Shown: positions 1 to 64,000, counted from the first letter of the stretch. The stretch is 64,000 bases of DNA from an uncultured Candidatus Saccharibacteria bacterium (GCA_964586065.1 CAZPFW010000001.1:195614-259613), one strand, 5' to 3'. A program made the numbers and translations. The notes: generated from the sequence alone by a model not told the origin.

Positions 1-1588
1 CTCCGATATAGAGATCCACCGGCATGAAATATCTTTCTTTTTCGAGATCGACAAGTTCTTTCTCATTATCAGGGTCGATATACCTTAAATAATACCAACA
101 AGATCCGGCCCATTGAGGCATCGTATTGGTTTCACGCTTAGCTGGCCCAGAACATACGGGGCAGTCGGTATTAACCCAATCTGTTATTGCCGCCAAAGGT
201 GATTCACCCGTTCCGGTTGGTTGATACTGTTCAACTTCGGGTAATATTACCGGAAGGTCTTTTTCCGGAACAGGTACGATTCCACATTTCTCACAATGAA
301 CCAAAGGTATCGGTTCTCCCCAATATCTTTGGCGTGAAAAAACCCAATCTCTTATCTTGTAATTAACCGATTCTTGAGCCAAGCCTTTCTCACCCAGCCA
401 CTTGATTATGCCGGGGATCGCTTCGGACGAGCTTATCCCGTTAAATATTCCGGAATTAATCAATTCCCCGTACCCGGTATATATCTCATCTTCAGCTTTA
501 CTTCCCGATATAACCTCTCTTATTTGGCATCCGTGTTTCTTTGCAAACTCATAATCTCTGTCATCATGAGCCGGGACTGACATTATGGCTCCGTAGCCAT
601 AAGATGAGAGAACATAATCGGCGACCCAAATTGGAATATTCTCTCCATTTGCAGGATTGACCGCAAAAAGACCCTTCATCTCTACTCCTGTCTTCTCTTT
701 GGTAATATCGGATCTCTCAATGTCGGTCTTTTCTTTGGCTTGTTCTATATATCTTTTCACTTCATTACCGTTTTGAATCAGATTAATCTTCTTTTTAATG
801 AAAGGATGCTCTGGAGCCAATATTAAAAGAGTTGCTCCAAATATGGTATCTGGGCGAGTTGTGAAAATCTTGATATCTTCATTGTCTGATTTGAATATTA
901 TATCCGCTCCTTCCGACCTGCCAATCCAATTTCTTTGCATCTCTTTTATCTTTTCGGGCCAATTAAGTAAGTCAAGATCATTTAAAAGACGATCGGCGTA
1001 TTTAGTAATCTTGAGAACCCACTGTCTAACATCTTTTTTCCCAACCTTAGTCCCGCACCTCTCACATTCTCCGTTTACAACCTCTTCGTTGGCCAAACCC
1101 GTTTTACAAGAAGGACACCAATTTATCGGCAAATTTGATTCATAAGCCAATCCTTTTTCAAAAAGTTTAATGAATATCCATTGAGTCCATTTGTAATATT
1201 TCGGATCGGTCGTATTTATCTCTCGAGTCCAATCGTATGAAAGTCCCAATAATCTTATCTGATTTTTAAATCTTGCGATATTGTCTTCTGTGGATATTTG
1301 AGGTTGAATACCCGTTTTAAGAGCATGGTTTTCAGCCGGCAATCCGAAAGCGTCCCAACCCATCGGGTGAAGTACATTAAAGCCTTTCATTCTCTTATAG
1401 CGAGAGATGATATCGCTGGCCATATAACCTCTCGGGTGTCCTACATGCAAACCGGATCCTGATGGATAAGGAAACATGTCAAGGCAATAAAATTTGGGAG
1501 TATCTTGAGAATCGGATGTCTTAAATATCTCTCTTTCTTCCCAAACAGCTTGCCATTTAGATTCAACTTTTCGATGATTATACTTCAT
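1..1588 (-). CDS. leuS: Leucyl-tRNA synthetase, N-terminal ~529 aa (gene runs off the left edge of the window)
   Basis: Minus-strand frame is open from the ATG at 1586-1588 to position 1. Translation [45 protein letters not shown] (class I HxGH motif) and ..[25 protein letters not shown] are LeuRS-like. TAATG overlap with the upstream gene stop. Confidence 0.9.
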
Positions 1589-2307
1589 TAATCTTCTTTA
1601 ATACACCTGACGGAAAATCCAAACTCCCTCTCCTTCATATTACGCACAAATCCCTTTTCATAAATACCAAGATATCTTCTAATAGCCGTTCTTCTGGTGT
1701 GAGGTGTAGATGTCCAAAAGAAACCGTAAGATCCAAAGGTTTTAAATTGATAAGATCCATCAAAGTGTCCCGCCATGAGTGCGTCAAAACCACTCTCCCC
1801 TCCGGCTATTATTTTATAAAATATATCTCCCGAATAGCGCCAACCCATGAAATCTATTTCTTCTTCATCCATACCGAGAGCTAATTCCATCGCTTTGTAA
1901 TCTTCATCCGAAGGAAGCTTCCAACCTTGAGGGCAGGCTGCCGTAGCTGTTTTCCAGTCATAGAGTCCTCCATAAAGATCACAATTCTCAACATCATCAT
2001 TAAAACATTCTCTTGGAATCTTATTGCCGTTTTTATCTTTTTTTGAGTTAAGGTTTTCCGACATCCAACAGAGATCCCCTATCTTCACTGTTTTATAGCT
2101 GTTGCCCTCAAAATCCGTGACATAAGACTCTCCACAAACGAAAGTCTTGTCTTCCTTTTCCGTCTCTATCTTTACAGATTCTCCTTCTTCGTTTGAGATT
2201 TTCAATTCTTCATTATTAGATCTCACTAAGATGCCGATTGCCGCCAAAACAATGACTATTATTAAGACGATTACTACATTTTTAATACTGAAAACTTTTT
2301 TATTCAT
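1588..2307 (-). CDS. TM-anchored secreted protein with Fibrobacter succinogenes major paralogous (Fib_succ_major/TIGR02145-like) domain
   Basis: N-terminal hydrophobic helix. Motifs [45 protein letters not shown] are typical of this domain. Paralogue at 19969-20637. Confidence 0.7.
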
Positions 2308-2380
2308 GTTTTATAATCTTTATTTGAAATACTTCAATTTCTTAAATTAAGGTTACAAGATAGAGTCAAAAAATCAAGAT

Positions 2381-3142
2381 CTATATTCTAAAAAGATTTC
2401 TTGCGTTCTTGTTGGTAGCTTCCGTTAAAAAATCAACGCTTTCACCTCTCTGTTGAGCTAAAAACTCAATCACATCTTCAATGAAAGAAGGCTCATTTCT
2501 TCCCTCTCTTCGGGGCGGAGTCAGATAAGGGCAATCAGTCTCAACAAGAATTCTGTCAATCGGAGCTCTCTTTATTGTATCGTTCAGGTCAAGCTTAAAG
2601 ACAATTCCATTAAATCCGAGAAAAAATCCCAAATCAAGATAAGATTGGGCATCTTGCCAACTCCCAGTAAAACAATGAATCACGCCTCTTGCCTTGTGTT
2701 TGGACAAGACATCTATCATTTTACTGTGGGCAGATCTGCAATGAACAATCATCGGTAGATCCATTTCTTGAGCCAATTGAAGTTGATCCTCGAATACTTT
2801 TATCTGATTTACCTGAAACTCATCTCTTTTCGACCTACTTTTTGGCCTGTTATAATTATCTATACCGGCCTCTCCAACAGCAACTACCTTATCCGATGAC
2901 GCTATTTTGAAGTACCTGTCGCGATCAAAACCGTCCGCCGTATGAATTGGATGAAGTCCTACGGACGCATAAACTCCCTCATCGTACTTTTGAGCAATCT
3001 CAACGGCCCTTTTTGACGTTTCGTATTGAGAGCCAACGTTTATCATCCATATCCCTTCTTTAATTGATCTTTTAATTACCGCGTCGCAATCAGATTCAAA
3101 ATCTCTAAAATTAAGATGGGCATGAGTATCTATTATCTTCAT
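2381..3142 (-). CDS. TatD-family metal-dependent hydrolase/DNase
   Basis: MKIIDTHAHLNF start, internal HCR/HCF histidine motifs, ETDCPYL near the C-terminus, ~253 aa; classic TatD layout. Confidence 0.85.
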   Translation of the reverse strand: MKIIDTHAHLNFRDFESDCDAVIKRSIKEGIWMINVGSQYETSKRAVEIAQKYDEGVYASVGLHPIHTADGFDRDRYFKIASSDKVVAVGEAGIDNYNRPKSRSKRDEFQVNQIKVFEDQLQLAQEMDLPMIVHCRSAHSKMIDVLSKHKARGVIHCFTGSWQDAQSYLDLGFFLGFNGIVFKLDLNDTIKRAPIDRILVETDCPYLTPPRREGRNEPSFIEDVIEFLAQQRGESVDFLTEATNKNARNLFRI

Positions 3143-3219
3143 ACCATGATTATATGATGAATTTGAAGTAAAATCAAAGAGAAAGGAGCTTTCAATAAAG
3201 CTCCTTTTGAAGATAAGAA

Positions 3220-3597
3220 TTATCTTCCCATCTCCTTAAGATTTTCCAGCGGAACAACAAGCCTAAAGCGATCCTCTCCTAAAACTTCATTTTCAATTAT
3301 TTGTCTCAATTTGTAGAAAAGGTCGCGCCACCAGAGATGGTCAATCTCTTTTTCAGCTCCTTCTGCATAACCAATTGCACAAAAACCAAAGTGTTGATAA
3401 AGTGCAAACCTTCTACGATGGGTGCCTTTCCCGTTATGCCTCTTTTTTGGATGTTTCCCGATAATAATAACTTTCTTTTGAATCTTTTCTAATTGTTCTC
3501 GATTTGTAAAAAGAGTCTGAAATCCGCAGGCGCTTAAAGCTTTAAACGTAGTTTGAAGAGCTTGATCGCCCTCGGATACACCAACTAAAATAATCAC
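3220..3597 (-). CDS. Small hypothetical protein P1 (paralogue of 3880-4329)
   Basis: The ORF track gives a TTG start at 3624. I prefer GTG at 3597 because AGGAGG (3609-3604) lies 6 nt upstream. N-terminus VIILVGVSEGD parallels MVKVVFLIGDAKE of the neighbour. No family recognised. Confidence 0.5.
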   Translation of the reverse strand: MIILVGVSEGDQALQTTFKALSACGFQTLFTNREQLEKIQKKVIIIGKHPKKRHNGKGTHRRRFALYQHFGFCAIGYAEGAEKEIDHLWWRDLFYKLRQIIENEVLGEDRFRLVVPLENLKEMGR

Positions 3598-3655
3598 ATC
3601 TTCCCTCCTTTTCGCTGGTTTCAATTGTTAAGGAACAAGTCGCTGAAATAAAAAG

Positions 3656-3725
3656 CTCCCCTTTTTCTTTTGAGGGGAGATTATCGATTTACTTGCGACT
3701 TCTTATTAAGATGAAGACTCCCCCC
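3656..3725 (-). promoter_or_regulatory. Leader with mutually exclusive helices (candidate attenuator or riboswitch expression platform) upstream of P1
   Basis: Minus-strand RNA: GGGGGGAG (3725-3718) .. CTCCCC (3679-3674) .. GGGGAG (3661-3656) followed by CTTTTTATTT. The central CTCCCC can pair with either G-run; the 3' alternative is a terminator hairpin plus U-tract. Confidence 0.4.
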
Positions 3726-3805
3726 ACACAAAAGAACTGATCTTTGTAAAGATTGATCTTATTACTTTTGATCTATATTGTGCGGTGAAAATGTTCATCG
3801 TCTTT

Positions 3806-3835
3806 ATTCTATAATTCAAACATTAGTTTTGTCAA
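3806..3835 (-). promoter_or_regulatory. Sigma70-type promoter for P1 leader
   Basis: TTGACA (3835-3830), 18-nt spacer, TAGAAT (3811-3806) on the minus strand. Confidence 0.45.
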
Positions 3836-3843
3836 GACAGTGG

Positions 3844-3868
3844 AAAAGCGAGCAAAGCTCGCTTTTTT
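3844..3868 (-). terminator. Rho-independent terminator after gene 3880-4329 (symmetrical, could act on both strands)
   Basis: GCGAGC-AAA-GCTCGC stem-loop flanked by an A-run and a T-run, 12 nt downstream of the stop at 3880. Confidence 0.6.
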
Positions 3869-3879
3869 AGTGATCATTG

Positions 3880-4329
3880 TTAAAGGGCGAGTCTACCCTC
3901 TTGCATTTCTTTTTCGTGATTGAAAAAAAGAACAGACGCTATCTCATTAACATCCCCGTAACTAATTTTATTAAGAAGAATTACCAGGAAGTAACCCAGT
4001 TGATATCTCTTATTCGATCTGTTACCAAATCCGGCTTCGTTAATCGCTCTTTTCTCTTTGTCAGTGGCAATAATCACTGTTTCTCTTGGGTCAACACAGA
4101 GACGTCCAATAATTTCAGGGATCTTATGAACCCTTCTACTATCAAGCGTAATAAACAGAAAAGAAAAGACTCTTTTATCTCCCTTCCTCTCTATTGCTCT
4201 CGCCTCCAAAGGTGTTCCGTTAATTTTTGTTTTGGATGGACTAAGAGTTCGCACCCCCTTCTTAGTCTTTCCACTCCAAAGGTCAACAACTTCTTTTGCA
4301 TCACCAATTAAAAAAACTACCTTTACCAA
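3880..4329 (-). CDS. Small hypothetical protein P2 (paralogue of 3220-3597)
   Basis: TTG start preceded by AAGGAGGG. Shares segments with P1 (VVFLIGD/VIILVGV; ETVIIATDKEKR/KKVIIIGKHPKKR; RYQLGYF..ISYGD/RFALYQHF..IGYAEG; EKEMQEGR/NLKEMGR). No family recognised. Confidence 0.5.
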   Translation of the reverse strand: MVKVVFLIGDAKEVVDLWSGKTKKGVRTLSPSKTKINGTPLEARAIERKGDKRVFSFLFITLDSRRVHKIPEIIGRLCVDPRETVIIATDKEKRAINEAGFGNRSNKRYQLGYFLVILLNKISYGDVNEIASVLFFNHEKEMQEGRLAL

Positions 4330-4380
4330 TTTTTGAACCCTCCTTTTTTAAAACGGATAATATATCCGCGTACTATTTAA

Positions 4381-4408
4381 ATTATAAACTATTGTGCAAT
4401 TTTGTCAA
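4381..4408 (-). promoter_or_regulatory. Near-consensus sigma70-type promoter for P2
   Basis: TTGACA (4408-4403, overlapping the metG stop), 16-nt spacer, TATAAT (4386-4381). The leader contains a small hairpin CGGATA-ATA-TATCCG (4354-4368) followed by T4. Confidence 0.5.
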
Positions 4409-5835
4409 ATCTTCTCAAAAAGATTATCTCTTTTTCCTTGAGATATCTGATTGAAGATTTTAGCGGATGTTTTTGGCATAAAAGGCTCAATCATCTCTCC
4501 TATTGAGTATATCAAGTAGATCAATTCTTTTATAATCAAATCACTTCCCTCTCTTCTCTCCCAAGGACGGTTTCTTTCAATATATTTGTCTGCAAATGAG
4601 ATCAACTTCCATATTTCCTCAAGAGCGCTGTTGAACTTGAACTCCAACATCAACTCATTCTTTTTTTCAGATATCTTTTCTATCTCTTCTATGAAGCTTG
4701 GTCTTATCTTTATCGAGTCGGAAAGTTTGATTTGTGATTTTAGCGCCATCGAGAAAACTCTTGCGACAAGATTTCCCAATCCATCAGCAAGATCAGCATT
4801 ATACCTATCTCTGAATTTTTCTTGACTGAAATCACCGTCTTCTGTCGGATTCATTTCTCTTAAAAAGAAGTATCTGACCGGGTCTGATCCATACCGATCA
4901 ATAAGATCAAACGGATCAACGACATTACCAAGACTCTTTGACATTTTTTGTCCGTTTATCGTTAAAAATCCATGGATAAATATCTTTTTGGGAAGAGGCA
5001 ATTTTGCCGAAAGAAGCATTCCCGGCCAAATAAGCGCATGAAATTTTGATATATCTTTCCCTATAAAATGAACATCAGCGGGCCAATAATCATTAAAAGA
5101 GCTCTCATCTCGACCGTAACCGATTGCCGAAACATAATTAACTAAAGCATCTCCCCAAACATAGATTAGTTTACTCTCATCTCCCGGAACAGGGATCCCC
5201 CAACCGATTTTCTCTTTCGGTCTTGAAAAGCTTACATCTTCCAACCCTTTCTCAATGAAATGGATTAATTCGTTTTTCCTGTTATGAGGAATAATCTCTA
5301 TCTCATTATTTTTAATGATGTTCATTATCTTTTTGGAATATTTTGAAAGTTTGAAAAAGTGATTCTTCTCTCTAATCTTTTCCGGTTCCGTTTTATGATA
5401 AGGACATTTTCCGTCAATCAAATCTTTTTCTCTAATGAAAGTTTCACAACCGACACAATAAAGCCCTTGATAATCTTTTTCATAGATATCGCCCGAATTC
5501 TCCATCGCCTTCCAAAACTTTGAAACGCCGGGCCAATGTTTCTCTTTATCAGTTGTTCTTATAAAACAATCATTTGAAATATCAAGCTCTTGCGTCAGTT
5601 TTCTAAACCTTGATGAGATTTCGTCACAAAATTCTTTTGGATCTTTACCAAGATCCTTCGCTTTTCGAGCAATCTTTAATCCATGTTCATCGGTTCCCGT
5701 CAGAAACATCACACTGTGCCCAATTGATCGATTATACCTGGCCACGAGATCGGCTTGAATCAATTCAAGGGCAAATCCAATGTGAGGTGGTGCATTGGTA
5801 TAAGCAATACTGGTTGTTATGTAGAATTTTTTCAT
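4405..5835 (-). CDS. metG: Methionyl-tRNA synthetase (short form)
   Basis: ITTSIAYTNAPPHIGFALE (HIGH-type), KMSKSLGN (KMSKS), Cys-rich knuckle CVGCETF..CPYH, 476 aa. Confidence 0.92.
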   Translation of the reverse strand: MKKFYITTSIAYTNAPPHIGFALELIQADLVARYNRSIGHSVMFLTGTDEHGLKIARKAKDLGKDPKEFCDEISSRFRKLTQELDISNDCFIRTTDKEKHWPGVSKFWKAMENSGDIYEKDYQGLYCVGCETFIREKDLIDGKCPYHKTEPEKIREKNHFFKLSKYSKKIMNIIKNNEIEIIPHNRKNELIHFIEKGLEDVSFSRPKEKIGWGIPVPGDESKLIYVWGDALVNYVSAIGYGRDESSFNDYWPADVHFIGKDISKFHALIWPGMLLSAKLPLPKKIFIHGFLTINGQKMSKSLGNVVDPFDLIDRYGSDPVRYFFLREMNPTEDGDFSQEKFRDRYNADLADGLGNLVARVFSMALKSQIKLSDSIKIRPSFIEEIEKISEKKNELMLEFKFNSALEEIWKLISFADKYIERNRPWERREGSDLIIKELIYLIYSIGEMIEPFMPKTSAKIFNQISQGKRDNLFEKI

Positions 5836-6515
5836 CTTATTATTATAGTGAATTCTCCTTTAATCGGCTCCTTTTTAATCTTGTCTAAGACATCTGCCAC
5901 TTCACCCCTGTAAATTATTTCAAACTTTTTAGTCAACTCTCTTCCGACAACGACTTCTCTTTTTGGATTAATTTTAATGAGATCGCCCATTGTTTTTAAA
6001 ATACGATGCATCGATTCATATAATATTACCGGATATTGGGAAGAAGTAATCTCGTCAAAAAATTGACTTCTTCTTTTTTTAGTCGGCGGGAACCCCAAGA
6101 AAAGGAACTTATCAACCGGAAACCCAGATATCGAAGCCATAGCGGTAAGAGCGCTCGGCCCGGGAATTGGTACTATTTCGGCATCATCCCCAAACCTTTT
6201 AACGATTGATTCTATTAAAAATCCCCCGGGATCAGATATAGCGGGAGTTCCCGCATCGGTAATTAACGCGATCTCTTTTCCGTCTTCAATAAGAGAGAGT
6301 ATCTTATTGATCTTCTCGATTTTACTATGTTGATGATAACTTATAAGCGGTTTTTTAATATTATAAAAGGAGAGGAGTTTCAAAGCTCTTCTCGTGTCTT
6401 CACAAAGAATAAAATCTACCGCATTCAAAGTTTCAACAGATCTGAAAGTAATATCCTTAAGATTTCCGAGAGGAGTTGCTATAACATAGAGTACTCCCAT
6501 AAAACTACAGATCAA
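5832..6515 (-). CDS. rsmI: 16S rRNA (cytidine1402-2'-O)-methyltransferase
   Basis: GVLYVIATPLGNLKDITFRSVETLNAVDFILCEDTRR and TDAGTPAISDPG motifs are typical of RsmI tetrapyrrole-methylase-fold proteins. Confidence 0.85.
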   Translation of the reverse strand: MICSFMGVLYVIATPLGNLKDITFRSVETLNAVDFILCEDTRRALKLLSFYNIKKPLISYHQHSKIEKINKILSLIEDGKEIALITDAGTPAISDPGGFLIESIVKRFGDDAEIVPIPGPSALTAMASISGFPVDKFLFLGFPPTKKRRSQFFDEITSSQYPVILYESMHRILKTMGDLIKINPKREVVVGRELTKKFEIIYRGEVADVLDKIKKEPIKGEFTIIIR

Positions 6516-7533
6516 TAACCTCTATCCTCTTTTTCCTTTTCAAGAATTCCTTTAAAAACTCAAAGGTGATTCCCATCAAAGGAATCGCCAATAATGCTCC
6601 GAGCATTCCCCAAAGAGTTCCTCCCACAGACAATGCAAGTATAACAAGAACCGGTGAGAGGCCGATAAACGTTTTTGATAAGATCGGAGTCATTAAGCCT
6701 CCGTCAAGCATCTGAATGACAATGAAAGCTATTAAGATAAAAATTGCCTTTGGTAAACTGTCTATGGCTGTAATGAGAAATATAAACGCACCTGACACCA
6801 GAGGTCCGATATAAAGAATGAAATTAAAAACTCCGGCTATCAAACCAAAAGAGAGCGGATATTTAATCCCGGCCACTAAAGCAGAGACATAGGTTGCTAC
6901 CCCGACGAAAGAGCAAACCACAATTCTTGATAAAAACCAGCCGCTTACCTGTTTTTGACTTTTTTCCCAAAGATGGAGCGCTGATTTCTCATACTTTTTA
7001 GGGAAAATCACCCTTATCGTTCTTTCGATTAAGTTGCCTTCAAGAGATATGAAAAAAGCAGTTGTCATAACAAAAAATGTCTTGGCGAGACCCCCAAATA
7101 AAGCAAAGGATGCGTTGAAGATTGCCGCAGTCAATTCTCTAAGAGAGCCTTTAGTCACTTCGATGAAGTTTTCAATATCTTCAAACGCATGAATACCAAG
7201 ATCTGAAAGTGTTGGCGAAAGGTCTCTAAAATAAATCGGCATCACTCTTGAAAATTGTTCAACTTCCGTTATTAAAACTGAAACTATAAAATACAGTGTT
7301 ACGGAAAGAATCCCAAAAACTGCGAGATACATCAAAGAAGTCGCAATGACTCTCGGAATCTTAAGTCTCATTAAAAACTCAATCCCCGGTTTAAAAAGAA
7401 TAGAGATGATAAGAGCGAATATGAACCAGACTAAAATATCTTTCACATTAAAAAGAATATAAAACCCGATTATCGCTATCGCAACTTTGGATACCGTCTC
7501 CCAAGAAAGATCCAAGGTTTTTTCATTATTCAT
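6505..7533 (-). CDS. AI-2E family (PerM/UPF0118) transporter
   Basis: 342-aa polytopic membrane protein with the AI-2E-like hydrophobic pattern and C-terminal GALLAIPL motif. Confidence 0.75.
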   Translation of the reverse strand: MNNEKTLDLSWETVSKVAIAIIGFYILFNVKDILVWFIFALIISILFKPGIEFLMRLKIPRVIATSLMYLAVFGILSVTLYFIVSVLITEVEQFSRVMPIYFRDLSPTLSDLGIHAFEDIENFIEVTKGSLRELTAAIFNASFALFGGLAKTFFVMTTAFFISLEGNLIERTIRVIFPKKYEKSALHLWEKSQKQVSGWFLSRIVVCSFVGVATYVSALVAGIKYPLSFGLIAGVFNFILYIGPLVSGAFIFLITAIDSLPKAIFILIAFIVIQMLDGGLMTPILSKTFIGLSPVLVILALSVGGTLWGMLGALLAIPLMGITFEFLKEFLKRKKRIEVIDL

Positions 7534-8792
7534 CTTTTTATCATATTTTTAAGTTCGTCTTGATTAATTGAGCCGACAACGGCAAGGTTAAGATTTTCCG
7601 GTTTGAAGATGTCTTTCGATACGGTCAAAACATCTTCCTCTCTTACTTTGTCAATCTCATCAAATATCTTCTCTATTGGATCTATCTCTCCTTTCAAAAG
7701 TTCTTGATTTCCAAAAAAGTAAGCTTGAGCATCGGAAGTCTCCAACGATATCGTCAATCTTCCTTTTATATTCTCCTTTGCTTTCTTCAGTTCCTCGGAA
7801 GGAACTTTCGATGTTGTCATCTTGTTATATTCCTCGATAATTGCTTCTACAGCTCGCCCCACATTTCTATTATCCACCCCAGCTTGAGTCACCACAAAAC
7901 CCGTATCGGTATAAGAATCATAGCTTGTTCTTACATAATAAGCGAGTCCCAATTCTTCTCTAATCTTAACAAACAGCCTGGAGCTCATCATCTTACCTAA
8001 AACGGTCTCTATTATATTTAAAACCCTTCTTTTCGGGTGAAAGATGTCATAAGCTCTTACTCCCAAACAAAGATGCGTTTGGTCTGTCTCTCTATTCTCA
8101 ACCAATACTTGAGGCTCGACTTGGTTTTCTATAACGGGTTCTTTAGAAGGGGCTTCTCCTTCCTTGGTGTTAAAGAAGGCTTTCTCTACCTTTTCTCTGG
8201 CAATATCGGGATTAATACTGCCTGCAACACAGACAATTGTCCCCGAAGTAATATAATTTTTCTCTTTGTACTCTTTTAAATCACCTCTTGTTATTGATGT
8301 AACACTCTCTTTGGTACCTGCAATGTCCCATCCGGCCGGCTGATCGTCATAGAGCAAGTTAGTCCAAACTTGCTGTACGTAGTTCATCGGATGATCTTTT
8401 ATCATATTTATCTCTTCTATAATCACTCCCTTCTCTTTCTCCACTTCTTGAGCGGGAATTTTTGAGTTGATGAATATATCGGAAATCCAATCCAAGGCCG
8501 TATCAAAATGAGAAGATGCCACTTTAACATAATATCCGGTGTATTCTTCTCCGGTAAATGCATTGTAAGATCCTCCGATCTTATCAATAGTTTCCGCCAC
8601 ATCCTTTGGATTTGACCTTTTATCGGTTCCTTTAAAGAGCATATGTTCTAAAAAATGAGATATTCCGTTCAATTCTTTTCTTTCGTACTTTGATCCAATT
8701 CTCACTAAAACCAATATGGTAACAGTTTTACTGTTCTCTAAAGGAATTGTTATTATTCTCAATCCGTTAGAAGTTTTTGTTTTATTAACCAT
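7530..8792 (-). CDS. M16-family (pitrilysin/insulinase-like) zinc peptidase
   Basis: Inverted zinc motif HFLEHMLFKGT near the N-terminus, 420 aa. Confidence 0.85.
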   Translation of the reverse strand: MVNKTKTSNGLRIITIPLENSKTVTILVLVRIGSKYERKELNGISHFLEHMLFKGTDKRSNPKDVAETIDKIGGSYNAFTGEEYTGYYVKVASSHFDTALDWISDIFINSKIPAQEVEKEKGVIIEEINMIKDHPMNYVQQVWTNLLYDDQPAGWDIAGTKESVTSITRGDLKEYKEKNYITSGTIVCVAGSINPDIAREKVEKAFFNTKEGEAPSKEPVIENQVEPQVLVENRETDQTHLCLGVRAYDIFHPKRRVLNIIETVLGKMMSSRLFVKIREELGLAYYVRTSYDSYTDTGFVVTQAGVDNRNVGRAVEAIIEEYNKMTTSKVPSEELKKAKENIKGRLTISLETSDAQAYFFGNQELLKGEIDPIEKIFDEIDKVREEDVLTVSKDIFKPENLNLAVVGSINQDELKNMIKR

Positions 8793-10197
8793 CTATCTTT
8801 TCTTTAATGTGATTTAACAAATCGACAACCTTCACTCTCTCTTGTTTCATAGTGTCGCGCTCCCTTATAGTAACTCGATCGTCATCAAGAGTGTCAAAGT
8901 CAATTGTCACGGCAAAAGGAGTTCCTATCTCGTCTTGCCTTCTATACCTTCTTCCAATTGTTCCCGATTCATCATAATCGCAAATGAAATCTTTCTTAAC
9001 CTCCTCGTATATCTCCTTGGCTTTTGCAATCAGCTCTGCGTTGTTTCTAACTAATGGAAGAATCGCTATCTTAATCGGAGCAAGCCAAGGTGGAAATTTC
9101 ATTAAGATTCGCTTTTCCCCTTCTGAAACATCTTCTTCTTCATAGGCTTCTGAAAGGACTGCCATTATGGTCCTCTCCACTCCAAACGACGGCTCTATGA
9201 CATGAGGCCAAAATTCTTCTTTGGTTAACGGATCACGGTATCTCATGTTTTCACCCGAACTTTCTTGATGGCTTTTTAAATCAAAGTCCGTTCTATAGGC
9301 TAATCCATAAAGCTCTTTTACTCCAAATGGAAACTTATACTCAAAATCGATCGTCTTTTTTGAATAATGAGCTAACTCTTCATTCGGAATATCAACCTCA
9401 TACAGATTCTCATCCGATATTCCCAATAAAGATATCCAGTTCCTCATTGCAACCCTCCACTCTTCAAAAACTTTTTGCCATTCTTTGTCATCTTTGGGCG
9501 GTCGAATAAAATATTCGATCTCCATCTGCTCAAACTCTCGAGTTCTGAAGATAAAATTACCCGGTGTAATCTCATTTCTAAAAGCTTTCCCCATTTGAGC
9601 AATTCCAAAAGGAAGTGTTTTTCTCGAAGATCCAATGATATTTTTAAAGTTAACAAACATTCCTTGAGCTGTCTCCGGTCTTAAATAAACCTTGCTTCCC
9701 TCATCATCAATGGGACCAAGCGATGTTTTAAACATCAGATTAAAGCTCCTTATGGATCCAAGAGCATCGGCTCCGCAATTAGGACATTTCCCTGCAATCT
9801 CGCGTACTTTCTTCTCTTTTTCATCATCATTCAACATATCAATTGAATCTTTCTCTCTATTCCAAATATCTTCTCCGATAAGATGATCGGCGCGAAATCG
9901 GCGATGACAGTTTTTGCATTCAATTAAAGGATCTGAAAAACCACTTAAATGACCCGACGCTTCCCAAACCTTTGAGTTCATTATTATTGCACTGTCAATT
10001 CCAACTATATCAGATCTGCCTTGTACAAAAATCTCCCACCATTTAGATTTTATGTTATTCTTAAGTTCGATTCCGAGAGGTCCAAAATCCCATGAGTTAG
10101 CCAAACCTCCATAAATCTGAGATGAAGGAAAGATAAATCCTCTTCTCTTACAGAGACTCACTATCTTATCCATCTTTTTGTCTTCGATATTTACCAT
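8785..10197 (-). CDS. glyQS: Glycyl-tRNA synthetase (dimeric GlyQS type)
   Basis: KIVSLCKRRGFIFPSSQIYGGLANSWDFGPLG.., FRNEITPGNFIFRTREFEQMEIEYF (class II motifs), 470 aa. Confidence 0.92.
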   Translation of the reverse strand: MVNIEDKKMDKIVSLCKRRGFIFPSSQIYGGLANSWDFGPLGIELKNNIKSKWWEIFVQGRSDIVGIDSAIIMNSKVWEASGHLSGFSDPLIECKNCHRRFRADHLIGEDIWNREKDSIDMLNDDEKEKKVREIAGKCPNCGADALGSIRSFNLMFKTSLGPIDDEGSKVYLRPETAQGMFVNFKNIIGSSRKTLPFGIAQMGKAFRNEITPGNFIFRTREFEQMEIEYFIRPPKDDKEWQKVFEEWRVAMRNWISLLGISDENLYEVDIPNEELAHYSKKTIDFEYKFPFGVKELYGLAYRTDFDLKSHQESSGENMRYRDPLTKEEFWPHVIEPSFGVERTIMAVLSEAYEEEDVSEGEKRILMKFPPWLAPIKIAILPLVRNNAELIAKAKEIYEEVKKDFICDYDESGTIGRRYRRQDEIGTPFAVTIDFDTLDDDRVTIRERDTMKQERVKVVDLLNHIKEKIDG

Positions 10198-11861
10198 TAT
10201 TGAACAATTCCCATTTCACTACTAATTGAACTATCATCGGGAAGCGTTGTGTCTATTCCTCTATATCCGCTATAAATCATTGATCCGGTCCAAAGATCTT
10301 TAGCGGAGAGAGTTGCCTCGGAGATCAATTCAACGCTGTCGTCTTTTTGATCCGGTTGAGGGTCAAAAACTATTTGAAAATAGATTTCTGAAGTCTCTCC
10401 CGCCAATAATCTTCCGATATCCCAAATAACTTCTCTACTTCCTGAATCAAAAGAGAGATAATCTCCTTTGGGAGAGACTTCTCCACTGAGACGCACTCCG
10501 GGAGCCAAAACGGCTCTCACTTTTGAATTTTCAAGTTCATTATGAAGGTTGTTAACTCTCCATAATACCGTGTAACTGGTGGATGATCCCACTGACGGAG
10601 GTTGGGAACCGTAGTTATCAAACGGACCTGTGGAAAAATAACCTTTTTGAGTAAAAGACACCCTGCTGTTTATCTTGGTGGTAACTCGCTCTTTAACATT
10701 ACTTAATGATATCTCCGCCCTGATAGCCGGGTTAGTTCCCTCTACCCTGTCTTTCACTTTTGCCCAAAAACTTACTCTTCCCTCCTCCATCGTCGGAAGG
10801 AATCGGAGGCCAGAAACCTCGTTTGAATCCCATAATATCGTTCCTGAATTTTTCTGAAAATTTCCTTTATCAACTTGAACGGTATCAAAGTCTATGACGC
10901 TCTCGTCCAATTTCACCGTCAAAAAGAGATTTTCGAGAAGATCGTCTCCGGTATTCATAAATGTTATCTCATAATGAAGATATTCCCCTGTACTTGCGGA
11001 ATAGTTAGATCTTTCATTAACCCGAGATGTGATAGATATCGGTGGTGTTGCCAACTCAATTCCTCTCACGGATTTTTTAAGCGGGATGAACTTTTCGTCT
11101 TGCCAAAATCCCAAGATCGCCTCAAATGTTTTGGCTTGCATTGAGCTGTCTTTTATAATTCCCGAAACTTCAATCCTACCTCCCTGCCCTCTGTTAAGAA
11201 CCCCAACCTCCCACTCACTCTCGTCAAATGACGGGCTGGGTCTACTTTTAACATATTTGAATTCTTTCGGGTAAGCAACTCTTACTCTGAGATTAGTCAA
11301 AGGATATTCCATTCGAGAAAAGTAGTTTATATCAAACGAGAACTCCGATCCCGGTTCCACTCTTGATGGAAGATTTATCTCAAATGTAAGAGGAACACCT
11401 GACACTTTAAGAGTGTGACTCGTTTCTGATTCATATCTTACGTTAAGATTTCTTGGTTTATACTCAAGTCTTGCCGTCGCTTGAATCGTTGCATTATCTA
11501 TACCGAAAACGACCGCCCGAAACTCCCTTGATCTCTCTTCCCCTGGCTGAATATCTTCCAAGCTCATCTCAATTTTCCTGTCACTTCTTACTATAACATC
11601 ATCAGCATCCTCCCAATCGTCAATCATTATTGATGCTTCGGGATATTCAAACGTTAGTTTGGGCTCTTCCAATCTTGTGTTGCCGTTATTTTTATAACGA
11701 ACCGTATATATCGTCTCTTCACCGGCCTCCATCTCTGACGGGGCCAAAATCTCAAGCTTTAAAACTTCTTTGGAGTAAGAATTTCTAAACCAAACCCATG
11801 CTCCGACAAGGAGAAGGATAACCAAGATGGCTAAAGCTATCTTTATCGCTTTTTTATTCAT
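10197..11861 (-). CDS. Large TM-anchored extracellular protein, beta-rich repeats (hypothetical)
   Basis: N-terminal helix ALAILVILLLVGAWVW. Repeated ~100-aa segments resemble DUF11/CARDB-type beta sandwiches (e.g. GEETIYTVRYKNNGNT), a weak assignment. Confidence 0.45.
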   Translation of the reverse strand: MNKKAIKIALAILVILLLVGAWVWFRNSYSKEVLKLEILAPSEMEAGEETIYTVRYKNNGNTRLEEPKLTFEYPEASIMIDDWEDADDVIVRSDRKIEMSLEDIQPGEERSREFRAVVFGIDNATIQATARLEYKPRNLNVRYESETSHTLKVSGVPLTFEINLPSRVEPGSEFSFDINYFSRMEYPLTNLRVRVAYPKEFKYVKSRPSPSFDESEWEVGVLNRGQGGRIEVSGIIKDSSMQAKTFEAILGFWQDEKFIPLKKSVRGIELATPPISITSRVNERSNYSASTGEYLHYEITFMNTGDDLLENLFLTVKLDESVIDFDTVQVDKGNFQKNSGTILWDSNEVSGLRFLPTMEEGRVSFWAKVKDRVEGTNPAIRAEISLSNVKERVTTKINSRVSFTQKGYFSTGPFDNYGSQPPSVGSSTSYTVLWRVNNLHNELENSKVRAVLAPGVRLSGEVSPKGDYLSFDSGSREVIWDIGRLLAGETSEIYFQIVFDPQPDQKDDSVELISEATLSAKDLWTGSMIYSGYRGIDTTLPDDSSISSEMGIVQ

Positions 11862-11936
11862 ATCGTTTCAAATGATTTTAGATGCTGACACCCCATTATA
11901 TCCTTAACAAAATAAAATTTCAATCGAAGATCTTTA

Positions 11937-12623
11937 TCAACTCTCAATTGAGAAAAGATAATTTTGAGACATACTCCAAAGCATTCTTTTATCATCTGAA
12001 TTAATTTTTATCAGATCTCCGTTGAGATAACTCAGCATCATCTTCAAAGCTCTTTTTTCAATCAAGAAAGAGGCGGACTCCGAACTGCATTTTTCACAAA
12101 CCAAACCACCGTCAGAAGGAGAGAGTCTTAAATCTTTTAAATCTATCTTGTTATGACAACGAGAGCATTGATGAAGTTCGGGGCCATATCCTAAAACGGT
12201 AACAAGGTTCCAAAAGAAACGATAATAAGCGGACAACCCCCTGCTCGATTCTATGTCGGAAAAAACCTTAACCAGAAGCTCCCAAACTTTTTCATCTTTC
12301 TCTTCTCCTTTGATTAATCGATCCAAATCATCGACGATTTTTTGAGCCAATGTGATCTTCTTGAGATTACCGTTTATCTCTCGGTATCTGTTAATAACTC
12401 GAATATCGGTCAATGTTCTTCTTGATCTTCCTTCTATAAACTCTATCTCTGATAATGAAAAAGGCTCCGATCCGGATTTTAACTTGGAAGACTCTTTTCT
12501 TATGCTTTTAGCGAATAAGGATATCTTTCCGAATTCCTCGGTGTAAATTGTAAAAATTCTATCAGACTCTCCTTGATTGTACTTTTTAAGAACGATTCCT
12601 CCGCTTCTGTACTTTGAAAACAT
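11937..12623 (-). CDS. recO: DNA repair protein RecO
   Basis: N-terminal OB-fold-like GIVLKKYNQGESDRIFTIYTEEFGKISLFAKSIRK and a C-terminal CxxC..CxxC zinc motif (CSRCHNK..CEKC). Confidence 0.8.
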   Translation of the reverse strand: MFSKYRSGGIVLKKYNQGESDRIFTIYTEEFGKISLFAKSIRKESSKLKSGSEPFSLSEIEFIEGRSRRTLTDIRVINRYREINGNLKKITLAQKIVDDLDRLIKGEEKDEKVWELLVKVFSDIESSRGLSAYYRFFWNLVTVLGYGPELHQCSRCHNKIDLKDLRLSPSDGGLVCEKCSSESASFLIEKRALKMMLSYLNGDLIKINSDDKRMLWSMSQNYLFSIES

Positions 12624-12624
12624 A

Positions 12625-15489
12625 CTACTTCACTTTCTCTATGGAGATTAAAGCTTTCTCTGATTTAAATTCGATCTGATTTGAATCTTTTTCGTCAAGA
12701 GCCTTAACGAAATCAACCCCGAGAGCGCCTGATTCAAACAGAAAGAAGTCTTGCCATTCTTTTACAAGAGTCTCTATCCTCTCCGTCCCCGATATTTGAA
12801 CTCTTATCTTATCTTTTTTAGTCAATTTAGCCGTCTTTCTCGAATCTTGAACTCTCCTAATTAATTCTCTCATAAAGCCTTCTTCCATTAATTTATCGGT
12901 CAAATTAGTATCAAGTAAAATATTATCAGCTATCTCGGAACTGACCTCAACCCTTTTAACATTGACCTCGTCTTTAATTAACTCAATTAAAATATCGTTC
13001 TTTTTTAAGATGCCCTTCTTGATTTGAAGCAGAGATAAAGGTTGTCTGACTTTCATTCCAGCCTTGCTTCTTTGAGCCAAAGCCAAGCTGTTTACCATTC
13101 TAACAGCGTCCATTCTCTTCTCTAAGAGAGAATCTATCTTTGAGTTATCCGGTTTAGGATAGTCACATAGATGAATTGATTCTTCGCTCTTGTCGTTGTT
13201 TAACTTTATCAATTGCAAATAGATATGTTCTGCTATAAAAGGTGTAAACGGCGCCATCATCTTTGATATGTCCATTAACGCTCTGAAAAGAGTTTGTGAG
13301 GCTTCTTCTTTCTCTTTCTGATTATTGGGTTTTTGAAATTTCCTCCTGGATCTTCTGATATACCAGTTGGAAAGATCGTCAACGAGTAATTCAAACGGAC
13401 GAGTCGCTTTAGTCAATTCATAATTATCCATCTGCTCCACAACTTCTTTGTTTGTGGCGTTTATCCTTGAAAGAATCCATCTGTTCAGCTCATCTGAAAC
13501 TTTAAATCTCTTTTTCGGTATGAAATTCGGTTCCAAGTGAGTTTCAAAAAAGATGTAGCTATTCAAGAGTGTTGATATAATCTTTCTCCATACATCTTCA
13601 ACTCCCTTGGCGGAAAAGAGATAATCTTCTCCAATCGGAGTTGACGAGAGAAGAAAATATCTTAAAGAATCCGCTCCGTAACGATCAAAAACTTCGTTTG
13701 TCTCAGGATAATTCTTCAACTTCTTACTTAGCTTTCTGCCCTCAGAGTCTAAAATCAATCCATTCACAATGGCATTTTTGAAAGCCGGCTTGTTTTTCCC
13801 GAGATTACCGCCTTCCAATGTCAGTGCTGTCGCCAAAACGTGTAAGGTATAAAACCAACCCCTTGTCTGATCAAGCCCTTCGGCTATGAAATCTGCGGGA
13901 AATCTTTCTTCCACTGTCTTTTTGTTCTTGAACGGATAATGGTAACTGGCGTACGGCATTGAGCCGGATTCAAACCAACAATCAAACACTTCTTCTATCC
14001 TTGTCATCTTCCCTCCACATTGACATGTTAATTTCACCTTATCGATATATGGACGATGCAGGTCTTTCAGTTTTTTGGGAAGTTTTTTAACGCTGTCGAT
14101 ACACATAGTTTCACCGCATTTTTCACATCGCCAAATCGGAATGGGAGCACCCCAAAACCTATTTCTTGAAAAAGACCAATCTTTAGCGCCTTTGAGCCAT
14201 TTACCAAATCTTCCTTCTTTGATGTGTGCCGGGACCCATCTTATCTTCTTGTTGTTTGAAACGAGTTCCTTCTTCAATTGAGACACTTTGATATACCAAG
14301 TCTTAAGCGCGTAATAAAGAAGCGGGGTGTCACATCGCCAACAGAAAGGATAGTTATGTTCTTCTTTCTTAACACTGTATATCAATCCTCTCTCTTTTAA
14401 GTCGGCTATGATATCATTTTCGGCATCCTTGACAAATCGTCCCGAGAACTCACCGGTATCTTTTACAAAAACTCCCGACTGATCTACGGTATGTACCATG
14501 GGAAGATTGAATCTTTTCCCCAATTTGAAATCATCTTCTCCATACATAACTGCGGTATGAACTATTCCGGTTCCTTCATCCATTGAGACAAATGATCCGG
14601 GTAAAATTTTAAAGACGTACTTACTCTCTTTCGCTTCTTTCTCCAAGAACGGATAAAGCGATTCATATTCCGTTCCGATTAAATCTTTGCCACTGATCTC
14701 TTTTATGATCTTGTGATCCCCAATCACCGACAACCTATCTTTGGCTAATATTAAAAGTTCTTTATCTTTTTCAATTTGAACATATTTTGAGTTTGGATTT
14801 ACAGCCAATGCAACATTTCCCGGAAGAGTCCATGGTGTTGTGGTCCAAACTAAAAAGAACGAGTCATCATTTTTTACTTTAAATTTCAGATAGACTGAAT
14901 TATCCTTAACATCTTTATATCCTTGATTGACCTCAAAGTTGGAAACCGGTGTACCGCACCTCGGACAATAAGGAGTAACTTTGTATTCCTCATAGACCAA
15001 ACCCGCCCTCCATAGTTTTGAAAAGACCCACCAAACAGACTCTATGTAATCATTCTCCAGGGTAGCGTATGAATCTTTATAATCGGCCCATCTCCCGACT
15101 CTTTTGAGGACGACTTCAAAATCTTTGACTCCCCTAAAAACCACACTTCGACAAGCCTTATTGAACTTCTCAATTCCCATTGATTCAATATCTCTCTTGC
15201 TCTTTATTCCGAGTTCTTTTTCTATCAGATTCTCAATCGGTAATCCGTGACAATCCCATCCGACTCTTCGCGGAACTTGATATCCTTTCATTGTCCAATA
15301 TCTAAGGACCGAATCTTTTATCGTAGTTGCCAACACATGTCCATAATGAGGCTTCCCTGTCGCAAAGGGTGGTCCGTCATAGAAACTGAAGACAGGAGAA
15401 TTTTTTCTTTTCTTAATTGATTTCTCGAATATCTTATTCTTCTCCCAGAAAGCAAGAATCTTTTCCTCTATTTTTGCAGAATTATTCAT
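12625..15489 (-). CDS. ileS: Isoleucyl-tRNA synthetase
   Basis: PPFATGKPHYGHVL (HIGH), KLSKKLKN (KMSKS-like), WCISRQRxWG-type motif WSFSRNRFWGAPIP, 954 aa. Confidence 0.95.
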   Translation of the reverse strand: MNNSAKIEEKILAFWEKNKIFEKSIKKRKNSPVFSFYDGPPFATGKPHYGHVLATTIKDSVLRYWTMKGYQVPRRVGWDCHGLPIENLIEKELGIKSKRDIESMGIEKFNKACRSVVFRGVKDFEVVLKRVGRWADYKDSYATLENDYIESVWWVFSKLWRAGLVYEEYKVTPYCPRCGTPVSNFEVNQGYKDVKDNSVYLKFKVKNDDSFFLVWTTTPWTLPGNVALAVNPNSKYVQIEKDKELLILAKDRLSVIGDHKIIKEISGKDLIGTEYESLYPFLEKEAKESKYVFKILPGSFVSMDEGTGIVHTAVMYGEDDFKLGKRFNLPMVHTVDQSGVFVKDTGEFSGRFVKDAENDIIADLKERGLIYSVKKEEHNYPFCWRCDTPLLYYALKTWYIKVSQLKKELVSNNKKIRWVPAHIKEGRFGKWLKGAKDWSFSRNRFWGAPIPIWRCEKCGETMCIDSVKKLPKKLKDLHRPYIDKVKLTCQCGGKMTRIEEVFDCWFESGSMPYASYHYPFKNKKTVEERFPADFIAEGLDQTRGWFYTLHVLATALTLEGGNLGKNKPAFKNAIVNGLILDSEGRKLSKKLKNYPETNEVFDRYGADSLRYFLLSSTPIGEDYLFSAKGVEDVWRKIISTLLNSYIFFETHLEPNFIPKKRFKVSDELNRWILSRINATNKEVVEQMDNYELTKATRPFELLVDDLSNWYIRRSRRKFQKPNNQKEKEEASQTLFRALMDISKMMAPFTPFIAEHIYLQLIKLNNDKSEESIHLCDYPKPDNSKIDSLLEKRMDAVRMVNSLALAQRSKAGMKVRQPLSLLQIKKGILKKNDILIELIKDEVNVKRVEVSSEIADNILLDTNLTDKLMEEGFMRELIRRVQDSRKTAKLTKKDKIRVQISGTERIETLVKEWQDFFLFESGALGVDFVKALDEKDSNQIEFKSEKALISIEKVK

Positions 15490-15495
15490 TGTTTT

Positions 15496-16086
15496 TTAGT
15501 TTAGTTTTCTCAATTCTCCGGGTTGTATATAATTCAACTTAATTCCGTCTTCGGATAAATCTTTTTCTTTAAGACGCTTGACCCAGCCCTCCAACAACCA
15601 GAGAGGTTCTCCGTGACTAATAATCAATATATTTTCTCCTTGATGTTTTTCCTCAAGCTCACTGACAAATGAACTCATTCTTTCACTGGCCTCATAAAGA
15701 GACTCTCCGCCTTTCGGTTTTTGTGAAAAATCATCAAAGAAATTTGGAAAATCGGAATAAAATTCTTTTTTTGGCTTTTCATGATAAATTCCCAAATTAA
15801 TGTCTCTTAATCTTGATGAAAATATCAGTCTTTCATCTTTTAGCCCTATCTCGCGAGCAACAATCTTCGCCGTCTCTTTAGTTCTGCGAAAGTCTGATGC
15901 GTATATCAAACTGATTGATAATCTCTTTATCTTTTTTGCCGTTTTAAGGACACAATCTTTTCCTTCCTTGGTTAGACCCGCTTTTGTAAGGCTCCCTTCT
16001 CGAGGATAAACATAATTCTTCCTGGTCGTCTGATAGCAGGTCGGACCATGCCTCATTATATAAAAATTATTATTATTCAGCCTCAT
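15496..16086 (-). CDS. Histidine phosphatase (phosphoglycerate mutase-like) family protein
   Basis: YIMRHGPT (RHG catalytic motif) and ISHGEPL near the C-terminus. Confidence 0.75.
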   Translation of the reverse strand: MRLNNNNFYIMRHGPTCYQTTRKNYVYPREGSLTKAGLTKEGKDCVLKTAKKIKRLSISLIYASDFRRTKETAKIVAREIGLKDERLIFSSRLRDINLGIYHEKPKKEFYSDFPNFFDDFSQKPKGGESLYEASERMSSFVSELEEKHQGENILIISHGEPLWLLEGWVKRLKEKDLSEDGIKLNYIQPGELRKLN

Positions 16087-17784
16087 CTACATCTTGGAAG
16101 GAGCTTCTATTCCTAAGAGATTAAGCCCGTTCTTTATTACTTGATTTACAGCTTTTGTTATCGCAACTCTCTGATTTTCTTTATCCGAACCGATTATTCT
16201 GTCTTTACCATACATCAAATTGTAATCTTGAGACAGTTCAAAGAGAAAGTTACATATTAAGTTTGGGGAAAAGCTTTTTCCAGCTTCATCTACTATGTAA
16301 GGAAAAAGCCTCACTTTCTTTAAGATTCGTTCTTCTCTGTCGTTTATCTCATTGAAATTAAAATCGGTTTCCATATTGTCAATTTTGCTAATCACGGCTT
16401 CTGTTCTGGTAAATGTATATTGAATATAGGGAGCTGAATTTCCTTTGAGATTCAACATCTTATCCCAATCAAAAAGAATGTCTCGTGAATAATGTTGGGA
16501 AAGATCATTGTATTTTACCGCGCCCACACCAACAATTTCAGCTATCTTTGATCTCTCACTCTCTGTAAGGTCGGATGATGTCGCAGAAGAGTCTATTATC
16601 TTTCGCGCTCGCTCTATGGTCTCATTGAGAATCTCTTCTAAATGTATCGTTTCACCTTTTCTGGTTGAAAATTTACCATGTTTCCATCTTACCAACCCAT
16701 GAGCCACGTGAACTAACTTCGCGTGTGTCCAATCCAAGGTCTTCATTACTTCAAAAAGTTGTTTAAAATAGAGAGATTGATCAGAGCCAACCTCATAAAC
16801 TATCAAATCGGGATTCCATCTTTGGACTCTATACTTTATCGTTGCCAAATCTCTGGCAAAATAGGTTGTAGTTCCATCAGATTTTACAAGTATCAACGGC
16901 GGTAAATTATCGTCATTAAATTCAACTATGAGAGCGCCTCTGCTCTTCTTGGCCACTTTTTTGTCTTTTAATTCATCAATTATTTCTTGAGTCTTGTCTC
17001 TGTAAAAACTCTCTCCTAAAGCGACATCTATCTCTACTCCGAGGATTTGATAGATTCTGTCAAACTCTTTAATGCTGATATCAACACAAGCTTTCCATAT
17101 CTTTTTTGCCTCTTCATCACCTAATTCTAACTTCTTAAACCATTCTCTTCCCAAATCTTCAATCTCCGGATTATCATTAAGTTCGCGATGAAAAGATACA
17201 TAGAGCTTTTCCAAGTCACCTATACTCAAATTATCGATCTTATCTGCAAGCTGACTCTTTTTGATCTGGTATATTAATTTTCCAAACTGTGTTCCCCAAT
17301 CACCCAAATGATTATCCCCAATACATTCCCAGCCAAGAAATTTGTATATATTATATATTGATTGCCCAATTATTGTTGAGCGTAAGTGCCCCACACCAAA
17401 GGATTTTGCTATATTCGGGGAAGAATAGTCAATCACAAGAATCTGTCCTTTACCAGACTTGTTAGACCCATAAGATTCTTTCTTATCCATTATCTCAACA
17501 AGCTGAGATTTGAGATATTTTTTTGAAAGAAAAAAATTAATGAACCCCGGAGTCACGACTTCAATTTTCTCAATCCTGCTGTCTTCGGCTTGTGATATCT
17601 TGTGAGTGATTTTTTGAGCAACCTCGATCGGACTTTGACCCGTTTCTTTAGCAATTTTCAGAGAGATTCCCGAGCAATAATCACCATGTTCTTGATTTTT
17701 AGACAGAGAGACATCAACAAAAAAGTCTCCCAAAGAGAACTCTTCGGCTGCATTCTTTATCATCTTTTCTATCTCTTTTTGCAT
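16087..17784 (-). CDS. argS: Arginyl-tRNA synthetase
   Basis: SSPNIAKSFGVGHLRS (HIGH-type) and typical C-terminal anticodon-binding region. I prefer the start at MQKEIEKM (17784) to the ORF-track start at 17829. Confidence 0.92.
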   Translation of the reverse strand: MQKEIEKMIKNAAEEFSLGDFFVDVSLSKNQEHGDYCSGISLKIAKETGQSPIEVAQKITHKISQAEDSRIEKIEVVTPGFINFFLSKKYLKSQLVEIMDKKESYGSNKSGKGQILVIDYSSPNIAKSFGVGHLRSTIIGQSIYNIYKFLGWECIGDNHLGDWGTQFGKLIYQIKKSQLADKIDNLSIGDLEKLYVSFHRELNDNPEIEDLGREWFKKLELGDEEAKKIWKACVDISIKEFDRIYQILGVEIDVALGESFYRDKTQEIIDELKDKKVAKKSRGALIVEFNDDNLPPLILVKSDGTTTYFARDLATIKYRVQRWNPDLIVYEVGSDQSLYFKQLFEVMKTLDWTHAKLVHVAHGLVRWKHGKFSTRKGETIHLEEILNETIERARKIIDSSATSSDLTESERSKIAEIVGVGAVKYNDLSQHYSRDILFDWDKMLNLKGNSAPYIQYTFTRTEAVISKIDNMETDFNFNEINDREERILKKVRLFPYIVDEAGKSFSPNLICNFLFELSQDYNLMYGKDRIIGSDKENQRVAITKAVNQVIKNGLNLLGIEAPSKM

Positions 17785-18020
17785 CTTGGTTAATAAAGAT
17801 GTTTTACTACAGAACAAGACTGTCGTCAATTTGATTCTGTTGTTGACCGACTCTGTTTTAAGCCTTATAATACCTTAAAAAATGAACTCGATTAGGAAAA
17901 AAAAGATTATCTGACTCTACAAATCTCTCTTTATGTATCTTAACATCTCTTTCTCAAATCAATAAATGATAAATTTCCTTAAAGAATCTGTAAAAAATAT
18001 TATTACCATCTACCATATTC

Positions 18021-18458
18021 ATGATTATAGCTGATAATAAGAAGGCTTTGTTTGAGTACAAAATCATTGATAAGTTTGAAGCTGGAATCGTCTTAACCGG
18101 GCAAGAGGTCAAGTCTGTCAGGTCGGGAAATATCAATCTCAAAGGCTCTTATATCTCTTCGAGGAATGGTGAATTTTATCTTATAGGAGCGCATATCCCC
18201 CCTTATCAAGTTCATAGCAATACGATCCACCACCCCGAAAGACCCAGAAAATTACTTTTAAACAGAAAAGAGATCGTTCAATTAATCAGAGCTTTAAAGG
18301 AAAAAGGCTTGACTTTAATACCTTTAAAAGTATATAGTAGAGGAGGTTTTATCAAAATCGAGATCGGTCTTGTCAAGGGGAAAAAGCGCTTTGACAAACG
18401 CGAAACGATTAAAAAAAGAGATATTGACAGAAACCTTCAAAGATCTTTAAAGCATTAA
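18021..18458 (+). CDS. smpB: SsrA-binding protein SmpB
   Basis: NKKALFEYKIIDKFEAGIVLTGQEVKSVR.. and a basic C-terminal tail, 145 aa. Confidence 0.92.
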   Translation: MIIADNKKALFEYKIIDKFEAGIVLTGQEVKSVRSGNINLKGSYISSRNGEFYLIGAHIPPYQVHSNTIHHPERPRKLLLNRKEIVQLIRALKEKGLTLIPLKVYSRGGFIKIEIGLVKGKKRFDKRETIKKRDIDRNLQRSLKH

Positions 18459-18819
18459 GGGGATGCCCAGGATTCGATAGAGATGTGGGTTAGTTGGTGC
18501 GAACCGAGTATTCTTGAATCTCGTTAAACTTCAAGAAATCTAAAATAAGTGCCAACTTATTCAACAAAGAAGCTGCGTTAGCATACGCATAACGCCATCC
18601 ATTCTTCTGACTTCCGATAAGAAGATTCGGGTGTTATAAAATCGGAATAGGTGTTTCGGATTTTTGATCTTTTAAGAAGCATCAAATCGGAAAAGATCAA
18701 GGTTGTAAGGGTTTTGCTCAATTTTATACCTTGCAACTTTTTAAAAATTGAGCTATGTTCGTAGATCTGATTAATACAACATTCTCTAGACGCGGGTTCA
18801 ATTCCCGCCATCTCCACCA
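18459..18819 (+). ncRNA. ssrA: tmRNA (transfer-messenger RNA)
   Basis: Starts GGGGATG directly after the smpB stop and ends GGTTCAATTCCCGCCATCTCCACCA (T-arm plus acceptor plus CCA). Tag ORF at 18551-18592 is GCC AAC TTA TTC AAC AAA GAA GCT GCG TTA GCA TAC GCA TAA = ANLFNKEAALAYA*, preceded by AAAAUAAGU as in other tmRNAs. Confidence 0.9.
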
Positions 18820-18846
18820 ATTTTAAATTCAAGAAAAATAAAAAAG

Positions 18847-19365
18847 ATTCCTGTAAACAATCAAATAAAATCACCCGAAGTCAGAGTCGTCGGGGGTGAT
18901 GGAGCACAGGTAGGAGTTTTCCCGATAGCCGAAGCGATAAAGATGGCTAAAGATCAAGGACTTGATTTAGTTCAGATAACTGAAAAAGCGGTGCCTCCAG
19001 TTTGCAAGATTACCGATTACGGTAAACACCTTTATTGGGAGAAGAAGAAGGAGAAAGAGAAAAAATCCAAAGTGACGCATAGTGAGATGAAAGGAGTTCG
19101 TCTCAAATTCGGAATGTCTCCTCATGATATGGAGTTTAGAGCCAAGTCCGCCATTAAATTTTTAGAGAAAGGTCACAAAGTAAAGATTGAGCTTATCTTG
19201 AGAGGAAGACAGAAAGCTGATAATTTAACGGAGTTTGCAAAAGAGAGAGTTAATTTGTTTCTCAAAATGATTCAAGAAGAAGTTCCGTTAAAGATTGAAA
19301 AAGATATTAAGAAAGAGGGTCGTGGCCTAACGATGATAATAACAAGATCTGAAGAAAAACAATGA
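18847..19365 (+). CDS. infC: Translation initiation factor IF-3 with a non-AUG start (exact start uncertain: ATT 18847 or ATA 18838)
   Basis: IF-3 homology (..NNQIKSPEVRVVGGDGAQVGVFPIAEAIKMAKDQGLDLVQI..) extends ~30 codons upstream of the first ATG (18943) in an open frame. No ATG/GTG/TTG is available, only ATT/ATA codons. Confidence 0.85.
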   Translation: MPVNNQIKSPEVRVVGGDGAQVGVFPIAEAIKMAKDQGLDLVQITEKAVPPVCKITDYGKHLYWEKKKEKEKKSKVTHSEMKGVRLKFGMSPHDMEFRAKSAIKFLEKGHKVKIELILRGRQKADNLTEFAKERVNLFLKMIQEEVPLKIEKDIKKEGRGLTMIITRSEEKQ

Positions 19366-19547
19366 AAAAAACAAGAAAATCTATCACTAAGAGATTTAAA
19401 ATAACCAGAACCGGAAAGGTTATGAGAAGGGCTGTAGGCATAAATCACTATCTTAGCAAGAATACCGGTAAAAAAACTAGACAAAACAGAAGATGGATAG
19501 AATTGTCTCCAGCTGATTCAAAAAAAATTAAGTCATTGCTCAAATAG
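19362..19547 (+). CDS. rpmI: 50S ribosomal protein L35
   Basis: MKKTRKSITKRFKITRTGKVMRR.. 61 aa; ATGA overlap with the infC stop. Confidence 0.9.
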   Translation: MKKTRKSITKRFKITRTGKVMRRAVGINHYLSKNTGKKTRQNRRWIELSPADSKKIKSLLK

Positions 19548-19561
19548 GATAAAATAAGATT

Positions 19562-19909
19562 ATGGCTAGAATAAAATCGGGAACGGCAACTATAAAAAAG
19601 AGAAAAAAGATACTTCAACATACCAAAGGTTTTCGTTGGGGAAGAAAATCAAAATTCAGATCCGCAAAAGAAGCGCTTCTTCATTCATGGAGTTACTCTT
19701 TCAGAGACAGAAAAGTCAGAAAAAGAGATTTTAGAAGAATGTGGCAAATAAAGATAAATGCAGCAACAAGAAATGAAGGAGTCTCTTATAGTGACTTTAT
19801 CCACTTACTCAAGAAGAAAGAAGTTGGATTGAACAGAAAAATGTTAGCTGAAATTGCCGAGAATCATCCTGATATATTTAAAGAAGTAGTTTCATTTGTT
19901 AAAGAATAA
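19562..19909 (+). CDS. rplT: 50S ribosomal protein L20
   Basis: MARIKSGTATIKKRKKILQHTKGFRWGR..; canonical infC-rpmI-rplT order. Confidence 0.92.
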   Translation: MARIKSGTATIKKRKKILQHTKGFRWGRKSKFRSAKEALLHSWSYSFRDRKVRKRDFRRMWQIKINAATRNEGVSYSDFIHLLKKKEVGLNRKMLAEIAENHPDIFKEVVSFVKE

Positions 19910-19944
19910 GAGATCCTTTTTAAGAAAGAATCTCTTAATTTGAG

Positions 19945-19970
19945 GAAGACTTGAAAAAGTCTTCTTTTTT
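19945..19970 (+). terminator. Rho-independent terminator after rplT
   Basis: GAAGACTT-GAAA-AAGTCTTC (8-bp stem, GNRA loop) followed by T6. Confidence 0.65.
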
Positions 19971-20637
19971 ATTCTTTATTCTCTTTCAGGCAACGCACCG
20001 AGAAAGCTTTTTCTTTTTCGTAGGTTGATCTGTAGATTCCGGAATAATCATTTCTCACATGCCTTGACCAAGCATTGGGCCCCGATTCTGAAACCGCCCA
20101 GAAATAAGCAAATGCGTCTTCACCAAAATATTGTCCTGTTAAATCTCTGTAACCCCCCATAATGGCTTCAAATCCCGAAGGATTGCAATCCAAATGAGAA
20201 CAATAATTTTCAGATTTGAGTCTGTCCCCAATTTCTCCCGATTCTCGCCATCCAATTCCCGCCAGGTCTTCATCACTCATCTCAAGATTTTTTTCCAATT
20301 CAAGCCAGTCTGATTCTTCGGGAAGAACCCACCCATCGGGACATACATTCATTGCCGCTTCCCAATCATACAATCCCCCATAGAGGAGACACTTTTCTTG
20401 GTCGTCATCGTAACAATAACGATTGATCCGACTACCGTCGCTACCGCTTGTCGTTTTTATATTTTCGGCCATCCAGCAATTATCTCCGATTATTACCGTC
20501 TTATATTTGTTGCCGTCGGCATCAGCCACTGTTCCACACCCTCCGATCAATTCTTTTGATTTCACTAAAAAGAAAAAGATTAAGAGAGCTATAAGAACAA
20601 GAACCCCGACTATTATTGCTATGCGCTTTTTATTCAT
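19969..20637 (-). CDS. TM-anchored secreted protein with Fib_succ_major (TIGR02145-like) domain, second paralogue
   Basis: CWMAENI, GGLYDWEAAMNVCPDGWVLPE, GFEAIMGGY, FSVRCLKE; N-terminal helix. Confidence 0.7.
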   Translation of the reverse strand: MNKKRIAIIVGVLVLIALLIFFFLVKSKELIGGCGTVADADGNKYKTVIIGDNCWMAENIKTTSGSDGSRINRYCYDDDQEKCLLYGGLYDWEAAMNVCPDGWVLPEESDWLELEKNLEMSDEDLAGIGWRESGEIGDRLKSENYCSHLDCNPSGFEAIMGGYRDLTGQYFGEDAFAYFWAVSESGPNAWSRHVRNDYSGIYRSTYEKEKAFSVRCLKENKE

Positions 20638-20671
20638 ACCTGTATCTTATTAAGTTTAATTAAGAGTCTTT

Positions 20672-21127
20672 TCATTTATCGCCGCAAGCCATCACATTGC
20701 CTTCCTCCGAAAAGACAATAATTGCAAAACCACCTGAACCCGCTATCTCGTCAGCCGATGATTCGAATTCTGTCTCTGATACTCCCGATCTAAGATTATT
20801 TAATCGAGTCTTACTTTCTCCCAAATCAGAACAATTTCCCGAAAATATTGCCACATTGCCACTGAAATCATCAAGTAAAACCAATACTTTACTGCTGCCA
20901 TCACTATATTCGTCTATCGTTGCGGTTCCAAAAAAACCTGAATCGTTAAACTCTTTAAGGTCAACTAAAACTGTATTAATCATGTCAGCCGGTCCGGCCT
21001 CATGCTGTGGAGGCCTGACCAATTCTTCAATCGGCTCGGTCTTATCCCGATGAGTCACAAAGTAACCGATTAAAACAATGAGAACTATTGCCACTATCGA
21101 TATTATTATCAGCCTTTTTTTATTCAT
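20672..21127 (-). CDS. Hypothetical TM-anchored extracellular protein
   Basis: N-terminal helix IIISIVAIVLIVLIGYF; no family recognised. Confidence 0.4.
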   Translation of the reverse strand: MNKKRLIIISIVAIVLIVLIGYFVTHRDKTEPIEELVRPPQHEAGPADMINTVLVDLKEFNDSGFFGTATIDEYSDGSSKVLVLLDDFSGNVAIFSGNCSDLGESKTRLNNLRSGVSETEFESSADEIAGSGGFAIIVFSEEGNVMACGDK

Positions 21128-21201
21128 ATCTATAAATTAATTTTTAGTTTTTTACTTACTAACTCACTCTATCAATTATGAATACTACGAGCAAGTAATG
21201 A

Positions 21202-21591
21202 CTAAATTATTAAGAATTGAACGGAGACAATCATCAACCCGCTTAAAACAATGGTGCCAGCTAACCTTGGAGAAAGTTCCAAACCAATTCTTGAGCAAAA
21301 CTCCGTTGACCATTTGTAGACATAGTTAAGATCCGTGGTAAATTTCTCTCCTCTTGCCATGTGAGTTAATGTTGTAAGAATGCAAACCAGATCAAATCTT
21401 TTAGTGTAAAAACTTAAGATAAAGCCCCATAAAACTTGATGAATTACAACTAATAATGTGATCAGAAAATGAAATTTAACTTTCTCGTCCCAAACCCTTA
21501 AAGGAACGAGAAAAAGAGTTGCCCATCCCGCAACCATTATAAAATGGATCCAAAAGAATAACTCTGAAAGTAACGTCCGACTCTTTTTCAT
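21202..21591 (-). CDS. Small integral membrane protein (4 predicted helices; possibly DUF2784-like)
   Basis: Hydrophobicity pattern only. VCILTTLTHMAR loosely resembles the DUF2784 CPLT motif. Confidence 0.35.
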   Translation of the reverse strand: MKKSRTLLSELFFWIHFIMVAGWATLFLVPLRVWDEKVKFHFLITLLVVIHQVLWGFILSFYTKRFDLVCILTTLTHMARGEKFTTDLNYVYKWSTEFCSRIGLELSPRLAGTIVLSGLMIVSVQFLII

Positions 21592-21640
21592 TTGTAAAAA
21601 GAATAAAGTCTAATATAATAAGATTATATAATCAGAAAAG

Positions 21641-22510
21641 ATGAAATACAAGATTACAATACTTTTATTGTCAGTTTTAATATTGACAACTCCAAACAAT
21701 ACCTTTGCTTTAACTAAGAAAGATCAATTGTTAAGAAGAATAGAAATTGTCAAAGAAGAGATTTCATTACTCCAAACTCTTATAAAGAATTTCTATGCGC
21801 GAGATCACGTTGCTGCCGCATCATACTTGGTAAAGGACCTTTCCACAGGAGAAATTCTCGCGGAATCAAATCCTGAAAATCTCCACTCCATCGCTTCAAT
21901 AACAAAAATGATGACCGCTATCGTAGCAAAAGAAGAAGTTGTTTCTCAAAAAGAATTAATTCTGACTTCGGAAATGTTAAGGCCTTACGGAAGTAGCCCG
22001 ACTCTCTTTCCCGGGGCAAAGTTATCGTTAAACGATCTGATAAGAGCCAGCTTGATTCAATCAAGCAATGACGCCGCCGAAGCACTCTCTTTCTTTCAAG
22101 ATCACGACTATTTCATATCAAGAATGAACTCAAAGGCGAAAGAAATCGGAATGGAAAAAACCATTTTCTATGATGCTCACGGGCTTAACCCGGCAAACAG
22201 ATCCACCGCTTCAGATCTGTCCAAGATGATTGCTTATGTTTCTGATCATCATAAAGATTTATTGGAAATTACAAGAGACAATGATTTTTGGCTACCCGAT
22301 TCTCAAGGGAGAATGCTCAAGTTCTCAAATATGAATAATTTCTACTATCTCTCTTCTTTTATGGGAGGGAAAACCGGCTATCTCCCGGAAGCTCGCCAAA
22401 CATTGGCATCAGTTTTTGAAATCAACGAAAAACCTGTGGTGATAATCATACTTAACTCCGATAACCGACAAGCGGACCTTTTCTCAATTATGAGAAAGCT
22501 CTCAAAGTAA
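21641..22510 (+). CDS. D-alanyl-D-alanine carboxypeptidase (S11 serine peptidase / low-MW PBP)
   Basis: SxxK (ASITK), SxN (SSND) and KTG (GGKTGY) motifs in the correct order; signal-like N-terminus. Confidence 0.8.
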   Translation: MKYKITILLLSVLILTTPNNTFALTKKDQLLRRIEIVKEEISLLQTLIKNFYARDHVAAASYLVKDLSTGEILAESNPENLHSIASITKMMTAIVAKEEVVSQKELILTSEMLRPYGSSPTLFPGAKLSLNDLIRASLIQSSNDAAEALSFFQDHDYFISRMNSKAKEIGMEKTIFYDAHGLNPANRSTASDLSKMIAYVSDHHKDLLEITRDNDFWLPDSQGRMLKFSNMNNFYYLSSFMGGKTGYLPEARQTLASVFEINEKPVVIIILNSDNRQADLFSIMRKLSK

Positions 22511-23563
22511 TCAACGATCTATCATACTCCATATCCGATTTATTTCTTTAACTCTGTAAGCGATACAACCTCCTTGACAAGCCATGATCTTCATAAACTT
22601 ACATCCCCTACAACTCTCGTCAATCGGAACAATATATTTAAAAGAATCCCATCTGTTCTTAAAGTAACCAACTATCTCTTCAACATTTACAAAATTATTC
22701 ATGCTTGTTTTCTCCGAAAACATCGGGAAACATCTGATAACCTTTTTATCTATTGTAAAATCGATAACCGGTTCGCATTTCGGATAATTTGAAAGCCCGA
22801 CTAATCTCTTGGCTTCTCTGGGGTTTCCTCCGTCAGAAATAAACGAAGCGCAAGCAAACTCGTTTAGTCTCTTCATAAAGTCTCTCTCTCCCGACGTTAA
22901 GATACATGGTGGGAAAACATTGGCGGCACAATCAAATCTTGGGCTTATTTTCCTTTTGTAAAGTTCTCGAAAAAAATCAAGAACACTTGATTTTATCTCT
23001 CTGCAGTAATCAAGATAACTACTATCTCTCATCTCCTCACTGTTTGGTCCGACTATCGCCACTCTTACATTATTCTTATTATACCTCTCAAGTATCTCTA
23101 TTATATAGTCGTAATCAAACCCCGGTTTATACATATTAATTCCAAAAGAGATTCTTTCTTTGGGAAACGGAGAAATATTCTCCATATTTTTTAATATCTT
23201 TCTGTAATTGTTTTCTCCTATATCATTTGGAGAGTTGAGATTGACTAAAAGCCTTACTTTGGGATTCTTAATTTGATTTTGAATCCTTTCCAAACAGATC
23301 CCGTTGGTAAATATCAATATAGTTTCCGCCTTTTTATGAGATATCAAATATTCAATCAGCTCTGTTATTTGAGGATGAAGCATCGGCTCACCTCCAAGAA
23401 TACCTATCTTGGATCTTGTACGAAGTATGAATTCAGCAATCTCTTTAAAGTCTTCAATTTTTATCTGTTTATCTAATTTCCTGTCATTGGAATCAACAAA
23501 CTCGTTGGCAAAACAATATTTGCATTGCAGATTGCAGACTTCATTTATCATTATATTTGCCAC
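22511..23563 (-). CDS. Radical SAM protein with C-terminal SPASM-like Cys cluster
   Basis: CNLQCKYC (Cx3Cx2C) at the N-terminus; C-terminal CRGCKFMKIMACQGGC. The start is probably ATG at 23551 (AAGGTGG 8 nt upstream). The stop abuts the stop of the convergent carboxypeptidase gene. Confidence 0.8.
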   Translation of the reverse strand: MANIMINEVCNLQCKYCFANEFVDSNDRKLDKQIKIEDFKEIAEFILRTRSKIGILGGEPMLHPQITELIEYLISHKKAETILIFTNGICLERIQNQIKNPKVRLLVNLNSPNDIGENNYRKILKNMENISPFPKERISFGINMYKPGFDYDYIIEILERYNKNNVRVAIVGPNSEEMRDSSYLDYCREIKSSVLDFFRELYKRKISPRFDCAANVFPPCILTSGERDFMKRLNEFACASFISDGGNPREAKRLVGLSNYPKCEPVIDFTIDKKVIRCFPMFSEKTSMNNFVNVEEIVGYFKNRWDSFKYIVPIDESCRGCKFMKIMACQGGCIAYRVKEINRIWSMIDR

Positions 23564-23675
23564 CTTTTTATAATTTTAAGATATAATCACTTTATCATAA
23601 AAAAAGCGAGAGGCAACGTTGCTTAACTTATGATTTGTAAGTATAATACGATAAGTTAAAGATTAATTTAAAAAA

Positions 23676-24653
23676 ATGAACTTGTTTAAAAATAAATTTT
23701 TCATCATTGCGATCGTTCTTGTTGCAATCTTTTTAGCAATATTCTTCTTTACTCCCGCAAAAGAAGTTGAGACAAGAAAGATTAAGTTGGGTTATATGTC
23801 GGGAGAAGCAATCCATGCTGGGCTACCCGTATTGGCCGCTCAAGAGAAAGGATATTTTGAAGAAGAAGGACTTGACGTTGAGTTTGTGAAGATAAATCCA
23901 GGAATAGTCGTCCCCGCTTTATTGAGCGGAGAGATTGATTATTCTTCAATTGACGGGGGTACGATTGGTGCCGCACTTGAAGGAGCTCACTTGTCAACTA
24001 TCGCCATTAAAACCAGCCATCGCGGTCTCCGTCTTATAGCTAAACCAGAGACGAATGTTGAAGACATAAGATTGATCGGGGTTCAGTATTACAACACTCC
24101 GGCTCACTATTTAGCTCTTCGAGTGATAGAAGATTATAATCTTGATGCCGATGTTATTGCATCGGAACAAACGGTTGTTTCAATGCTTGTTAGTAATCAA
24201 GTTGATGCCATAGTTGTTCAGGCATTTAATGCTATTAAGCTGACTGAACAAGGCTATTTAAACTTAGGCGTCTTTGATGAGCCGATAACACCGGGAGGAT
24301 TATCTGTAAGAAAAGAGATCTTAGATGAAAATCCGGGTGAAGTTCAAAAAATGGTAAAAGCTTATCAAAGAGGAGTGGACTTCATTCTGAATGGTCCTTC
24401 CGATGAAGTTATTGATCTAATCATAAAACATCTTGATGTAGAAAAGAATGAAGAAAACCTTGAGATGGCGACTCTTGCTTACCCGATAACCGTAGAATTG
24501 TTTAAAACTGAGGGCTCATCTGTAAAAGACGGAGCGAAATTATTAATACAACTATCAAAAGTAAAAGAATATACGAGCCTTGAAGATATTAGAAACGAAG
24601 TCGTCACTCAAGAAGAGATCGATTCTATCTTAAATCTCAGCTTCATAGACTAA
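23676..24653 (+). CDS. ABC transporter substrate-binding protein (NMT1/THI5, SsuA/TauA-like)
   Basis: TM/signal anchor, then periplasmic-binding-fold pattern (KLGYMSGEAIHAGLPVLAAQEKGYFEEEGLDVEF). Followed by cognate ATPase and permease genes. Confidence 0.7.
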   Translation: MNLFKNKFFIIAIVLVAIFLAIFFFTPAKEVETRKIKLGYMSGEAIHAGLPVLAAQEKGYFEEEGLDVEFVKINPGIVVPALLSGEIDYSSIDGGTIGAALEGAHLSTIAIKTSHRGLRLIAKPETNVEDIRLIGVQYYNTPAHYLALRVIEDYNLDADVIASEQTVVSMLVSNQVDAIVVQAFNAIKLTEQGYLNLGVFDEPITPGGLSVRKEILDENPGEVQKMVKAYQRGVDFILNGPSDEVIDLIIKHLDVEKNEENLEMATLAYPITVELFKTEGSSVKDGAKLLIQLSKVKEYTSLEDIRNEVVTQEEIDSILNLSFID

Positions 24654-24670
24654 AGAGTTTTTGATCATTA

Positions 24671-25432
24671 ATGATTGAATTCAAAAATGTAACCAAGAAA
24701 TTTGAGTCTCTTTTAGTTTTGGATGAAGTTAACTTTTCTATCGAAAAAGGCTCTTTTGTATCAATTGTTGGACCCAGCGGTTGTGGAAAGACCACCACCT
24801 TAAGAATGATTGCCGGATTGTCAGACCCAACTTCTGGAGACATATTAATATGTCGAAAAAGTCCCAAAGAGATGTTAAAAGAGAGATCTTTTGGCTTTGT
24901 ATTCCAAGACCCAACGCTTTTAGAATGGAGAAATGTGAGAGATAATATAGCATTACCTTTAGAGATATTCGATAAAGTGAATAACGAAAAGATTCAAAAG
25001 TTTATCAATATTGTCGGGCTCAACAGTTTTGAGAATTATTATCCCAACCAACTAAGCGGAGGAATGCAACAACGAGTAGCAATTGCACGAGCTTTGATAT
25101 TGGAACCGCCTATACTTTTAATGGATGAACCTTTCGGTTCTTTGGATGAAATAACAAGAAATCAGATGAATAGTGAGTTAATGAGAATCTGGAATGATGA
25201 CAGTATGAGTTCCACAACAATCGTTTTTGTTACTCATTCAATATCGGAGGCCGTATTCCTTTCCGATAAAGTTTTAGTAATGTCCCAAATACCGGCTAAA
25301 ATAAAAGAAGAAATTGAAATAAATATTGAGCGCCCCAGAATTGAAGAGATTAAATCATCGAAAGAATATCTTGGAAAAGTTACCCGATTAAGAAATCTTT
25401 TAAGCGAAGATCTTCATGAACTCCAGATTTAA
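24671..25432 (+). CDS. ABC transporter ATP-binding protein (NitT/TauT family)
   Basis: GPSGCGKTT (Walker A), [15 protein letters not shown] (signature), [11 protein letters not shown] (Walker B). Confidence 0.88.
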
Positions 25433-26171
25433 AGAATATTTGTCTCCTTTCATCTTTTTTTTGATTATTTTTGGGCTATGGGAACTCTTGGCAATTAACA
25501 CTTCTCTGCCGACCTTCTTATTCCCTAAACCAACAGGAATTATAACTGAATTATTCAGAAGATTCCCTTATTTTATGGAACATCTTTTGATCACTTTAAG
25601 AATCGCGTTATTGGGTTATATCATTGCCAATATATTCAGTTTTTTAACGGCGATTATCTTCGTGCATTTCAAGAAAGTAGAACGTATTTTATATCCTTAT
25701 ATCATCGCATTGAAGATAGCTCCAATCTTAGCTCTCTCTCCTTTCATTGTTCTTCTTTTTGGAATCGGTGTTGTCTCCAAGATCATTATAGTAATTATTG
25801 TCTGTTTCTTTCCTTTTTTGGTCAATGTCGTCAGTGGATTGCAAATCACCGACCAAGCCAAATTAGATCTTTTTCATTCACTCTCCGCCAGTAAAAGTCA
25901 AATATTTTTTAAATTAAGATTACCGAACTCTCTTTCTTATATCTTTCCAGCACTTAAACTGACGTCAACTCTTGCAATAACGGGAGCTTTTGTGGGTGAA
26001 TTCATCGCCAGCAATAAGGGTATCGGATATGTCGTCTTAATCGCAACAAGAACTCTCAAGACAGAGACCGCATTGGCTGCAATAACTCTTATAGTCGTTA
26101 CCGGAATAATACTTTTTACTCTTATTGATCTTTTGGAAAAGAAGATTCTCTTTTGGCAAAAACCAAATTAA
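25416..26171 (+). CDS. ABC transporter permease (NitT/TauT family)
   Basis: Six hydrophobic segments with a binding-protein-dependent transport EAA-like loop; overlaps the ATPase gene by 17 nt. Confidence 0.8.
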   Translation: MNSRFKEYLSPFIFFLIIFGLWELLAINTSLPTFLFPKPTGIITELFRRFPYFMEHLLITLRIALLGYIIANIFSFLTAIIFVHFKKVERILYPYIIALKIAPILALSPFIVLLFGIGVVSKIIIVIIVCFFPFLVNVVSGLQITDQAKLDLFHSLSASKSQIFFKLRLPNSLSYIFPALKLTSTLAITGAFVGEFIASNKGIGYVVLIATRTLKTETALAAITLIVVTGIILFTLIDLLEKKILFWQKPN

Positions 26172-26216
26172 AACAGTGCATCTTTTTGCACTGTTTTTAA
26201 AAATATCAACTCGAGA

Positions 26217-26573
26217 TTATTTCTTTTTTGTCGATTTCTTTGGATTGCTCTTTTCTATCTTTGGCCAATGAGCTTTCAATCTCTTTGAAAGCCTTTCAAC
26301 CTCTTCTTCACTGACGCTCTTCATCTTCTTATATTTCTCAGAGACTTGATCTATAATCTTGTTGTAAGCCTCTCGATTTACCTCTTTGGCTTTTTCTATC
26401 TTCTCTATCACTTCCCCTTTCATCTTTAACATCCATCCTTTCAGTTTCTTCCTATTCTTGTCGCCTTCCGGTCCATAGAGAAAATATCCGACCGCAACAG
26501 CAGCAATCGCCAAGCCTGTTACAGCCACACCTTTGATAATTCCGTCTTTTTTACTCTTTTTATTTTCAGCCAT
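26217..26573 (-). CDS. YtxH-domain protein
   Basis: Single N-terminal helix GVAVTGLAIAAVAVGYFLYGPEG followed by a charged coiled region; typical YtxH layout. Confidence 0.55.
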   Translation of the reverse strand: MAENKKSKKDGIIKGVAVTGLAIAAVAVGYFLYGPEGDKNRKKLKGWMLKMKGEVIEKIEKAKEVNREAYNKIIDQVSEKYKKMKSVSEEEVERLSKRLKAHWPKIEKSNPKKSTKKK

Positions 26574-26577
26574 AATT

Positions 26578-26961
26578 TTATTTTTTTGGTTTACGACCTT
26601 TCTTTGGTTTAATTATATTTTCAATAATGGAATTAAATAATTTAAAAATCATTAAAACGCTTGTTTTAGCTTCTTTCCTCACTTCATTTGCGTCATCTCT
26701 TATCTTATCGGCGCCGATTGCAATCTTTTCCACTTGATTATTTATCGTGGCGGAAATTGATTTAATGTTCTTTAAAATTTTATAAGAAAAGTATGCAATA
26801 ATACTTGTCAAAATCAACCAAAAGAAAGTTAAAATTATTACCGATGCTCCTGTAATGAAAAAGAAGATATCTGATTTCAAAAACGTTTCCATATTTTTAG
26901 TTAAAATTTTAGTTGCTTGAGGTAATTTTAAAACAAAATTGATAATCCGTCCAATCTTCAA
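26578..26961 (-). CDS. Hypothetical membrane protein
   Basis: One or two TM helices then a charged helix; no family recognised. Confidence 0.35.
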   Translation of the reverse strand: MKIGRIINFVLKLPQATKILTKNMETFLKSDIFFFITGASVIILTFFWLILTSIIAYFSYKILKNIKSISATINNQVEKIAIGADKIRDDANEVRKEAKTSVLMIFKLFNSIIENIIKPKKGRKPKK

Positions 26962-27068
26962 TTAATTTTCTTAAAATATCAACGATTATCAACTCTCTTT
27001 CCAAACGTCATAGAAAGAGATATTCAACTATTAAAATCTGATATCTTGCTGATTGATGTATCTCAATG

Positions 27069-27356
27069 TTATTGATCTTTGACCTTTATTATCTTGATAG
27101 CCTTACCCTTAACCAATGCCTCGGTAATCTTTTTTCGAGCCGAAACCACTATTCTTTGAAGAGTGGCCTGAGAGATTCCCATTTGAGAAGCGGCCTCCCT
27201 TTGATTTAAGTTCTCTAAATCGCACAAACGTAAAGATTCCAATTCATCTACCTGTAACTCAACCTCATCCAATGACGATAGAGGTATTGCTTTGGGCTTA
27301 AAATGAATCGCTCTCGGACTAAAAGATATTCTTCTCGGTTTAAGAGGTCTTGCCAT
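27069..27356 (-). CDS. DUF134 (UPF0251) family putative DNA-binding protein
   Basis: MARPLKPRRISFSP..HFKPKAIP..LQVDELESLRLCDLENLNQREAASQMGISQATLQRIVVSARKKITEALVKGKAIKI matches the DUF134 pattern (sigma region-4-like HTH). Confidence 0.75.
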   Translation of the reverse strand: MARPLKPRRISFSPRAIHFKPKAIPLSSLDEVELQVDELESLRLCDLENLNQREAASQMGISQATLQRIVVSARKKITEALVKGKAIKIIKVKDQ

Positions 27357-27358
27357 GT

Positions 27359-28408
27359 CTATTTTCTAACTAAACTTACATTACAATTTGGACATTTCAA
27401 AAGAGAACAAGCTTCACCCGATCTATGCGAAACTTCATAACTACATTGAGAACAAACGCAGAGACCGCCGGGTCCTTTCCCTTCCGCCCCTTCCAATTCA
27501 TCCATAAACCTCCCTTTTCTTTGCCAACCAAAGCCTCGCCCAAAAGGTGGTCTGTAAAATCCTGTTTTAGTTTCATGGCTTGCGATCTCTATGGAGACGT
27601 ATTTAAGAGTCTCTATGTTACTCATTAAATCTTTTCTTAATCCGTCGGATATTTTAGTCGCCTCTTCAAGATTTAAATCTTTTGGAAGTTTTATCTCTAA
27701 TTCGGCCGTTATTATTGATCCTTTTTTTTGAGTTTTAAGTGAGGATAATTCTATCTTTTGAAGATCGACTATTTTCTTGATCTCTTTTTCAAATTCATCT
27801 CCGGCGGAAACATCAAGTAATGAGTCAATCGCCTCTCTCCCCAATGAAAATGATTCTTTAATGATATAGAGTCCGATAAATAACGCTAAAAGAGAATCAA
27901 TGGAAACCCAATATTTGGTCAAGAAGAGTCCGACAAAAACCGCTAACGATGCAAAAACATCAACTCTGGAGTGAATTCCATCAGATAATAACGCGATAGA
28001 GTCTTCTTTTTTTCCAAAGTGTATCTTAAGGCGTGCCATTATCTCATTGACAATTGCTGAAAAAATCATAACTCCGAAAGCTAAAAATCCGAAATTAATT
28101 TTTTCCGGATTTAAGAAGCTTTTATAAGCTTCCCAAATTATCCCCAATCCGGTTATCAAGAGAATCAAAGTGATTATAACTCCAGCCAGAACTTCAAACT
28201 TATAATAACCATAAGGGCGTTTCTTATCTTCCGGCCTTTTCGATATTCTAATTCCGACATATCCAACCGCAGAAGAGAATATATCCATGAAAGAATGAAG
28301 CCCTTCGGCCAAAATTGCAATTGAACCGGAAAGAAAACCAACACCGATTTTACCTCCCGCTAGAATTGAATTGGTTAAAATTGATACTAATGCGATTTTT
28401 TCTTTCAC
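27359..28408 (-). CDS. Cation diffusion facilitator (CDF) transporter with extra C-terminal Gly/Arg-rich linker and 6-Cys ribbon
   Basis: CDF membrane domain (SILTNSILAGGKIGVG.., HSFMDIFS, DGIHSRVD) plus cytoplasmic domain, then ..FGRGFGWQRKGR..GPGGLCVCSQCSYEVSHRSGEACSLLKCPNCNVSLVRK. Confidence 0.85.
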   Translation of the reverse strand: MKEKIALVSILTNSILAGGKIGVGFLSGSIAILAEGLHSFMDIFSSAVGYVGIRISKRPEDKKRPYGYYKFEVLAGVIITLILLITGLGIIWEAYKSFLNPEKINFGFLAFGVMIFSAIVNEIMARLKIHFGKKEDSIALLSDGIHSRVDVFASLAVFVGLFLTKYWVSIDSLLALFIGLYIIKESFSLGREAIDSLLDVSAGDEFEKEIKKIVDLQKIELSSLKTQKKGSIITAELEIKLPKDLNLEEATKISDGLRKDLMSNIETLKYVSIEIASHETKTGFYRPPFGRGFGWQRKGRFMDELEGAEGKGPGGLCVCSQCSYEVSHRSGEACSLLKCPNCNVSLVRK

Positions 28409-28409
28409 T

Positions 28410-29276
28410 CTATTTTTCTATGATTTCATTAATAATATTTTTAAAAATTTTCTCATATCTTGAACTAACTTCAGAGATTGGTTTCATCTCTATCGTAGAT
28501 CGAACAAAATCTTTCCTGTAAGGAATTTTACCTATGATCGGAATGTTTTCTTTTTTGGCGAATTTTTCAATTTCTGAACAGAAACCTCTTTCAAGATTAA
28601 ATTTATTAATCACTATCCCGTGATTAATTTTGAAATGATTGGCCAAGTACAAGACTCTTTTAAGATCAAACAAGGCGGAAGGCGTAGGTTCTGTCACAGC
28701 AACGATATAATCAGTTCCGATCAATGAAGCGATAACCGGACATCCGATACCGGCGGGCGTATCTATGATAACAAGCTCCGCTTTTATTCTTTCATTAATT
28801 CGATCCGCATGCTCTCTTAATTCGGCCACCACCTCTCCCGAAGCAAGTTCCCCCAATTTAAGTTCTCCAGAAACCAGATTAGCTCCGTAATTCTTTCCGG
28901 TAAAAACCGTGCCTATCTCTTTTTTTGATTCAGTTATTGCTCCAACCGGACAAGCAATCATGCAGGCTTTACATCCGATACAAAGATCGCTAACAAATGC
29001 AGGGTATCTACCTTCTGCAAAAGCAATGGCGTTTTGTTTGCAAGAAAGAGCGCACTTACCGCATTTTATGCATTTTTTAAAATTCCACTTAGGAATTGTT
29101 TGATAAACGATTGAACATCTCTTTCTCTTTATTGAAAGCAGAAGGTGGTCATTCGGGCATTCGACATCGGCATCCACCAGCATAACCTTTTCTCTTTTAC
29201 CCGCTTCCACGGACAATGATACAGCCACCATCGATTTTCCAACTCCGCCTTTACCTCCTGTGATCGCTATCTTCAT
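28410..29276 (-). CDS. MinD/ParA-type P-loop ATPase with inserted 2x[4Fe-4S] ferredoxin domain (COG1149-like)
   Basis: ITGGKGGVGKS deviant Walker A; CIKCGKCALSCKQNAI and CIGCKACMIACPVGAI ferredoxin motifs. Confidence 0.8.
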   Translation of the reverse strand: MKIAITGGKGGVGKSMVAVSLSVEAGKREKVMLVDADVECPNDHLLLSIKRKRCSIVYQTIPKWNFKKCIKCGKCALSCKQNAIAFAEGRYPAFVSDLCIGCKACMIACPVGAITESKKEIGTVFTGKNYGANLVSGELKLGELASGEVVAELREHADRINERIKAELVIIDTPAGIGCPVIASLIGTDYIVAVTEPTPSALFDLKRVLYLANHFKINHGIVINKFNLERGFCSEIEKFAKKENIPIIGKIPYRKDFVRSTIEMKPISEVSSRYEKIFKNIINEIIEK

Positions 29277-30061
29277 GACAGAATACCCTTTCTTTCCCTT
29301 ATGGTTTTAATAAAGATAGAGAGTAAGAAAAAGAGGGTGTTGATTATGATTATTAAAGGTCCTGCTAAAAAGCCAGTAGCTTTGAAAAGCAAGATTCCAA
29401 AAAAAGCTGACATTATCCCAAAAAAAACGGAATAAAAAAGATACTGAGAGAGATTCTTGCTTAAGTTTCTGGAAGTGCAGACCGGAATGGCAACCAAGGC
29501 GGCCGTTAAAAGACCTCCGACCACCTTTACACCCAGTGCTACTATGGTTGCAACAGACAACAGATACAAGAAATTATATCTCTTAATATTGACACCTTCC
29601 GCTTTTGCCAAGTCTTCCGATATATTGATCAAAGTAATTTTGGAATATATCTCTCTTACAACCAAAATAACAACAACGGATAAGATGACCGAAAACAGAA
29701 CTTCATTACCACTCACTTTTGTAATGTCTCCAACTAAAGCCGTCTCCGCTTGATCTATCGGCAAGAACAAGAAAGAAAAAGCTACTCCCGAAGCAAAGAC
29801 AACGGCTGTCAGCGCCTCCATTGGAAGTTTTGTTTTCACTTCCAAAAACCATATAAGAACAGCTCCTAAGAAAACAAAAGGGAAAGCTCCGATGGAGATA
29901 TCAAATCCATAAACAAGAGCTATTGCGATTCCGGGCAAAGTCAGATGACCCAACGGTCCAGCTGCTAAAGCCATCTTCTTTGAAAACATCAATGTTCCCA
30001 AAAGTCCGGCTGCTCCTCCAATAAAAATAGCTGCCGTTAAGCTTAAAAAAAGTTGATCCAT
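29273..30061 (-). CDS. Metal (Zn/Mn-type, ABC-3) ABC transporter permease
   Basis: 262-aa polytopic protein with ABC-3 family hydrophobic pattern, adjacent to the ZnuC-like ATPase. Confidence 0.8.
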   Translation of the reverse strand: MDQLFLSLTAAIFIGGAAGLLGTLMFSKKMALAAGPLGHLTLPGIAIALVYGFDISIGAFPFVFLGAVLIWFLEVKTKLPMEALTAVVFASGVAFSFLFLPIDQAETALVGDITKVSGNEVLFSVILSVVVILVVREIYSKITLINISEDLAKAEGVNIKRYNFLYLLSVATIVALGVKVVGGLLTAALVAIPVCTSRNLSKNLSQYLFYSVFFGIMSAFFGILLFKATGFLAGPLIIIINTLFFLLSIFIKTIRERKGILS

Positions 30062-30067
30062 CTTCTT

Positions 30068-30754
30068 TTAGTCATTATGATGTACATAAAACTTAACTTC
30101 CTCTCCATAGAGTTGGTATAACTTATCTTGATCAAGAACTTCTCTTGGAACTCCTTTACAAACTGAAGATCTGTTTAAGCAGATAACGTAATTGGAAAAT
30201 TTAAATACCACACTAAGATCGTGGGTAATGATAAATATCGTCAAATCTCTGTCTTTTCTTATTCTTTCCAACAGATTATAGACAGTCTCTTCGGCAACAA
30301 TGTCTATCCCTGTCGTCGGCTCGTCAAAAAACAAGACATTAGGATCTTTTAAGAGAGCCCAAGCGATCAATATTCTTTGAAATTGCCCCGAAGAAAGATC
30401 TCCGATCTTTTTCCCTAAAAAATCATCCTTGATTCCGACTGAATTCAATGCTTCTTTTATCTTTTCTATCGAGCTCTCTTTCAGTTCAAAAAAGTCTTGA
30501 ACGCTCATCGGTGTCTCTTTTATAAAAGGCAATCTTTGAGGGACGTAACCTATCTTAACACTTTCCTTCCAGTCTATCTTTCCGTTGTAGGGAAATATTC
30601 CCAAAAGAGTTTTTAACAAAACTGTTTTTCCAGCTCCATTGGGTCCTAAAATGGTTAAAACATCTCCTTTACTCACCTCAAAAGAGAGATCTTCTATAAT
30701 CTTTCTATTATCTAATTTCACATTAAGATTCTTGACTTCCAATATAGTCGCCAT
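30068..30754 (-). CDS. Metal ABC transporter ATP-binding protein (ZnuC-like)
   Basis: GPNGAGKTVLLK, LSSGQFQRILIAWAL, LFFDEPTTGID. Start preferred at MATILEVKNL (30754) rather than 30787. Confidence 0.88.
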   Translation of the reverse strand: MATILEVKNLNVKLDNRKIIEDLSFEVSKGDVLTILGPNGAGKTVLLKTLLGIFPYNGKIDWKESVKIGYVPQRLPFIKETPMSVQDFFELKESSIEKIKEALNSVGIKDDFLGKKIGDLSSGQFQRILIAWALLKDPNVLFFDEPTTGIDIVAEETVYNLLERIRKDRDLTIFIITHDLSVVFKFSNYVICLNRSSVCKGVPREVLDQDKLYQLYGEEVKFYVHHND

Positions 30755-30829
30755 TATCTTCTTAAGCTTTATTCTCAAAACACTCAACCCAATGTATTGG
30801 GATAAAAAAGTGTCTTAATCATTTTTTAT

Positions 30830-31153
30830 TTATAAAACATCCAAACTGCCACTTTCAAGTTTTTCTAGGTTCTCTTTCACATCCTTGGAAATCGCTTTGT
30901 AAACCGTTATATTATGGTTCTTGAATTTTTCAATAGCCGCCGAACCAAGCCCGAAGACAATTACCGCTTCAACCTGATGACGTTTTAGAAAATCCGGAGG
31001 AGCTTCAGTCTTACCCTCTGCTTCCGGATTTGAGAGATAATCAAAAGTTCCCATATCGGTTTCACAGATAAGAAAACTTTTAGCTCGACCAAAATGATCC
31101 ACAACTTGACTCCCCAATCCTTGCATTTCATCTATCGGTATTGCCACTTTCAT
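30830..31153 (-). CDS. NifB/NifX-like (dinitrogenase FeMo-cofactor-binding fold) domain protein
   Basis: MKVAIP..VVDHFGRAKSFLICE..EAVIVFGLGSAAIEKFKNHNITVY pattern of the Nitro_FeMo-Co family. Confidence 0.75.
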   Translation of the reverse strand: MKVAIPIDEMQGLGSQVVDHFGRAKSFLICETDMGTFDYLSNPEAEGKTEAPPDFLKRHQVEAVIVFGLGSAAIEKFKNHNITVYKAISKDVKENLEKLESGSLDVL

Positions 31154-31488
31154 TTAACTTCTTTTAATTTACCTTTATTAAAATCGTTTAAAAGATCTTC
31201 AGCTGATCCTTTTCCACTGTATACTTTTATCTTGAACTGGCTTAAAACATCAAGAGCCCTGGGTCCGATATTATTGGTTATGACAACGGATGCACCAGTT
31301 TCAGTAACTAATTGCGCCGCCGCAATTCCCGCTTGACCCAACTGACTTGCCACTTGATTCTCAATGATTTCAGTTTTAACTATCTCGCCATCTTTTATCT
31401 CAATGATGGCAAATAAGGGAGATCTTGCAAAGACCTCGCTAATCTCTTTTGCGAGGTCTTTGCTATTTAATGCTATTGCTACTCTCAT
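31150..31488 (-). CDS. NifB/NifX-like domain protein (second copy)
   Basis: MRVAIA..ISEVFARSPLFAIIEIKDGEI..ASVVITNNIGPRALDVLSQFKIKVY; ATGA-type overlap with the next gene. Confidence 0.75.
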   Translation of the reverse strand: MRVAIALNSKDLAKEISEVFARSPLFAIIEIKDGEIVKTEIIENQVASQLGQAGIAAAQLVTETGASVVITNNIGPRALDVLSQFKIKVYSGKGSAEDLLNDFNKGKLKEVK

Positions 31489-31498
31489 CTTTTAATCC

Positions 31499-31798
31499 TT
31501 ATTTCTTATCATTCAATTTAGATAAACGAGCTTCAATCTCTTTCAGCTCTCTTTCAATTTCTTTTTTCTCTTCTTTTAAGATATCCTTTTCCTCCTCTTC
31601 TGTTACATCTAATCCGTAATCGGTTCTCAACCCGTATCCTCCAAATCTTCTTCTGCCAAACCTTCTTCCCGAAAATCTATCTCTGCATCTGAATCCGGAA
31701 TTCATAAATCCCGGTCCGTCATAACCGGTGCAATAACCTCTTCCTCTTCCTGTCGCCGGCCCAAAACCAGCAGGTCCTGTTCCATCTCCTCTTGGCAT
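31499..31798 (-). CDS. DUF5320 family protein
   Basis: MPRGDGTGPAGFGPATGRGRGYC N-terminus and C-terminal charged coiled coil (EEEKDILKEEKKEIERELKEIEARL). Confidence 0.7.
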   Translation of the reverse strand: MPRGDGTGPAGFGPATGRGRGYCTGYDGPGFMNSGFRCRDRFSGRRFGRRRFGGYGLRTDYGLDVTEEEEKDILKEEKKEIERELKEIEARLSKLNDKK

Positions 31799-31850
31799 AG
31801 TTTTAAATAATTAATTGTTTTAATAAATCGACTTTACATCCACTGTTATG

Positions 31851-31879
31851 AATATAGACTCATAATGATTTTTTGTCAA
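31851..31879 (-). promoter_or_regulatory. Sigma70-type promoter for the DUF5320-to-DUF134 gene string
   Basis: TTGACA (31879-31874), 17-nt spacer, TATATT (31856-31851); bracketed by an imperfect inverted repeat (31826-31849 / 31885-31903). Confidence 0.4.
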
Positions 31880-31947
31880 TGATTATAACAACTGAAGTCG
31901 ATTCTGAAAGAGGTAAATTCCCCTATCGTTTGTATTGAGTTGAAATC

Positions 31948-32694
31948 TTAGGCTTGAATTCTGTTAAAAAGGCGACTGCCTATATAAAGAAGAACAAGGG
32001 TTATAAGGGTTAAAACAACGATATCCAAGCCGATACCAAAATGAGCCCCGCCAGCCAAAGTTGCTCTTATTCCATCAACACCATAAGAGAGTGGATTCAT
32101 ACAAGAGATGGTTCTTAATGATTTGGGTAATTCCTCCAGAGGAAAGAGAGCTCCAGACAAGAAAAACAGGGGCATTACCAAGAAATTCATAATCAATTGA
32201 AATCCTTGCATATCTTCCAATATAGACGCAATTGCGGTACCAAAGGCAGCAAAAAGAAGAGCGACTAGAAACATGAAAATCAAACCCAAAGGAATTAGCA
32301 GGAGGTTGTCAATTCTGAATCCGGTAAAGAAAGAGATGAATAAAACAATAATTCCTTGAAGCATAGCTACCGTAGCCCCCCCTAAAGTCCTGCCAATCAT
32401 AATGTTAAAGCGCGAGACCGGAGCAACCAAAGTTTCTTTAAGGAATCCGAATTCTTTATCCCAAATAATCTCAATCCCCGAAAAGAGAGCTGTGAAAAGA
32501 ATGCTTGTTGCAATAATACCGGGTGCCAAGAATTGAATATAGTTACCTCCTCCGGCTCTTTCGTAAATCGGTCCGAATCCGAAACTCATAGCCAAGAGGA
32601 AAAGAAGAGGTTGACCTAATGAGCCTATGACTCTTGCTCGTGATCGAAAATATCTTTTGACTTGTCTTAACCAAAGAATGTATATAGTATTCAT
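31948..32694 (-). CDS. ABC-2 type transporter permease
   Basis: 248 aa, six TM segments, ABC-2 N-terminal motif LWLRQVKRYFRSRARVIGSLGQPLLF. Confidence 0.85.
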   Translation of the reverse strand: MNTIYILWLRQVKRYFRSRARVIGSLGQPLLFLLAMSFGFGPIYERAGGGNYIQFLAPGIIATSILFTALFSGIEIIWDKEFGFLKETLVAPVSRFNIMIGRTLGGATVAMLQGIIVLFISFFTGFRIDNLLLIPLGLIFMFLVALLFAAFGTAIASILEDMQGFQLIMNFLVMPLFFLSGALFPLEELPKSLRTISCMNPLSYGVDGIRATLAGGAHFGIGLDIVVLTLITLVLLYIGSRLFNRIQA

Positions 32695-32705
32695 CTTCCA
32701 AATTA

Positions 32706-33491
32706 TTATCTTCTGCGAATCTTTTGTCGAACTCTCATACGATCAATTGAATTAACCTCCTCCTCGCGGATAACGTTACCCGTAAGCGAAAGAAAAGCTC
32801 CCTCCAATGAATCAGTTTTTGTTTCCTCTTTCAATTCATTTGAATGTCCTTGGGCAATGATTTTACCGTGATCTATAATGGCGATCCTTTGAGCCGTCTT
32901 TTCCGCCTCCTCTATATAGTGAGTTGTAAAAAAGATTGTCATCTGCTCTTCTTTGTTGAGATTTTTAATATAATCCCAGATATGACTTCGAGTCTGCGGA
33001 TCCAATCCCAAAGTCGGTTCATCTAAAAACAATATCTTGGGATGATGAACCAATCCTCGGGCAATCTCCAATCGTCTCTTCATTCCTCCGGAGAAATTTT
33101 TAACAAGTTCTCGCCTGCGATCCCAAAGTTCAACAAATCGTAGCAGATGTTCTATCCTTTTCTTTCTGACATCCTTGGAAACTCCGTAGAGAACTCCGTG
33201 AAACTCCATGTTCTCTATGGCAGTTAATTCGTCGTCCAGGCTCTGATCTTGAAAGACTATCCCAAACGATCGTCGCGCCTCGTCTTTATCTTCAAGAGGA
33301 CTGCTCCCATTTAACGATACAAACCCGCTGGTTGGTCGCAAAAGAGTGGTTAATATCTTAATAGTGGTGGTTTTACCCGCCCCATTGGGTCCCAAAAAAG
33401 CAAAAATCTCTCCTTTATTTACCGAAAGAGATATATCGTCAACAGCGGTCAATCCATTAAACTTCTTAGTTAAATTTTGAATTTTTATCAT
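32706..33491 (-). CDS. ABC transporter ATP-binding protein (DrrA/CcmA-like exporter type)
   Basis: GPNGAGKTTT, FSGGMKRRLEIARGL, LFLDEPTLGLD. Confidence 0.9.
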   Translation of the reverse strand: MIKIQNLTKKFNGLTAVDDISLSVNKGEIFAFLGPNGAGKTTTIKILTTLLRPTSGFVSLNGSSPLEDKDEARRSFGIVFQDQSLDDELTAIENMEFHGVLYGVSKDVRKKRIEHLLRFVELWDRRRELVKNFSGGMKRRLEIARGLVHHPKILFLDEPTLGLDPQTRSHIWDYIKNLNKEEQMTIFFTTHYIEEAEKTAQRIAIIDHGKIIAQGHSNELKEETKTDSLEGAFLSLTGNVIREEEVNSIDRMRVRQKIRRR

Positions 33492-33638
33492 ATGTTTTAA
33501 TTTCGATACAACCTTGTCTTATCCTGATTTTATTATAAGCTCACTAAAAAATAGTGAGAAAAACTGGTCACTTACTTTAATCTTCAAAAAATCGCCCCAC
33601 GGGCGATTGATTAATTCTAACTTATTTTCCATCAATTT

Positions 33639-35351
33639 TCAAGTGGAGATGTCAACTAAGATTCTATCCTTGTTATCAATTTTTTCAACCTCCATATTGA
33701 AAAAAGAACCCGCTTCACTTCGCCAATCGTTTGAAAAACCCCAACCGTTCCAACTCCAAACGGCAAGGTGCTTCCCTTTGCATAAATATCCCTCTTTATA
33801 ATCTCCTTCGATTACAATCAGCTCGTTCTTACCGTCCCCATCGATATCGGCAAACTTAAATTCACAATTTGGCGCGCTAAGATTAGACGAACCCCAAACC
33901 AAATTCAAATCATTTTCATTAAGATCATAGATAAAAAAATGATTTCCAACTTTCTCGTCATCCTCTATCCAGAAGGGTCTTGATGAGCCAAAGCTTCCCT
34001 TTCGCCAAAAAGAGATGTTTAAATTAAGATTTCCATCATTATTGGAATCGGCGATAATGAAATCATCCACCCACCAATTATCCGGTGATCTCCAAATAAC
34101 TTTCAAATCTTCTTCAATCGTCATTTTTCCTTTCTCAAGTGAATATTTTTCCAAAATGGAGTTCTTATTCATATCTGCCCTTTCTATCTTTAAAATATTG
34201 CTCGGCTCGTTCTTTTCCAAATAAATTGTCGGTAATGAATTCTCTTTCATTTCACCTTCCCAATAATAAAATCCTCTCTTTTCCAAAGGAAGATTTAATC
34301 GTTTTAGAATTTTGTTCGCTGTATCTCCGTCTGCAATTGCCGGTTGAGCCAAATGATCCATTCTATAAGGGAAAAATGATATCTTATTAATTTTATCTTT
34401 ATTGAAATGGATCTTTGCCATTACACCTTCTCTTGTTTCTTCAGACCACATCTGATCAAAAACGAAATTACCCAAGCTATAAAAAATATAACCGTTTTTA
34501 TACTTTTCCATCGATTGAACGACGTGAGGATGATGACCGATTACCAAGTCGGCTCCGGCATCTATTGCGCTGTGTGAAAAATCTATCTGTGATTTATTCG
34601 GAGAGTCAGAATATTCTATTCCGGAATGCATAGAAACGATAACGAAATCAGCCTCTTCTTTTGCTTTTTTTACCGCCGAAGTCATCTTATCTATTCTCAT
34701 AAAAGCAGTTCCGGCCCTCTCTTTAACAGCTTCGCGCGTAGCGGGAACAACATCCTCATCGTTGTAAGCGAGAAAAGCGAATCTAATTCCGTTCTTTTTC
34801 ACATAAACCGGTCTGTTTGCCTCTTCTTCGTTCTCACCAGCTCCTACATAACTGATATCGACCTCTCTAAGATACTTGATCGTATCCCTCAAACCCTTCT
34901 CTCCAAAATCAAGTGTATGATTATTGGCCAATGAAACAATAGAGAAACCGGCCTCTTTTAAAGAGTTCTCCACTCCCGGGTTGGAACGGAAGATCATCTG
35001 AAAATTGGGAATTTGTTCTCCTTCTATAATTGGAGTCTCTAAATTCCCGAAAGCCAAGTCTGAATTTTTGATATAATCTTTTACTTTCAGGAAAGGATAA
35101 TTGACGTCTTCCATCCTTTTAATAATCTCTTCCACACCTCTTGAAAAAGAGATATCGCCAACAATAATCAAAGACACTTCTTGACTCTTCTGAGAGAGAT
35201 TATTTCTTTCAATGAGAAGATCATTAAATTCATCATCTTGAGTCTCAAATATCTCCTTCTTCAGAAAGGAGAGGTAGTTGAAGGTTAGAGTAGCGACTGT
35301 GACAAGAAAGAGAATTGATAAAAATAATTGAGACTTCCCCCTCATCTTCAC
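33639..35351 (-). CDS. CapA/PGA_cap metallophosphatase-family protein with C-terminal FG-GAP/VCBS-like repeats
   Basis: VGDISFSRG, GNLETP, ANNHTLDFG, VSMHSGIEY, GHHPHV motifs. C-terminus has DSNNDGNLNL and DIDGDGKNELIV calcium-binding-type repeats. Confidence 0.75.
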   Translation of the reverse strand: MKMRGKSQLFLSILFLVTVATLTFNYLSFLKKEIFETQDDEFNDLLIERNNLSQKSQEVSLIIVGDISFSRGVEEIIKRMEDVNYPFLKVKDYIKNSDLAFGNLETPIIEGEQIPNFQMIFRSNPGVENSLKEAGFSIVSLANNHTLDFGEKGLRDTIKYLREVDISYVGAGENEEEANRPVYVKKNGIRFAFLAYNDEDVVPATREAVKERAGTAFMRIDKMTSAVKKAKEEADFVIVSMHSGIEYSDSPNKSQIDFSHSAIDAGADLVIGHHPHVVQSMEKYKNGYIFYSLGNFVFDQMWSEETREGVMAKIHFNKDKINKISFFPYRMDHLAQPAIADGDTANKILKRLNLPLEKRGFYYWEGEMKENSLPTIYLEKNEPSNILKIERADMNKNSILEKYSLEKGKMTIEEDLKVIWRSPDNWWVDDFIIADSNNDGNLNLNISFWRKGSFGSSRPFWIEDDEKVGNHFFIYDLNENDLNLVWGSSNLSAPNCEFKFADIDGDGKNELIVIEGDYKEGYLCKGKHLAVWSWNGWGFSNDWRSEAGSFFNMEVEKIDNKDRILVDIST

Positions 35352-37666
35352 CTGTCAGTAAAAAGATTAGTCCACTCCGGTTGTGACGGGATTTCCTTAG
35401 AAAGATATGGATCGATCATTTCACGCCATTTTTTATCGGTTAATCTCTCTGATATAGGTTGTTCAAATTCGTAATAAGAATAGACTCCTCCCTTTGCAAT
35501 TCTCAACTCCCCGTCAATCGGAACCACTACATATATTTCAAAAACATCACCAATTGCTTCTTCCAATACTCGTCCGTTGGGATCTGTCGCAACATCAGCA
35601 ACAAGAGCTACCGGATTTTCATCCAGATAAGTTCTGTGAGGAGTATTTTGAAATGACGGCTCGTCTTTATTAATCTCAATCCAGAGATGTTCCAATTGTC
35701 CCCCATAAGAACGCATTAACTCGTAATCATCTTCGGATAAAGACTCATTGTTTAATTCTTTCTCGGATATCGTTTTGAGAAAGAGTGAAAGTTGTTCCAT
35801 TATTTTAAGGTTCTCTTTCATATCGGAACTTAACAAATTGCGCGCCTCCAATCCTTCACTTGTCATTCCTACAAGTGAAGCCAATCGCGCATAGAGATAA
35901 GGATTTGGTTCTACATACCCTCTGTCGTCTTTTTCTTTGAGCTCAAAGCCACTGCCACCCATCTCGGCATAAACTTGTTTAGAATAGAGGATGGTGTCAT
36001 GCTTTAGCTCTGTCCAACTTCCCAAGAAGGTATTAAGATCTTTTCTTTCCCAAGCTTGATTTTGCATAAATGATGGATAGCCTTCACTCTTTTTATTAAG
36101 TAAAGGTTGAAGTTGATAAAGCCAACCCCAATAGAGATTTTGGGTCCACGTTTTAGTGTCAAGATCAGAAGTGTATTCTCTTAATTTCAAGAGGTTTTCT
36201 TTATAACAAGCGTAATCGGTTTCCCCTAAATTATCCAAAATACTGAAAGCTTCTACCGAACCCATCGCAGCTGGAATATCTAATCCTTTTGGTAAACATC
36301 TGGCTCCCGATAAACAACCAGTCTTATCAAACTCATAAGATGAACAAGATGTAGTCTTATCTCCGACATCCCTATAAATAAGGCGTTGGAATATTGAGGC
36401 GTCAATGGTAAATCGTTGCCCCATAAATCGAAACCCCTTAATCTCTTCTTCTCTGTCCGACTGAATCGCTCCTTCAAAAATTGGTATTGAATTGATCCTC
36501 GGAGGCTCAAACTCTTTAATCTCTTGTGAGAATATTAAGAATTTACTCTTATCGTTTAAAATTTCTGATAAATTACCATCGTTATAGATCTGACTCATTA
36601 AATCCTCAAACTGATAGTAGGTTATGTCATCGCTTTTACCGACAAAGAAGTTTATCGGCTCATATATTCTATTCCATCGATTATGATTCTCTTCCTTATT
36701 AAGAGCTGCGGTGATCAGCATCGCCGATCTGATTTCGTCATCGCTTTTCATTCTGAATGTGAGTCGCCCATACCACATCATCGACTTAAAGTAAGCTTTA
36801 AGTTCTTCCGTTTTGTCGTAATGGCCTCTTGGTATGTATTGAGAATAATCTTCGTTTATCGACGATAAGGCTTGCGGTCCTTGGGGAGTATTGATGATTG
36901 CACCTTTCTCGTTTCCTATGTTCATTACCGGCGAAAAATCAATCCCCTTATGATTCTCAATAAGCTCTAACTCTTGATTAACTTCGTTGACAACGATTGA
37001 CGGAATCTCTGATTGAGAATTTAAAAGACTGCTTCCCACAGAAAAGAATCCGACATTTCTCTTAGCGGCCTGCTCCCATTCGGTTCCTTCCAATTCTTGA
37101 TATTGGCTCAATGATTCAAGGAGCATATCGGATGTGAGCTTTTTCAGTTCCGGCAATAATTCCTGTTCTTCCAATCGCCTTAGAAGGCCGGCGAAAACGA
37201 GATGATAATTATGAAGAATTGAATCGGTGGTGATAAAATTCGGTCTGAAATTATATCGATTCGTTTCATATAACGGGAAAAACTCTTTCCAATCGGAAGG
37301 CACCACCACAAAACCGTTTCTGGCAATCAACTCTTTGGCTTTACTGGAGAAATTAAAATCATTAATGTTTGATACATTACTTAAATCTTGGTTGATTGAG
37401 TAGGAAGGAATTTTGGGATCCACATCTACCGATGCTTCTTGATAGGATGCGAATACCGGGTTTGAACTAATGATCGGCCTTTCATCTTCTACTAAAGGTT
37501 CTTCAGTTACTTCTTTGGCAGACTTTGTTAATTTCAAATAAACGATAAAAATGGTGAGAGTTATTATCAAGGTTATCAATATGATTATCTTGATCTTCTC
37601 CGCCCCCCGTCTATTTTGTTTGTTCTTGATAGACTCGGGTATTAGATTTTCAATATTGTTGCTCAT
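35348..37666 (-). CDS. DUF3160-like large TM-anchored protein
   Basis: 772 aa, N-terminal helix. FITTDSILHNYHLVF and IPRGHYDKTEELKAYFKSMMWYGRL resemble the DUF3160 conserved blocks (from memory). ATGA overlap with the CapA-like gene. Confidence 0.55.
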   Translation of the reverse strand: MSNNIENLIPESIKNKQNRRGAEKIKIIILITLIITLTIFIVYLKLTKSAKEVTEEPLVEDERPIISSNPVFASYQEASVDVDPKIPSYSINQDLSNVSNINDFNFSSKAKELIARNGFVVVPSDWKEFFPLYETNRYNFRPNFITTDSILHNYHLVFAGLLRRLEEQELLPELKKLTSDMLLESLSQYQELEGTEWEQAAKRNVGFFSVGSSLLNSQSEIPSIVVNEVNQELELIENHKGIDFSPVMNIGNEKGAIINTPQGPQALSSINEDYSQYIPRGHYDKTEELKAYFKSMMWYGRLTFRMKSDDEIRSAMLITAALNKEENHNRWNRIYEPINFFVGKSDDITYYQFEDLMSQIYNDGNLSEILNDKSKFLIFSQEIKEFEPPRINSIPIFEGAIQSDREEEIKGFRFMGQRFTIDASIFQRLIYRDVGDKTTSCSSYEFDKTGCLSGARCLPKGLDIPAAMGSVEAFSILDNLGETDYACYKENLLKLREYTSDLDTKTWTQNLYWGWLYQLQPLLNKKSEGYPSFMQNQAWERKDLNTFLGSWTELKHDTILYSKQVYAEMGGSGFELKEKDDRGYVEPNPYLYARLASLVGMTSEGLEARNLLSSDMKENLKIMEQLSLFLKTISEKELNNESLSEDDYELMRSYGGQLEHLWIEINKDEPSFQNTPHRTYLDENPVALVADVATDPNGRVLEEAIGDVFEIYVVVPIDGELRIAKGGVYSYYEFEQPISERLTDKKWREMIDPYLSKEIPSQPEWTNLFTDR

Positions 37667-37818
37667 AATGAATTATTAATTTTCTTTTTCAATTATTTTG
37701 TTTTAACCTCCCAAAATCAATCGTTAATTTCATTAAACTTACTTAATCTGTCTCTTATTAATTGCTGATCTTTCTTAAATCGACTCATTTCATAAATCAA
37801 TATTTCGCCTCTCATTTT

Positions 37819-39345
37819 TTATCTCAATTCATAGATCCAAAAACTGTCTCTCTCATAAAGAGTTCCTTCCGGATAGTGTTCTCTTATAAAATTCAATGGG
37901 GCAATCTCTTTATTCATGGTAAAGATGATATCTCCTTTAGTAAACTCCGTTAATTGAATCTGATTCGAGTCAATGAAGACGGCATTGTCGCTCCTTCCAA
38001 CTGTTTTCTCAGTAAATTTAATTACTTCAGTCGGAAGATTCCCTTCACTTTTAATGACATACTTGTTGGTTTCAAGTGGCAAGTCGTTGAGCTCTTTTCC
38101 CAATTCATAAAATCTTACCGTGAAAGCATTTTTGATTTCGGAATTCTTCCCCCAGCAAAAGAAGTAAGAGTAGAATGAAGAAATCGTTATAAAAATCAAC
38201 AACAGATAAAAAGCATTCTTTGTTAAAACGTTTCTCTTCACTTTTTGATAGCAAATATTGGCTCCTATTCCGGCAAAAAGATAAGCGAAAGGAATTACTC
38301 CGATGGTTCTCAATGCATGAGGAATTCCTTCTACAGTAAGAGCGGATGGCAGAATAAAAGAGAATAAAGATATAATCAAAAGAGATATAATGCCAATCTC
38401 ATTTAAATTCTTAAAGTCTTTTTCTCTAAAAGCAGTAATAAGTCTTTTGATTCCCCAAGCAATTCCAATGATAAAAAACAATCCGACTATTACGCCCAAC
38501 TGCGGAGTTCCTGGAATATTGTGTCTCAAGTTGCGATCACCGATAAAATTAAACATTTGAAGATGAATCGCTGTACTCTTGATCAGCTCTTTTATCGGAC
38601 TCTCTTGTGAGAAAACCGAAACTCCCGTAGCTCTGGATATGAAATCTCCCGGAGTTTTAAGAAAATAGATCCCTATCGGCAATGCCACAAGGATCATTGT
38701 TATCATAAAGACTAATGAAAAATGCAAAAATCTGTTTCTCCATCCTTCTTTTATGGAAATAAACAGCCAATAGACCAGGGTAAAGGCTAAAGGAATCACT
38801 GCCATTCTGAAACTGATATAGGTGTGAAAACCCAAACCAAAGACAGCTCCTGATAATATGAAGTTCCAAATGTTCTTTGTGCGAATTCCCCGAAAGAAGA
38901 AATAGAGCGAGAATGTCAAAACCAAAGGAACCAATATTGCTCTAAAGCCTATCCTACTGAAATTTATATGCCAAAAAGATATGGATAAAAAGAAAGCCGA
39001 AAGCAATGCTATCGCTCTTTTACCAGACAATTCCAAGGAGAGGAGATATTGACCAAGAACAGTTAACACTCCGGCTAAAGCCGAAGTCAGTTTAAAAGAC
39101 CAAAGACTTATTCCAAATATTGAAAAAGCAAAAGAGATTAGTAAGAAAAAGAGGCCTTCTCGTCCATGATTTTCGGGATAAAATACTTCAAAATTCTTTG
39201 TCTCGAAGATATTTACTGCGGTATTGGCATTAACAGCTTCATCTGGCCAAAGACCGGGAGGTAAAGAGCTTAACTGCCAAAATCTGAAAAATGTAGCCAA
39301 TGACAAGATGATTAACAAGAGAACGATCGTTTTGTTTTTTCTCAT
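37819..39345 (-). CDS. GT39/ArnT-like (PMT family, GT-C fold) glycosyltransferase
   Basis: 508-aa polytopic membrane protein; N-terminal loop LWPDEAVNANTAV (DE motif) is typical of ArnT/PMT enzymes. Confidence 0.7.
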   Translation of the reverse strand: MRKNKTIVLLLIILSLATFFRFWQLSSLPPGLWPDEAVNANTAVNIFETKNFEVFYPENHGREGLFFLLISFAFSIFGISLWSFKLTSALAGVLTVLGQYLLSLELSGKRAIALLSAFFLSISFWHINFSRIGFRAILVPLVLTFSLYFFFRGIRTKNIWNFILSGAVFGLGFHTYISFRMAVIPLAFTLVYWLFISIKEGWRNRFLHFSLVFMITMILVALPIGIYFLKTPGDFISRATGVSVFSQESPIKELIKSTAIHLQMFNFIGDRNLRHNIPGTPQLGVIVGLFFIIGIAWGIKRLITAFREKDFKNLNEIGIISLLIISLFSFILPSALTVEGIPHALRTIGVIPFAYLFAGIGANICYQKVKRNVLTKNAFYLLLIFITISSFYSYFFCWGKNSEIKNAFTVRFYELGKELNDLPLETNKYVIKSEGNLPTEVIKFTEKTVGRSDNAVFIDSNQIQLTEFTKGDIIFTMNKEIAPLNFIREHYPEGTLYERDSFWIYELR

Positions 39346-39441
39346 GAGTTAGTCTTAATAGATTATCTGCTATTAAATAATTGGCTTTATTATAGCATCA
39401 AATCTTTTTCGATAGAAGCTTGAAATAAATCTATTAGATTC

Positions 39442-39789
39442 CTAATAATCTCTTATCACCTCAAGAAGAGCTGTTGCGTTATTATGTTTCTCGTCTTTTG
39501 CTCCATATAAAAGAGTGACCTTCTTCTCTTTCTTAATCAATTGATCAAGTCTTTCTAATAATTCTTTCTTTGTCTTCAGTTCTTTTTTATATCTGTTCTT
39601 GAATTCCAGCCATTTATCAGGATCGTGTGAGAACCACTCTCTCAAACTCTTGCTTGGGGCTATCTCCTTCAACCATAAATCTATCTTTGCTTTTTCTTTC
39701 GTTAATCCTCTGGGCCATAAACCATCCACTAAAATCCTAAAGCCGTCATCTTTATCGAAAAGATCATAAATTCTTTTGATCTTTAACAT
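39442..39789 (-). CDS. DUF488 family protein
   Basis: [62 protein letters not shown] matches the DUF488 pattern. Confidence 0.75.
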
Positions 39790-39804
39790 TTAATGAATAT
39801 TCTT

Positions 39805-40728
39805 TTAATAACAGACGGGATAAAGCAACTCTTCTTCTGTAACAGGGTCAAGCATTTCAATCGGAGTTGACGGTTTAGGAACTTCATATTTTACCTCTCT
39901 ATTGGTAGGAATATCCGCGTTATCCAACTCCAAAAGTTCCAAGTTCTTAATCCAGTCATCAAATCCTCTCCAAGAAACTCTGTCCGAATCCAAAGCTTTT
40001 TCGTAAGCTTTCCACCAGGCTAAACGAGTTCCTCCCAGATAAGCATGGGAAACCAAAATCATGTCCGAAGGGTTCTTGTCAATGGATCCGGTTACCACCT
40101 CGCTGAAATCTTCTGCAGTGGCTCCTCTCGCCCATAAACTGTAATCACACAAAGAACCCGTCCCCATTTCTTGAAAAGGAATATTTGAGACTGAAATTAT
40201 TTTAACATCATACTCATTCGGCTTATAAACCATAGCTTTCTCTCCCGCCGTTCCTCGAGCCAAAACATAATCAATTCCCAATTGATCGGCTGCTTTAAGA
40301 GTATTTTCATCGTAGGCAAAATATTTACTTCCCAACACTCTCATCGGTTTGCCGGTTACGACTTCCACCGCTTCCTTGGTCTCTTTCATTAAATCGTACT
40401 GCTGTTCATAAGGCATGTCCCAAAAAGGATCGCCCGAGCAAGTTCCCGATATCTCGTGCCCTTCTTCGGCCAATCTCTTAAATTCATCACTATATTGATT
40501 TAAGAGATCTTCTTGAACACTTATTAGAGCTGTTAAATTCCTCTCTTTTAAAGCTTTGTCCCAATTATTAATACCTTCTACACTTTCAAACTCTATAAGC
40601 ATAATAAGTCCGTTAATTCGATCTTCTATTCCAACTTCCACTTCGTTCTGTTTTTGGTCACTTAGAAGATAAGCGGCGATAAAGACTATTAAAAGAATTC
40701 CTAATACGATTAAAACTTTCTTTTTCAT
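39805..40728 (-). CDS. TM-anchored extracellular protein, possibly polysaccharide deacetylase (NodB-like) fold
   Basis: N-terminal helix. EEGHEISGT and GKPMRVLGSKYFAYDENTLKAADQLGIDYV loosely resemble NodB motifs, a weak assignment. Confidence 0.4.
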   Translation of the reverse strand: MKKKVLIVLGILLIVFIAAYLLSDQKQNEVEVGIEDRINGLIMLIEFESVEGINNWDKALKERNLTALISVQEDLLNQYSDEFKRLAEEGHEISGTCSGDPFWDMPYEQQYDLMKETKEAVEVVTGKPMRVLGSKYFAYDENTLKAADQLGIDYVLARGTAGEKAMVYKPNEYDVKIISVSNIPFQEMGTGSLCDYSLWARGATAEDFSEVVTGSIDKNPSDMILVSHAYLGGTRLAWWKAYEKALDSDRVSWRGFDDWIKNLELLELDNADIPTNREVKYEVPKPSTPIEMLDPVTEEELLYPVCY

Positions 40729-40960
40729 CCTGATTTTATTAATTATTTTTTATCTAAACTAAATAATTTTAACCTTTAGGTCTGAAAATGCAAATATCGC
40801 TCTAATTTCCCATAATTCTAATAGCCAATTTCTTTTAAAATCAATTCTCTATCCGATGATTGAGCAGGGTAGCTATTAAGAGAAGAACAGATACTACGAT
40901 CAAAAATAAAAGTCTCGGGGTCTAAAAATACGACTTCAGGAATAAATATGTTATTCCATT

Positions 40961-40990
40961 AAAACAAAGAATCGCTTTAAAAGCGATTCT
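40961..40990 (-). terminator. Rho-independent terminator after the peroxiredoxin gene
   Basis: AGAATCGCTT-TAA-AAGCGATTCT stem-loop (40968-40990), followed on the minus strand by TTGTTTT. Confidence 0.55.
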
Positions 40991-41014
40991 TCCAAAGAAA
41001 GATTAAAAGTTTTT

Positions 41015-41689
41015 TTATTCTTCCACTTTTTTGTAACATAGCCACCAATCAAGACATGTGAATTCCCCACTTTTACTCTTTTCCAGTCTCTCTTTTGCAG
41101 TATCTACATCTGTTGCCGGAGAAATGATTACCTGATCTCCGATGATCTCATTGTTGGGCCAATCGGCCGGCATAGCCACCTTATTCTTATCGGAAAATTG
41201 CATGGCTCTCACAATGCGAACGATCTCATCCATATTGCGACCCAACTCTTGGGGATAATAGAGTATGGTTCTGATCAATCCCTCACTGTCTACTACAAAA
41301 ACAGCTCTTACCGTATTGGTTCCCTTCCCTGAATGGATAAGTCCCAACTTTTCTGCAACTTGTCCCGTGTCAGCTATAATTGGAAAGGTTATCTCAACAT
41401 TAAGATTGTCTTTGATCCATTCTTCCCACTTGATATGAGAGAAGACTTGATCAACGCTCATTCCGATTAACTCACAATTCAAATCTTTGAATTGGTCATA
41501 TCTTTTCTGAAAGGAGACGAACTCGGTCGTACAGACCGGGGTAAAATCCGCTGGATGACTAAAGAGAACAAACCATTTACCCGAAAGATCGTTTGGCAGG
41601 CTCATTTTGCCTCTGGTGGTAACAACTTCCATTTCCGGGAATTTATCACCTAACAATGGCATGCCTTTCTGTTTTTCCATATTATCCAT
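41015..41689 (-). CDS. Peroxiredoxin (1-Cys/Prx6-like)
   Basis: [18 protein letters not shown] peroxidatic-Cys motif, 224 aa. Confidence 0.92.
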
Positions 41690-41962
41690 CTTTTTATTAT
41701 ATTATTTTTTAATATTCTGATTATACCACATATTTCTTTTTTCACCTTAAATCAAAATTATTAATATGCCATCATTGCAAATTAATTCATACTCAATCTC
41801 GTTTTAATTACTAAATTTGATTTTTTGTTTGTGAATTTCTCGTTTCTATTGATGACATCGCTTTATTTACAGATATCAAAAAAATAAACAACACTAAACC
41901 AATGATAAAAAATTAGAAAGTCTAAACAAAAAGAATCATGGTTTTAAGGTTAAATCATTTTG

Positions 41963-42553
41963 TTATTTAGCAACCTTCTCGTAATAGGCAGGTTTTGAGG
42001 AACTGATTAACACTTTCTTTTGACTTTGCTTCGGTACGGTTTTGTATACAGGTGCGTTCCATTGTAAAACTCCGCCGTGATGAGAACACGCACCTCTGCC
42101 TGTGGCACAAGTTGGTGAATATGTACCATCTTTACAAAGAGTGCAATAACCTACAACCTCTTTATTATACGTCGTTACCGTCTCATAATCATACACTTCC
42201 GGCACTTCGGGATGGTATACATAAGAGCTGTAAACAACTCCTTCAAAGATACAATCTTTTATTATTAAAATACCGTCACACTCGGGTATACTCTCGTCTT
42301 TTTCATCGAGCAGATTAACAGTCTCTTCTACTTTGGCAGTTTTCTCTACATTGGCGGATTCCTCCGTTCTGCCGATCTCTCCCATATTCAAAGCTTCTTC
42401 GCTGACCGTTTCTTCTATATCAACAACTTCCTCTATGCTGATAGCTTCTTCTATCGCAACTCCATAACTTCCCAGAGGTGAATGATTTATGCTTGCTACG
42501 CTTAAAACACAAACGAAGCTAGCTAGAATGGTACCTATAAGGACTCTTTTCAT
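41963..42553 (-). CDS. Secreted protein with acidic V/I-E-E-T repeats and a C-terminal DUF3761-like Cys motif
   Basis: Signal-like N-terminus; IEEAISIEEVVDIEETVSEE..VEKTAKVEETV repeats; CTLCKDGTYSPTCATGRGACSHHGGV resembles the DUF3761 GxCSxHGGV signature. Confidence 0.55.
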   Translation of the reverse strand: MKRVLIGTILASFVCVLSVASINHSPLGSYGVAIEEAISIEEVVDIEETVSEEALNMGEIGRTEESANVEKTAKVEETVNLLDEKDESIPECDGILIIKDCIFEGVVYSSYVYHPEVPEVYDYETVTTYNKEVVGYCTLCKDGTYSPTCATGRGACSHHGGVLQWNAPVYKTVPKQSQKKVLISSSKPAYYEKVAK

Positions 42554-42608
42554 TAATTATTTCATAACAGAAATCCGTTCTTTTATCAAATAAATTATCT
42601 TAATTTAG

Positions 42609-42672
42609 AATTCTATTGCAAGAAGAAAAAAACTGTGTTTTTGATAATTCTTCTTCCAATTTAGATAGAATT
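42609..42672. repeat. Long imperfect inverted repeat (three stacked helices)
   Basis: AATTCTAT (42609-16) / ATAGAATT (42665-72); AAGAAGAA (42620-27) / TTCTTCTT (42648-55); AAAAAC (42628-33) / GTTTTT (42637-42). Lies at the junction between core genes and the accessory patch. Confidence 0.4.
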
Positions 42673-42689
42673 GTCAGATAATCCTATTT

Positions 42690-42815
42690 GACTCAGAGCC
42701 GTGTGTGAACTTAGAGCCGTGATCATGAACGGCTGGCACTCCTACGAAATGGACGCGGCCGTCAAAATGCTCCGCCACAAGTCGCCATTTGATTGGATTG
42801 AGTAAATCCTTTATA
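42690..42815. other. Orphan GC-rich fragment (probable remnant of a foreign gene), strand and identity unresolved
   Basis: Visibly much more GC-rich than either flank. Open on + (..LRAVCELRAVIMNGWHSYEMDAAVKMLRHKSPFDWIE*) and on - (..NPIKWRLVAEHFDGRVHFVGVPAVHDHGSKF..) with no convincing start. Contains AGAGCCGTG twice (42694-42702 and 42712-42720). Confidence 0.3.
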
Positions 42816-42817
42816 TC

Positions 42818-45532
42818 TTAAAGGCTAAATTTATATTTTAATAAATGTGCGTCCTTTTTGTTAAATTTTTGTTCCAACGCTCCTATGATTTTATTCTGAG
42901 TTTCGGGCGTCCAATAAATTTTCAACTTCTTTTTTGCTCTTGTAATCGCCGTATAAAATACGTTGTGAGAGATTCTCTCTTCTGTTTCATTCGTAATAAC
43001 AATTTTTACAGAATCGTATTCTAAACCTTGCGCCTTATGGATAGATACAGCGTAAGCAACCTGAAAAGGTACAATATCTGATGCAGAATCATCGTCATCT
43101 TCATCCGTACTCCTAAGCTTGTTAGCACTAAATCGGATGACAGATGTGGCTTCTTCAATGCTATCCAACAACTCCAGATCATCGTATCCTCGAATATCTA
43201 GCTCAGAAATCACTTTATCAATTTGAATATCAAATTGGATTCTTTCCTCGAATATTTGAATATTAAGTATTTTCCCTTTTAGATTGTTGTGGATTACTGA
43301 TCCAAACCTATTGGATTCATTAAATAAAACAGGATCGTCAGTTTTGTATGTATGAACTCCCCACGCTACTGGTTTTTTCTCGTTACTTTCCTGTAAAAAT
43401 CTATTGATGTTATTTATGCCATAAAATCCATCGTAGTTTAGACACAAAATTATTTCATCATCTTCGGAGTGTTTAAAAATTGAATCATCCAATTTACTCG
43501 AATATTTGTTTTGTGTTATGTGCTCATCAATATCTTCCTCGAGGTTTCGAACTTTATCCCATAATCTCAACAGGTCACTATTATTTTTTGCGCGCCAGGG
43601 GACGGTTAATTCAATTGCGGATGATTCTGGGACAAAACTCTTGGCTATATAAAACCAATTTCCAAATCGAATTGATTCTATTTGGAATATATCTCCGACA
43701 AGAATTAGGGCCCCAAAGGATGCCTTCCTAAGTATGTCACGCATATCTATATTGCTCACGACGCTACACTCATCAATAATTAAAATATCAAACTCTGTTC
43801 TTTCCCCATTTCCGTTCAAAAAACTTCTTATTGTTTTAAATTCGGTGTTTTGAGCAGTGATCCTGCTTCTTAAATTACTAACTGCAGAGTGTGTATTCGC
43901 CAAGTAAAGTTTTGATCTTTCATTATGAAATTTGGAGATATGCTCTATCAACTTTGTTTTCCCTGTTCCTGCAGCACCATAAATTAACGACACTTTGGAA
44001 GCCGTAAACATACCCCTAAGCGCTGCTTTTTTCTGAGAACAATCAACATCCGAATCCGGCGAGGCTAGCCATGCATTAATTGAATTCGAGTAATTTTTTA
44101 TACCTGATGCCGATAAATCTTTTAACTTTCTAACAATTTCAATAACAGCGTTTTCGTATCCGGTAATGTAAACGTGATCTTTATATATTTCAAGTTTGCG
44201 ATCCCTCTGGGTTTCAGTACCCTGGTAAAGCAAACTATTAAATTTATCTATGAGTCCATTAATATCCTCGAAATGATTCATGTCTTCTATCGGTGTGTAC
44301 AACCATCCCTTAATTTCCGCGTTGCTTGTTATACGTCGAGCAAATAATTCATGCTCTCTACCAGTGTCATCTATACAATCTAACAGATCATAAATTACGG
44401 GAGTATGCTTTACGGGACAACTAGCAAAAGGCATTTCATCAAAAGGAATACACCCATACAGAAGATTTAGGTTTGATAATTTTAAGTTACCGTCCCTATT
44501 ATATTGCTCTTTTATAACCCTATTATTTAGGTGGTAAAGTAAGTATCTAAGTACATTGGTTCCGGGAGAACGCTTCTGCACAAACTCACGACTTTTATCT
44601 AACAAATCAAGTATTCGGGCCGTTGTAGCCTTTTGGGTAATTCTATTTTTAAATCTATTGTAGTAATTATCGGGAAAATCTATTATTTCAATCAAGTTCA
44701 AACCATTTTCTGTTAAAAAAGACATTATTTCATCGTATTCTTTAGTTTTGCTGTATTCTTTAGAATCTGAGGCAAAGATATTTTCATAATTCTTAAATTC
44801 ACACGGGCGTATCGAAACTTCCCAATCATCTATAATCTGTATCGGCATTCTCTTACCCGACACCTCAATGTAATCTCTGCTAACAATAAATTTCACTGCA
44901 TAGTTCTCAATTATTTCCAATTTTGTAAAAGCAATAAGCCTATCAAACTTGCGAGTCTTGTCATCAGCAATTCTAAAGGTCACTTCATAAAATATTTCTT
45001 GGTTTACAAAGAAAGGTTTTACTTTTTGTATATAAAATCTTTCGTTATATCCACTGCTTGCCAGTCTTGATTGTGGTTCTTTTATTTTTTTTGCTATTTT
45101 TTCATAGTACTCATTGAGCGTCCGATCCGTATTTAATGGGAACTTATCGATATTATTTAAAACCTCAAAATTATAGGCTGTCTTTAAGAAAGATTTAATT
45201 TTAAGTAGATATTCATAGTACTTCAACATTAATCTTTCTGAAACTTCTTCGTCAGTCGCATAGTGTGATTTTGAATGTTGAAGAAATTTATGAAATTTAC
45301 TCAAAAATCTTAAGTTAGCTTTCGAAGCGACGTAATTTTTTGCTTTATCCTCAAAAATCTCATAACTATATTCGGTTTCACCAGCAGCCTTGACGGAGAT
45401 GGCCTCAACAAAAGTCCTTAGTTTATCCAAGATGTTTTGTGATAAAAATCCTCGCTGGTCCGCACTAAATGTATCAATTAGTTTGCATATTGATTCGTTA
45501 ACTATATTGATTTGTTCATCTACTTTTCTCAT
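42818..45532 (-). CDS. SF1 (RecD/Pif1/TraA-like, AAA_30 + UvrD_C_2-type) helicase with ~510-aa uncharacterised N-terminal region
   Basis: GAAGTGKT (aa519-526), ILIIDECS (583-590), LVGDIFQ (611-617), AVSIHKAQGLEYDSV (828-842), YTAITRAKKKL (860-870). No motif recognised in aa 1-510. Confidence 0.8.
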   Translation of the reverse strand: MRKVDEQINIVNESICKLIDTFSADQRGFLSQNILDKLRTFVEAISVKAAGETEYSYEIFEDKAKNYVASKANLRFLSKFHKFLQHSKSHYATDEEVSERLMLKYYEYLLKIKSFLKTAYNFEVLNNIDKFPLNTDRTLNEYYEKIAKKIKEPQSRLASSGYNERFYIQKVKPFFVNQEIFYEVTFRIADDKTRKFDRLIAFTKLEIIENYAVKFIVSRDYIEVSGKRMPIQIIDDWEVSIRPCEFKNYENIFASDSKEYSKTKEYDEIMSFLTENGLNLIEIIDFPDNYYNRFKNRITQKATTARILDLLDKSREFVQKRSPGTNVLRYLLYHLNNRVIKEQYNRDGNLKLSNLNLLYGCIPFDEMPFASCPVKHTPVIYDLLDCIDDTGREHELFARRITSNAEIKGWLYTPIEDMNHFEDINGLIDKFNSLLYQGTETQRDRKLEIYKDHVYITGYENAVIEIVRKLKDLSASGIKNYSNSINAWLASPDSDVDCSQKKAALRGMFTASKVSLIYGAAGTGKTKLIEHISKFHNERSKLYLANTHSAVSNLRSRITAQNTEFKTIRSFLNGNGERTEFDILIIDECSVVSNIDMRDILRKASFGALILVGDIFQIESIRFGNWFYIAKSFVPESSAIELTVPWRAKNNSDLLRLWDKVRNLEEDIDEHITQNKYSSKLDDSIFKHSEDDEIILCLNYDGFYGINNINRFLQESNEKKPVAWGVHTYKTDDPVLFNESNRFGSVIHNNLKGKILNIQIFEERIQFDIQIDKVISELDIRGYDDLELLDSIEEATSVIRFSANKLRSTDEDDDDSASDIVPFQVAYAVSIHKAQGLEYDSVKIVITNETEERISHNVFYTAITRAKKKLKIYWTPETQNKIIGALEQKFNKKDAHLLKYKFSL

Positions 45533-45567
45533 AGCTCGTTTCTGCTTATTCTCCTAACCCTGGTTTC

Positions 45568-48021
45568 TTAAGATTTAATATTTGTATTTCCACAGGAACA
45601 CCTCACTGAATCCGGCGTCTTTGGCGGCGTTGTAATTAAATAAAAGAGACTAGAACACTCTGGCTTTTGACAGAAGAACTTACTTACTAAATTGCGGAAA
45701 GCGGTAACTACGGGAGTAAAATCATTAACAGCAAAATTTGCCCATTCATTGTAGTGAATGGCTGGATTAACTTGCCATTGTTCAGCGTTAGTCGCGAGAA
45801 AAGAGTCGCCAAGGCTCTTTTCTCGAGCCTTAAGAGCTTCGGCTATATCAGTTGTTTTCCAAGCTTCAGCGGTCTTTGCGCCATCAAGCATAAGATCACG
45901 AAAATGTCGGATAGCCGGAGCAAGCATGTCTCCCAATTTATAACGACCATCACCTCTAAACTCAACTCTTACATGAAGACTATCACATACCTCTCTAAAA
46001 ACATACTCTAGATAATAACGAAGCAGGCTGGCAGCCGTACGAACATCATTTGTTTTTAATGCGTTATCTATTTCAGTCCACACATCGCGCGTTTTCCATT
46101 CAGCTGGTCCATGATCGGGAGTCCAATTACTAAAATGAGTGGCGTTGATAGGTTTAATGAGGCCGGCTGTTGTCATTAATTTTAACCAAACTTCGTCGTG
46201 TGTTGTGAGAATAAATTGTGTATTTGGAAAATACTGTTTTAACAAATTACAGACTTCACGACGATGGACCGTATCAACCGACATCAAGACGTCATCAAGC
46301 ACTGCAAACCTAAAATTATTCCCTTGCAATTTTTTCATCAACGCCAAATACAGACAGAGACCCATTGCGTCTTGATGACCTTCGCTGTGATACGCGCCCG
46401 GAGGAAAATGCCCACGACCATAAAAATCAACATCAAAACCTAACTTACCAATAGATGGAGTGAGTTTCGCAGTAAAACTTCCTTCGTCCTCGATATTAAT
46501 AGCGCAGTATAAGCTCGAGAATTCGCCCTCAACATCCTTATAGACATCTTCTAATGCTTTATTGCTAACATCCGTATAAATGTCATATATCTTTTTAGTT
46601 AATTCAGCGCGTTTTTTTGCCTTATCAGCTTCGCGAGCTGCTTTTCTATAAGTTTCAAGACGATCTTGTGCTCGGATAATATAATCGCGTGCAGCCTCCT
46701 GCTGTGTAGGTTCTGGTATGGCTGTCACGGCCTTCTCAATATCCGCGATAATTTTTGTAATACTTTCCGGTATAACTGGAATTTTTTCAGTGGCAGATAT
46801 TGTATCAGTTAGAGGGAGAAAGTTTTTTAGTGATTTGCGATAAGACGCCAGTGATGCCCGATAAGCTGCAAGAGATATTATGTGTTCAGTGGTGAAAACT
46901 TTTGCCAATTTTTCTATTAAAGTAATGGCGTCATCGACTTTGTCAATAAGTGAAATGATTAGCTCTAGTCGAAGTTCAAGTTCTGTTCGCGTTTTTGTTA
47001 CCTCTTCAAATTTTTGAAGTTTGGCACGAATAAATCCCTGCAGCGTGGGCATATCCCATTTAGTGTCACAAACTGGGCAAGCTTCTTCCGTAACAAAATC
47101 AATAGCAGTTCGTAAAAATTTTTCGCGGGATACACTTTCCGTGGCTATTGGGTTGTTGCTTAAAATACTAAGTTTATCTTTCAAATCTAAACACTCTGTT
47201 GCCATTTTTTCGCTGGTAATTTTTTGCAATTCGTCAGAGCATAGTTTCAAATCTGCCAACGCAGACGTTTTATTAACCTTTGGGAGGGCTGCCACTTTTG
47301 TACTAGTTTCCAACCCATCATTAAAAGCCGTGGTTGCGGTTAAATCTACAAGTTGTGTTAAACCGAGAATAACGCGACGTAAGTTAATAGCTTCTAAAAT
47401 CTTGTTCTTTTCTATGTCGGAAATTTCTAGAGCCTGCGCCAAACTTTCACTAGCTTGAGATTGTACTCTCTTAAAATCCTTTGACTCCTTATCATATGAA
47501 TTTGAGATAGTTTTTAAATTACTTCGTAATTCTCCCACCTGATCAAGACGCAAAAGTGCCTGCACCTCCTCTGATCTGTTTCCTGGCTTTGATATTACAT
47601 AACGTATAATTTCTCGGCGTGATAACACAAACTCTGGATGTCCATCAAACTGCGATAGAGCAGCAAGTATTTCTGGAGAAGTAGGAGTAATGCTTGGTGT
47701 AGTCGGGTTTTTAACATTCCTAACAAGCATCACTTCCTTATCAGCAAGCGATGATATTTTTAATACAACGGTAACACAAGCTTTTTCTGGGTTATCTCGA
47801 CTATCGACGTGCGGAGCGTGCTTTTTAACCGAAATATTGCCCATGCCTTCACCTGATAAACGAGAAATATTCCCCGTTAAAGCAAACTCAAGCGCATCGA
47901 CAACCCCGCTTTTACCCGTGCCGTTTGGACCACATATTGCATAATTTTCACCGTTAAAATCGAGGGTTAGATTACGAATACCGCGGAATTCTTCAATTTT
48001 AATTTTTTCGACTTTAATCAT
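45568..48021 (-). CDS. ABC/SMC-type ATPase with coiled-coil insert carrying a CPVC zinc-hook-like motif (Rad50/SbcC/RloC-like architecture), unassigned C-terminal domain and terminal Cys4 ribbon
   Basis: IEEFRGIRNLTLDF..ICGPNGTGKSGVVDALEFALTG (aa 9-50), helical region ~165-500 with ACPVCDTKW at 314-322, YHSEGHQDAMGLCLYLAL (544-561), FAVLDDVLMSVD (572-583), ILTTHD (604-609), C-terminal CQKPEC..CSC (784-810). Confidence 0.75.
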   Translation of the reverse strand: MIKVEKIKIEEFRGIRNLTLDFNGENYAICGPNGTGKSGVVDALEFALTGNISRLSGEGMGNISVKKHAPHVDSRDNPEKACVTVVLKISSLADKEVMLVRNVKNPTTPSITPTSPEILAALSQFDGHPEFVLSRREIIRYVISKPGNRSEEVQALLRLDQVGELRSNLKTISNSYDKESKDFKRVQSQASESLAQALEISDIEKNKILEAINLRRVILGLTQLVDLTATTAFNDGLETSTKVAALPKVNKTSALADLKLCSDELQKITSEKMATECLDLKDKLSILSNNPIATESVSREKFLRTAIDFVTEEACPVCDTKWDMPTLQGFIRAKLQKFEEVTKTRTELELRLELIISLIDKVDDAITLIEKLAKVFTTEHIISLAAYRASLASYRKSLKNFLPLTDTISATEKIPVIPESITKIIADIEKAVTAIPEPTQQEAARDYIIRAQDRLETYRKAAREADKAKKRAELTKKIYDIYTDVSNKALEDVYKDVEGEFSSLYCAINIEDEGSFTAKLTPSIGKLGFDVDFYGRGHFPPGAYHSEGHQDAMGLCLYLALMKKLQGNNFRFAVLDDVLMSVDTVHRREVCNLLKQYFPNTQFILTTHDEVWLKLMTTAGLIKPINATHFSNWTPDHGPAEWKTRDVWTEIDNALKTNDVRTAASLLRYYLEYVFREVCDSLHVRVEFRGDGRYKLGDMLAPAIRHFRDLMLDGAKTAEAWKTTDIAEALKAREKSLGDSFLATNAEQWQVNPAIHYNEWANFAVNDFTPVVTAFRNLVSKFFCQKPECSSLFYLITTPPKTPDSVRCSCGNTNIKS

Positions 48022-48212
48022 GTTTTTATATTTCCATTGGAAAATAACGCCGCCTTAAGTTCCTCAACTGAAACCCTACCCTCATCCATGAGAGTTTTTT
48101 TAAGACATCCGATAACTTCTTCCGACACTTTCTGGGTTCCCAATTCTTTTAAGAATTGATCAAATACTTGTTGCGGTACACTTATTATTTTATTATCTGT
48201 TTTATCTGACAT
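48018..48212 (-). CDS. 64-aa hypothetical protein, translationally coupled to the ATPase gene
   Basis: ATGA start/stop overlap at 48018-48021; 8-nt gap to the upstream ORF; predicted helical; no family recognised. Confidence 0.45.
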   Translation of the reverse strand: MSDKTDNKIISVPQQVFDQFLKELGTQKVSEEVIGCLKKTLMDEGRVSVEELKAALFSNGNIKT

Positions 48213-48220
48213 GTTTTTGA

Positions 48221-49039
48221 TTATTTAAAATAAATTGCTTTATCTAGTTTCTTAAATAAAAAATTCAGAAAAGATAGTAAATCTAGTGTTTCATCTCTAT
48301 CAATTGGCCAATCCAACGCTGGCTCGTGAGCCTGGGGATTACGAATGGCTCTCATCAGCCCAACTGAGAGATGCATGACACCCTCCTGTTCATTCTTTTC
48401 CATCCTGGTTTACTGAGCATTAAGTTTAAGGGTTCCATTAAGCGCCAACACATTCTCCATTAAACGCGATCCATATTCCTGCGACGAGGATTTTTCTTGG
48501 ACATCTTTATCGTAGACTTTGCAGCATTCAAATACCGCGTGGAAATAATTACCTTCGGTAAACAATTTTCTTGCGTGCTGATTAATTTTGTTATGGAAAC
48601 GACGTTCATCAAATATCTTGGCGTTCTCCGGTATTGTTTTGGTAAGAGACGTTGCCTTCTCATTGGACTTCCTTAGCTTACCGTCCTCGCCAACTAACAG
48701 ACCATAGAATTTAAGAATTTGATTTACTTGTTTGCAAATTTCCTCGTGTCTTTCTGGCACGGAAAAATACTCCTGAGGATCGCATAACTGTTGAATCAGT
48801 TTTGCAATGTTAAACGTGCCATAAGTTTGTTTCTGCATTGCCTCGAGCGAGGCATAAACAAAACGCCATTTGGTTCCGCCATCGTGGGTTATCTCCGGAA
48901 AACCAGCCTTGCGAAAAAGCTCGGTTATTTCCGATCCGGTGTAGTTATCCCCAATTATTTTAGACAGCGCTTCAAGCGCAGATAATTTGAATGGTTCTAA
49001 TTCCATATTCACTACATTTTCAAATAATTCACTATCCAC
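48221..49039 (-). pseudogene. TIGR02391/Hypoth_Ymh-family (HEPN-type) protein interrupted by one in-frame TAA (48410-48412)
   Basis: ORFs 48410-49039 and 48221-48403 are in the same frame (..LKLNAQ * TR MEKNEQEGVMHLSVGLMRAIRNPQAHEP..). The family's conserved block (FTEGNYFHAVFECCKVYDKDVQEKS..G..LM..V...LKLN....EQEG...L..G....IRNPQAH) spans the stop. RNPQAH is an Rx4H HEPN motif. Confidence 0.75.
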
Positions 49040-49107
49040 TTCCGTTTTCGTAAGATTTTCGGTATACTATGAATATATCACTTGGAGATAAAACATCAAT
49101 CACACTT

Positions 49108-49584
49108 ATGGCCATTCCGATAACAAAAAGACAAAAAGAAGTCCTAGACTTCATAAAAGGCTTTATCCGAGATAAAGGCTACTCCCCAACCTTAGAGGAG
49201 ATAAGGAAAAAATTGCAGCTGTCCGCAGTGTCTACGGTGCACCAGCACATTGACGCTTTGATTGATAAAGGTTACATCAAGAAATTTAATAACCTGGCCC
49301 GGGCTATTGAGATAAATGATTTTAATGAAAAAAGGCAAAATAATTTTATTGAAATTCCCTTGCTGGGAATGATTGCCGCCGGTGAGCCGATAGAGGCCAT
49401 CGAAATACCAGAGACAGTTTCAATTCCCAAAGAATTAACCGCCGGCCAGGGACGACATTATGCCCTAAGGGTCCGAGTCGTGAACAACGTTAGAACTATC
49501 ATACAAGATCAAAAAAGACATGTTTGTCTCCCCAATCTGGAGAACTATACCAAGTTTACATTAATTAAAAAAGAGTGTGATTGA
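49108..49584 (+). CDS. LexA-like repressor fragment: N-terminal winged-HTH plus AAGEP cleavage-site linker, S24 peptidase domain missing
   Basis: ITKRQKEVLDFIKGFIRDKGYSPTLEEIRKKLQLSAVSTVHQHIDALIDKGYIKK..IPLLGMIAAGEPIEA..HYALRV is LexA-like. After about nt 49477 the frame reads unrelated sequence (VVNNVRTIIQDQ..) and stops. No Ser/Lys catalytic motifs in any frame downstream. Confidence 0.7.
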   Translation: MAIPITKRQKEVLDFIKGFIRDKGYSPTLEEIRKKLQLSAVSTVHQHIDALIDKGYIKKFNNLARAIEINDFNEKRQNNFIEIPLLGMIAAGEPIEAIEIPETVSIPKELTAGQGRHYALRVRVVNNVRTIIQDQKRHVCLPNLENYTKFTLIKKECD

Positions 49585-49713
49585 ATTAAGTCTAAACGAA
49601 ACACCCTTATCTCTCTTGCCCATAAATGAAAAGGCACCGCTAAGGGACAAAACCCAGAGAAGTGCCTTTTCGTAATGATCCTGTTCTTATTTTAATCGCT
49701 TAGCTATTTCTTG

Positions 49714-50220
49714 TCAACCCCTGCCTACCCCCTTAGTGTACTCTAACTTGCCTCTCAGGTTTTCTATAAAGTCTATTCTCTCTTTAGCTTTTTTTCGTAA
49801 AAGAATGGAGCACTTTTCTTTCCCTGGGCTTAAGACTGTTTTTAACTTGCCCTCTCCATAAAGATATTCAACCAAAGAATAGAAATCGCCATCGCTTGAA
49901 ACTATCACAGCCTTATCATACCTATCAAAGTTAATCATCACTTGTAAGACCAGATCTGCATCAATATTACCCTTTGCCCTTCCACTGTGATCTTTGATGA
50001 TAGGTTTAAAGATAAGCTCGTATCCGTATTTTTGTAAGTTAGTATAAAGTCTTTGGTTTTCTAGTAAGTAGCCAATAAAAAGATATGTCGTTTTAACTGA
50101 ATATTTTTCTTTAAGATAGGTGTTAAATCTCTTAAAGTCTAATTTCCATCCAAGCTCCTCAATGCCCATTTTCAAATTTTGGCTGTCGATAAAGGCGTAA
50201 TTATTTTCCTCTCTTTTCAT
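49714..50220 (-). CDS. NYN-domain (LabA/DUF88-like, PIN-fold) protein
   Basis: NYAFIDSQNL.., GNIDADLVLQVM, AVIVSSDGDFYSLVEYL are the NYN acidic motifs. Confidence 0.8.
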   Translation of the reverse strand: MKREENNYAFIDSQNLKMGIEELGWKLDFKRFNTYLKEKYSVKTTYLFIGYLLENQRLYTNLQKYGYELIFKPIIKDHSGRAKGNIDADLVLQVMINFDRYDKAVIVSSDGDFYSLVEYLYGEGKLKTVLSPGKEKCSILLRKKAKERIDFIENLRGKLEYTKGVGRG

Positions 50221-50279
50221 GCTTGGATTATATCATAAAAGTAACAAAAAATCCGAGTTCTTAACTCGAATCAATTTTG

Positions 50280-50625
50280 CTCCGCGGGTAGGATTCGAAC
50301 CTACGACCAACCGGTTACAATTGCCTCCAAATTTCTTTGAAGATTGGACTATATCATTTCCCAATATCTGTTGGGAATCGGGCGCTTCCTTCAGCTCATT
50401 TGACGCCAAAGTACTCCATTTTAGGATAGTCTCTGCACCTTCCTTGATGAAGATCAAGGCTTGGCTCAGGATTGCCTTATGTTAGATACACTTAGGTTTC
50501 CCTGAATTCACCCGATTTTTCAACCACAGTTACCTGTAGAAGCTGCAACTTGGTATAAAGCTTTGACTAAGAATGAAAGATATACCTCTTTACAGCCGGT
50601 CGCTCTACCACTGAGCTACCGCGGA
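50280..50625 (-). tRNA. tRNA-Asn(GUU) interrupted in the anticodon loop by a group I intron (exons 50625-50592 and 50317-50280)
   Basis: Exons join to TCCGCGGTAGCTCAGTGGTAGAGCGACCGGCTGT|TAACCGGTTGGTCGTAGGTTCGAATCCTACCCGCGGAG. This gives a perfect 7-bp acceptor stem (U1-A72), G73 discriminator, 5-nt variable loop and anticodon loop CUGUUAA. It is near-identical in pattern to Bacillus-type tRNA-Asn as I remember it. No encoded CCA. Confidence 0.85.
50318..50591 (-). ncRNA. Group I self-splicing intron, IC3-like (tRNA-intron family), 274 nt, no ORF
   Basis: Core blocks as in the cyanobacterial tRNA-Leu and Azoarcus tRNA introns: CAGGGAAACCUAAG (50504-50491), AAGGCAAUCCUGAGCCAAGCC (50478-50458), GGAAGGUGCAGAGACU (50443-50428), AGUCCAAUCUUCAAAG. 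P1 is exon GGCUGU (50597-50592) with IGS GCAGCU (50546-50541), with U.G at the splice site. The intron ends in G (50318). GNRA-capped hairpin CUACAG-GUAA-CUGUGG (50539-50524). Confidence 0.85.
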
Positions 50626-50681
50626 ATATTTATTCAATTATCAACGAAACAATCTCACTATAGCTAAAACAATGAAATTTC

Positions 50682-51971
50682 TCAATAGCCTTTAAGCTTC
50701 TTAACTGACTCATGCATTCTTATCTTTTCCAAGGACTTTGCTTCAATCTGTCTTATCCTCTCTCTGGTCACTCCAAAAACTTTACCCACCTCCTCAAGAG
50801 TATGAGTTACTTCATCTTCAAGTCCAAATCTCATTGAAAGAATCTTCTGTTCTCGAGGACTTAAATCAACCAAGATATCCTCAAGTCTTTCTCTTAACAA
50901 ACTTCTGGCGGCTTCAAGTGACGGAGGAGCTGTCTTACTGTCTTTTATGAAGTCGGCCAATATACTGCTATCGGCATCGTCACTCACCGGAGCTTCCAAG
51001 GAAGCCGTTCTTTGGAATATTTTTGTAATATGGTTAACTTTGTCCACCGGCAAGCCCATTTCTGCAGCCACCTCTTCTGTTGTGGGTTCTCTACCCAAAC
51101 TTTGTAAAAGCTCTCTTCTTATCTTGCTGTATTTTGATATCGTCTCGATCATATGAACCGGAATTCTGATTGTTCTTGCTTGATCGGCCAAAGCTCTGTT
51201 TATCGCTTGTCTTATCCACCAAGTGGCATAAGTTGAGAATTTATACCCCCTTCTCCAATCAAACTTCTCAACCGCCCTGAAAAGCCCCAAGTTTCCTTCT
51301 TGAATAAGATCAAGCAGAGTCAAATTATTGGATTTGCCAATGTATTTTTTGGCGATTGAGACTACTAATCGAAGGTTGGCTTGAATAAGCCTTGACGTTG
51401 CTTGAGAATCTCCTTTCTCTATCCTCCTGGCCAACTCTTTTTCTTCGTCCGCAGTTAAGAATGAAGTTTGTGATATCTCTTTCAAGTATATCTGTATGGG
51501 ATCAACTTTAAGCTTCAGATCCTCCTTGTACTTCTTCTTGTCCGACTCTATCTCTAAAAGACCCTTTCTCTCTTTTATCTCAATTCCGTAAGTTGCCAGA
51601 TCGTCAATCAAGAGTTCAAGTCCTTTGATGTCTTTTTCCATATTTGGGAATATCGCTATTATCTCCGACAGAGTAACAAATCCTCTTGATCTGCCTTTGT
51701 CAAAAAGAGTCTCCTTTCTCTCTTTGGTAAAAACTTCCACCTTCTTTGTTCTTTTTTTAGTCGCGCTTTTCTTTGATGACTTTTCAGTTACTTTCTTAGT
51801 AACGGGTTTCTTGGCTGTGATTTTCGGCGAAGTCTTCTTGACTGCGGTCTTCTTCGGTGTGGTCTTCTTGGCTGCAACCTTCTTTGATTCGGTTTTTTTG
51901 GTTACAGGCTTATTTGCTGCACCCTTTTTTGCAGTCAATTTCTTCTTTGTTTTTGGTTTTTTAGTTGCCAT
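50682..51971 (-). CDS. rpoD: Primary RNA polymerase sigma factor with ~80-aa lysine/alanine/threonine-rich N-terminal tail
   Basis: Region 2 [13 protein letters not shown], region 3, region 4.2 [24 protein letters not shown]-terminus [45 protein letters not shown]... Confidence 0.9.
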
Positions 51972-51983
51972 GTGTCTTTATAA

Positions 51984-53690
51984 TTAACGATTTGAAAGAG
52001 ATTGTGTTATAACATTAAATTCTTTGGTTAATTCTTCTATCTTCAGATCATCCCTCTTTGCTTCAGCCTCCCTTATCTTATTGCTTATCTCTTTTAACTT
52101 CTTTTTTAAAACCACCGATCGAAGCTCATTCCAACACTGATTAAAATCTTCTTCAATGTCGATGTCGGTTTCTTCGACCTCCATCTTCATAATCAGAAAA
52201 TCAATAACCTCTTTCTCTTCTCCTTTTGTCTCGTTTGATTTAAGAGCTTTGATTATCCTCTGCCCTTTTTCAGATAAAAGTTCTTCTTCGGTAAACTCTT
52301 TTAAGAGTTCAGAGTGAGCTGAAAATATCATCAATAACCTCTCTTCGATCAACTCTTCTCTGCTTCTTGTAATTTTTGGAGCGGGAGAATGACTTCTGTA
52401 AGGCTCATCTTTTTTTATCTTGCCCATTTCGGACAAAACGTCTTCCTCTCTTACTCCCAATCTATGAGCCAACTTCTGAACCCAAGAACCTCTCTCTATG
52501 TCATTGAATATTATTGCAATCTTCGGCAAAAGCTCCGACGCTATCTTTTTCCTGTCTTCGGGATCAGAGGGATCTTTATCTGAAAAAGCCCTTTCAAACC
52601 TGAAATCCATTATTGATATTGACTCTTTGACTGATCTTATCCAATCTTCTGGATTTTTTAAGATCATATCGGCTGGATCAAGTCCCGGAAGCAGTGACGC
52701 TACTTTAACGTTAAAACCTTGAGCAATCGCCATATCAACGCCTTTGTCAGTAGCTGATCCTCCCGCTTCATCCATATCAAATGCGGTTACAAGGTTATCG
52801 GAATATCTCTTTATCACAGCAAGCTGATCTTCCGTCAGTGCCGTCCCTGATGTCGATACGGTATTTGTAAGTCCAGCTTTATGAGACATTATCACATCAG
52901 TATATCCTTCGGTTAATATGCAAAAATCATTCTTCCTAATATCTATCTTGGCTTTATCTAATCCGTAAAGAACCTTGCTCTTATTGTATAAGATTGTGTT
53001 GGGGGTGTTCAGATACTTGGCCTCATCTCTTTTCTTGCCGTCTTCTTCAAATAATCTTCCGCCAAATCCGATCGGTTGAGAGCTAAAGTCAAATATCGGA
53101 AAGATAATCCTACCCCTGAACCTGTTAAAGTGTTTTGAAGATCCTTCTCTTCTTCCGGCCAAGCCAGCCTGCATGACTTCTTCACCCGAATAACCCTTAT
53201 CGCGAAGAAATATGATTAAATCATCCCAGCTGTCGGGAGCATAACCTATTCTCCATAACTTTATCTCATCTTGTCCTATTCCTCTCTTTTTAAGGTAATC
53301 TGTAACATCGGATCTACTCTTTATCTTATCTTCGTAGAACCTATTGGCCCATTCACAGATCTCATAGACTCTTTGCCTCTCCGATCTGATCTTAGGATCT
53401 TGCTTCTTCAACTCAACTCCTGTTTTAGCGGCTAAAATCCTTAGAGCATCGGCAAATTCGACGCCCTCAATCTTCATAACAAAGCTGAAAATATCACCTC
53501 CTTCCGAGCAAGAGCCAAAGCAATGCCATCTCTGACGTACCGGATTTACGAAGAAAGAAGGTGTTTTTTCGGAGTGAAAAGGGCAGAGAGCACGATAATT
53601 TACTCCCGCTTTCTCAAGTTTAACATACTCTCTTACAAGATCCACAATATCGAGTCTATTTCGTATCTCTTCTATTGGGGAATTGATCAT
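51984..53690 (-). CDS. dnaG: DNA primase
   Basis: Zinc-binding CPFHSEKTPSFFVNP..WHCFGC-type motif (ALCPFHSEKTPSF..WHCFGSCSEGG) and TOPRIM ILTEGYTDV..DMDEAG; dnaG-rpoD order. Confidence 0.92.
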   Translation of the reverse strand: MINSPIEEIRNRLDIVDLVREYVKLEKAGVNYRALCPFHSEKTPSFFVNPVRQRWHCFGSCSEGGDIFSFVMKIEGVEFADALRILAAKTGVELKKQDPKIRSERQRVYEICEWANRFYEDKIKSRSDVTDYLKKRGIGQDEIKLWRIGYAPDSWDDLIIFLRDKGYSGEEVMQAGLAGRREGSSKHFNRFRGRIIFPIFDFSSQPIGFGGRLFEEDGKKRDEAKYLNTPNTILYNKSKVLYGLDKAKIDIRKNDFCILTEGYTDVIMSHKAGLTNTVSTSGTALTEDQLAVIKRYSDNLVTAFDMDEAGGSATDKGVDMAIAQGFNVKVASLLPGLDPADMILKNPEDWIRSVKESISIMDFRFERAFSDKDPSDPEDRKKIASELLPKIAIIFNDIERGSWVQKLAHRLGVREEDVLSEMGKIKKDEPYRSHSPAPKITRSREELIEERLLMIFSAHSELLKEFTEEELLSEKGQRIIKALKSNETKGEEKEVIDFLIMKMEVEETDIDIEEDFNQCWNELRSVVLKKKLKEISNKIREAEAKRDDLKIEELTKEFNVITQSLSNR

Positions 53691-53781
53691 CTTATGTTAT
53701 AATCAAGGCAATCCTCTACTCATTAACCAGATCGCCTATGACGCATCTATTATAATCAATTTTTATCTTTTTTCAAATAAG

Positions 53782-55302
53782 ATGATGACTGTTTCGTTAA
53801 AGAATATAAAAAAACTAATTCCGAGCTCTAAAAACTTAAAAATTCTGATGGTGGCCACTGAAGCGGCCCCGTTTGCCAAGGCTGGCGGATTGGGAGATGT
53901 GGTCCACTCTCTATCTTTAGCTCTTAGAGATCTCTGTCAAGACGTTAGAGTATTTATTCCTTATTATGGCACTATCAGCAGAGAAGACTACAAAGTTACG
54001 GATGAGATTGAAAAATTGAAAGTGCCAACAGATCAATCGGGAGATAATTCATTTTTAATCTGTGCCGTTAAAAAATATGTCGGAAAAGAGTCCGCTCCCA
54101 CCTACTTTTTGGAGAATATGGAGTATTATGAACAAAGAGCAAATGTTTACGGCTATTCCGACGATCATATAAGATGGATTTTGCTCTGTCGCGGAGTTAT
54201 AGAATTTCTTTTGAAATCTCCTTGGAAGCCCGATGTAATAGTGGCATCAGACTGGCAGACTGGTTTAATCTCTAACTATCTTAAAACCAAGTTTAAAGAC
54301 GATCCCGATCTCTCTAAAATAGCAACCATATTCGCTATTCATAATATGCAGTATCAAGGAATGAGCGATTTCAAGTTTATGCCAGAATCGGAGAAAGACG
54401 CCGGTAAAGAAGCTATTCCTGAATTCTTTAATCCAAGGCTGGTCAAATTCAATTGGCTTCTTAGAGGGGTCCTTCATAGTGATTTAATTACAACGGTAAG
54501 CCCCAATTACGCAAAAGAGATAATGACACCGGAGTTTGGAGAAGGACTAGATAAGATCTTTAAAGAGAAAAGAGACAAGGTATATGGAATATTGAACGGA
54601 ATCAGCCAAGATCACAACAGCCCGGAACTTCCCTCTTTGGTAAAAACGATATACACATCCAGAAACATATCGGGTAAAAAAGATAACAAGATATTCCTCC
54701 AAGAAAGATTCGGGCTCCCTCAAGATCCGAATCTCTTTTTAATGTGCATGGTTACCAGGTTCACCGAACAAAAAGGGTTTGATTTGTTTGAAAAGGCCGG
54801 TGAACCGATATTTAAGCATCTTCCGGTACAGATGATTGTTGTCGGTGACGGAGAGGCAAGATACAAAGAGCTGATCAAGTCTTTGTCAGACAAGTATCCT
54901 GATAAGATAAGTTATTCTTTTCATTTTGACCCGGATATACCTCATTTAATATTCAGCGGGTCCGATTCTCTACTTATGCCGTCCAAATTTGAGCCTTGCG
55001 GGATAGCTCAAATGCAAGCGATGAGATACGGTTGTGTCCCGATAGTAAGAAAGACCGGGGGTTTGGCTAGTACAGTCAAAGATTATGACCCCGCCAAGAG
55101 AACGGGAGATGGTTTTGTCTTTAAAGATTACGACCCCATGGCTTTTTTTGCTTCAATCGTTAGAGCTACCACCCTCTTTCAACTTAAAAATCATTGGAAC
55201 CAAATTGTAAGAAGGGCGATGAGAAGAGATTTTTCTTGGGAAAAGTCGGCTAAGGAGTATTTGGTTGCATTCACTCAAGCTATTAAAAATAAGAATTCTT
55301 AA
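53782..55302 (+). CDS. glgA: Glycogen/starch synthase (GT5), copy 1
   Basis: KILMVATEAAPFAKAGGLGDVV (KxGGL motif), C-terminal PSKFEPCGIAQMQAMRYG. Start preferred at MMTVS (53782) rather than 53683, which would overlap dnaG. Confidence 0.85.
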   Translation: MMTVSLKNIKKLIPSSKNLKILMVATEAAPFAKAGGLGDVVHSLSLALRDLCQDVRVFIPYYGTISREDYKVTDEIEKLKVPTDQSGDNSFLICAVKKYVGKESAPTYFLENMEYYEQRANVYGYSDDHIRWILLCRGVIEFLLKSPWKPDVIVASDWQTGLISNYLKTKFKDDPDLSKIATIFAIHNMQYQGMSDFKFMPESEKDAGKEAIPEFFNPRLVKFNWLLRGVLHSDLITTVSPNYAKEIMTPEFGEGLDKIFKEKRDKVYGILNGISQDHNSPELPSLVKTIYTSRNISGKKDNKIFLQERFGLPQDPNLFLMCMVTRFTEQKGFDLFEKAGEPIFKHLPVQMIVVGDGEARYKELIKSLSDKYPDKISYSFHFDPDIPHLIFSGSDSLLMPSKFEPCGIAQMQAMRYGCVPIVRKTGGLASTVKDYDPAKRTGDGFVFKDYDPMAFFASIVRATTLFQLKNHWNQIVRRAMRRDFSWEKSAKEYLVAFTQAIKNKNS

Positions 55303-55304
55303 AA

Positions 55305-56798
55305 ATGCATTGGATAAATTTTCTGCACATCTATCAACCGTCAGATCAAAGTAACGATATATTGGAAAAAGTTACCAACGAATCTTATCGACCTCTCTTT
55401 GAGGGCCTTCTTGATATTCCAAAAATAAAGATAAACATCAACATCAGTGGAGCTTTGACAGAACTTCTTTACAAAAAAGGATATAGTGACGTTATCGCCA
55501 ATATCAAAAAGCTTGCTGAATCCGGAAAGTTGGAGTTTACCGAAAGCGCAAAATATCATTCACTTCTCCCTTTCCTGAAAGAAGATGAGATGATTCGTCA
55601 AGTTGAAAAGAACAGAAAGACCAACCGAAAATATTTCGGTAAAGTTTATGATCCCGTCTGCTTCTTTCCTCCGGAAATGGCTTACAGCGAAAAAGTCGCC
55701 AAGGTTATTGATAAGATGGGCTATAAAATGATCTTGATCGATGAGATCGCCTATAACGGCGGGAAGACCGCCGCTCCTTCAAATCACCTTTTTAAGATAG
55801 AAAAAACCGACTTGATAGCGGTTTTTAGAGAGCGGCGAGTCTCTAACTCCATCATGAGCGCCATAGTGAGAGACAAGAAGGATTTTTTACATCTGATAGA
55901 AGACGACCTTGATAAAGAGAAATATATCTGCACTGCAATGGACGGAGAGACTTTTGGTCATCACAGGCCTTCGCTTGAAAAGACTCTTTTCAAGATTATG
56001 GGAGCCACTTCTCAATATCATCTTTTCTTTTCTGATCTTTTAGATCATTTTGAGGTATTAAAAGAAGTTAACCCAGTAGCTTCAACTTGGGCATCAACAG
56101 TTGAAGACATTAAAAAAAATGTTCAGTTTTATTCATGGAAAAATCCGAAGAATAAAGTTCATCGAGTACAATGGAAGCTTCAAAATCATTTAATCGATGT
56201 TGCCAGAAAAAACAAACTGTCCTCTTCTCTAATGGAAAAGTTGGACCAATCATTGGCGTCTGACCAATTCTTTTGGGCATCGGGAGAACCGTGGTGGAGT
56301 ATTGAAGTGATTGAGAGAGGCGCCTGGGCCACTCTTCAAGTTCTTAAATCAATCCCGGACATATCAAAAGAAGACTTGAAAAAAGGTGAAGAATATTACA
56401 AGGAGATTCTCTTAACCGCCTTTTGGTGGCAAAGAAGCGGAAAGATAGAAAGTATGGCAAGAAAATACAGAGAAGCAGTTCGAATCCCATTTAAAGAAAG
56501 AACTTTGGAGGTTGGAGGTGAGAAGGTTTACAACAGAATAGTTTCACTTATGGAGAGGGAGATCAAGAAAGCAACGAGAGAACAAAACTTTGAAAAAGCG
56601 ATACTTTGGAGGGATGCCATTTGGAAATTAGATACAAAAAACGACATCTATGATCTTATGCATGCCGTTGATCGACTTCGACTGGATCTGCCAAGCGAAT
56701 TCAAAGAGATAGATCCGGAATTAAACAGATTCTTTGGAAAATACAAAGAAGAGTATGATAAGATTAAGCCGGGACAACCCGAAGAGAGAAGAGCTTAA
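55305..56798 (+). CDS. Glycoside hydrolase family 57 protein with C-terminal UVR-like motif
   Basis: INFLHIYQP.., MDGETFGHHRP (GH57 catalytic-Glu block), WASGEPWWS; C-terminal MEREIKKATREQNFEKAILWRDAIWKL. Confidence 0.82.
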   Translation: MHWINFLHIYQPSDQSNDILEKVTNESYRPLFEGLLDIPKIKININISGALTELLYKKGYSDVIANIKKLAESGKLEFTESAKYHSLLPFLKEDEMIRQVEKNRKTNRKYFGKVYDPVCFFPPEMAYSEKVAKVIDKMGYKMILIDEIAYNGGKTAAPSNHLFKIEKTDLIAVFRERRVSNSIMSAIVRDKKDFLHLIEDDLDKEKYICTAMDGETFGHHRPSLEKTLFKIMGATSQYHLFFSDLLDHFEVLKEVNPVASTWASTVEDIKKNVQFYSWKNPKNKVHRVQWKLQNHLIDVARKNKLSSSLMEKLDQSLASDQFFWASGEPWWSIEVIERGAWATLQVLKSIPDISKEDLKKGEEYYKEILLTAFWWQRSGKIESMARKYREAVRIPFKERTLEVGGEKVYNRIVSLMEREIKKATREQNFEKAILWRDAIWKLDTKNDIYDLMHAVDRLRLDLPSEFKEIDPELNRFFGKYKEEYDKIKPGQPEERRA

Positions 56799-56816
56799 TA
56801 GGATAAACTCAGAGAG

Positions 56817-58169
56817 ATGACAAAAAACAAGATACTTTTTGCCGCGGCAGAATGCGCTCCTTTTGTAAAAGTCGGAGGATTGGCTGATGTGGTCGGATCT
56901 CTCCCTAAGGCTCTTAAAAAATTGGGAGTTGATGTTTCAGTCATTATCCCCTTTTATGAATCGATTTCAATTGATGAAAAAGATTTGGATATTATAAAGA
57001 GAGATGTTGAAGTTATTTTTGCGGGTAAGATTGAAAAAGTTGACCTTTACAAAACAACTCTTTCAAACAGTGACGTTCAATTGATATTGATATCAAACAA
57101 GAAATATTTTTCCGGAGACCCTTATTCGGGTGATAAGACGAGATTCATATTCTTTTCCAAAGCGATAATTGAGACGGCTGATCTGATGAACTTTAAAACA
57201 ATTCATTGTCACGACTGGCATACGGCGATTGTTCCTTATCTTGCAAAGAATATAAAAACGATCTTTACGATTCATAATATCGCTTATCAAGGAGTCTTTG
57301 ATTCAGAGACAATAAATCTCCTTATTGAATCGAATTTCAGTGATGAAATAAATTGTATGGAGCTCGGAATAGAAAACTCTGACATTGTTACCACAGTGAG
57401 CCCAAATTATGCAAAAGAGATATTGACACCGGAATTTGGTTTTGGGCTGGAGAAAACTCTTAATAAGAGAAAAGGTAGTCTCTTTGGAATCATAAATGGA
57501 ATAGATCCGGATCAATTCAACCCGGAAAAAGACAAAGCGATTGTCCAAAACTACTCTTTTGAAAAAATTGACAAGAAAATAATCAACAAAGAAAGTCTTC
57601 AAAGAGAATGCTTTGACAGTGTCGATCTTGAAATACCTCTTATCGGAATGGTTACCAGAATTGCCGATCAAAAAGGCTTCAATCTTATAGAAGAAGCTCT
57701 ACCCGAATTGATGAGATTAAAGCTTCAACTTGTTATACTGGGAACCGGAACGGAGTATTATGAAAAAATTCTGACAAACACATCAAATAAGTATTCGGAT
57801 AAGATGTTTGTAAAAACGAGTTTTGACGATCTTTTGGCCAGAAAGATATACGCCGGATCGGATCTCTTTTTAATGCCATCTCACTTTGAACCTTGCGGAT
57901 TGGGACAGATGATTGCAATGTCATATGGAAGCTTACCCATAGTCAGAGAAGTCGGCGGATTGAAAGATACCGTTATTCCTTATGATCAAAAAGGAGCAAC
58001 CGGATTTACTTTCAATGAAGCCTCGTCTCAAGCTCTTCTTAAGGCCGTTAATACAGCTTTAGATCTGTTTAAAGAAAAATCTGCTTGGAGAAAGCTCCAA
58101 AGAGATGCTATGAGAAGAGATTTTTCTTGGGAGAACTCTGCCAAAGCATATCTGAATCTTTACAGATAA
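56817..58169 (+). CDS. glgA: Glycogen/starch synthase (GT5), copy 2
   Basis: ILFAAAECAPFVKVGGLADVV, PSHFEPCGLGQMIAMSYG; 450 aa. Confidence 0.85.
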   Translation: MTKNKILFAAAECAPFVKVGGLADVVGSLPKALKKLGVDVSVIIPFYESISIDEKDLDIIKRDVEVIFAGKIEKVDLYKTTLSNSDVQLILISNKKYFSGDPYSGDKTRFIFFSKAIIETADLMNFKTIHCHDWHTAIVPYLAKNIKTIFTIHNIAYQGVFDSETINLLIESNFSDEINCMELGIENSDIVTTVSPNYAKEILTPEFGFGLEKTLNKRKGSLFGIINGIDPDQFNPEKDKAIVQNYSFEKIDKKIINKESLQRECFDSVDLEIPLIGMVTRIADQKGFNLIEEALPELMRLKLQLVILGTGTEYYEKILTNTSNKYSDKMFVKTSFDDLLARKIYAGSDLFLMPSHFEPCGLGQMIAMSYGSLPIVREVGGLKDTVIPYDQKGATGFTFNEASSQALLKAVNTALDLFKEKSAWRKLQRDAMRRDFSWENSAKAYLNLYR

Positions 58170-59671
58170 TGTATCAATCTTTTCTTAAAACTCCTTCAAA
58201 ATCACAATGGAAAAAGATTGGGTTACAAAGAAGGTCCGGAGTCGTGCTTCCACTCTTTTCAATTCGATCCAAAACAAGCGCCGGAATCGGAGAATTCAAA
58301 GACATTAAGCCAATCATTGATTGGTGTAAACTGACAGGTAACAGCATCGTACAACTTCTCCCCTTAAATGACACGGGACTTCTGTCATCTCCTTTCTCTC
58401 CGATAACATCTATTGGACTCAATCCGATACATATATCTTTATCAGAAATAGAAGGTGGCGAAAAAGAGAATGAACGTATCAAATCTCTGTTTCCAATGGA
58501 AAAAAGAGTGGATTATCGAGTTGGTAAGGAAAAGGTGAGCTCCCTTAAAAAAATCTTCAAAAAAGCCGATCTTTCTGGAGATTTTGAAGAATTCATTGAT
58601 AAAAATAGTGCTTGGTTGAACGATTATGCCACTTTCAAAGCATTAAGAGATTTTCATAAAAATCAACCATGGTTTGACTGGGAAAAAGATTTCAGAGATT
58701 TTAATAAAGAGAAGGTTGAAATATTCAAAGAGAAATTCAAAGATAATATACTTTTTTGGAAATGGATCCAATGGCACTCTTTTAAACAACTGAAGAGTGT
58801 GAAAGATTATGCTCTTAAAAACAACGTTTTGATTAAAGGAGATCTGCCACACTTCATATCAAAGGACAGTGTGGATTGTTGGATCAACAGAGATTGGTTC
58901 AAACTTCAATATGTGGCGGGAGCTCCTCCCGACTATTTCTCCAAAGATGGCCAAACATGGGGAATGCCTCCTTTTAATTGGGAAGCGATAGAGTTGAATA
59001 ATTTTGAGTTTATTCGGAGAAGATTGAACTACGCCGACAATTTTTATGACATCATTCGCATTGATCATCTTATCGGACTTTTTAGAACATGGATCGTCAG
59101 AGATTCAAAAGCAGTATCGGGATCGTTTGATTTAAAAGAGAAGAAAGACCAAGAAAGAAGAGGATATGCAATATTGAGAAAGATGATAGATTCATCTACA
59201 ATGCTTCTTTGTGCGGAAGATATGGGGACAATTCCGTTGTTTTGCAGAAAGACGATAAAAGATCTTGGGATCCCGGGACTTGATATCGGAAGAAATCAAA
59301 AAAGATATCGCCGATTGGCAGTATCAACATTATCAACTCACGATATGGATCTTTTCCCCGAATGGTCGTCGAAAAACGATTTAAACGAAAGAGATGTGGA
59401 CGAAGCTATGAAAGAGATACTATCAGCTCCGTCAATTTTCTCTATTCCTTTGATATTTGATTGGCTATTTTTCTCAGGAGATATTGATCGACTTAAAGCG
59501 CCGAAGTATAGAATTAACAAACCCGGAACGATCTCCGATAATAACTGGAGCATAATGCTTCCTTTCTTTGTCGAGGAATTAGTAAAGCTTCCCGGAAACA
59601 AAAAGATTCAAAGAATCAATCAATTAAGATCTGATTTTGGCAACCCCCTTGATCTGTCCGTTGGGAATTGA
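58169..59671 (+). CDS. malQ: 4-alpha-glucanotransferase (GH77, amylomaltase)
   Basis: RRSGVVLPLFSIRSKTSAGIGEFKD, VQLLPLND, IKGDLPHF, WGMPPFNW, IRIDHLIGLFR, EDMGTIP. Start preferred at the TAATG overlap (58169), not 58085. Confidence 0.85.
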   Translation: MYQSFLKTPSKSQWKKIGLQRRSGVVLPLFSIRSKTSAGIGEFKDIKPIIDWCKLTGNSIVQLLPLNDTGLLSSPFSPITSIGLNPIHISLSEIEGGEKENERIKSLFPMEKRVDYRVGKEKVSSLKKIFKKADLSGDFEEFIDKNSAWLNDYATFKALRDFHKNQPWFDWEKDFRDFNKEKVEIFKEKFKDNILFWKWIQWHSFKQLKSVKDYALKNNVLIKGDLPHFISKDSVDCWINRDWFKLQYVAGAPPDYFSKDGQTWGMPPFNWEAIELNNFEFIRRRLNYADNFYDIIRIDHLIGLFRTWIVRDSKAVSGSFDLKEKKDQERRGYAILRKMIDSSTMLLCAEDMGTIPLFCRKTIKDLGIPGLDIGRNQKRYRRLAVSTLSTHDMDLFPEWSSKNDLNERDVDEAMKEILSAPSIFSIPLIFDWLFFSGDIDRLKAPKYRINKPGTISDNNWSIMLPFFVEELVKLPGNKKIQRINQLRSDFGNPLDLSVGN

Positions 59672-60139
59672 ATGAGTCGTCCCTTCACTATCCTCAATAA
59701 CAGTTCTCCTCAATGACATCTCTTTTACAACTCCTTCTATGCCGGCTATCTTAACTTTGTCTCCTATCATGTATTGATCTTCTATTATTATGAAGATACC
59801 TGAAATAAAATCAGTTACGATACTCTGAGAAGCAAGACTTACCGCAAGTCCCATAACGCCAAGTCCGGTTAACAGAGCTGCGATGTTGACTCCAAATTCA
59901 GGAAGAATCAAAAGAATCGCCGTTACAGATATAATGAAACTGGAAGTTCCACTAAAGACCGTTATTAGAGTTCTAATCCTATTTTTGTGATTGCTCTTGA
60001 ATTTGAGGTGCTTATCAATGCTTTTAACTATCACTCGTTGCAAAACAACTTTTGCAATCAAAGCTCCGAGAATTATCGCCGCAACCCTTATCACGCTTTC
60101 AAGTAAAACGTTTTCCATAACGGGAAGATTAATCAACAT
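59624..60139 (-). CDS. Small mechanosensitive channel (MscS-family) protein
   Basis: TM helices then IVTDFISGIFIIIEDQYMIGDKVKIAGIEGVVKEMSLRRTVIEDSEGTTHSIPNGQI (MscS beta-domain block). Only 171 aa; convergent 48-nt overlap with malQ. Confidence 0.7.
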   Translation of the reverse strand: MLINLPVMENVLLESVIRVAAIILGALIAKVVLQRVIVKSIDKHLKFKSNHKNRIRTLITVFSGTSSFIISVTAILLILPEFGVNIAALLTGLGVMGLAVSLASQSIVTDFISGIFIIIEDQYMIGDKVKIAGIEGVVKEMSLRRTVIEDSEGTTHSIPNGQIKGVAKIRS

Positions 60140-60959
60140 ATTCTTTTACTTTTTCTTTAAAAAGAGTCATTAGCTTTTTCGTTGCATCTCCAACTTGTCC
60201 GTCACCAATGGTGATTGATCCGACTCTGTTTACAGGAATGATATCCTTATTGGTCGCCGTAATGAAAGCCTCATCAGCGGATTCCAATTCATCAAACTTT
60301 ACATCTCTCTCTTCTATATTCATTTGAGAAATATCCATGACAAATCGCCGAGTTGTTCCCATTAAAACTCCTTCTTTAGCTGTTATCAATGATCCGTCTT
60401 TTATGAGAAAGAAGTTACTGGTTGAGCTTTCAAGCACCAGATCACCGGAGGTGCACAAGATGTCAAAAAAGCCTTCTTTTTCTTTCTCCGCTTTGATCTT
60501 GATGGGGAGAATATAGTTCAACGTTTTGGCTTTAGGCAAAGCTCTTTCATATTCTATCGGAAAGAGTGCTACTCCGTTTTGATAAATGCTGCTATCAAGC
60601 TTAACAACTTCTTCGGCTATAATTAAAAAAGTTGGATTCCCGGAGACAAAAGAAAAACTGTCCGGACTTTTTCCACCCGTTGCAATTATTCTCAATGTTA
60701 CATCTTTTTCGGGAAAAAGATTAATCAACTTCTCTATTTGGCTGACAATCTCTTCTCGAGACGGAGTCTTTTTGATCCCCAATATCATTAAAGATGATTC
60801 AAATCGATCAAGATGCCAGTCAAGCAGGAAGGGTTTTGAAAAGAAAGTTCTCAAGACTTCAAAAACTCCATAACCCCTCAAGAAGCCCAGGTCATCCACT
60901 CTTATTGATACATCGTCAAAATCTATTATTTCTCCGTTATAAAAACAATATTTTTTCAT
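60129..60959 (-). CDS. Class IV aminotransferase (branched-chain amino acid / D-amino acid aminotransferase family)
   Basis: DDLGFLRGYGVFEVLR, ..KAKTLNYI.. (Lys region), GTTRRFV; 276 aa. Confidence 0.8.
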   Translation of the reverse strand: MKKYCFYNGEIIDFDDVSIRVDDLGFLRGYGVFEVLRTFFSKPFLLDWHLDRFESSLMILGIKKTPSREEIVSQIEKLINLFPEKDVTLRIIATGGKSPDSFSFVSGNPTFLIIAEEVVKLDSSIYQNGVALFPIEYERALPKAKTLNYILPIKIKAEKEKEGFFDILCTSGDLVLESSTSNFFLIKDGSLITAKEGVLMGTTRRFVMDISQMNIEERDVKFDELESADEAFITATNKDIIPVNRVGSITIGDGQVGDATKKLMTLFKEKVKEYVD

Positions 60960-60962
60960 CTC

Positions 60963-61571
60963 TTATTTTTTAAAACTTAATACTTTATCTTCGGGAAAAA
61001 TGTTCTTAAAAATAGATAGGTATATCGTAGCTGATACTATCTTTAAAAGCCCGACTAATACAAAGAGTGATTGAAATCCAAGAAGGCTAGCGATGATTCC
61101 TCCAAAAGCCGCCGCGAAACCGGCGGCGAAACCAACTCCTGTACTTTGGACACTCCAGGAGAACGCCTCCCACCCCTTATTTATATGTCTGGTAAATATT
61201 CCATACCAAGCTGGAATAACGCAAGCCATGGCCGCTCCTCGAGCAAACTCTAAAACAAATATATGCCAAGATTGAGTTGCGAAAAAATAACCGAACGGAA
61301 CCATTGCCGCCGCATACATTCCAAAGACCAAAGCTTTAAAATCATCTCTTTCCCCTCTAATAACGTCAAGAACATTGGCTAAAAATGGCTGTATCGTTGA
61401 TTTCACTATCCAGTAAGTTGCCACAGCAAAAGCTACCGTCTCTATCGTCCCTCCACTAATCTGTTGAGTGATAAATATCGCGAATATGGGAGAGATGAGT
61501 CCCCAGCCTGATTGCATAAAAAAATCGGCTATTATCAGTCGTATTACAACGTTACTTAATTTAGTTCTCAT
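60963..61571 (-). CDS. Six-TM membrane protein (MFS-half-like)
   Basis: Hydrophobicity only; about six helices, 202 aa. Confidence 0.35.
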   Translation of the reverse strand: MRTKLSNVVIRLIIADFFMQSGWGLISPIFAIFITQQISGGTIETVAFAVATYWIVKSTIQPFLANVLDVIRGERDDFKALVFGMYAAAMVPFGYFFATQSWHIFVLEFARGAAMACVIPAWYGIFTRHINKGWEAFSWSVQSTGVGFAAGFAAAFGGIIASLLGFQSLFVLVGLLKIVSATIYLSIFKNIFPEDKVLSFKK

Positions 61572-61764
61572 CCTTTACAGCATCATTAAGTTCTTTTAAA
61601 AGATCTTCTAAATTAATATTATGTACGAGAGCCGCCTCTTCAACACTTTCCGGATCCGACATCGGGCAGCCAACGCAACTTAATCCATACTTTAGAAAAA
61701 CATCTACCACTTCCGGGTAATTTCTCAAAAGATCGCCTATCTTCATCTCTTTGACTATTTTCAT
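61561..61764 (-). CDS. DUF1858 / hybrid-cluster-protein-associated redox disulfide domain protein
   Basis: MKIGDLLRNYPEVVDVFLKYGLSCVGCPMSDPESVEEAALVHNINLEDLLKELN matches the family pattern (CxGC). Confidence 0.7.
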   Translation of the reverse strand: MKIVKEMKIGDLLRNYPEVVDVFLKYGLSCVGCPMSDPESVEEAALVHNINLEDLLKELNDAVKDEN

Positions 61765-61766
61765 TT

Positions 61767-62402
61767 TTATTCTTTAATTTCTTTAATTATCCATTCATCT
61801 TCCACTTCTTTCAAAAAATCAAGAAGAATCGGTTCATCTATTATCTCCTTTATCCATCTTAACCAAAGATCATGACGAATTTTACCTTCTTTTCGCCAAT
61901 AATCCATTCCTTGAAGAAAGTTGACCATCTTATCCGCTTGTTTAACAAATCTTGACTCCGAGGTGACCATACCCTCATATTCCAACCAAAGTTCTTTAAT
62001 CTCTTCTTTCAGGTTTTGAGGAAGATCAGCTATCAGCTTTTCCAACCCCTCTGACTCCATTTGACGCTTATCTTCTTCTTTCTTCCTCTTCATTTCTGGA
62101 GTAAATTCAGGCCATTTCTCAAGAATCTTTCGATTATTCTCAGAATCTTCAGAAAGTAAAGGATCATAAGGAGTCAAATCTTTGGCGTAAACTTCACAAA
62201 GATCGTGAACAAGAGCCATCTTTATCATCTTGTCAAGATCGACCTTATCTTTTCTTCTTCCCAAAATCCAAACCAAAAGAGCCAAATGAAAGGTATGTTC
62301 AGCAGTTGTTTCAGGCTTTTCAATATTATGAAGTAGCCAGCCTCTGCGATCTCTTCCTTTAAGATCTCCTATTTTTGTTAAAAAGTTAAAAACCTCCTTC
62401 AT
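61767..62402 (-). CDS. HD-domain phosphohydrolase (YfbR-like 5'-nucleotidase type)
   Basis: ETTAEHTFHLALLV..ALVHDLCEVYAKD (H..HD..D). ATG at 62402 preferred to the TTG at 62414. Confidence 0.75.
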   Translation of the reverse strand: MKEVFNFLTKIGDLKGRDRRGWLLHNIEKPETTAEHTFHLALLVWILGRRKDKVDLDKMIKMALVHDLCEVYAKDLTPYDPLLSEDSENNRKILEKWPEFTPEMKRKKEEDKRQMESEGLEKLIADLPQNLKEEIKELWLEYEGMVTSESRFVKQADKMVNFLQGMDYWRKEGKIRHDLWLRWIKEIIDEPILLDFLKEVEDEWIIKEIKE

Positions 62403-62419
62403 CTCATTTCTCAATGATT

Positions 62420-62443
62420 AGGCAGGGATTCATCCCTGCCTAT
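62420..62443 (-). terminator. GC-rich stem-loop between greA and the HD gene (terminator-like, no clear U-tract)
   Basis: TAGGCAGGGA-TTCA-TCCCTGCCTA, a perfect 10-bp stem. Confidence 0.4.
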
Positions 62444-62481
62444 AAATTAGTATAGATCAGATAAAATTGCAAACCGGCCAC

Positions 62482-62949
62482 CTATGAGGTGAAATGATCT
62501 ATCTTTTTTATCTTATAGACCGTCCCTATCGGAGATGAAATCGATACTTCTTCTCCCACTCTTTTATCAAGAAGAGCTTTTCCTACTGGAGATTCTATGG
62601 AAATCTTACCAGCGGCGGGATCAGCTTCAAGAGCCTCTACTATTAACAGCTTATCTTCTTGACCATCAACACTAACAGTCACCATCGCCCCGATACCAAC
62701 TTTCCCTTTAGCCGGTCTTATCGGTTTGGTATTTTTAAAAACACTTTCCAATTCAGCCAATCTGATGTCAATTGAAGCTAAATCATCTTGAAAATGAACG
62801 AACTCAGGATTCAATTCTTCCGAGTGAAGTGCGGAAGGAGCATCATCTCTTCCTCCAATTCTAAGCTGGCGAGTTCTTCTTAATTTTTCGTACTCACTCT
62901 TAAGCTTTGTAAGTCCTTCAGCAGTTAAATAATATTTCTTTTCGTTCAT
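62482..62949 (-). CDS. greA: Transcription elongation factor GreA
   Basis: YYLTAEGLTKLKSEYEKL.. coiled-coil N-domain and C-terminal ISIESPVGKALLDKRVGEEV. Confidence 0.9.
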   Translation of the reverse strand: MNEKKYYLTAEGLTKLKSEYEKLRRTRQLRIGGRDDAPSALHSEELNPEFVHFQDDLASIDIRLAELESVFKNTKPIRPAKGKVGIGAMVTVSVDGQEDKLLIVEALEADPAAGKISIESPVGKALLDKRVGEEVSISSPIGTVYKIKKIDHFTS

Positions 62950-62959
62950 CTTTTTATAA

Positions 62960-62983
62960 AACCTCCCTTTGCGGAGGGAGGTT
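62960..62983 (-). promoter_or_regulatory. Terminator-like hairpin in the greA leader that contains the Shine-Dalgarno sequence
   Basis: Minus strand AACCTCCCT-CCGCAA-AGGGAGGTT followed by TTATAAAAAG then ATG (62949). The 3' arm carries AGGGAGG. Confidence 0.4.
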
Positions 62984-63124
62984 AGGGTTCTTTAGTGTTG
63001 TGGATTCTAATCTCCCAGCGTAATCTAATCGAAGAAGTAGATGAGGGCCTCTGTTTTAGGGCTTATTCTTAATACGGGAAATTTTGTTATCCTTTCGACC
63101 ATAATATCTTTTTTATGTCGCTTC

Positions 63125-63152
63125 ATTCTATTACTTTTAATTTTAATGTCAA
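63125..63152 (-). promoter_or_regulatory. Sigma70-type promoter for the greA leader
   Basis: TTGACA (63152-63147), 16-nt spacer, TAGAAT (63130-63125); gives a ~170-nt leader. Confidence 0.4.
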
Positions 63153-63163
63153 CCCCTGTTATC

Positions 63164-63895
63164 TTAACAATTACGATCTCGAGTCAAAACAAAACCCCAA
63201 ACTTCTTTCACCCCGTTTTCTTTCAATAATCGCGCACACTCATTCATTGTTGATCCGCTGGACCAAAGATCATCAATCAAGATAGCTTTCTTTATTTTTG
63301 TTTGAGAAAAAACGAAAGCTCCTCTTATATTGTGGATTCGCTCTCTCTTGTTGAGATTCAACTGAGATTGAGTCGTTTTCACTCTTTTCAAAAAAGATTT
63401 CTTTTTCTTACCCGCCAAGAATGCAATCTTATCGGCTATAAGACTTGATAAATCGAATCCTCTTTTGGCATTTCTTCTTGAATCCTTTGGAATCGGAATT
63501 ATAACGGTCTCTTTATCTAAAAGAAATTTGAGAAAAAACGAAAATCTTTCTTGGTTGTTTTCAATGGCAAATACAAAAAAACCTATAAGCTCGTCAACGA
63601 TCGTAAAAACTCCTCTCTCTTTAATAATTTCGATCGCTTTCTTAATAACTCCGTCGTTATCCCAAAGAGCGATAATCCCATCTAAATTACCTTTACACCT
63701 TTTGTGTTTTTTCCCAAAATAACTCGGTCCGCCACAAGAAGGGCAAAAAGGAATATTATCTGAAATAAAAAGAGCGCATTCTTCACATATGTAATGACCT
63801 TCTCTTGAACAAGTAACACAAAATCTGGGAAATATTATTTCCAAAAAAGAGAGGGCCACTCTTTTTAAAAATGACCCTCTTCCGTAATCAAACAT
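63164..63895 (-). CDS. comF: ComF-family phosphoribosyltransferase-domain protein
   Basis: N-terminal double CxxC (CVTCSRE..CEEC, CPSCGG) and C-terminal PRT motif ILIDDLWSSGSTM. Confidence 0.8.
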   Translation of the reverse strand: MFDYGRGSFLKRVALSFLEIIFPRFCVTCSREGHYICEECALFISDNIPFCPSCGGPSYFGKKHKRCKGNLDGIIALWDNDGVIKKAIEIIKERGVFTIVDELIGFFVFAIENNQERFSFFLKFLLDKETVIIPIPKDSRRNAKRGFDLSSLIADKIAFLAGKKKKSFLKRVKTTQSQLNLNKRERIHNIRGAFVFSQTKIKKAILIDDLWSSGSTMNECARLLKENGVKEVWGFVLTRDRNC

Positions 63896-63909
63896 TCGCG
63901 TTTGATTGA

Positions 63910-64000
63910 TCAGGCTTCATCCCTCTTCTCACCTTTGAAAACTTTTATCTTACCGCATCTTTTGCATTTGACTTCCACGACTGAAGAAGCTAAAGCTCCT
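63910..64000 (-). CDS. C-terminal end (29 codons plus stop) of an unidentified gene running off the right edge
   Basis: Open minus-strand frame ..GALASSVVEVKCKRCGKIKVFKGEKRDEA* ending at TGA 63910-63912. No identification possible. Confidence 0.3.
   Translation of the reverse strand, partial: GALASSVVEVKCKRCGKIKVFKGEKRDEA

Follow-up and report, generated by a model that had tools for sequence, protein, structure and literature searches.

The survey of Williams (2020; bioRxiv 10.1101/2020.01.27.920355) raised the number of interrupted bacterial tRNA types from the four classical ones to 21 and catalogued tRNA-Asn(GUU) as a host under the name Asn.4Ug, with Pam37.Asn.4Ug included in its seed alignment. 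Nakagawa et al. (preprint 10.1101/2025.07.03.662931; mSystems 2026, PMC13011429) found 15 tRNA-Asn introns inserted between positions 35 and 36 in 95 complete Patescibacteria genomes and noted that such tRNA genes are missed or mislabelled by standard tools. A Patescibacteria homologue of this kind self-splices in vitro in a precise, GTP-dependent reaction whose sequenced product carries the 35/36 junction, and a mutation of its terminal G to C blocks exon ligation (PMC13011429). A related tRNA-Asp intron likewise self-splices in vitro with GTP alone (PMC13011429). [quoted passage not shown]

The locus analyzed here lies in a 64,000-nucleotide stretch of DNA (the window). In NCBI MAGs, proteins that share 90% identity or more with the RpoD and DnaG of the window are named "Minisyncoccales bacterium", which places the organism in the phylum Minisyncoccota/Patescibacteria; the contigs bearing these proteins extend to 0.35-0.63 Mb. 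We are highly confident that a tRNA-Asn(GUU) of this Minisyncoccales (Patescibacteria) organism is interrupted at U35|U36 by a 274-nt group I ribozyme that uses the standard splicing mechanism; the gene halves, the junction, and a complete covarying core (P1-P9, P9.0, and P7.1/P7.2) are directly observed. The arrangement is already catalogued and has been shown to splice in the same phylum, and the window holds a further ordinary example of it. Read on the minus strand, exon 1 runs from 50625 to 50592, the intron from 50591 to 50318, and exon 2 from 50317 to 50280, with the following parts and flanks:

50657-50685, minus strand: promoter-like site TTGAGA-17-TATAGT, about 30 nt upstream of the tRNA, a 10/12 consensus match only
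50592-50625, minus strand: tRNA-Asn exon 1, positions 1-35, ending C32 U33 G34 U35 (sequence TCCGCGGTAGCTCAGTGGTAGAGCGACCGGCTGT; ARAGORN; identical on six public contigs)
50318-50591, minus strand: group I intron, 274 nt, without a family-matched ORF (Rfam RF00028, ARAGORN -i, covariation)
50280-50317, minus strand: tRNA-Asn exon 2, U36 A37 A38 to G73 (sequence and ARAGORN; the spliced 72 nt align to annotated tRNA-Asn genes)
50250-50272, minus strand: intrinsic-terminator-like hairpin and T-run directly after the tRNA (sequence)

Exon 2 (TAACCGGTTGGTCGTAGGTTCGAATCCTACCCGCGGAG) begins TAACCGG and ends CCGCGGAG, with G73 at 50280 and no CCA encoded in the window, and the intron starts with AAAGAGG and ends with GCAATTG. 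The insertion point falls after the fourth nucleotide of the anticodon loop (CUGU|...G|UAA). Joining the exons yields a 72-nt tRNA with the anticodon loop CUGUUAA, U1-A72, and G73, and ARAGORN reads the sequence spliced in silico as tRNA-Asn(gtt) with a clean cloverleaf. When introns were allowed, ARAGORN called exactly one gene, tRNA-Asn(gtt) with a 274-nt intron at gctgt/taacc; by default, it called zero tRNA genes in the whole 64 kb. The spliced tRNA aligns over 72/72 nt, at 83% identity, to intron-less annotated tRNA-Asn genes of Synechococcus phages, and because the alignment has no gap at the junction, these genes serve as an "empty site" control for the exon boundaries. The match to the Rfam family Intron_gpI (RF00028), at 50567-50325 on the minus strand, is far beyond chance, spanning the full model (positions 1-253 of 253) and scoring 99.3 bits against a gathering score of 50 (E = 1.7e-24). 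Three conserved core strings, GGGAAACCUAAG, AAGGCAAUCCUGAGCCAAGCC, and GGAAGGUGCAGAGACU, are all exact in the intron. A first, sequence-only reading of the locus had proposed a group I intron between tRNA halves 274 nt apart, the three core strings, the Asn identity features, and a CUGUUAA loop split between U35 and U36, all of which are borne out here. It had left open whether an Asn(GUU) host was catalogued, which Asn.4Ug and the Patescibacteria experiments answer (PMC13011429). Its expectation for automated pipelines held in part: default finders do miss the tRNA, but the spurious ORFs that it foresaw at 50219-50485 are not called, as no gene is called between rpoD and the NYN gene on the identical public contigs L001 and L003.

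The anatomy of the intron was assigned as follows, where intron position i is window coordinate 50592 - i:

50590-50597, minus strand: P1 5' strand, exon GGCUGU plus intron A1 A2, with the 5' splice site after U35 (50592); read from the sequence, with covarying +1/+2 pairs
50549-50589, minus strand: variable hairpin extension within the P1 loop (intron 3-43), a different hairpin in every homologue; the minimum free energy (MFE) fold pairs intron 6-11 with 35-40
50541-50548, minus strand: P1 3' strand, the internal guide UUGCAGCU (intron 44-51); all 30 aligned sequences keep GCAGC, in every case just 5' of P2
50524-50539, minus strand: P2 hairpin CUACAG-GUAA-CUGUGG with a GNRA loop (intron 53-68); all 7 pairs compensatory in homologues
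50509-50515, minus strand: P3 5' strand UCGGGUG (intron 77-83), pairing with 50378-50384; 99% paired, 3 pairs covary
50437-50505, minus strand: P4-P5-P6 domain, with P4 UCAGGG/UCCUGA (intron 87-92 with 121-126), J4/5 AAA, P5 (96-98 with 115-117), P6 GCC/GGU (127-129 with 153-155), and P6a (133-150); homologue alignment and MFE fold
50427-50431, minus strand: P7 5' strand GACUA (intron 161-165), complementary to UAGUC at 50347-50351; invariant in 30 homologues
50415-50426, minus strand: P7.1 hairpin UCC-UAAAAU-GGA (intron 166-177); 4-bp helix, 99.6% paired in 66 homologues, 3 pairs covary
50389-50411, minus strand: P7.2 hairpin CUUUGGC ... GCUGAAG (intron 181-203); 97.2% paired, 5/6 pairs covary (66 homologues)
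50378-50384, minus strand: P3 3' strand CGCCCGA (intron 208-214); homologue alignment
50358-50377, minus strand: P8 hairpin UUCCCAA-CAGAUA-UUGGGAA (intron 215-234); 4/5 pairs covary, MFE fold
50347-50351, minus strand: P7 3' strand UAGUC (intron 241-245), preceded by J8/7 AUGAUA; homologue alignment
50325-50342, minus strand: P9 hairpin CUUCAAA-GAAA-UUUGGAG (intron 250-267) with a GAAA loop; all 7 pairs covary
50318-50320, minus strand: P9.0 3' strand UU (U272 U273) and the terminal G (omegaG, 50318), pairing with AA at 50344-50345 (A247 A248)

The cleavage-site wobble, U35.G46, lies within GGCUGUAA/UUGCAGCU, where exon GGCUGU faces guide GCAGCU (intron 46-51), and P1 continues two pairs into the intron (A1-U45 and A2-U44). 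The tail after P9 is GCAAUUG, whose last base is the terminal G274 (50318), and P10 is weak, at about 3 bp with a bulged U. Folding of the window intron alone recovered P2, P3, P4, P5, P6a, P7.1, P7.2, P8, and P9 in the MFE structure (z = -3.1). The fourth pair of P7.1 in the window is U.U, the sole unpaired case among 66 sequences. The Rfam alignment stops at 50325 (...GGAG), 7 nt before the true 3' end of the intron. G50325 was rejected as the terminal G: splicing there would give a 14-nt anticodon loop, the relatives all have a 6- to 10-nt tail after P9, and P9.0 covaries with the two nucleotides before G50318. The 5' hairpin of the Rfam alignment (intron 29-37 with 44-52) was likewise set aside as a forced fit that would sequester the guide sequence; it is not conserved, and relatives have unrelated hairpins at that place.

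Homologues were collected by two scans. Species-representative genomes were scanned with the pattern GGCTGT N60-90 GGTGAATTCNNGGAAACC, which joins the exon end to the intron core, and 79 loci were returned. Of these, 67 hold an entire tRNA-Asn(GUU) gene that is interrupted at the same CUGU/UAA site by an intron with a terminal G, and three further loci are the same split tRNA-Asn cut by contig ends (70/79 in total). Most of the hosts belong to the Oscillatoriales cyanobacteria (Microcoleus, Tychonema, Phormidium, and Floridaenema); others are MAGs labelled Ignavibacteria/Ignavibacteriota, Sedimentisphaerales, Elusimicrobia, PVC group, Saccharibacteria, and Eubacteriales. The core motif GGTGAATTCNNGGAAACC was also found without a detectable split tRNA at L018, L078, and L085 (Accumulibacter and Burkholderiales MAGs) and at L030, L036, L043, L058, and L073, which may be group I introns in other genes or IStron-like elements. 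In an uncultured cyanobacterium (L024) and Argonema antarcticum (L053), the tRNA-Asn 35/36 introns are 898 nt long and contain an ORF of roughly 215 aa; the ORF of L024 matches LAGLIDADG_2 (PF03161, E = 1.6e-25), and that of L053 is nearly identical in sequence. The second scan, of metagenomes, used a signature of the window's own subgroup that is independent of the host gene (GCAGAGACTA N12 GTAC N12-42 GGAAGCGCC) and yielded at least 120 contigs. Among the matches listed, 80 of the 88 contigs with a split-tRNA call map directly to tRNA-Asn with the CUGU|UAA junction, and six of the other eight, on inspection and with an option giving U-1 and a terminal G, are also tRNA-Asn after correction of the 3' stem. 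ARAGORN labels of His, Pro, Asp, and Leu for some metagenome matches were rejected because the 3' anticodon stem had been mis-set inside P9. Resolvable metagenomic members of the window's intron subgroup are all in tRNA-Asn among the matches listed.

Helix strands were extracted by conserved anchors from 114 unique introns, 30 of which were kept at below 93% identity, and pairs were counted. Across these 30 homologues, in an alignment where some columns are fixed by the search patterns, 95.6% of helix cells are paired, compared with 80.9% in shuffled controls and 29-45% after the 3' partner is displaced by 1-3 columns, and compensatory changes occur at 35/58 pairs. Covariation was detected at all pairs of P2, P6a, and P9 and at several pairs of P3, P4, P6, and P8, with the P4 figures biased upward since its 3' strand was located by demanding at least 5/6 pairs. 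P7 is invariant and therefore gives no covariation information, and the exon part of P1 is without covariation evidence because it is fixed by the search patterns or by tRNA conservation. The +1/+2 pairs of P1 occur as AU, CG, GC, and UA, and the GCAGC guide is at the same place, just 5' of P2, in 114/114 anchor-extractable homologues, from an extraction that itself searched for GCAGC. The 2-bp P9.0 helix is paired in 30/30 homologues, again as AU, CG, GC, and UA, and this covariation identifies the terminal G as 50318 and fixes the 3' splice site.

The P1 pairing of GGCUGU with GCAGCU, its U.G at the cleavage site, and the terminal G thus stand as the sequence-only reading had them, whereas its label of an IC3-type intron fails because two covarying hairpins lie between the 5' strand of P7 and the 3' strand of P3. 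In the scheme of Michel and Westhof from 1990, IC3 introns are said to be those in which the P7 5' strand joins the P3 3' strand directly, without P7.1 or P7.2. Subgroup IA, by its structure, is recognized from extra P7.1/P7.2 helices between P7 and P3'. The window intron has both helices in that interval, and among 66 homologues of its subgroup, they are 98.2% paired with compensatory changes at 8/10 pairs. Nakagawa et al. classed 25/28 introns at 35/36 as IA, and a Bipolaricaulota tRNA-Asn intron that has the same core is entered as IA1 in their supplement (PMC13011429). By its extra hairpins and the published class of 35/36 introns, the window intron is assigned to subgroup IA, not IC3. It does share with the classical IC3 introns of Anabaena/Nostoc tRNA-Leu(UAA), Azoarcus tRNA-Ile(CAU), and Agrobacterium tRNA-Arg(CCU) a small size, the lack of an ORF, and a place in the anticodon loop; those introns are self-splicing ribozymes, to which the window intron is likened from its sequence. 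Near-identical strings are also shared with them, namely GGGAAACCUAA at J3/4-P4, GGCAAUCCUGAGCCAAGCC at P4'-P6, and GGAAGGUGCAGAGACU at P6'-P7, as judged against the Anabaena sequence and Williams' seed alignment. The classical introns differ in their host tRNAs, in their insertion at 34/35 or 36/37, and in a P7 that leads straight into P3'.

Compared with the published tRNA-Asn introns, the window intron resembles Asn.4Ug (Pam37) in its CUGU/intron/UAA arrangement, U-1, terminal G, and guide GCAGCY just 5' of a GNRA-capped P2. However, Pam37 matches the cyanobacterial subgroup (Floridaenema/Phormidium type), in which one long hairpin, capped by a GAGGAGCCUAACCAAUAA loop, separates P7 from P3' in place of the P7.1-GUAC-P7.2 of the window. 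For the Patescibacteria introns of Nakagawa et al., the phylum, the host tRNA, the U35/U36 site, U-1, the terminal G, and the failure of default finders are all the same, as is the order P1-P2-P3-P4/5/6-P7-extra hairpin(s)-P3'-P8-P7'-P9.0-P9-tail. A Paceibacteria example (GCA_016699245.1) shares the arrangement as P7.1-GUAG-P7.2 and is 62.5% identical to the window intron. Identity to the compared published sequences ranges from 55 to 63%, with about 55% to the experimentally tested homologue, and no match to the window intron was found among the sequences of the PMC13011429 supplement. The window intron differs in its P1 extension of about 41 nt, compared with a 5-nt loop in the tested Saccharimonadia intron, and in having no HNH endonuclease ORF, which four published Patescibacteria cases have.

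With standard group I ribozyme anatomy, two-step transesterification is the best explanation of how the gene would be expressed. A pre-tRNA of about 370 nt would probably extend from the promoter-like to the terminator-like site. In this precursor, exon GGCUGU, including two pairs of the future anticodon stem, would form P1 with guide GCAGCU, placing U35.G46 at the cleavage site, and a free guanosine in the P7 pocket would attack after U35. The terminal G274, positioned by the 2-bp P9.0 (AA/UU), would then replace the free guanosine, and the 3' OH of U35 would attack after G274. Exon ligation would yield the anticodon loop CUGUUAA, and CCA would be added to the 72-nt tRNA body. By likeness to the tested intron of its class, to which it is about 55% identical, the window intron may be expected to self-splice in a GTP-dependent manner (PMC13011429). 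We infer that the window copy splices in vivo and supplies the cell's tRNA-Asn.

The gene is conserved among related strains. The exact RpoD is present on 19 contigs, and 6/6 loci fetched from these, which come from different samples, carry an identical tRNA and intron 57 nt after rpoD. A 276-nt allele of the intron is present in L127 and L206 (GCA_050952485.1); it differs only by two extra nucleotides in the variable P1 extension and by two A-to-G substitutions, through which an A-U pair becomes G.U. An intron-less allele beside rpoD was sought in eight related loci (L001-L006, L127, and L206), and all eight carry the intron.

The DNA on the 3' side of the gene is more variable. In strains whose rpoD and tRNA-Asn are identical, the sequences diverge within about 1-12 nt of G73 (window 42818-50279 versus L002, L004, L005, L006, and L206). 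In the window, L001, and L003, the tRNA is followed by the terminator, an NYN gene, a LexA-like gene, Hypoth_Ymh, an SMC-like ATPase, and an SF1 helicase. [quoted passage not shown] With divergence just past G73 and a recombinase on that side, the 3' side of tRNA-Asn looks like an integration hot spot for islands. The 3' CCA is encoded in several other strains, for example L002, L004, L006, and L206 (...GCGGAGCCA), and absent from the window strain at 50276-50280 (...GCGGAGCAAAA), a difference that would fit the joining of different DNA to the end of the tRNA. A repeat of the tRNA 3' end was sought elsewhere in the window, and none was found. For the LexA-like ORF of the window (49069-49584, plus strand, 171 aa), Pfam gives the LexA DNA-binding domain alone, without Peptidase_S24, whereas the LexA-like gene of L206 has both; the window ORF may be truncated or divergent. 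Elsewhere in the window, a standard one-piece tmRNA lies at 18459-18819 on the plus strand (Rfam, 146 bits), with the tag peptide ANLFNKEAALAYA given by ARAGORN.

Four other explanations of the locus were weighed. Many group I introns require protein help in vivo, and the long P1 extension and AU-rich helices of the window intron might fold slowly, such that this genuine group I intron could need a host chaperone or maturase-like factor to splice in the cell. We regard such dependence as unlikely, given that Patescibacteria have very reduced proteomes and the window intron has no ORF, and that the tested homologue and the related tRNA-Asp intron need GTP alone in vitro (PMC13011429). It is very improbable that the intron is a decayed, splicing-dead relic in a tRNA pseudogene, with a second, intron-less tRNA-Asn elsewhere doing the work. 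[quoted passage not shown] Next to no weight can be given to a junction shifted two nucleotides, to 33/34, which would produce tRNA-Thr(UGU). For several homologues, ARAGORN did place the intron at 33/34 and read the tRNA as Thr(tgt) or Thr(cgt); ARAGORN and tFind often give such calls, and the same miscall is documented (PMC13011429). A shifted window intron would end in U (..GCAAU) rather than G, the covariation of P9.0 marks G50318 as the terminal G, annotated tRNA-Asn genes align with the tRNA body over its full length, and the sequenced spliced product of the homologue has the 35/36 junction (PMC13011429). Finally, the idea that small proteins are encoded here and that the RNA match arose incidentally can be dismissed with near certainty, because the two ORFs over the intron (50219-50485, plus strand, and 50233-50457, minus strand; 88 and 74 aa) had no match in a Pfam scan and no gene is called on the identical public contigs, and conservation tracks RNA pairing rather than codons. 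With 274 nt and these Pfam-negative ORFs, the intron also lacks the intron-encoded endonuclease of a homing intron.

With the window, a class of split tRNA genes that is already catalogued and experimentally validated gains a further member, from the order Minisyncoccales. The split tRNA-Asn in dozens of Microcoleus and other Oscillatoriales, and in several MAGs outside Patescibacteria, indicates a distribution wider than the picture of rarity outside Patescibacteria, which was drawn from complete genomes only. The covariation of P9.0 provides a simple sequence rule for placing the 3' splice site. The main practical value of the finding is for annotation and completeness estimates: since default tRNA finders miss the gene, the genome would seem to lack tRNA-Asn and would score as less complete, and intron-aware tools can mislabel such genes as tRNA-Thr. 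A more speculative suggestion, which we consider improbable, is that the split gene is the sole tRNA-Asn(GUU) of a reduced genome and that its intron acts as an RNA-level valve tying tRNA-Asn supply to the nucleotide or energy state of the cell. Strict conservation of the intron among strains is the one support offered for this idea, and a similar valve was raised as speculation by Nakagawa et al. (PMC13011429). If the split gene were indeed the sole tRNA-Asn, all Asn decoding in this organism would depend on a GTP- and Mg2+-dependent ribozyme, and if the valve were real, an intron with an unusually long, lineage-specific P1 extension would not be a neutral passenger.
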